Origin: an uncultured virus (IMG/VR IMGVR_UViG_3300032931_000293)
Taxonomy: Duplodnaviria; Heunggongvirae; Uroviricota; Caudoviricetes
IMG/VR virus record: IMGVR_UViG_3300032931_000293
Reading direction: 5' to 3' (one strand)
Length of the DNA: 20,000 nt
The notes beneath the pieces are model-generated. The model ran no database searches. It saw nothing but the letters and a program-made list of their open reading frames with translations, and was not told where the DNA came from. The position numbers and the translations under genes were made by a program. Below are positions 1 through 20,000 of this stretch, piece after piece (the stretch's first letter is position 1; the number at the start of each line of letters is the position of its first letter).

Positions 1-705
1 GTAGTTATGGAATCTTGGGGAAACGTAAAACCAACCGAAGACTCGTATATTCGACATTTAAATGATAATAGAATGGATTGTAGATTAGAAAATCTTAAAT
101 GGGTATCAGATATACGAGATGAATATATAGATAATTTATATAAAATGGGAGTAGTATTAACTAATTGTGTGAAAAACGAGACTGGATCTTATATGGGAAC
201 TATACAATATCTCCACACTAATATTGTTAAAAAAATAAATGATATTGGAGATTTCTATAAAAACTATAAAAATAATTTTAAACTTAATAAAGATATTTTA
301 AAGGATACTAAACAATATAAAAATACTCATATATTTTCAAATAAAAATGGGGACATATTTAGTGTAAATGGATTAGTTAAAAGACTAAATAATGTATCTA
401 AAAATGGATATGTTGATGTCAGGGGTATTCCGGCACATCATATAGTATTGGAATCTTGGGGATTTCATCGACCATCAAATAACCATATAGTAAGGCATCT
501 AAATGATATACCTAGTGATAATAGATTGGAAAATCTTAAATGGGATTTTCAAATAGTTAATATGAAAGATAAAGATGTTAATGAAGATAAAAGAAAAGAA
601 TTACTTAAACGGCTTTTAGATGCTAATCTATTTACTTTAGAAGAAATTTCAATTCTTATGAAAGTTAAATTAGAATCAATTGAAGGTATTATAAAAACTT
701 TTTGA
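1..705 (+). CDS. HNH homing endonuclease with two HNH_3-type motifs (5' end lies outside the window)
   Basis: Frame is open from base 1. Two copies of the motif ESWG..P....RHLND...D[C/N]RLENLKW, typical of phage NUMOD4/HNH_3 endonucleases. The C-terminal tail is helix-turn-helix-like. Visibly AT-rich. Confidence 0.85.
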   Translation, partial: VVMESWGNVKPTEDSYIRHLNDNRMDCRLENLKWVSDIRDEYIDNLYKMGVVLTNCVKNETGSYMGTIQYLHTNIVKKINDIGDFYKNYKNNFKLNKDILKDTKQYKNTHIFSNKNGDIFSVNGLVKRLNNVSKNGYVDVRGIPAHHIVLESWGFHRPSNNHIVRHLNDIPSDNRLENLKWDFQIVNMKDKDVNEDKRKELLKRLLDANLFTLEEISILMKVKLESIEGIIKTF

Positions 706-938
706 GGCTAAAATTCCGCCGCCAAAAAAATTTTTTAAATTAGACATATACACAAAAAAATTTGATAATCCTAAAATTAGTCCACTGGTCTAGACCCCCA
801 TTTTTTAAGCCTATCTATGTCTATAAACACTGTCCAGATAACGATTTATGCCTTTTAACCCCCTATTAATTACCCAACTAACTACCCAATTTAATAGTAC
901 CTTCCAAGATACTCCCAATTATCTTCCCACCAATTCCC

Positions 939-959
939 CCTTGAGTGGTGTATGATACA
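939..959 (+). repeat. 21-bp dispersed element, copy 1
   Basis: CCTTGAG TGG TGTATGATACA. Confidence 0.9.
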
Positions 960-979
960 CCCACTATGTATTTTCCCTC

Positions 980-1006
980 TTGACATTCCTTTCCCGTATC
1001 TACAAT
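980..1006 (+). promoter_or_regulatory. Early promoter, TTGACA-N15-TACAAT (first of ~42 in the window)
   Basis: TTGACA 980-985, TACAAT 1001-1006, ATG at 1014. Confidence 0.8.
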
Positions 1007-1013
1007 GTCCCTT

Positions 1014-1325
1014 ATGAGCAACACCTATCCTCTTCCTCTTGCGCAGGCCAATCTTGTTCGTTGGTTGGACAAGCGTGTACCTCTCACGGCTGGTGACGTT
1101 ACCCTTAGCATCGAGGAACGTTCCAAGTTAATCACGATGATCTACAATGGTAGCATTCCAATTTTCATTAGGAAGGATTGCGAGGATAGTTATTCATTGA
1201 TAGTTGATGAGGGTAAGGGGTCAATTGAGGACTTTTATGTGCTTGAGGCTAACGTATGTGGTGACAATATTTGTCAGGTGATGGAAGACAATTCAATTCG
1301 TTTTAGTCAATGGAAGATGGCTTGA
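1014..1325 (+). CDS. Hypothetical phage protein, leaderless
   Basis: ORF track 1005..1325; start moved to the ATG following the -10 box after a 7-nt gap. Confidence 0.75.
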   Translation: MSNTYPLPLAQANLVRWLDKRVPLTAGDVTLSIEERSKLITMIYNGSIPIFIRKDCEDSYSLIVDEGKGSIEDFYVLEANVCGDNICQVMEDNSIRFSQWKMA

Positions 1326-1354
1326 CATCCTCTAAAGTCACTTAGGATACACAT

Positions 1355-1540
1355 ATGGACAACATACAAGTCGCTCTCAATAAGATCCAAGCTTTTAAGC
1401 GAGGTGAGCGGATGATAGTATCTGGGGCATGGTTGGATGTGCTATCTGATCTTGATCCCGATTTAGCTTGCAAGGTGAAGAGTATTCCGAATCCTGACCG
1501 AGTGGGCTTGTTGGATCAATACGTGGCTTGGATTGGCTAA
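1355..1540 (+). CDS. Hypothetical protein, leaderless
   Basis: TTGACA(1322)-N15-TAGGAT-N6-ATG. Confidence 0.75.
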   Translation: MDNIQVALNKIQAFKRGERMIVSGAWLDVLSDLDPDLACKVKSIPNPDRVGLLDQYVAWIG

Positions 1541-1548
1541 AAAGGGGC

Positions 1549-1580
1549 TTGAGTAGCTTTTGAGTAGCTTTTGAGTAGCT
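1549..1580 (+). repeat. Tandem 11-bp repeat TTGAGTAGCT(T) x3
   Basis: ttgagtagctt ttgagtagctt ttgagtagct, immediately upstream of element copy 2. Confidence 0.85.
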
Positions 1581-1616
1581 CTTAAACCCTTAAGGGTTAG
1601 GAAGCTACCTTGAAGC

Positions 1617-1637
1617 CCTTGAGTAGTGTGTGATACA
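1617..1637 (+). repeat. 21-bp dispersed element, copy 2
   Basis: CCTTGAG TAG TGTGTGATACA. Confidence 0.9.
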
Positions 1638-1703
1638 GTCAATAAGAACCTATCTTGACATTCATTTCCGATCTACTATAAAGCCACTTACAAGGAGCCT
1701 ACT

Positions 1704-1829
1704 ATGACATTCCATGAGTTTTTCGGTGATGGTGAGGTTATTAGTGCGATGGTAACGGTTGGTATAATTTGTATTGCGATGATTACTCCTAACATTTGTG
1801 TTGCAATTCGTCGGATTGGTCGGAAGTGA
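1704..1829 (+). CDS. Small membrane protein (41 aa, MTFHEFFGDG...RRIGRK)
   Basis: Promoter at 1655, SD AAGGAG, one hydrophobic segment and a basic tail; below the ORF-track cutoff. Confidence 0.7.
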   Translation: MTFHEFFGDGEVISAMVTVGIICIAMITPNICVAIRRIGRK

Positions 1830-1909
1830 CAAGTTTTGTCATAGGGATAGTTGTTGGTATTGTAGCCTATCGAGTAGTTATGGAGAAGCTTAGAGCTATT
1901 TTCAAGTAA
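1826..1909 (+). CDS. Small membrane peptide (27 aa, MTSFVIGIVVGIVAYR...)
   Basis: GTGA overlap with the previous stop; hydrophobic N-terminus. Confidence 0.5.
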   Translation: MTSFVIGIVVGIVAYRVVMEKLRAIFK

Positions 1910-1978
1910 CTTTGTAAGCCCTCTAAGGGGGCTTGACTTTTTTCCCCATCTATTAGGATATACTCAAGGAACCCAACC

Positions 1979-2230
1979 ATGATCCCTATTCTTTTCTTTA
2001 TCTTTCTTAGTATTGCGGTAGTTTCGTTTATTACGGCACTTATAAATCTATTGCTAGGTGCTAGGAGGATCCAGAACATGGCATGGAATGCAGATTTTAG
2101 GGACAGTAATGGTACAATTAGCAAGACATTTTTGATTCATATTATTTGTGCAATTTTCTATGTAATTAGTAGTATTGGGACGGCCATTCTTGGTATTGCT
2201 TGGATAGTTCAAGCGATCAAGGGGGTTTGA
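1979..2230 (+). CDS. Two-TM membrane protein
   Basis: Promoter 1933 (N15-TAGGAT), SD AAGGA, two hydrophobic helices. Confidence 0.8.
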   Translation: MIPILFFIFLSIAVVSFITALINLLLGARRIQNMAWNADFRDSNGTISKTFLIHIICAIFYVISSIGTAILGIAWIVQAIKGV

Positions 2231-2231
2231 C

Positions 2232-2414
2232 ATGAATTACATTAAGGTTAATGACGATGATGATGGGGTTGTGATTGTTGAGGATTATGAGGGTGGCATT
2301 AAGTCATTTTCGTACAACGGTGGTTACGAGAAGAAGCAAGCCCGAAGAGCGGGAGAGAAGTTGGCGGAACGGGTTGCAAAGGAGAAGGGATGCGATTGGG
2401 GATGCAACTATTGA
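2232..2414 (+). CDS. Hypothetical protein
   Basis: ORF abutting the previous gene; stop lies inside the next -35 box. Confidence 0.75.
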   Translation: MNYIKVNDDDDGVVIVEDYEGGIKSFSYNGGYEKKQARRAGEKLAERVAKEKGCDWGCNY

Positions 2415-2443
2415 CTTTCTTTGAAGGTTGATAGGATACTATT

Positions 2444-2611
2444 ATGATTAAATACTCTGAGATTGAGCATCTTCCTTTGGATCATCCTTTGATGCTTCAG
2501 TTTATGAAGCAAGAGAGGGATCTTGAGGTTTACAAGGAGACTTCTAGGGATTGTGGTATGGATGAAGAGTCAATGGAATATTTCAATCGATATGTTGCGG
2601 GAGACAAGTAG
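2444..2611 (+). CDS. Hypothetical protein (55 aa, MIKYSEIEHL...), leaderless
   Basis: TTGACT(2411)-N15-TAGGAT-N6-ATG. Confidence 0.75.
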   Translation: MIKYSEIEHLPLDHPLMLQFMKQERDLEVYKETSRDCGMDEESMEYFNRYVAGDK

Positions 2612-2664
2612 CCTCTTGACTTCCGATCCTTCCGCATACACTTTCATTCATAAGGAAACATACC

Positions 2665-2844
2665 ATGCGATTCCCGGTTACGGTTTGGTTTGACAACGGA
2701 AACAAGGTCAAGTGTGAGAATGACAAGGATCTCAAGAATGAAATCCTTAATGCTCATTCGGAGCAAATCTTTGCCGAATCAATCCATGATGCGGATGGGA
2801 AGGACCTTGGATGCCATTGGAGTGTGAAGATTGTTCCACTTTGA
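2665..2844 (+). CDS. Hypothetical protein (59 aa, MRFPVTVWFD...)
   Basis: Promoter 2616 (N15-TACACT), SD AAGGA. Confidence 0.75.
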   Translation: MRFPVTVWFDNGNKVKCENDKDLKNEILNAHSEQIFAESIHDADGKDLGCHWSVKIVPL

Positions 2845-2857
2845 AGTAATCTTTTAG

Positions 2858-2998
2858 TTTTATGCTACTACGAGGTAGAAGCCTCGATTGAGAATAAAGC
2901 ATAGGTCCGAAAGGAAATCCCTTTGCCGAGTAGATTCCCGAAAGGTAAAGCCAGAAGGATACCCGACCCCGAGCGAAAGCCCAGGGTTGTTTTTGTTT
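2858..2998 (+). ncRNA. Candidate structured RNA / 3'-UTR element with three GAAA tetraloops, ending in a terminator
   Basis: Stems TATGCT/AGCATA and CGAGG/CCTCG; hairpins TCC-GAAA-GGA, CC-GAAA-GG and GC-GAAA-GC; final stem followed by a T-tract; no credible ORF. Confidence 0.5.
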
Positions 2999-3005
2999 GA
3001 TTTGG

Positions 3006-3026
3006 TGTATCACACACTGCTCAAGG
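3006..3026 (-). repeat. 21-bp dispersed element, copy 3 (inverted)
   Basis: Reverse complement reads CCTTGAG CAG TGTGTGATACA. Confidence 0.9.
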
Positions 3027-3159
3027 GGATGTCCTCTTGAATGTCTGGTATTGCCAGGTTGTAAGTTGCTTTATAGTAACTTGTTATGCTTTTAAGTTAC
3101 TTTGAATGTCCTTAAAGATGTCCTATTGACAAGTTGAGTTGATGTGTTAGGATATGAGC

Positions 3160-3213
3160 CGCTATCACTATGAACGTGAGCAGAAGCCCTAGGTGTGTCG
3201 CCTAGGGTTTTTT
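3160..3213 (+). ncRNA. Candidate ~55-nt small RNA
   Basis: TTGACA(3126)-N16-TAGGAT, a small TCAC/GTGA hairpin, then a terminator; no ORF with a ribosome-binding site. Confidence 0.45.
3184..3213 (+). terminator. Rho-independent terminator
   Basis: CCCTAGG-tgtgtcg-CCTAGGG-TTTTTT. Confidence 0.85.
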
Positions 3214-3249
3214 GTTTGACTTTATCGAGTGGCTTGATATGATATGAAT

Positions 3250-3393
3250 ATGAGACATCAAGAACTTGCTTCGGGATACGCTACTTACGACGTTCAGGAC
3301 TGCAAGTCGGCTCGAAAGTCGATTCGATACTATAAGCGTAAGGCCCATAAGGCTTTACGGCAGATCCGCAAGAAGGAAATAAACGAGGAATAA
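3250..3393 (+). CDS. Small basic protein (47 aa, MRHQELASGY...), leaderless
   Basis: TTGACT(3216)-N16-TATGAT-N6-ATG; Lys/Arg-rich C-terminal half. Confidence 0.7.
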   Translation: MRHQELASGYATYDVQDCKSARKSIRYYKRKAHKALRQIRKKEINEE

Positions 3394-3396
3394 AAC

Positions 3397-3603
3397 ATGA
3401 CTCTTTCGCCTGCATTTATTGAGACATTGAAGGTTATTGCTAAGAAAAAGACTTGGCAAGACAAAGATGATGAAAACGGTGAATATTTTAACCCTTATGA
3501 TTGGTGCGGTGGTAACTTTAATGATGCATATGAGGGTGGTGTAGTTACAGGAGAAATTGAAATGGCTAGAACCGTCCTTGAAGAACTAGGGATTGACTTT
3601 TAA
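3397..3603 (+). CDS. Hypothetical protein
   Basis: SD GAGGA; ORF track. Confidence 0.8.
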   Translation: MTLSPAFIETLKVIAKKKTWQDKDDENGEYFNPYDWCGGNFNDAYEGGVVTGEIEMARTVLEELGIDF

Positions 3604-3625
3604 GGAAGCTCATTAAGATACTATT

Positions 3626-3832
3626 ATGAGCTACGAACTTCGTTCCGCCGACTTCCAAAATGTAATCTTCACGGCATCTACATATGATGATATGTGGAAG
3701 CAACTTATGGATTTCAAGGATGCACAACTTGATGGTAATATTGATGGACTCATTATCTGTAATACTATCACCAAGGAATGGGATTATGCTTGGAGGGTTG
3801 CAATCAACCACAAGGATTTGTTGGTTTCATGA
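3626..3832 (+). CDS. Hypothetical protein, leaderless
   Basis: TTGACT(3593)-N15-TAAGAT-N6-ATG. Confidence 0.8.
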   Translation: MSYELRSADFQNVIFTASTYDDMWKQLMDFKDAQLDGNIDGLIICNTITKEWDYAWRVAINHKDLLVS

Positions 3833-4053
3833 GCTACGCCCTTTGGAAGAAATTGAAGTCACTTGATTATGAGATCGCTATGAAGGATCTTGACATCAAT
3901 GATGAAATGGTTAATCTTCCATTCCCGGTTGGTAGGATTGCTTTCAAGATGTTCAAGGACCATCGTGGAGGTGGTTATGATGTCCTTTATTGGACATATA
4001 CGCATACCGGACCCGGATCAAATAAAACAACTTACACGATTTGGAACAAATGA
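3829..4053 (+). CDS. Hypothetical protein
   Basis: ATGA coupling to the upstream stop (ORF track start 3778). Confidence 0.7.
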   Translation: MSYALWKKLKSLDYEIAMKDLDINDEMVNLPFPVGRIAFKMFKDHRGGGYDVLYWTYTHTGPGSNKTTYTIWNK

Positions 4054-4235
4054 ACAACAATGAAATTCCCCGCCGTCTAAGTTCAAGTACCAATCCTTTG
4101 TCTAATGAAAAGCAAAAATGGTTAAATTGGTGCTACGATTATGGGAGTGATATTCGTGATTCGCTTCCTCCCGGACCCGAAAAGGAAAAAATGACTAATC
4201 TCTTGGCCGGACTCATCCTTGTAGATGGTGAATAA
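4050..4235 (+). CDS. Hypothetical protein
   Basis: ATGA coupling. Confidence 0.7.
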   Translation: MNNNEIPRRLSSSTNPLSNEKQKWLNWCYDYGSDIRDSLPPGPEKEKMTNLLAGLILVDGE

Positions 4236-4236
4236 A

Positions 4237-4491
4237 ATGATTAAAACTCTTAGTAACGTTCATTATCATATGGACATGGGTTGCGGAATTGATGTATGGC
4301 GCATTGTTGGTGATGATGAAGAGGGTAGAACCAAGTCGATTTCGACCCCCGTCAAAATGGATGAGAAAAACGACATTCTAACTACCGCTAGTGGTTCGGT
4401 GTATCATATCACTAACTATAGTGGTAGTCGTGAAATGTTCATTGCCCAAGTGGTGAAGGACATTGCAAACGGAGGGTATGAAGTCCGTTGA
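4237..4491 (+). CDS. Hypothetical phage protein
   Basis: ORF track 4225..4491; start either 4225 or 4237. Confidence 0.7.
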   Translation: MIKTLSNVHYHMDMGCGIDVWRIVGDDEEGRTKSISTPVKMDEKNDILTTASGSVYHITNYSGSREMFIAQVVKDIANGGYEVR

Positions 4492-4536
4492 CTTCTACTC
4501 TCAAGCCGCTATAAAGCTACTCACAAGGAAACTATC

Positions 4537-4740
4537 ATGGCCACCATTAGACTTAATGCGTTTGACAAGGATTCAAGCGGATCCTACTCGGAAACGGTTG
4601 AAGTTTCCTCCCTTGATGAACTCAAGGCAAAGGAAAAGGTGTTTGATGGTGCGGTTCCCTTCACTCGGTTCTATTTTGACCATGAAGTGTTGGAGTGTAA
4701 CGATGAAGCTATTGAACAATATTGTGATGAATTGATTTGA
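4537..4740 (+). CDS. Hypothetical acidic protein
   Basis: Promoter 4488, SD AAGGA. Confidence 0.8.
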   Translation: MATIRLNAFDKDSSGSYSETVEVSSLDELKAKEKVFDGAVPFTRFYFDHEVLECNDEAIEQYCDELI

Positions 4741-4741
4741 C

Positions 4742-4912
4742 ATGAGGGGTTATATTGATGCCCCCGATGGTACTCGATACTACGGGGAAGGAAAAACTTC
4801 TAAAGATATATACAATGAGGTAAATCGTCAAGTGCTTCAGATGCATGATGGTAAGATTCCGTCTAGTTGGTTAGGAAAAGCATCAACATTGGTTATTACG
4901 GATAAGCAATGA
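4742..4912 (+). CDS. Hypothetical protein (56 aa, MRGYIDAPDG...)
   Basis: Fills the gap exactly; ATGA overlap with the next gene. Confidence 0.7.
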   Translation: MRGYIDAPDGTRYYGEGKTSKDIYNEVNRQVLQMHDGKIPSSWLGKASTLVITDKQ

Positions 4913-5145
4913 TCCATCAAACGATTGGAGTGTATCCTAATGGTGATTACAAGATGAACGGAGTACCTTCCGAGCATCTCGAAAATCATATCGAGTATAA
5001 TAAATTATGGCGATGGGGTCGGGCTTTAATTGTTGATGGTGTAGTGGTTTATAAGGGAAATGTCCATGAGGAAACCCTTAAAATGGTACTCGATAAGATT
5101 CCGTCAATGTTCAAGCCGACTAAGGATACACAACCTTATCATTGA
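4909..5145 (+). CDS. Hypothetical protein
   Basis: ORF track; ATGA coupling. Confidence 0.8.
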   Translation: MIHQTIGVYPNGDYKMNGVPSEHLENHIEYNKLWRWGRALIVDGVVVYKGNVHEETLKMVLDKIPSMFKPTKDTQPYH

Positions 5146-5177
5146 CAAGTAGCTTCGTGGGTGAAATCCCACCCGAA

Positions 5178-5198
5178 CCTTGAGTAGTGTATGATACA
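5178..5198 (+). repeat. 21-bp dispersed element, copy 4
   Basis: CCTTGAG TAG TGTATGATACA followed by the shared ATTATCAAGTTACTTGGAATT extension. Confidence 0.9.
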
Positions 5199-5260
5199 CA
5201 TTATCAAGTTACTTGGAATTGACTACTTGACTTTTACTCTGAAGCTACTAGGATACTATT

Positions 5261-5497
5261 ATGAGCAACACCATCGATCTCCGCAACTGTGTCAAGGGGC
5301 AGAAGCTCCGTTCTTCGCAAGGTGCAATCCTCACCTATTCTAAGCCATTGGAAGAGGGTAACTTCTACGATCATGAAGTGATCTACCCCGATGGTAGCTT
5401 CGGAACTCGCATCCATGATGGGCATGTGTATCGTAATCCCGACAAGCGGATTCCCGAGGATCATGATATCGTGGAAATCCTCCCGATTGATGCTTGA
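5261..5497 (+). CDS. Hypothetical protein, leaderless
   Basis: TTGACT(5227)-N16-TAGGAT-N6-ATG. Confidence 0.8.
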   Translation: MSNTIDLRNCVKGQKLRSSQGAILTYSKPLEEGNFYDHEVIYPDGSFGTRIHDGHVYRNPDKRIPEDHDIVEILPIDA

Positions 5498-5527
5498 CAT
5501 TCCCAATCCCCTTGTATAGTCATACCC

Positions 5528-5596
5528 ATGAAGACAATCATCAACATCATCACCAACATCATCGTGATTTTCGGTAACTCGGAAATGGAAGGATAA
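5528..5596 (+). CDS. 22-aa Ile-rich leaderless peptide MKTIINIITNIIVIFGNSEMEG
   Basis: TTGACA(5494)-N15-TATAGT-N7-ATG; its 3' end carries the SD of the next gene. Confidence 0.55.
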   Translation: MKTIINIITNIIVIFGNSEMEG

Positions 5597-5597
5597 C

Positions 5598-6062
5598 ATG
5601 CAAGCCAACGGAAATGCGCCAATCAAGGTTAAAGTGGGAAGCCGCTACATTGACCTTATGAACACTGTCGTAAAGATCAAAAAGGTCACAAAGACGGGTT
5701 GGTTCATTTCCGATCAGTCAAGCTACCGTGAAGATGGTACTTGCTACCACGGTGCCGCATTGAATCTCTATAAGGAAATTGAAGATACTAAGGATGTTGA
5801 TTCGTCAATTCATGATATCCTAAATAGTAATGCGGATAAATTTGTTAATTATATCGGTAGCTTGCGGGATCGTTAGCAAGATGAAAAAGAGCATGAAGAT
5901 ATCGCCAATTATATGAGTGCTATTAATGTGTTCACTCAAACTACTATCCCCAACGTAACGGAAGTCAAGGCTAGTAAGTGGTCGGTATCATTTAAGATGC
6001 CAAACAATCGTACATATTCATATTACCTTAAAGGTAACAACGGCGGATTGAAGGAAATATGA
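5598..6062 (+). pseudogene. Hypothetical protein gene interrupted by a single in-frame TAG (5874-5876)
   Basis: Frame stays open for 61 codons past the TAG and ends in a TGATG overlap with the next gene. Confidence 0.6.
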
Positions 6063-6208
6063 TGGAAACATTTAGGGTAAATCAATCTGCTAAAAGGGCG
6101 TTGAAGATTCTCTTGGACAATTTTGAGAAACATGGTATTCCGGTTAATACGGATGTAATTGCCGAATTAGAATATATTATTTCCTCAACTACAGAATCTA
6201 CTGAATGA
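6062..6208 (+). CDS. Hypothetical protein (48 aa, METFRVNQSA...)
   Basis: SD AAGGA, TGATG overlap. Confidence 0.7.
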   Translation: METFRVNQSAKRALKILLDNFEKHGIPVNTDVIAELEYIISSTTESTE

Positions 6209-6248
6209 ATCAAGTAGCCTTTTAATCCCTCATGGGCTTAGAAGCTCC

Positions 6249-6269
6249 CCTTGAATAGTGTATCATACA
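6249..6269 (+). repeat. 21-bp dispersed element, copy 5
   Basis: CCTTGAA TAG TGTATCATACA plus extension. Confidence 0.85.
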
Positions 6270-6330
6270 TATTATCGAGTTACCTGGAATTATCCTCTTG
6301 ACTTCCATTCCTACTTGCTAGGATACATTC

Positions 6331-6636
6331 ATGAGCCACAACCATAAGAAGATCCGCCAGACCTCCACCGTGACCACCGCTTGCGAAATCTCTTTCGGAG
6401 TGGACAATATGCGCTATGGAACGGTGTGTGTTCCTATCGGTGCGGAAGTGGAGCGTTTCAAGGAAGGTGGAGTTATCTCGGATTGGTTCCTAGTTAACCC
6501 CGGCAAGTATTGTCCCGAAAGTGCCATGTTTGATGGTAAGCCATCGCATGGATATATGTGGGATGCTACTTATAGGGGTATCCGTTTGCCATATGCCAAT
6601 GTGAAGGACGGACATCCGAAGTTTTTTGTTGCTTGA
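6331..6636 (+). CDS. Hypothetical protein, leaderless
   Basis: TTGACT(6298)-N15-TAGGAT-N6-ATG. Confidence 0.8.
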   Translation: MSHNHKKIRQTSTVTTACEISFGVDNMRYGTVCVPIGAEVERFKEGGVISDWFLVNPGKYCPESAMFDGKPSHGYMWDATYRGIRLPYANVKDGHPKFFVA

Positions 6637-6666
6637 CTTCTACGCCTACCCTCTACAATCAAAACC

Positions 6667-6978
6667 ATGACCACCACCGCCATGCTCACTGCTAAAACCA
6701 TCTTGAACCAAATCGGCTCCAATAGCCTCATGTGCCTTGGGGTTCCTCGCAATTCCATCTATGCTATTCCGGAAACTTCCGAGCATCTTGGAGGGGTTCA
6801 ATTCAAGTTCACGAATTGTCCCAAGGTTCGTAATGGCACCGTCCGAGTGATTCTGATGCCGAATGATACATATAACGTTGAAATCCTCAACGTTCGTGGC
6901 CGGAAGATTGCCGAGTTTTCCGATGTGTATTGTGACAACTTGGGGCGTGATGGCGTGATTGAAGGTGTTACCGGTTGA
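6667..6978 (+). CDS. Conserved hypothetical phage protein, leaderless
   Basis: TTGACT(6633)-N15-TACAAT-N7-ATG; pattern TILxQxG...DTYxVE...VYCDxL recalled from phage hypothetical proteins. Confidence 0.8.
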   Translation: MTTTAMLTAKTILNQIGSNSLMCLGVPRNSIYAIPETSEHLGGVQFKFTNCPKVRNGTVRVILMPNDTYNVEILNVRGRKIAEFSDVYCDNLGRDGVIEGVTG

Positions 6979-7007
6979 CATCGTAGGAAAGTCGCTAGGA
7001 TACAATC

Positions 7008-7094
7008 ATGCGAAAGCCCTTCTACTGCTTCCGGAACCACCAACTGGTGCTTAATAGCCGATGGAAGCGATTTGTCCTCGCCATTGGGGCTTGA
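7008..7094 (+). CDS. 28-aa basic peptide (MRKPFYCFRN...), leaderless
   Basis: TTGACA(6975)-N15-TAGGAT-N6-ATG; stop lies in the next -35 box. Confidence 0.65.
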   Translation: MRKPFYCFRNHQLVLNSRWKRFVLAIGA

Positions 7095-7124
7095 CTTCCC
7101 TTTCCCACTCATTAGGATACTCAC

Positions 7125-7337
7125 ATGAGCATCACCGAAGACCTCGCCACCAACGCACCCCTTGAAGTCAAGGCTACCGTCTTTGCCGAGTATCACAATG
7201 ACCGTGAAGTAGCTTACAAGGCGGTTGAAAACTACTGCAATGATAATTTGATCTATTCGGATGGATCCATTGCAAAGGTCATGGAAATGATCTACGAGAA
7301 TGTTTCATTTAATGTTGCTTTTGAAGTGGAAGGATAA
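7125..7337 (+). CDS. Hypothetical acidic protein, leaderless
   Basis: TTGACT(7091)-N16-TAGGAT-N6-ATG. Confidence 0.8.
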   Translation: MSITEDLATNAPLEVKATVFAEYHNDREVAYKAVENYCNDNLIYSDGSIAKVMEMIYENVSFNVAFEVEG

Positions 7338-7390
7338 TAACTCTTGACTTCCTCAAAAGACTTGTAAGCTACTCTCAAGGAACCTAAGCC

Positions 7391-7546
7391 ATGATGATCG
7401 TCAAAAAGGATGAAACCTACTGCCTTGGTCTTGAAGTCCCGGAAGGTTGGACTCTTGTCAAGGATGGGTTTACTTCCAATGTAGAGGCTCAACAGTGGCT
7501 CTGGAATGAAATCGATTCCATTCCCGAAGGCTACGGATTGCCCTAA
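7391..7546 (+). CDS. Hypothetical protein (51 aa, MMIVKKDETY...)
   Basis: Promoter 7344 (N15-TAAGCT), SD AAGGA. Confidence 0.7.
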   Translation: MMIVKKDETYCLGLEVPEGWTLVKDGFTSNVEAQQWLWNEIDSIPEGYGLP

Positions 7547-7580
7547 AGGGATTATGAGTAGCTCGGAAAGCTACTCCACC

Positions 7581-7601
7581 CCTTGAGTAGTGTGTGATAC
7601 G
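7581..7601 (+). repeat. 21-bp dispersed element, copy 6
   Basis: CCTTGAG TAG TGTGTGATACG; 7580-7637 matches 8233-8290 with one mismatch. Confidence 0.9.
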
Positions 7602-7629
7602 GATTATCGAGTAACTTGGAATTAACTTC

Positions 7630-7656
7630 TTGACATTCATTCCTAGTTATTATAAT
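7630..7656 (+). promoter_or_regulatory. Promoter with perfect consensus boxes and a 15-bp spacer
   Basis: TTGACA-ttcattcctagttat-TATAAT-N6-ATG(7663). Confidence 0.85.
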
Positions 7657-7662
7657 ATTCAT

Positions 7663-7917
7663 ATGAAACTTTATGCTCCATACGAAAACAGTATTACGAT
7701 TGGTCAATGGTCGGGATGTCGCACATTGCACCGTGAGGATGGATCATCCGTTCATGGTGTTTTGATTGCACCAAGTATTCATGATGTTTTCTTTGATGGG
7801 ATTGAAGCATTGCGATTGTACGATTTGCACCGTAATGCATTGAAGGTTGGCACGGTTTCCATGTATTGTGAAACTAAACGGGATAATTGGAAAAAGGGAA
7901 TTGAATTACCCTCTTGA
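7663..7917 (+). CDS. Hypothetical protein, leaderless
   Basis: ORF track 7630..7917 starts on the -35 box; the real start is probably ATG 7663. Confidence 0.8.
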   Translation: MKLYAPYENSITIGQWSGCRTLHREDGSSVHGVLIAPSIHDVFFDGIEALRLYDLHRNALKVGTVSMYCETKRDNWKKGIELPS

Positions 7918-7961
7918 CAATCCTTCCTAGTCGTTAGGATAAATCCCATAAGGAAAACACT

Positions 7962-8177
7962 ATGCGATTCCAAGTCAAAGCATGGAAGGATAACGGGGAA
8001 CCATATAAGGATGGGACAAGTAGTGTTCAGTTGATTCGGAATATATCCGCCATGGATGCACGGCATGCCGTGATGGCAACCTTTCCCAATGCAATGTTTT
8101 GTGGATATGTTGGTCATCGTGCTAAGTATTGGGTTCCAACCCTTCACAATGGCCATGTTATAGCCTATAAGGCTTGA
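7962..8177 (+). CDS. Hypothetical protein
   Basis: Promoter 7914, SD AAGGA. Confidence 0.8.
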   Translation: MRFQVKAWKDNGEPYKDGTSSVQLIRNISAMDARHAVMATFPNAMFCGYVGHRAKYWVPTLHNGHVIAYKA

Positions 8178-8233
8178 CTTTTCTTCCTAAACCTTCGAGT
8201 AGCCTTCTAAGCCCTTACTGGTTTGGAAGCTAC

Positions 8234-8254
8234 CCTTGAGTAGTGTGTGATACG
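8234..8254 (+). repeat. 21-bp dispersed element, copy 7
   Basis: CCTTGAG TAG TGTGTGATACG plus extension. Confidence 0.9.
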
Positions 8255-8315
8255 GATTATCGAGTAACTTGGAATTAACTACTTGACATTGATTGGAAGG
8301 CATTAGACTAAGAGC

Positions 8316-8621
8316 ATGGAAACGATCAAGACTCCCCATGACCTCAAGTTGAAGGATGGAACTCCGATTCCCAAGGGCAGCACGTTGCTGTTTGTCCGTC
8401 ACTACGCTGAAGGAACGCTTCAGACCGTGGGAGTTTTCTCCTATAAGGGTCGTGAGCTACGCATGCGCTATCGGCATGTTATTAAGGTTCCTAGCGTCAA
8501 GAGAATTGATAAGTGGGTTTATGATTCCGTTTGCGAAAGTGTTTTTGGAAACACTTGTGAACCGGATGGTTATGGGAGTGAAGGCGAGCCTTCATGGTTG
8601 CTTGCCTTGGGCTTGGTTTAA
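8316..8621 (+). CDS. Conserved hypothetical phage protein, leaderless
   Basis: TTGACA(8283)-N15-TAGACT-N6-ATG; C-terminal C..EPDG....G.PSWLLALG motif recalled from phage hypothetical proteins. Confidence 0.8.
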   Translation: METIKTPHDLKLKDGTPIPKGSTLLFVRHYAEGTLQTVGVFSYKGRELRMRYRHVIKVPSVKRIDKWVYDSVCESVFGNTCEPDGYGSEGEPSWLLALGLV

Positions 8622-8658
8622 CCTCTTGACATCCACGGAAACGTGATAGGATACATAC

Positions 8659-9180
8659 ATGAACACCAACACCCTCCCCGTCACCAATGAGCCGAGCCTT
8701 GCGAGTGTTCCCATTGATTTGCCTTTGGGATTGGTTAAAATGCTCTCTTACAAAGGGACTTTTTGTTCCATTAAGATGCAACGGCCTATGAAAATGCGGA
8801 AGGGCCGGGCTGAAATTGTTAAGATTTCACAATTCACCGTGCGAGTCGGGGTTTCTTATGATTCTCAAATCGGGGTAAAGGAACGTCGGGAAAATGGGGA
8901 GTTGCCGGAAGAAAATGCCGGCTTAATCGGTCGGGAATGGATTATCCCCAATTATATTTTGCGGAGCCTTAAATCCGGAAAAATGATGATCCGAGTGACT
9001 CCGGTCCATAATGATGCTTGTAAGCGATTGGTTGAGTATATTCGCAATGGTAAGTCAATCTCAAAGGGTGAAGCGGAGATAGATTGCCTTGCAAGTGAAT
9101 TTGCGGATCGTGGTGATTGGAAAGGCGCAATGGATATAACGGCGGAATACATTACAGAAGTAAATGGTGAAGTAGTTTGA
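8659..9180 (+). CDS. Hypothetical protein (173 aa), leaderless
   Basis: TTGACA(8626)-N15-TAGGAT-N6-ATG. Confidence 0.85.
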   Translation: MNTNTLPVTNEPSLASVPIDLPLGLVKMLSYKGTFCSIKMQRPMKMRKGRAEIVKISQFTVRVGVSYDSQIGVKERRENGELPEENAGLIGREWIIPNYILRSLKSGKMMIRVTPVHNDACKRLVEYIRNGKSISKGEAEIDCLASEFADRGDWKGAMDITAEYITEVNGEVV

Positions 9181-9184
9181 AGTA

Positions 9185-9223
9185 AATAAAAGTGGCTTAG
9201 AGTAATTCTAAGCCACTTTTATT
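9185..9223. terminator. Bidirectional terminator between convergent genes
   Basis: 17-bp perfect inverted repeat AATAAAAGTGGCTTAGA/TCTAAGCCACTTTTATT overlapping the endonuclease stop. Confidence 0.85.
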
Positions 9224-10363
9224 ATTAGATATATACTGTGTGATACATTGCTCAAGGAAAACCAATGGTTCTTTTTCGTAATATGGTATTTCAATAAGAT
9301 GGATATTGTTTTTATTGCAATACTCTTTTTTAATATTATCATTATATTTAATTCGTTCAAATGTTTTTTCACCACCCCAACCTTTAATTGGTTTAAAATG
9401 TTGTTCTCCTTGATATTCAATTGCTATCTTGTAATTAGATATATAAAAGTCAAATGGTAATTTATTTTTCTTTCCTCTACAATCATCAAAGGACTTTTGC
9501 GGTTCAAATAATATATTTTTTCTTTTTAAATAATTATATATTAGTTTTTCCCCTTTTGATTTTTTACATATTGGGCATCCGCATTGTATTCCAATATGAC
9601 TAAGAGAATTTTGTAAGAATTCTCCATGAATTGGACAAATTATTATTCCTTTTGTTTGAGCATTTACATAAATAAATTTATCGTAGCGATAGAGATTATT
9701 ATGAATTTTATTAGCTCTTTCTATAAATTCTTCAAGTGTCTTTCTAGTTTTATTTCCATTACTATCCAAATAACAGTTTCTACACCCACAATGTGAAAGA
9801 TGTTGGTCGGGTGGTTGCTCAAATATCCCATGTTTACTACATATTATTTTTATTGGTGTTTGGGAGTCAATGTATTGGGATACACTATAATCATATCTAT
9901 CTCCGTGAATCTCTTTTGCTTTTGAGATAAAATCCAATAAATTTCCTCTAGTTTTTAGTACTTTTTCCATTATTCCACATTTTCTACATCCCTTTCCGTA
10001 TATATGAGTGTGAGCCGTTTGTTCAAAAATTCCATGGATAGGGCAAATTATCTTGACTTTTCTTTCTGATCCTATATATTCCACCAAACTATAGTCATAC
10101 TTACTTTTATGTTTTAAAGTGGAAATGTCAATAAACTTTTGTGTTGTGAGTGTTGTTTTTTCAATATTTACTAATTTTCCACATTTTTTACAACCATATT
10201 TCCTATGACAATCGGGAGTTTGTTCAAATTCTCCATGAATTGGACAAATTATCTTGATTTTAGTGTAAGCATTCTTATAAACAACTAAAGAATAATCGTA
10301 CTTATTTTTGTGAAATAATTTAGATCTATTAATAAATTCATCTTGTGTTAACGCTTTAGGCAT
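9197..10363 (-). CDS. Putative free-standing homing endonuclease: four zinc-binding repeats (DUF723-like) plus a C-terminal Vsr/DUF559-like PD-(D/E)XK nuclease
   Basis: Four repeats of F..K....H...YDYS...Y......I.IICP.HG.F.Q....H....GC..C; C-terminal SKGE...PFDFY....IAIEYQGEQH; SD AGGAG; AT-rich and opposite in strand to its neighbours. Confidence 0.85.
   Translation of the reverse strand: MPKALTQDEFINRSKLFHKNKYDYSLVVYKNAYTKIKIICPIHGEFEQTPDCHRKYGCKKCGKLVNIEKTTLTTQKFIDISTLKHKSKYDYSLVEYIGSERKVKIICPIHGIFEQTAHTHIYGKGCRKCGIMEKVLKTRGNLLDFISKAKEIHGDRYDYSVSQYIDSQTPIKIICSKHGIFEQPPDQHLSHCGCRNCYLDSNGNKTRKTLEEFIERANKIHNNLYRYDKFIYVNAQTKGIIICPIHGEFLQNSLSHIGIQCGCPICKKSKGEKLIYNYLKRKNILFEPQKSFDDCRGKKNKLPFDFYISNYKIAIEYQGEQHFKPIKGWGGEKTFERIKYNDNIKKEYCNKNNIHLIEIPYYEKEPLVFLEQCITQYISNNKSGLELL
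9237..9257 (-). repeat. 21-bp dispersed element, copy 8 (inverted, inside the endonuclease 3' end)
   Basis: Reverse complement reads CCTTGAG CAA TGTATCACACA. Confidence 0.7.
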
Positions 10364-10514
10364 ATATTCTCCTGATAGGTAAAAGAAGTGAGAGGTAAGC
10401 CGTACTCATCAGGTTTCGGGCAGGGGTAATTAAGCCTTGTCCCTCTCATTCCTTATTTATTATACCACTTGACTTATCCAAAATAACTCATATACTTCCT
10501 CCAAAGGAACCTAT

Positions 10515-10727
10515 ATGAACCGTAAGCAGGCACTTATTGAAGATCATAAGGAGTTACTCGAAATCCGCTTGAAGAGTATTAAGAGGGATTGGAGTAACCG
10601 TAATAAGCCTCGATTTGATAGAGATTTGCTTAAGTGGCTTATTGGTGAAGCAAAAACCCATAAGCACATGATTGTGCAACTTTCCGAGTTGCCGAATGCG
10701 CCATTTGACTTTTGTGGAAGCTGGTGA
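10515..10727 (+). CDS. Hypothetical protein
   Basis: Promoter 10469 (N16-TATACT), SD AAGGA. Confidence 0.8.
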   Translation: MNRKQALIEDHKELLEIRLKSIKRDWSNRNKPRFDRDLLKWLIGEAKTHKHMIVQLSELPNAPFDFCGSW

Positions 10728-10891
10728 TCCTTTTAGTTCAACAATTGGACATTGTGACATACCTTGCTATAGTTAATAGCAAGGTTATGGTTGTTTACGA
10801 GTGGGAGAATAACCTGGCATTGCACTTTCATATCATTGAAAGGAAATTAGTGCTTGACACCGAGACAATTGAAGTAGACTTAGAAACATAA
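10724..10891 (+). CDS. Possible hypothetical protein (55 aa, GTG start)
   Basis: GTGA coupling; open frame filling the gap. Confidence 0.5.
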   Translation: MILLVQQLDIVTYLAIVNSKVMVVYEWENNLALHFHIIERKLVLDTETIEVDLET

Positions 10892-10901
10892 GGAGTATAT
10901 T

Positions 10902-11099
10902 ATGTGGATAAACATTAAAGAGAAACTACCTGAAATCCATAAAGAAGTTTTGGTTTGGGTTGATGGTCATCGAAGGCCTGCTTGGAGTAATAACTATGCA
11001 CTAGTTGCATATATGGAAAGTGATGGAGTGTTTTGGGAAGAGATGCATGACGAAATTGTTATTGGTGTCACTCATTGGATGGAATATCAAAAGCCTTGA
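10902..11099 (+). CDS. DUF551-family phage protein
   Basis: W.....LPE....VLV N-terminus and VTHWM C-terminal signature; SD AAGGAG. Confidence 0.85.
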   Translation: MWINIKEKLPEIHKEVLVWVDGHRRPAWSNNYALVAYMESDGVFWEEMHDEIVIGVTHWMEYQKP

Positions 11100-11140
11100 C
11101 TTCCTCAAAAGCCACATAAGCTACTCTCAAGGAAACCATC

Positions 11141-11374
11141 ATGCAAGATTCTATCATCGTCTATCGTAATCCTATGGAAAAGGCTATGTGGGAAAGCGGG
11201 AATATGCACCTTGGTATCATTTTCGCTATTACCATGGGAATTACCTTTTTCCTAGTTTACAAGGGACTTGAAAAGATTACCGGGGAGAAGTGGAATCAAC
11301 CTAATTGGTTCCTTTGGGTTAGTGGAACCCTTGGAGTTATTGCGGGTGTTGCCGCTTGTTGGTTTATCGGCTGA
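11141..11374 (+). CDS. Two-TM membrane protein
   Basis: Promoter 11096, SD AAGGA, two hydrophobic segments. Confidence 0.8.
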   Translation: MQDSIIVYRNPMEKAMWESGNMHLGIIFAITMGITFFLVYKGLEKITGEKWNQPNWFLWVSGTLGVIAGVAACWFIG

Positions 11375-11397
11375 CCTAAAACACAAGGAACATTATA

Positions 11398-11694
11398 ATG
11401 CGTATTATTATTTGTCTTATTATTTCTATTGCGATTACCGGTTGTGCCCCTAGCATCGGGGAAGTTCAGCAAGTAGGTATCACTGACCAAAAAAACGTTA
11501 TTGAACGAAATGCACCTAAGCCTCGATTTACTATCATATATCAAGGCAAGTTTTCAGGTGGTGAAGCGGATTTTAAGACATATCGAGCAATTTATACGAT
11601 TATTGACAATTCAACGGGTCAAGAGTTTCTTGGAATTGAAGGGGTTGGAGTTTCTAGTTTGACTTCAAGCGGCAAGACTTCTTGCGAAAAGTAA
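11398..11694 (+). CDS. Putative lipoprotein
   Basis: MR, a hydrophobic stretch, then the lipobox ITG-C; SD AAGGA. Confidence 0.8.
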   Translation: MRIIICLIISIAITGCAPSIGEVQQVGITDQKNVIERNAPKPRFTIIYQGKFSGGEADFKTYRAIYTIIDNSTGQEFLGIEGVGVSSLTSSGKTSCEK

Positions 11695-11729
11695 CTTGAC
11701 ATTCCATAAAGCAACATAGAATCAAACCC

Positions 11730-11960
11730 ATGAGCAATCCAACTAAAGAATATCTTGAAGGTGAAACTCGGGCAATGGAGGATGATGCGGGAGTTAGTAT
11801 GCAAAGTCCTTTCGCAAATCCATACGATGAACGGGATGAGCCGGAAAAGGCTTTCGAGTGGCAATGTGGTTATAACAATTTTAACCATAACCGTAGGAAG
11901 AATATGATGGCACAGATGGAGAGTGAAGGAAGTTGGTACGACCCATACGATTCCCCTTGA
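11730..11960 (+). CDS. Hypothetical acidic protein, leaderless
   Basis: TTGACA(11696)-N15-TAGAAT-N7-ATG. Confidence 0.8.
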   Translation: MSNPTKEYLEGETRAMEDDAGVSMQSPFANPYDERDEPEKAFEWQCGYNNFNHNRRKNMMAQMESEGSWYDPYDSP

Positions 11961-11989
11961 CTTCTCGAAAAAGACTATAGAATAAGACA

Positions 11990-12250
11990 CATAACCCACA
12001 AGGAAGAAACCTTAAGATGCGAATAACAAGCCTGTCCTAACTATCTCCTACGATGGTTAGAGGGGCAAAGAGCGTAGGATAGGCTTCGAGTGTTGGATGG
12101 TTCCTATGCTCCTCGAAGCGACTTGCTTTCAGCCGGATGGTTTAGTCAAGCCATTGAACCGAGGATAAGCTTTCATTGGTTAGCAAGGGATTAAAGGCCC
12201 TACCCACTTGCCTAGAAAACAAGGGTGATAAGTGAAGCCGAGGGAATAAG
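11990..12250 (+). ncRNA. Candidate structured ncRNA A
   Basis: Promoter 11957 (N15-TAGAAT); only a 7-codon ORF follows the SD; stems AAGCCTGTCCTA/TAGGATAGGCTT, CTAACTAT/ATGGTTAG, GCTTCGAG/CTCGAAGC and further hairpins. Confidence 0.6.
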
Positions 12251-12341
12251 TTGACTTGCTCCAAAGGGCATATAACTAGACGGGGGTTGCTTGGCTCCAA
12301 CCCCCCGCTTGACTTCTTGAAAAAGACTATAGAATAACTCT

Positions 12342-12833
12342 CGTTGAAAACGATATAGAGTGGCTTAAGAGTGGGACGAGAATCATATGTTGCTAGTACC
12401 AACACCATGATATGGATAATCGGCGGGTATCAAACCATAATCCTATCTAATCAATAGGCAATGTCACTTGGGATAATATCCCTAACACTTCCGGGTGGAA
12501 CAACCGATAACGGAAACTCAATCCTACTCCTAAGCTACTTTATATCTTGACAATCCATGAACCGCCTTGGGTCAGAATGACCAAAGTATGTAGCACGATT
12601 CATACTAATGTACTCTACCCCAAGACCGTTCATAGATTGCCAAAAGTAATCTACCATTCAGGTCATTGAAAGTAGCTTGACTAGCTATCAAGTGAAGGTA
12701 TGATGCAAAGCGGTTAGCTACTGCAAAGCATGACGTTCAATCCGTTCGCCCGAAGCCACTAGTTACACATGGACCTCGATTGACCGTCCCGATGATAAAA
12801 GCAAAGGTCATAAATCATTGCTTCCATGTGTGT
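12342..12833 (+). ncRNA. Candidate large structured ncRNA(s) B
   Basis: Promoter 12309; 25-bp stem 12352-12376/12522-12546 with three G-U pairs, enclosing a multibranch domain; long hairpin 12551-12639; 9-bp stem 12765-12773/12823-12831; no credible ORF. Confidence 0.7.
12657..12758 (+). ncRNA. Possible degenerate tRNA-like RNA (no. 0)
   Basis: GACG-TTCAATC-CGTT T-arm followed at canonical spacing by GCCCGAA-G-CCA; 5' partner TTCAGGT; TTGA/TCAA D-like stem with a hairpin insert. Confidence 0.4.
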
Positions 12834-12931
12834 CTTGACTTCTTGAAAATGCTCTTTAGAATATGATTCATAAGGATAAGAGACTTGATAACGAGTCCTA
12901 GTGGCCTAATAGCTGCGAATATCCTTTATAT

Positions 12932-13055
12932 GAGGCGAGTAAGTTTTATTGGTAAAACTCAACCCAGTAGTGAACGGGGAACTACGCCAAAGTACAAGGC
13001 GACTATCCCAAGTAATGAATGGTTGGAACGTGGTTCAACTCCCGCCGCCTCTCCA
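12932..13055 (+). ncRNA. tRNA-like RNA no. 1 with a ~56-nt insertion in place of the anticodon loop
   Basis: Acceptor GAGGCG/CGCCTC plus T-CCA; D arm AGTTTT-ATTGGT-AAAACT; stem CAACC/GGTTG; T loop GG-TTCAACT-CC. Confidence 0.7.
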
Positions 13056-13095
13056 CTTGACAAAAGCTCTTTGCTAGTTAGAATGTAATCATGAT

Positions 13096-13226
13096 GGAAC
13101 GAAGTATCCAAATACTTTAAGAGGGTTGCAAACTTCTTTTAGTATGGTTTAAGGAACTCTATACCGTACCCAATCGGCTCTGGAGTGGGGTAATTCCTCA
13201 AGTTGGTTCAATCCCAACCCGTTCCA
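13096..13226 (+). ncRNA. tRNA-like RNA no. 2 (class II-like) with D-loop and anticodon-arm insertions
   Basis: Own promoter at 13057; acceptor GGAACG/CGTTCC; D stem TCC/GGA; CTCTA/TGGAG stem; variable arm GGGG-TAAT-TCCT; perfect T arm GTTGG-TTCAATC-CCAAC. Confidence 0.75.
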
Positions 13227-13232
13227 CTATAT

Positions 13233-13338
13233 GAGGGAATAGCATAAAGTCGTGACCTGATCCGTTGGAATGCGCCGGAACTACCTTGATGTACACAAGG
13301 ACTATCCGGAGAACGTGGAGCAATACCACACACCCTCG
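13233..13338 (+). ncRNA. tRNA-like RNA no. 3 with an extended anticodon arm
   Basis: Acceptor GAGGG/CCCTC; TA then D stem GCAT/ATGC; CCGGA/TCCGG stem extended by ACTA-CCTTG-ATGTACA-CAAGG-ACTA; T arm GTGG-AGCAATA-CCAC. Confidence 0.7.
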
Positions 13339-13345
13339 CAACAAG

Positions 13346-13373
13346 AACCCTATCCTAACCGATAGGGTTTTTT
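13346..13373 (+). terminator. Rho-independent terminator closing the RNA cluster
   Basis: AACCCTATC-ctaacc-GATAGGGTT-TTTT. Confidence 0.85.
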
Positions 13374-13418
13374 GTTGACTTATCCAAAATCACTATAGAA
13401 TATCTCCAAAGGAACAAC

Positions 13419-13634
13419 ATGAACAAAGTCCCTAATATTCTACTTCCGGCCAATGCAACACTTAATGGAATTAAAATTACCGCATATCCTAGTTTCGATG
13501 GACATCCTACATTCTCATTCAAGGATGGATTCAATAGGGATCGTATTCCGACCGGTCAAATAGTTATCTTCGATGAGTTTCCTAATAATCCCGTTATGCT
13601 CGATAGGAAACTATTTTGCTGGGTTCCGGCTTAA
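13419..13634 (+). CDS. Hypothetical protein
   Basis: Promoter 13375, SD AAGGA. Confidence 0.8.
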   Translation: MNKVPNILLPANATLNGIKITAYPSFDGHPTFSFKDGFNRDRIPTGQIVIFDEFPNNPVMLDRKLFCWVPA

Positions 13635-13635
13635 T

Positions 13636-13887
13636 ATGCCCGAATACACCGTTTGCTCAAACTTTACTCACTTCAATGGACACTTAGAAGATGTCAAGTA
13701 TCTTCTAAAGGAAATTGATAAGTCTAATGATATCAAGGACATAAAGAAACTTGTAAGCAACTTGGAAGCTACTATTAGCACCTTGGTAGCTTGTGCAACT
13801 GATATGCATCAAGGTGGAAAAGCTATGGAAGCTCGTCTAATGCTCTATCGAAGTGCTATCGAGTCACTCGGATTTGCTCGTGTGTAA
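13636..13887 (+). CDS. Hypothetical helical protein
   Basis: ORF track 13573..13887; start placed just after the upstream stop. Confidence 0.7.
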   Translation: MPEYTVCSNFTHFNGHLEDVKYLLKEIDKSNDIKDIKKLVSNLEATISTLVACATDMHQGGKAMEARLMLYRSAIESLGFARV

Positions 13888-14053
13888 ATACCCACCACTT
13901 CCTAATGAGATTTTTGATAGTAACTTAAAAATCCGTTGGGAGAAGTGGAAGCATATGTCAGATACTCGAAAGGCCAATTTTGTCAAGGCGTGTGTGATGA
14001 GCCTTATAGGTTGGAAACGTAGTTATGGCTTGCTTCCTAAGAAACCTCAATAG
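13880..14053 (+). CDS. Hypothetical basic protein
   Basis: ORF track 13853..14053; probable GTG start overlapping the upstream gene end. Confidence 0.55.
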   Translation: MCKYPPLPNEIFDSNLKIRWEKWKHMSDTRKANFVKACVMSLIGWKRSYGLLPKKPQ

Positions 14054-14062
14054 GATACTTGT

Positions 14063-14287
14063 ATGAGCGATGAATATACTAACCGTTGTAAAGTCCTAGC
14101 CCAATGGCTATCAATTCGTGAAGTAATTGGTGCGGCAAAGGACATGCATAAGAATATGTCAAATGTACATCCGAATTACTCGGCGTATGTGAATAGACTA
14201 GAAGATTTACGAAATAGACAAACCAAAATGACATATGAACATCCATGGCTTGATAGGGTGTTAAGTGAACTTGGTAAAGGTATTTGA
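14063..14287 (+). CDS. Hypothetical protein, leaderless
   Basis: TTGCTT(14030)-N15-TAGGAT-N6-ATG. Confidence 0.8.
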   Translation: MSDEYTNRCKVLAQWLSIREVIGAAKDMHKNMSNVHPNYSAYVNRLEDLRNRQTKMTYEHPWLDRVLSELGKGI

Positions 14288-14316
14288 CTTTTCAAACCAC
14301 TTGATAGGATACTTTT

Positions 14317-15012
14317 ATGAACTACTTTAAGACTACTTACGAACTTTGTAATTTCGGGTTCGGTGAAAAAATCACTCAATCGTTTGATGTTGTTTTCGAG
14401 ATTAACGAAACGGAATGCACCGAAGAAAACCGAGAGAAGTTTGATAATGCGGCTCATAAAGCTGCTTGTAAGCAAATCCCCAAGTTTGATTATAAGAACT
14501 CGGGGTTGCCTCTTGAACAAGGTTGGTCAAGTATGATGGGTGGACACAAGTACACTCGCTTGAATCTTCCTTGGCTCAAGCATAAGCTACAAAAACCAGC
14601 ACCCGGAAAGCCCGTAATTGCTTGTAGGTACACCGTTCCTAACTCTTGGAACAATGAAGTAAGTACATATCGTGCTACCGGATTCTATAAACTTATCAAG
14701 GATCCTTATAAACCTAGTAAGTTTGATGCTGAAGTATTCCCCGAACTACTCAAGCCACGATGGAAGGTTGTCAAGTGCTTGCCAAAGAATGCACAAATAA
14801 TTAGTGGATGCGGAATTGCGGGAAGTCTTGATGTTATTAGTGATGTTACGGTTGGGAATCTTGTTGAATGGGGTGAAAGTCAACTCAAACAAGCACAATG
14901 GGAATATGCCGAACAAGTGAAAAAGAGTAGTGAAGTTATGTTTCAATCCGACTTCCGATCCTATATTCCCGAGTGGACGAAAAAACTAGGCTTGACAATC
15001 CTTCCCCCATAG
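14317..15012 (+). CDS. Hypothetical protein (231 aa), leaderless
   Basis: TTGACT(14284)-N15-TAGGAT-N6-ATG. Confidence 0.85.
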   Translation: MNYFKTTYELCNFGFGEKITQSFDVVFEINETECTEENREKFDNAAHKAACKQIPKFDYKNSGLPLEQGWSSMMGGHKYTRLNLPWLKHKLQKPAPGKPVIACRYTVPNSWNNEVSTYRATGFYKLIKDPYKPSKFDAEVFPELLKPRWKVVKCLPKNAQIISGCGIAGSLDVISDVTVGNLVEWGESQLKQAQWEYAEQVKKSSEVMFQSDFRSYIPEWTKKLGLTILPP

Positions 15013-15026
15013 TCTACACTATAGCT

Positions 15027-15185
15027 ATGAGCAACTACCAAGTCCTTCGACTCTCGACCGGAAACACCAAGGGTGATGTAATCGGAACTTATGAGAATCG
15101 AGAAGTTGCTGAAGCTACTCGAAAGTTGCTTAACGATACTACTCCTGGTTATCTTCTCTTTTTCTTCATCGTTAAAGAAGTTTAA
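15027..15185 (+). CDS. Hypothetical protein, leaderless
   Basis: TTGACA(14992)-N17-TACACT-N6-ATG (the only 17-bp spacer seen). Confidence 0.75.
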   Translation: MSNYQVLRLSTGNTKGDVIGTYENREVAEATRKLLNDTTPGYLLFFFIVKEV

Positions 15186-15240
15186 GTTCTTAGTACTTAC
15201 TTACTAAGTGGTGCCGAGGGGTCTATCAGACTCAGCACGG

Positions 15241-15268
15241 AAATCCCAGAGTAATTTCTGGGATTTTT
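15241..15268 (+). terminator. Rho-independent terminator
   Basis: AAATCCCAGA-gtaatt-TCTGGGATTT-TT. Confidence 0.8.
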
Positions 15269-15278
15269 CGTTTAACCC

Positions 15279-15299
15279 CCTTGAGTAGTGTATGACACA
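15279..15299 (+). repeat. 21-bp dispersed element, copy 9
   Basis: CCTTGAG TAG TGTATGACACA. Confidence 0.9.
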
Positions 15300-15353
15300 C
15301 AATTCCTTGACAACCCCAAAAACACTTGTACAATTCCGCCCAAGGAGATACAA

Positions 15354-15419
15354 ATGACTACACTCTTTATTATTCTATTCGGCGGTTGGCTTCTAAGCCC
15401 TACCTTCAATGAAAATTAA
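15354..15419 (+). CDS. 21-aa hydrophobic peptide MTTLFIILFGGWLLSPTFNEN
   Basis: Promoter 15307, strong SD AAGGAG; overlaps the start of the next gene. Confidence 0.55.
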   Translation: MTTLFIILFGGWLLSPTFNEN

Positions 15420-15957
15420 TACTATTCTTATATTTCTCTCAACTGTTGCCCCTGCATCTGAGTTGAGTTTTACTAACATTAGCCAACCAATGTCAGTAGA
15501 AACTTATGTATTTGGGAAATCCCATCATACTAATCGTAAGGTCGATTGGAATGAAAATAACTATGGAATGGGCCTTGGAATCGCTTACACAATGCCTACT
15601 GATTATGGTCAGAAAATTGTTGACTTTACATTAATTGGAGGTACTTATAAAGACTCTTATAACGAATCTGCTCGATTCTTTATGCCTGGTATTAGACTTA
15701 ACTACGGTAAACGCAATGACTTACATTGGAATATCGGATTTAATGTAGGATATTTTGAGGGGTCGGGGTGCCGTGGTACTGGTATGCTCCCAAGTTTAGG
15801 AATTGGTTGGAATCGATTTGATATTTGCCTTACTGGGTCAATCCCTACTATTGGAGATAAACGAAATCCTAATGGTAGTCGTAATCCTGAAGATAATAGA
15901 AATACTTCAAGTGGCTTTATAGCAACTTTTTTAAGGATCAAAGTTGCCTCTTGGTGA
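15409..15957 (+). CDS. PagP-like outer-membrane beta-barrel (putative lipid A acyltransferase)
   Basis: Signal peptide; SHH...WNENNYGMGLG and YKDSYN align by eye with E. coli PagP WH...YNERPWGGGFG and FKDSWN; amphipathic strands; terminal Trp. Confidence 0.7.
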   Translation: MKINTILIFLSTVAPASELSFTNISQPMSVETYVFGKSHHTNRKVDWNENNYGMGLGIAYTMPTDYGQKIVDFTLIGGTYKDSYNESARFFMPGIRLNYGKRNDLHWNIGFNVGYFEGSGCRGTGMLPSLGIGWNRFDICLTGSIPTIGDKRNPNGSRNPEDNRNTSSGFIATFLRIKVASW

Positions 15958-15986
15958 CTTGACAACTACTCAAAAGCCACTATAAG

Positions 15987-16289
15987 GTGCTTATGAAAAA
16001 TATCTGCCGTTTCTGTAAGAATTGGGGTGGGAAGTATTTCTCGGTTGCCGATATGCTCAAGCCATCTTGGCAAGGGTTCGGATGGACCGATCCTGTAGCG
16101 GCTCGGGAATATATTATTGAGTCTCGAAATACTGAAAAGGGGAAGTGGAGTTGTCCGGTACTCAAAGATACTCTTGAAATTGATCTTGACCAAGGTTCAG
16201 GATATGATGCCGGTGATGCTTCTGTTGAAGAAGTGAATACTCCCGGTGACTTTGGTTGTAACAAGTGGGAACCGTGGGAAACTACTTGA
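15987..16289 (+). CDS. Hypothetical Cys-containing protein (CxxCxxW ... C ... FGC), leaderless
   Basis: TTGACA(15959)-N16-TATAAG-N6-ATG. Confidence 0.8.
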   Translation: MLMKNICRFCKNWGGKYFSVADMLKPSWQGFGWTDPVAAREYIIESRNTEKGKWSCPVLKDTLEIDLDQGSGYDAGDASVEEVNTPGDFGCNKWEPWETT

Positions 16290-16334
16290 CTTCTACTCTC
16301 AAGCTACTATAAAACTACTCACAAGGAAACTATC

Positions 16335-16712
16335 ATGGGCTACGAGCAACGCATCTATGTCGGTCAACCCTCACCTTATCCGGTTCCATCTATTGATGGT
16401 AATAAGACTTATTTCCAAGTGTTCGGTATGATTGACGTTTGCAAGGTCGGTGGTAGTCATAGTGATACGGCGTTTGCTATGCCGGTTTTCATTTTTGGCA
16501 CTGATGGTGATACCAAGATTGAAAAAGATCACTATGGTACGGAACTCGTTGCCATTCCTATCAATCAAGTGATTGCTTCTCTCAAGGCAATCAATGCCAA
16601 TGAAAAGTACACCCGTACCAAGTGGGCTTATGATATGCTCGTAAGCATGTCAAAGGTTCGCAAGGGGTATCATGGCATGGTGGCAACTCATTGCGTCATC
16701 TTTGGGCATTGA
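16335..16712 (+). CDS. Hypothetical protein
   Basis: Promoter 16286, SD AAGGA. Confidence 0.85.
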   Translation: MGYEQRIYVGQPSPYPVPSIDGNKTYFQVFGMIDVCKVGGSHSDTAFAMPVFIFGTDGDTKIEKDHYGTELVAIPINQVIASLKAINANEKYTRTKWAYDMLVSMSKVRKGYHGMVATHCVIFGH

Positions 16713-16756
16713 CAACGGCTAAAAGCCCATAGAATAAATCTCACAAGGAAACTAAT

Positions 16757-17041
16757 ATGACTGATACCATCGTCTATACGACCGTCTCCCTTGGTGGTGG
16801 GGTTGATGGAAGGGATCATACTGACAAGGGCGGAAATGTCACGGGAGCCTATCTTGACAAGGGTAAGGCTCAGAATAGCCCTAATAAGGGTTGGGAGAAG
16901 GTTGTCCCGATTGTAGTTGACCTTGAGGAAACGGCAACAAACTTCTTCAAGAAGGCCGATCCGGTCCTTCGCCTTGCTATTGAGCATCACTACAATGGAA
17001 CGGCTACTCAAACTCGAATAGGCTTAATTCCTAGGGTATGA
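16757..17041 (+). CDS. Hypothetical protein
   Basis: Promoter 16709, SD AAGGA. Confidence 0.8.
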   Translation: MTDTIVYTTVSLGGGVDGRDHTDKGGNVTGAYLDKGKAQNSPNKGWEKVVPIVVDLEETATNFFKKADPVLRLAIEHHYNGTATQTRIGLIPRV

Positions 17042-17089
17042 AATCTAGATTGAAGATTGACTTTCTTAAAAGGTCACTAGGATACTACT

Positions 17090-17305
17090 ATGCACGCCAC
17101 TCTCACCATTCCCGATAAGCACTCCACCGGAAAGGCTCATGTCTTTCGTTTGTACCGTGATGGACACATTGCGTACAATCAACAGATCATGGGACGTTTG
17201 TTCTATCGTAGCTTTGAGCGTGCCTCGAAGCGACATGGGTACTATGAGTACCTCAAGGCCGTTTGCCCTTGCCCCACCAAGTATGCTAAGATGCATGCGG
17301 TTTAA
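17090..17305 (+). CDS. Hypothetical basic protein, leaderless
   Basis: TTGACT(17057)-N15-TAGGAT-N6-ATG. Confidence 0.8.
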   Translation: MHATLTIPDKHSTGKAHVFRLYRDGHIAYNQQIMGRLFYRSFERASKRHGYYEYLKAVCPCPTKYAKMHAV

Positions 17306-17345
17306 TGTGACTTGACAAACATTAAACCCACATAGAATAAAACCC

Positions 17346-17699
17346 ATGAAAACCATCGCTTCGGTCGCCATTGAATCCATCGAATCCGCTCGGAAGTCAT
17401 TGACAGATCCGGATTGGCATAAGGAAAACTATGACCTTTACAAGTCATGGATGGTTATGCGGGATCAAGCCCACACTAAGTCCATGAACGAGTGGCGTGA
17501 CTTCGTGAGTTCCCTTATGTATGGATTGATTGAAGACTATAAGAATGGTAGCAAGGATAGGAATTTGTGGACCGAATCCGGTAACATGCGAATTTCCGCT
17601 AATGTTATGGGTGGATTCAAGGATTGTCCCAAGTGGGAAGTCTATGTGTCAATTTCTGTCACCGATCATAAGGTGAGGAATCGTATCTACCCCTCTTGA
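17346..17699 (+). CDS. Hypothetical protein, leaderless
   Basis: TTGACA(17312)-N15-TAGAAT-N7-ATG. Confidence 0.8.
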   Translation: MKTIASVAIESIESARKSLTDPDWHKENYDLYKSWMVMRDQAHTKSMNEWRDFVSSLMYGLIEDYKNGSKDRNLWTESGNMRISANVMGGFKDCPKWEVYVSISVTDHKVRNRIYPS

Positions 17700-17743
17700 C
17701 ATATCCAAAGGGTTGATATAGTAATCCTCACAAGGAAACAAAC

Positions 17744-17944
17744 ATGCCAACTTGCCCTAACTGTGGCTCATGTGATTGTGAAGATATCGATGATAATCGA
17801 TATGCTTGCCTTGATTGTGAAACGGACTTCACCTATTACTATCCCGATGAAAGTGGAATCCTTATCGACCCTAAGGTAGATTCGGAGTCACTTGATATGC
17901 AACACTTCGATGATCGTATATCATGCCTTGGTGATGAAGAGTAA
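17744..17944 (+). CDS. Small acidic zinc-ribbon protein
   Basis: CPNCGS...YACLDC; promoter 17696, SD AAGGA. Confidence 0.8.
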   Translation: MPTCPNCGSCDCEDIDDNRYACLDCETDFTYYYPDESGILIDPKVDSESLDMQHFDDRISCLGDEE

Positions 17945-17946
17945 AG

Positions 17947-17975
17947 AAAAAGGGAGCCTTGTGGCTCCCTTTTTT
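17947..17975. terminator. Bidirectional terminator
   Basis: AAAAAGGGAGCC-ttgt-GGCTCCCTTTTT between convergent genes. Confidence 0.9.
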
Positions 17976-17988
17976 AGTTTCTTATAAG

Positions 17989-18009
17989 CGACTCACACAC
18001 TACTCAAGG
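17989..18009 (-). repeat. 21-bp dispersed element, copy 10 (inverted, partly degenerate)
   Basis: Reverse complement reads CCTTGAG TAG TGTGTGAGTCG; its TGA is the stop of the 366-aa gene. Confidence 0.8.
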
Positions 18010-19104
18010 TTTCCAGTTTTCTAAAGGTGGATCCGAACCCCTCAATAAGAATGTTTGTTGTACACCTTTAATGTATGTATTATAGAACTTTCCAAGTGAG
18101 TCTGAGTTAGTCCAATCTCTAAATAGTGCTCCATCATCAGTAAAGAATGCCATAATATTATGTGGACTTCCTTTAATTGAATAGTATACTACAAAGTTCT
18201 TTTTAGCCCTATTGAACCCTAATGCAAGATATCCAATGCAACTTGATTCTTTATAACAAGTGTCAAGTAATGGACCATAACTAACCGAATCGGCTTTAGC
18301 ATTTGATGCTTTAATATCGTCAATTTCTTCTTGCTTTAATCTAGCCATTTCAGCTTTTTTAGCCTCAAAAGCCTTTTGACGAGCCTTGACATTCTCCGGA
18401 CTCCAATATTCCGCAGATTCTTTTATAAGTTTTTCAGTTCTTTGCTTTAGAGTCTCTTTAGAGGCTATTGCATCTTGATAAACAGCTTTCTTATCTGGTA
18501 CTTCCCAAGGCGCATATTGATACTTATCTGAAGTAACTTGGGATTTTCCATAAAGTTGTTGTAAACTCTTATATTCATTAGAGTTAGGTAAAACTTCATG
18601 ATCAAACTCTAAAGTCCATTTCCCACCAGGCACTTTATACTTGCCTTTAGGTAATGGTAAGTTACCATCAAGGAAGTAATCGAGGTACATTGGAGCTACT
18701 TGACATTTGCCGCCACAACACTTATGAGGTTCCTTGTAAGTATTTGATAATGCTCCTTTGTGTACATTTGGATCAATTTTTGGTATACTATCAATAGGAG
18801 TAGTCACAACTTCATTAACTTTAGTAGCTCCAAAGGGCTTCCCTTTGACCGAGTTGTTAAAAGTAAAACCTGGAGATTGTTTAGGATCTGTTAACTTATA
18901 AAAGAGTTCATATGGACTCTTGACATCATACCACTTAATGGTATCTTGATCTACTTGGAAGCTAACTCCAAGTATCCATCCACCATTTTGGATGTATCTT
19001 TGATCTTTTGCTTGTGCTAAATGAATAGCATGTATGAAGCTACTATCAACTAATTTAAACCCATATGTTGATGCAAATTTTGGAAGTGGATAACTTGTTC
19101 TCAT
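18004..19104 (-). CDS. Protein with N- and C-terminal KTSC-like domains
   Basis: VDSSFIHAI...SPGFTFNNSVKG and ESSCIGYL...SDSLGKFYNTYIKG match the KTSC pattern SS.I.......S.G..FN..IKG; central coiled-coil; SD AAGGAG. Confidence 0.7.
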   Translation of the reverse strand: MRTSYPLPKFASTYGFKLVDSSFIHAIHLAQAKDQRYIQNGGWILGVSFQVDQDTIKWYDVKSPYELFYKLTDPKQSPGFTFNNSVKGKPFGATKVNEVVTTPIDSIPKIDPNVHKGALSNTYKEPHKCCGGKCQVAPMYLDYFLDGNLPLPKGKYKVPGGKWTLEFDHEVLPNSNEYKSLQQLYGKSQVTSDKYQYAPWEVPDKKAVYQDAIASKETLKQRTEKLIKESAEYWSPENVKARQKAFEAKKAEMARLKQEEIDDIKASNAKADSVSYGPLLDTCYKESSCIGYLALGFNRAKKNFVVYYSIKGSPHNIMAFFTDDGALFRDWTNSDSLGKFYNTYIKGVQQTFLLRGSDPPLENWKP

Positions 19105-19221
19105 AAAATCTCTCCTTTTTTGTATATTAAGATTATAAATCCAAAATCAAAAGTTTTAAGAGGGGACTTGACAACCTCAAATGGCCTATAGAATGAGACA
19201 CATAACCCATAAGGAATACCT

Positions 19222-19653
19222 ATGCTCGTTACCCGTAAGAATATCATCGCTACCGCTCTTAAGATTAGCAAAATGGATGCGGATGTTTCCGAGGCCCTAC
19301 TTTTGAATTTGCTCGATAGCAACCCCACGATCATTCTCCGTGCCCTTGAGATTGGCATTGTCAAGCCACTCTTTAAGGTGGTTCTCATCAATCACGGTCC
19401 CAATAAGATTGGTGTCATCAAGGCTTTCCGTAAATATTGGGGTGCCGGATTGGCCGGACCCTGGATCTGGTCCGAGGGGAAGCCGTACAATGACCTTCCT
19501 TCGGGTGTGTGGGCGCATAACTTGACCAAGGAACAAGCCTTTGATGCATTGAGCAAGGTTAACGGATTACTTATTAGTACCGGTGTTAAGGCGGAAATCC
19601 TCCCTAATGATGCCACCGTCAATCCTCTTCCCTATACTTGGGCAACTCACTAA
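19222..19653 (+). CDS. Ribosomal protein bL12 (L7/L12) C-terminal-domain homologue
   Basis: FKVVLINHGPNKIGVIKAFRKYWGAGL...LTKEQA resembles L12 [27 protein letters not shown]...VSKDDA. Confidence 0.75.
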   Translation: MLVTRKNIIATALKISKMDADVSEALLLNLLDSNPTIILRALEIGIVKPLFKVVLINHGPNKIGVIKAFRKYWGAGLAGPWIWSEGKPYNDLPSGVWAHNLTKEQAFDALSKVNGLLISTGVKAEILPNDATVNPLPYTWATH

Positions 19654-19919
19654 TGGAGACTAAAATGCTTTCCGAACTAAAGAAACTCGTACTTTCACTT
19701 GACGTTGACTCGGGGGTCGATAAGGACACCTATACTAAGGTTCTCCTCACTATTAAGGATATGATGGGAGCCGATGCCGAAATGATCCTTGATGAAGCAA
19801 CCGAGTGTGGTCAATCCGGTGAAATCTACTTCCCCGAAGAGGGGATGGCACTACCAACATGGAAGCGAATGGTCCATGCCTATCGAGAAGAAAAAGCACT
19901 TGACAAAGCCAATGCCTAA
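19653..19919 (+). CDS. Hypothetical protein
   Basis: TAATG coupling (ORF track start 19638). Confidence 0.75.
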   Translation: METKMLSELKKLVLSLDVDSGVDKDTYTKVLLTIKDMMGADAEMILDEATECGQSGEIYFPEEGMALPTWKRMVHAYREEKALDKANA

Positions 19920-19932
19920 GTAGGATAATGCC

Positions 19933-20000
19933 ATGACACCTAAACTCGTTACTAAAATCAATGGTAGTTTCGTTAAGTGGTTTTACGGTGGCATTCTAAC
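19933..20000 (+). CDS. Hypothetical protein, leaderless, runs off the window
   Basis: TTGACA(19900)-N15-TAGGAT-N6-ATG; MTPKLVTKINGSFVKWFYGGIL... Confidence 0.7.
   Translation, partial: MTPKLVTKINGSFVKWFYGGIL

Follow-up and report, generated by a model that had tools for sequence, protein, structure and literature searches.

A promoter-bounded, probably composite non-coding unit in a phage tRNA-like cluster ends in a conserved pseudoknotted RNA module

The window analysed here is a 20,000-nucleotide stretch of DNA from an uncultured virus, and it looks like part of a large-phage genome. It belongs to a contig of 71,257 nt. Besides short uncharacterised ORFs and two HNH genes, it contains a gene at 15409-15957 (plus strand) that is PagP-like (E 2e-10) and would serve lipid A acylation. 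A 143-aa protein encoded at 19222-19653 (+) has a weak match, below the cut-off, to the C-terminal part of ribosomal protein L7/L12. A promoter of the form TTGAC(A/T)-15/16-TA(G/C/T)(A/G)AT has 28 strict matches in the window, all 28 on the plus strand and none on the minus strand, with leave-one-out scores between 13.3 and 29.9. These sites often stand 6-7 nt upstream of an ATG, many of them leaderless, and nearly every small gene has its own. Four strong promoters (at 11957, 12309, 12835 and 13057) cut a 1.4-kb non-coding stretch into units, and the region studied here, 12342-12833, is exactly the unit between promoters 12309 and 12835.

A preliminary description had presented this region as an ORF-free, heavily paired transcript beside tRNA-like genes, perhaps one large RNA. 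Its setting was borne out: the region is a promoter-bounded non-coding unit within a phage tRNA-like cluster, with no ORF longer than 40 aa inside it, and an 88-aa minus-strand ORF overlaps its first 67 nt. That the unit is transcribed is predicted from promoter matches. Because sister promoters leave a 6-7 nt gap before leaderless ATGs, transcription from promoter P2 probably starts near 12342-12343. A terminator scan of the window found none, and a hairpin followed by a T run at 13343-13375, recognized by eye, closes the cluster; RNA ends inside the cluster would therefore need processing. The features of the unit are as follows.

12309..12335 (+): promoter P2 (TTGACT, 15 nt, TAGAAT), leave-one-out score 25.1
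12352..12546 (+): domain 1, a 25-bp stem around a 145-nt core; lineage-specific, with blank homologue searches
12359-12366 and 12532-12539: the word AAGCYACT in the stem arms of domain 1
12545..12646 (minus strand favoured by wobble pairs): domain 2, a long interrupted hairpin; no homologue found
12647..12763 (+): domain 3, a set of weak hairpins, of which two carry the palindrome TAGCTA in the loop region; a structural pattern scan gave chance-like matches
12671-12678 and 12753-12760: the word AAGCYACT in domain 3
12677..12704 (+): weak internal promoter-like site (TTGACT, 16 nt, TATGAT), score 13.3, the lowest of the 28
12764..12832 (+): conserved module, a three-way junction with a loop-loop pseudoknot, placed by its coordinates and covariation
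12764-12773/12823-12832 (+): helix P1 of the module, of free sequence
12774-12778/12790-12794 (+): hairpin stem PA, X-CUCG/CGAU-Y in the family, with an 11-nt loop
12795-12798 (+): 4-nt linker, NUAA
12799-12804/12818-12822 (+): hairpin stem PB, in the family G.GCAA/UUGC.C with a 12-13-nt loop
12781-12785/12806-12810 (+): kissing helix between the GACC and GGUC loops
12835..12862 (+): promoter P3, score 25.3, which begins 2 nt past the module and marks the unit boundary

The internal site at 12677-12704 could initiate a short transcript bearing the 3' module, and its function is uncertain. On the minus strand, a promoter-like site at 12467-12440 inside domain 1 (score 14.9, one of three minus-strand sites scoring above 8) could yield an antisense RNA across the 5' arm of that domain.

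The neighbouring units of the cluster have tRNA-like features of their own. The unit at 11990-12308 (+), behind promoter 11957, has a tmRNA-derived look by eye. It contains a tag-like frame that begins Ala-Asn-Asn at 12019, an H-type pseudoknot (stem 12070-12111, with 12083-12090 pairing to 12112-12119) and a T-arm-like end at 12278-12308 that is truncated by the next promoter, and it has no 5' tRNA-like half. This unit gave no ARAGORN or Rfam match and folds with a z-score of -1.4. Downstream, the tRNA-like units 12932-13055 and 13233-13341 (+) share an extended arm (repeat D3) whose internal loop is a symmetric 4x4 ACUA/ACUA and whose terminal loop contains GUACA; the exact pattern of this arm was absent from the viral collection. 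Between them, a tRNA-like unit at 13095-13228 (+) combines a 7-bp acceptor and a canonical T-arm with a UUGCAAA loop and has two long arms inserted, and its 3' end is weakly like tRNA ends in other phage loci. Within 12342-12833, neither ARAGORN nor Rfam reported a tRNA or tmRNA gene, and only at a 70-80% threshold did weak, chance-like ARAGORN calls overlap the region.

We compared the folding of the region with that of shuffled sequences. The whole region folds beyond shuffles on the plus strand (z -4.05), and it does so even better on the minus strand (z -5.36). The signal stems from three stems. The core at 12377-12521 (z 0.09, 113/200 shuffles as good) and the segment 12647-12764 (z -0.28, 79/200 equally good) both lie at shuffle level. 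In domain 1 (z -6.3 as a whole), the 25-bp stem 12352-12376/12522-12546 has exactly three G-U pairs and one A-C mismatch on the plus strand, as described, but the five hairpins that it was said to close fall within that shuffle-level core. Two protein-coding windows of 200 nt, 4350-4549 and 17150-17349 (+), also fold unusually well (z -6.1 and -6.0, versus -5.4 for domain 1, among 99 windows), so that in this genome a favourable folding energy is poor evidence by itself.

The long interrupted hairpin of domain 2 (12551-12639) is likewise present. A feature missed in the preliminary description is that its mismatches on the plus strand comprise six A-C and no G-U pairs, and that the A-C pairs become G-U on the minus strand; for this 6:0 bias we calculate a P of about 0.03 (two-sided binomial test). 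The predicted energy is -52 kcal/mol on the minus strand versus -30 on the plus strand, with z-scores of -9.43 and -5.69, respectively. Domain 2 thus appears to fit the minus strand better. Domain 3 resembled tRNA-Cys or group II intron domain V by eye, but Rfam and ARAGORN supported neither likeness. Domains 1-3 also contain three short GOLLD-like words, which were rejected for want of a model match.

Long-range pairs proposed to tie the region together were examined in the same manner. AATGACC (12576-12582) and GGTCATT (12661-12667) are both present, but their pairing is at chance level, given that a perfect 7-bp complement occurs in 99% and an 8-bp complement in 74% of 300 shuffles; for 8-mer complements, six were observed versus a shuffle mean of 1.8. 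Similarly, AGTGGCTT and AAGCCACT stand where they were reported, but their pairing is again at chance level and both are copies of a word present 25 times in the window. This word, AGTRGCTT/AAGCYACT, occurs on both strands against an expectation of 0.89 copies, and its forms are among the window's most over-represented 8-mers, with AAGCTACT ranking first. Copies lie in promoters, often inside spacers or across the start, and in coding DNA; example sites are 1681, 4514, 5242, 7366, 11118, 15974, 16301 and 9185-9223, the last being a perfect 17-bp palindrome made from the word. Such a distribution, over both strands and over promoters as well as genes, suggests a motif that works at the DNA level, and we consider AAGCYACT a candidate operator or protein-binding site. 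With four copies in 423 nt of the unit versus 0.45 expected (P about 0.001, post hoc), domains 1-3 are the densest spot in the window. These domains could accordingly act as DNA, as a cluster of putative AAGCYACT binding sites and palindromes with incidental transcription. The G-U wobble pairs of the first stem and the strong promoter directly upstream suit an RNA instead, and we regard the DNA reading as unlikely, at perhaps one chance in a few.

Homologues of 12342-12763 were sought widely. There were none by blastn against 50,697 phage records, and none by blastn and nhmmer over the 189 loci gathered in the searches for the terminal module; in 30 carrier genomes or records the best hit had an E of 0.037 and consisted of 19-nt pieces only. 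Two pattern scans of viral sequences gave at least 119 matches and 12 matches listed, all chance-like on inspection. Local alignment of the regions upstream of 122 motif loci with 12342-12764 reached a best score of 30, with shuffled maxima of 24-32, and 0/122 loci showed upstream likeness above shuffled scores, so that the notion of 12342-12764 and the module as a single RNA found no support there. The missing homologues are weak evidence because this phage has few recorded relatives: two flanking proteins have 2 and 1 recorded homologues, viral-collection scans for their relatives were empty, and tblastn of two proteins returned 1 and 0 records.

Rfam returned nothing relevant at E<=1 for the whole window or at E<=10 for a 521-nt region, and weak matches in the region to MIR1861, SpF41 and MEG3_2 were far under their gathering scores. 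The model of the GOLLD 3' domain (RF02032) had no match at E<=10 on the 521 nt, and the same tool scored two GOLLD positive controls at 185 (L015) and 190 (L026) bits. The ROOL model had no match in the window or region either, with GOLLD and not ROOL serving as the control. On this basis we do not assign the region to GOLLD or ROOL.

The idea that 12342-12833 is one large ornate RNA, new or GOLLD/ROOL-like, with long-range pairs and perhaps a switch, draws on the clean, ORF-free promoter-to-promoter unit, the folding of the whole region, the G-U pairs in the first stem, an 11-bp alternative helix (12531-12541/12669-12679) and palindromic loops as in the OLE and GOLLD bridges (PMC12286853). 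Against it stand the blank Rfam result beside positive GOLLD controls, the core and domain 3 at shuffle level, the minus-strand preference of domain 2, alternative helices that are copies of a genome-wide DNA word, and a 3' module that travels without the rest. We therefore judge a single large RNA improbable. The preliminary description had left room for either one RNA or several, and several modules fit best; the region is probably a composite, a patchwork of modules, a view that for domains 1-3 is based on the absence of homologues.

The terminal domain, treated as minor in the preliminary description and placed there at 12765-12831, is real: its stem 12765-12773/12823-12831 is a perfect 9-bp helix, and it is the only part of the region with comparative support. 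In our fold model, both hairpins stack directly on P1 and are joined by the 4-nt linker. The module is present as a single copy in the window, scoring 76 bits with a model that includes the window copy itself. We evaluated the fold with 101 rows that were not used for the model, although the rows are related, include one weak second match in L134, and were aligned by fitting to P1 and the kissing helix. In this set 93.6% of cells pair versus 77.8% when shuffled, a value reached by 0/500 shuffles, and slid-register controls gave 25-53% pairing. The kissing helix is 95.8% paired, and 25/101 rows lack pairing at the X-Y position of PA. Two-sided changes were found at 9/9 pairs of P1, 1/4 of PA, 2/5 of the kissing helix and 3/5 of PB. 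A separate 31-row set agrees with the covariation, and alignment A1 was made without L016, L020, L025, L032 and L036, which duplicate other rows. In a third set of 113 rows (13/126 rows dropped for short P1, and 2 more for an extra base), mutual information ranks only pairs consistent with Watson-Crick pairing at the top, and the 12 strongest are all model pairs or extensions of P1.

With about 22 core bases fixed in the search patterns, the invariance of these bases is circular and the three central pairs of PA were unable to vary in the pattern set. Positions outside the fixed bases are also near-invariant, for example in 97-100 of 100 rows at eight positions. The copy in phage Zooman, found by BLAST outside the search pattern (37 bits), has five Watson-Crick pairs in PA, including a U-A to C-G swap, and thereby supplies the compensatory change otherwise missing in hairpin A; on visual inspection, P1 and hairpin B of this copy pair with a one-base shift of register. 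The window copy itself has a G-C to A-U swap in PB, and compensatory changes are present in all four helices. By nearest-neighbour energies the P1-PA-PB junction (-7.2 kcal/mol) shows no gain over P1 alone (-7.6), and therefore the fold needs tertiary contacts. Taken together, the sequence comparisons demonstrate the predicted fold of the module, its strand and its independence of context, and we are nearly certain that it represents a real RNA family.

An initial blastn search matched only 12775-12821; the matches were in Sulfitobacter phages and in Francesca and Dorin, which are Rhodococcus phages. A pattern scan of the viral collection gave 33 true copies among 35 matches (L011 and L024 were excluded as chance matches) and then 3 more, and scans of metagenomes and bacterial genomes gave at least 118 and 2 matches, respectively. 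In total, the family comprises at least 130 distinct versions among at least 189 loci. Cultured carriers are phages of Rhodococcus, Microbacterium (Zooman, on Microbacterium foliorum) and Sulfitobacter (pCB2047), and the carriers' hosts belong to the Actinomycetota, Alphaproteobacteria and Acidobacteriota. No Rfam family models the module in the window or in 49 distinct loci.

A tRNA or tmRNA is present in 79 of the 129 distinct loci listed. Within about 300 nt of the module in these loci, 161 tRNA/tmRNA genes lie on its strand and 0 on the opposite strand, and in 44/129 the module is at most 15 nt from one. There is no polarity: 31 modules abut a tRNA 3' end, 25 a 5' end and 12 both, and in the 31 loci within 15 nt the distance from the tRNA 3' end to the start of P1 spreads from -2 to 11 nt. 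The module stands on either side of a tRNA at 0-17 nt or far from tRNAs, with no preference for the isotype beside it. In four loci (L008, L029, L110 and L162) it fills the spacer of a permuted two-piece tmRNA, a spacer that is absent from the mature RNA (PMC11915505). Among the 49 Rfam-scanned loci, it also lies inside two miniature RNase P-like RNAs, at the place expected for the specificity domain; these score 21 and 39 bits, below gathering, and contain both catalytic signature blocks. One copy is carried by 15/18 records and 2-3 copies by 3/18, and a promoter-like site lies within 75 nt upstream in 7/122 loci, compared with 0 for the reverse strand. The small phage-like records from Sulfitobacter have the module in a gap upstream of terminase genes. 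A long conserved stalk of about 20 bp bears the module and fills the post-tRNA gap in L053, L076, L086, L100, L108 and L156. Structured RNAs that contain or adjoin the module are listed here.

L085:809-1114 (-): RNase P-like RNA with a reduced specificity domain carrying the module, metagenome contig
L127:844-1113 (-): RNase P-like RNA with a reduced specificity domain carrying the module, metagenome contig
L015:1561-2022 and L026:1567-2036 (-): GOLLD beside the module, which follows the GOLLD gene
L084:878-1019 (-): skipping-rope RNA beside the module
L189:1777-2009 (+): HEARO-like match beside the module

We compared the module with known RNAs. Like GOLLD and ROOL, it is a phage non-coding RNA near tRNA-like genes with kissing loops, but its conserved part is 70 nt versus 500-800, and it is separate from GOLLD where both occur. 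Species 1 and 2 of phage T4 (RNAC/RNAD) are small, stable, structured RNAs of a tRNA cluster whose function is unknown. The likeness to them is by description, in that they are co-transcribed with phage tRNAs and probably freed by tRNA processing, but the module also occurs in tmRNA spacers, in RNase P-like RNAs and across several host phyla. In the SRP Alu domain and the purine riboswitch a three-way junction is locked by a loop-loop pseudoknot; the module differs in having no junction nucleotides between P1 and the hairpins, has no Rfam match to these RNAs, and was not found in 5' leaders of metabolic genes. The twister ribozyme is of similar size, and the module can be drawn with a terminal loop that pairs to both strands of an internal loop. 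However, twister needs P1, P2 and P4 with T1 (L4-L1) and T2 (L4-L2) (PMC5408937), and by comparison that drawing has two nested stems only, with both extra helices to one internal loop. Rfam gave no twister match in the window or the 49 loci. A non-circularly permuted twister also differs in topology, and PMC10085705 reports finding no such candidates. An HDV fold with a catalytic C in J4/2 was rejected as well: the helices that covary make up a junction whose loops kiss, and no HDV-type Rfam model matched. Literature searches yielded no description of the module and no occurrence of three of its core strings in the text searched, and its core sequence had 0 matches in six supplement files of Fremin et al. 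2023 (PMC10690425). It may be an unnamed candidate in the alignments of PMC10690425 or the supplement of PMC5737381. We file it as a new family within the structured RNAs of phage tRNA clusters, uncatalogued in Rfam.

Our main reading combines a composite unit with a portable module that acts in trans, and we give it a probability of roughly 0.4. P2 would drive a precursor that carries the lineage-specific hairpins of domains 1-3, partly built from the genome-wide DNA word, and ends in an autonomous module of 60-70 nt; in the window, transcription from the weak site at 12677 may yield the module as well. Phages would park the module on whatever stable transcript is available. From tRNA and tmRNA spacers it would be freed by tRNA-type processing; alternatively, RNase P RNA would present it as a peripheral domain. 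As a rigid, structured ligand or decoy it would then act in trans on a factor that different bacterial phyla have in common, the candidate targets being small molecules and proteins of the host or of its defence. Position is nearly irrelevant, one copy is enough and the sequence barely varies across host phyla, which would point to stable expression and trans action. We counted in favour the single copy in most records, the lack of polarity and isotype preference, the upstream promoter-like sites in 7/122 loci, the copies inside RNase P-like RNAs and the spread of hosts, and we counted against it the three records with 2-3 copies, which suit a cis role. This role as a trans-acting ligand or decoy on stable transcripts is thus a candidate that we hold tentatively.

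Near-invariant unpaired bases and a pseudoknot within 60-70 nt equally match the ribozyme profile by the criteria of PMC10085705. The module could thus be a new class of self-cleaving ribozyme that cuts polycistronic tRNA/tmRNA precursors of phages. Its size, its pseudoknot, its closeness to tRNA and tmRNA genes, all on its own strand, and its place in the discarded spacers of four permuted tmRNAs agree with this, and theta ribozymes, minimal HDV-like and pseudoknotted RNAs beside phage tRNA genes on the same strand, set a precedent (PMC10879173). In contrast to theta ribozymes, 77% of which lie within 1 nt of a tRNA end with the cleavage site at the tRNA 3' end (PMC10879173), the module is closed by one stem, has a junction-plus-kissing-loop topology, stands on either tRNA side and keeps no fixed distance or polarity. 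A theta/HDV-like position, with the 5' end about 1-5 nt from a tRNA 3' end, was not the pattern found, since P1 falls within 15 nt in 31 of the 129 loci listed. The module is also mostly present once per genome, and a ribozyme would cut the two RNase P-like RNAs that contain it. Rfam found no known self-cleaving family in the 49 distinct loci, though ribozymes tend to cluster (PMC10085705). We consider self-cleavage a doubtful candidate. The module might instead be an RNA-RNA docking or oligomerising tag, with loop A of one molecule pairing to loop B of another in the style of phi29 pRNA; this putative pairing would gather RNAs that carry the tag (RNase P, pre-tRNA, tmRNA) or deliver them to the prohead. 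AACC/GGUU loops, which we take to be the phi29 pRNA loop sequences, occur in 11/101 module rows. The helices of pRNA are much longer than those of the module, however, and no Rfam pRNA match was found in the window or region. The module is a three-way junction with two complementary loops, and pRNA self-associates through such loops (PMC4201828). The module is found on both enzyme-like RNA and substrate-type transcripts, and upstream of terminase genes in the small Sulfitobacter phage-like records, but mostly in the tRNA clusters of large phages. Covariation is blind to intra- versus intermolecular pairs, and single copies in most genomes speak against docking, which we rate as rather improbable.

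A broader formulation takes the module as a portable domain grafted onto unrelated RNAs, either a loop-swapping docking tag that replaces the tRNA-reading half of a miniature phage RNase P and so joins the enzyme and tagged precursors, or a new self-cleaving ribozyme; we think this unlikely, though by no means negligible. The compact knot with paired ends, found on either tRNA side and at the 3' end of the unit, could also have a passive role, protecting ends against exonucleases or insulating the folding of neighbouring RNAs. A roadblock would not require near-invariant sequence across host phyla, and neither a discarded tmRNA spacer nor the interior of an RNase P-like RNA needs end protection, which leaves this role very improbable.

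The analysis of domains 1-3 indicates that palindromes and a repeated DNA word, patched together, can give a region an ornate look. The terminal module, in contrast to its surroundings, is a fold of 60-70 nt that is nearly unchanged in phages of three bacterial phyla. Being so conserved, and accepted in RNase P-like RNAs as well as in the spacers of tRNAs and tmRNAs, it must meet a tight structural demand. Its small size, the more than 130 natural variants and the cultured carriers, which grow on harmless hosts, make the role of the unexplained RNAs of phage tRNA clusters directly testable.

What the first reader, a model, noticed from the sequence alone, without database searches (positions are those of the whole stretch)
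12978..13309. Shared anticodon-arm module: GGA-ACTA-[stem]-GTACA loop-[stem]-ACTA-TCC
Seen: RNA 1 has GGGA-ACTA-CGCC-aaaGTACAa-GGCG-ACTA-TCCC; RNA 3 has CCGGA-ACTA-CCTTG-atGTACA-CAAGG-ACTA-TCCGG. The symmetric ACTA/ACTA internal loop and the GTACA loop are identical while the inner stems differ yet still pair, which is covariation within one genome. In RNA 3 the distal hairpin is a 5-bp stem with a 7-nt loop AT-GTA-CA, i.e. a displaced Tyr-like anticodon loop. GTAC also occurs in RNA 2's insert and in a loop of RNA B. Inference: the module is a protein-recognition or cleavage motif (it can be drawn as a 2-2-2 bulge-helix-bulge), or a palindromic kissing loop for RNA dimerisation.
Basis: partly seen in the sequence, partly recalled or inferred. 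Interest (0 to 1): 0.85.

Follow-up and report, generated by a model that had tools for sequence, protein, structure and literature searches.

The report
Phage tRNA-shaped RNA with self-pairing tip
This phage carries two copies of a small RNA built like a tRNA but ending in a conserved hairpin whose tip can pair with a second copy of itself; the same design recurs in many unrelated phages, so it is probably an undescribed RNA that works as a pair and does not decode.

Summary
The shared module is real (12978-13008 and 13277-13307; 0 of 200 shuffles give two matches). It caps the anticodon arm of two tRNA-shaped genes and defines a family: 31 distinct copies in viral, metagenome and MAG contigs. 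Their tRNA bodies average 45% identity, yet the cloverleaf pairs covary. Corrections: the family loop is mostly 5x4 (AACUA/ACUA), symmetric only in RNA 3-type copies. It is not a BHB (0 of 27) or a tRNA intron. GUA is not fixed: the loop core is GTAC (28), GGCC (2) or TGCA (1), always self-complementary. In a scan leaving the core free, all 9 family hits among 85 rows were palindromic. Best reading: a non-decoding tRNA-scaffold RNA that homodimerises through an HIV-DIS-like kissing loop, with the invariant internal loop forming a two-fold docking site, probably for a host protein. No phage protein is shared by five complete carrier genomes. Only two or three variant events support dimerisation; nothing was tested at the bench. 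Rfam matches only tRNA; my literature searches found no description.

The parts
12835..12862 (+). sigma70-like promoter upstream of RNA 1
   Evidence: 10 of 12 consensus match; member of a repeated promoter-like family (D1/D2); not shown to be active
12932..13055 (+). RNA 1: tRNA-shaped RNA, long-arm type (6-bp acceptor stem, D arm, T arm, encoded CCA at 13053-13055)
   Evidence: fold; ortholog in L166; model R1 75.4 bits, model built with this sequence; no ARAGORN or Rfam call
12960..13025 (+). RNA 1 extended anticodon arm: 5-bp stem 12960-12964/13021-13025, with two AGUA/GAA loop-E-like strand pairs at 12966-12974 and 13011-13019
   Evidence: the loop-E label is recalled, and the test was a loose text match without control
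12976..13009 (+). module copy 1: outer helix, AACUA (12980-12984)/ACUA (13002-13005) internal loop, 4-bp stem 12985-12988/12998-13001, 9-nt loop with GUAC at 12992-12995
13057..13084 (+). sigma70-like promoter upstream of RNA 2 and RNA 3
   Evidence: 11 of 12 consensus match; similar site at the same place in L166
13096..13226 (+). RNA 2: tRNA-shaped RNA without the module; enlarged D arm whose hairpin loop holds the palindrome TTGCAA (13126-13131)
   Evidence: fold z -2.41; 17 bits with R1; coordinates; no homolog found
13233..13341 (+). RNA 3: tRNA-shaped RNA, short-arm type (enlarged D loop, module directly on the anticodon stem, AGCAAUA T-loop, no encoded CCA)
   Evidence: fold; ortholog L172:126-235 at 77% identity with 6 two-sided pair changes
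13275..13309 (+). module copy 2: AACUA 13279-13283, stem 13284-13288/13296-13300, 7-nt loop with UGUACA 6-nt palindrome (GUAC at 13291-13294), ACUA 13301-13304
13343..13373 (+). terminator-like inverted repeat ending in a T run
   Evidence: inverted repeat I5; not called by the terminator scan

Best explanation
RNA 1 and RNA 3 belong to a phage family of non-decoding, tRNA-bodied RNAs of about 110-126 nt. Shown by sequence comparison: acceptor, D and T arms are kept as pairings; the anticodon loop is replaced by an arm of narrow length ending in a fixed head (internal loop AACUA/ACUA, 4-bp stem opened by an invariant C-G pair, loop R-A-W-[palindrome]-A-M). Inferred: the host's tRNA-processing enzymes cut the RNA out of early transcripts and the tRNA body keeps it stable. 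Two molecules then join tip to tip through the self-complementary four (in some copies six) loop bases, helped by the flanking adenines as in the HIV-1 DIS. This puts the two invariant internal loops next to a two-fold axis and the two tRNA elbows and 3' ends at a fixed distance. The most likely use (about 30% for this last step alone) is as a bivalent ligand or decoy for a dimeric host RNA-binding protein, such as a tRNA-targeting defence or stress enzyme.
For: Family: 21 of 22 metagenome matches, 7 of 39 and 1 of 3 viral matches and 2 of 3 GTDB matches lie in tRNA-shaped genes. 21 of 24 cloverleaf and module pairs have two-sided changes, covariation 0.795 against 0.224 shuffled; inner stem 98% paired. 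Insert length 48-59 nt in 27 of 27. Palindrome: with the four core bases left free, the 9 family members among 85 rows were GTAC (7) or GGCC (2). No single change of GTAC is a palindrome and 6 of 54 double changes are. The RNA 3 ortholog found by the covariance model has TGCA at the same offset from the stem. Flanking A residues are invariant in 27 of 27, as conserved purines flank the DIS palindrome; phi29 pRNA kisses through four pairs (PMC7357161, passages). No cognate phage protein and no antisense target signal.
Against: No experiment. Only two or three variant events carry the palindrome argument. The two GGCC copies may share one origin (not tested). The TGCA case arises by T>C, A>G and one inserted C; some 4-nt palindrome occurs in an 8-nt loop about 27% of the time, and at that offset 1 in 16 (my arithmetic). 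GTAC was required by the patterns that found most copies, so its conservation and that of AACUA/ACUA is partly built in. Predicted loop-loop duplexes are weak for GUAC and UGCA (-3.9 to -5.4 kcal/mol). One non-family sequence (4 contigs) also had a paired stem with a palindromic TATA core, so the coincidence can occur by chance. RNA 3-type copies have a short arm, against a strict spacing rule. The partner protein is a guess.
Confidence: 0.55

Rival explanations
1. The head is a monomeric protein-binding site or a substrate decoy (for example a GUA anticodon look-alike for a tRNA-Tyr nuclease or synthetase), and the palindromy is incidental.
For: AACUA, C-G, CUA and the loop adenines are invariant in 27 of 27 (partly imposed by the search). 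GTAC is in 28 of 31 copies. Defence nucleases that cut tRNA-Tyr are known (recalled, not read here).
Against: GUA becomes GGC in two copies with the rest unchanged. The loop lacks U33 and a purine at 37. No single-change core variant was seen in the free-core scan.
Confidence: 0.22
2. C4-like antisense RNA: the tRNA body presents single-stranded loops that pair with phage or host mRNA.
For: 15 of 24 loci scanned have replication or recombination domains within about 4-5 kb on the RNA's strand. Earlier scan notes report such designs elsewhere (unchecked).
Against: Complements of the loop and of AACUA/ACUA are not enriched at -30..+15 of ORF starts in 8 carrier genomes or the window. The longest match of the module elsewhere is 9-12 nt, equal to shuffled controls. 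Host mRNAs were not tested.
Confidence: 0.07
3. The insert is a tRNA intron, removed at a BHB-like site to give a decoding tRNA.
For: ARAGORN calls many homologs intron-containing tRNAs. 7 score as RF00005. Conserved tRNA introns are reported in Lak phages (10.1101/356790, passages).
Against: 0 of 27 have a 3-4-3 BHB. Only 4 of 27 have Y-U after the anticodon stem. 8 of 27 allow any excision to Y-U-N-N-N-R-N, at differing positions and anticodons; RNA 1 allows none. ARAGORN's anticodons disagree between homologs.
Confidence: 0.05
4. The head is a self-cleaving or ligand-binding RNA that may act as a dimer.
For: Invariant unpaired bases are clustered; loop-E-like strands occur in 18 of 26 long copies (no control).
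Against: No Rfam ribozyme or riboswitch match. The core is very small (26 nt), and the RNA has no consistent position in mRNA leaders.
Confidence: 0.06
5. Decayed tRNA genes or a DNA-level signal (for example a 4-bp enzyme site displayed on a ssDNA hairpin).
For: GTAC, GGCC and TGCA are DNA palindromes; the neighbours are often ssDNA-annealing or exonuclease genes.
Against: Covariation with G-U pairs in acceptor, D, T and module helices; intact T-loops and D-loop GG; own promoters. These 4-mers are mostly under-represented in carrier genomes.
Confidence: 0.05

Closest known systems
Canonical tRNA (Rfam RF00005) and intron-containing tRNA
   Same: Acceptor, D and T arms, D-loop GG, TTCRA T-loop, short variable loop; 7 homologs pass the RF00005 threshold.
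   Different: 48-59 nt in place of the 7-nt anticodon loop, no common route to a canonical loop, mixed acceptor identity, CCA encoded in 9 of 27 by alignment. The window copies fail ARAGORN and Rfam.
HIV-1 dimerisation initiation site (DIS) and phi29 pRNA kissing loops (PMC7357161, passages)
   Same: Self-complementary apical loop flanked by conserved purines (DIS); 4-bp kiss (pRNA).
   Different: 4-nt palindrome (6 in some copies) rather than 6; carried on a tRNA body; pRNA uses two different loops. Works-like only, no homology claimed.
T4 RNA C and RNA D (species 1 and 2)
   Same: Stable 139- and 119-nt RNAs in a phage tRNA cluster; RNA C has a T arm; roles unknown (PMC3014915, one passage).
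   Different: Neither has the module or scores with model R1.
GOLLD, ROOL, ARRPOF, OLE multimeric ncRNAs (PMC12990946, passages)
   Same: Bacterial or phage ncRNAs that oligomerise by kissing loops; GOLLD and ROOL lie near tRNA arrays.
   Different: 255-833 nt and not tRNA-bodied; no Rfam match to them. The review's table lists no tRNA-shaped homodimer.
C4 antisense RNA of P1/P7 (recalled)
   Same: Phage tRNA-like scaffold displaying short conserved single-stranded motifs.
   Different: No complementary targets in carrier genomes; no Rfam C4 match.
Lak phage tRNAs with conserved 'introns' (10.1101/356790, passages)
   Same: Oversized phage tRNA genes with conserved inserts, predicted as introns.
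   Different: Their sequences are in a supplement I could not see, so identity or difference is untested.

Membership tests
decoding tRNA (RF00005) | paired acceptor, D and T arms | tested here: met
   89.9%, 81.5% and 93.3% of cells paired, with two-sided changes (alignment fitted to the model)
decoding tRNA (RF00005) | 7-nt anticodon loop with Y32, U33, R37 on a 5-bp stem | tested here: not met
   insert 48-59 nt; Y-U after the stem in 4 of 27
decoding tRNA (RF00005) | aminoacylation | not testable with these tools
   acceptor sequences and discriminator vary (A 13, C 7, G 5, T 2)
BHB tRNA intron | 4-bp helix flanked by two 3-nt bulges (PMC4090602, passage) | tested here: not met
   0 of 27 within the module plus or minus 8 nt; relaxed hBH/HBh forms were not enumerated
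BHB tRNA intron | excision restores a canonical anticodon loop at a shared position | tested here: not met
   possible in 8 of 27, inconsistent positions and anticodons
BHB tRNA intron | 2-2-2 or 3-2-2 drawing with a UA/UA central helix | tested here: inconclusive
   these bases never vary, so covariation cannot speak
DIS-type kissing homodimer (works-like) | self-complementary apical loop kept through sequence change | tested here: met
   GTAC 28, GGCC 2, TGCA 1; free-core scan 9 of 9 family hits palindromic; few independent events
DIS-type kissing homodimer (works-like) | conserved purines flanking the palindrome | tested here: met
   A two bases 5' and A directly 3' of the core in 27 of 27, but required by most search patterns; the TGCA copy lacks the 3' A
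DIS-type kissing homodimer (works-like) | dimer formation in solution | not testable with these tools
   only loop duplex energies computed
C4-type antisense RNA | loop complements present at target sites in the same genome | tested here: not met
T4 RNA C/D | sequence or model match | tested here: not met
any Rfam 15 family other than tRNA (GOLLD, ROOL, Y RNA, tmRNA, C4, ribozymes) | covariance-model match | tested here: not met
   window at E<=1 (one unrelated weak hit), 20 loci at gathering score, 4 loci at E<=0.5

The most novel reading that the evidence does not exclude
A natural tRNA homodimer by design: phages of several bacterial groups turned the anticodon arm into a dimerisation stalk, making a two-headed tRNA mimic that binds and neutralises a dimeric host tRNA-surveillance or anti-phage enzyme. 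Phages with two copies use matching or different palindromes to allow or prevent mixed dimers (window: GUAC and GUAC; L172: GUAC and UGCA).
Probability: 0.25. Interest if true: 0.9.

Novelty: new variant of a known kind. Interest (0 to 1): 0.72.

Why it matters
Natural RNA homodimers are rare (PMC12990946, PMC7357161, passages), and I found none described on a tRNA body. Oversized phage tRNA genes are routinely annotated as intron-containing or pseudo-tRNAs; this family shows that some are a distinct, selected RNA class. At about 120 nt with a built-in palindrome-swap control, both the dimer and its protein partner can be tested directly. That bears on the open question of what the stable non-decoding RNAs of phage tRNA clusters do.

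Tried and rejected
A fully free-loop scan also hit the limit at 117, so it is incomplete. A variable-stem-length scan gave 89 stretches; the 9 family hits all had the 17-nt interior (top 45 of 88 parsed rows printed). A scan for RNA 3-type genes gave 90 stretches and none real (top 15 printed). A relaxed motif scan of all 610 held sequences gave no new member. 401 genomes of the order of G010: 19 with pattern matches, only G010 real. No family member in cultured-phage or plasmid records by blastn with 7 queries. No relative of the 231-aa downstream protein. No whole genome is held for the window. No sequencing run was listed, which is no evidence on expression. Earlier findings: none by place or sequence or by one word search. 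T4 RNA C/D identity rejected. Phage-encoded partner: blastp at 1e-3 among 5073 ORFs found no cluster covering the five complete carriers G001, G002, G003, G005, G006; a remote homolog would be missed. My first reading of 12771-12821 as a theta ribozyme was not confirmed: I did not establish the HDV fold.

Full report
Setting. The window looks like part of a large phage genome: many short ORFs on one strand, HNH and homing endonucleases, a PagP-like gene and repeated sigma70-like promoters. About 11960-13410 is non-coding. ARAGORN finds no tRNA and Rfam nothing relevant. No whole genome is held.

Observation. The two hairpins are as quoted, at 12977-13009 and 13275-13309. They have the same register, fold as drawn with z -3.26 and -3.70, and are not reproduced in 200 shuffles (post hoc pattern). 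Each caps the anticodon arm of a tRNA-shaped gene. RNA 1 (12932-13055) has an encoded CCA and a long arm. RNA 3 (13233-13341) has an enlarged D loop and carries the module directly on the anticodon stem. RNA 2 between them is tRNA-shaped but lacks the module. GTAC elsewhere in the region is near chance, 5 against 2.9.

A family. Tighter patterns found the module in tRNA-shaped genes in 1 of 3 and 7 of 39 viral matches, 21 of 22 metagenome matches and 2 of 3 GTDB matches, titled Spirochaetia and Rhodospirillaceae. Of the 21 metagenome members, 19 were also scored with covariance model R1 at 62-103 bits (most were in the model's training set); L169 and L180 duplicate viral contigs and were not given to it. 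After merging duplicates there are 31 distinct copies. Carriers include complete 46-74 kb phages, a provirus and a 368-kb phage. Outside the module, 27 full-length copies average 45% identity and form 21 clusters at 75%. Even so, 21 of 24 modelled pairs have changes on both sides; covariation is 0.795 against 0.224 in shuffles and at most 0.15 with slid partners (the alignment is fitted to the model). The insert replacing the anticodon loop is 48-59 nt. AGUA/GAA-type strands face each other lower in the arm in 18 of 26 long copies (loose match, no control; the loop-E label is recalled). L166, L164, L172 and L175 share non-coding DNA or proteins with the window, and L166 and L172 also carry two copies.

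The head. On 30 copies the inner 4-bp stem is 98.3% paired with two-sided changes at three of four pairs. The outer helix is 81.3% paired in the 5x4 register AACUA/ACUA and 52.7% in the symmetric register. The symmetric form holds for RNA 3, whose ortholog changes CC/GG to UU/AA in that register. When spacing was allowed to vary, all 9 family hits kept the 17-nt interior. Most of the invariance of AACUA, ACUA and the loop was demanded by my patterns, so it is not independent evidence; the tRNA context of the hits and the stem covariation are.

The palindrome. A scan leaving the four core bases free gave 85 rows. The family members among them were GTAC (7 contigs) and GGCC (L368; L331 with one duplicate row). 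All 13 rows with a fully paired inner stem had palindromic cores. Four of these are one AT-rich TATA sequence with no outer stem and no model score, which I count as chance. Of the other 72 rows only L363, a family member, was palindromic. GTAC to GGCC needs two changes; no single change of GTAC is self-complementary and 6 of 54 double changes are. The model, not a pattern, found L172:126-235, the ortholog of RNA 3, whose loop has TGCA at the same offset from the 5' stem strand. This case is weaker than it looks: by descent it is T>C, A>G and one inserted C, and a 4-nt palindrome somewhere in an 8-nt loop has a chance of about 27%. L331's scaffold is atypical (35.6 bits), and whether the two GGCC copies arose independently is untested. 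So the evidence is two or three events, all in one direction, with no counter-example. AACUA and ACUA do not change in the GGCC copies, so the loop does not pair with them.

Rivals. Intron/BHB: the BHB is a 4-bp helix with two 3-nt bulges (PMC4090602, passages); 0 of 27 copies have it. 4 of 27 have Y-U after the anticodon stem, and 8 of 27 allow any excision to a canonical loop, at different positions with different anticodons. ARAGORN's intron calls on homologs give Pro, Thr, Asn, Val, Phe, Ser and Gln. Antisense: there is no enrichment of loop or internal-loop complements near start codons in 8 carrier genomes and the window, and no long complement elsewhere; host mRNAs are untested. Cognate phage protein: none is shared by the five complete carriers. 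Of 139 neighbouring ORFs of 110 aa or more I scanned 114, leaving out 25 overlapping opposite-strand frames and short-contig frames. 15 of the 24 loci represented have replication or recombination domains (YqaJ, ERF, RecT, AAA_24, PD-(D/E)XK, DnaB, ParB, polymerase) on the RNA's strand, and several sit in tRNA arrays. I read this as early or middle expression, not as a partner; no control set was run.

Mechanism. Shown: a selected tRNA body, a stalk of narrow length, a fixed head and a palindromic core. Inferred: processing by host tRNA enzymes, and tip-to-tip dimerisation aided by flanking adenines. In the HIV-1 DIS, conserved purines flank the palindrome and compensatory changes restore dimerisation; phi29 pRNA kisses through four pairs (PMC7357161, passages). 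Predicted loop duplexes are modest: -4.6 and -5.4 kcal/mol for the two GUAC loops, -8.9 for GGCC, -3.9 for UGCA. Stacking or a protein would have to help. Because all invariant bases lie within a few pairs of the dimer axis and no phage partner is evident, I favour a two-fold docking site for a host protein. A decoy role against tRNA-targeting enzymes is the likeliest use but has no direct evidence here. Confidence is 0.55 for the dimerising tRNA-scaffold RNA and about 0.3 for the decoy step.

What is known. Rfam gives only tRNA, for 7 module RNAs among 20 loci, and nothing for four close relatives. T4 RNA C and D are stable tRNA-cluster RNAs of unknown role (PMC3014915, one passage) but lack the module. 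A 2026 review of RNA oligomers lists GOLLD, ROOL, OLE and ARRPOF and no tRNA-shaped homodimer (PMC12990946, passages and table). Allo-tRNAs differ in the acceptor branch (PMC5389517, passages). Lak phages have conserved tRNA inserts read as introns (10.1101/356790, passages); their sequences are in a closed supplement, so overlap is not excluded. Searches (listings and abstract starts) showed no description of this family; the library lacks most subscription journals. C4 RNA, Y RNA and tRNA-Tyr-cutting defences are recalled, not read. Earlier AI notes describe other phage tRNA-scaffold RNAs, one with a palindromic loop. I did not check them, and sequence look-ups found no match to this family.

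Verdict. Novelty: new variant of a known kind. Interest 0.72.

Noticed in passing
window 12771-12821: Structured element matching Rhodococcus phages Francesca and Dorin and Sulfitobacter phages at 81-85%; in Francesca it lies just upstream of a tRNA-Lys gene. It recalls small ribozymes beside phage tRNAs (theta, PMC10879173 passages), but I did not establish the HDV fold; no Rfam match.
   Followed up: partly
window 12547-12645; L172 and L166: Long hairpin bounded by TTGACAA and TTGCCAA, 80% identical in L172, with ATGTACTC kept in an internal loop. Similarly bounded hairpins occur in L172 and L166. Possibly another ncRNA family.
   Followed up: partly
window 11970-12140: Promoter-led structured non-coding element conserved at 74-75% in L172 and L166.
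   Followed up: no
window 13096-13226: RNA 2 has an enlarged D arm whose hairpin loop carries a second palindrome, TTGCAA (13126-13131); it could be an independent dimerisation loop. No homolog found.
   Followed up: partly
L187:40-225 (-): The module-bearing tRNA-like unit is nested in a longer element with its own paired ends.
   Followed up: no
L331:3930-4085 (-): GGCC module on a non-cloverleaf scaffold with long paired ends inside a large phage tRNA array; the module can move between scaffolds.
   Followed up: partly
L121/L360, L504:12601-12703, L516:11712-11827, L174:1700-1806: Carrier phages hold further tRNA-shaped genes with other anticodon-arm inserts.
   Followed up: no
window 15409-15957: 182-aa protein matching a PagP-like PHROG (E 1.9e-10).
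   Followed up: no
window-wide: A repeated TTGAC-N16-TAGAAT promoter-like motif precedes many short gene groups and the RNA genes; short window repeats also recur in L164, L172 and L175.
   Followed up: no
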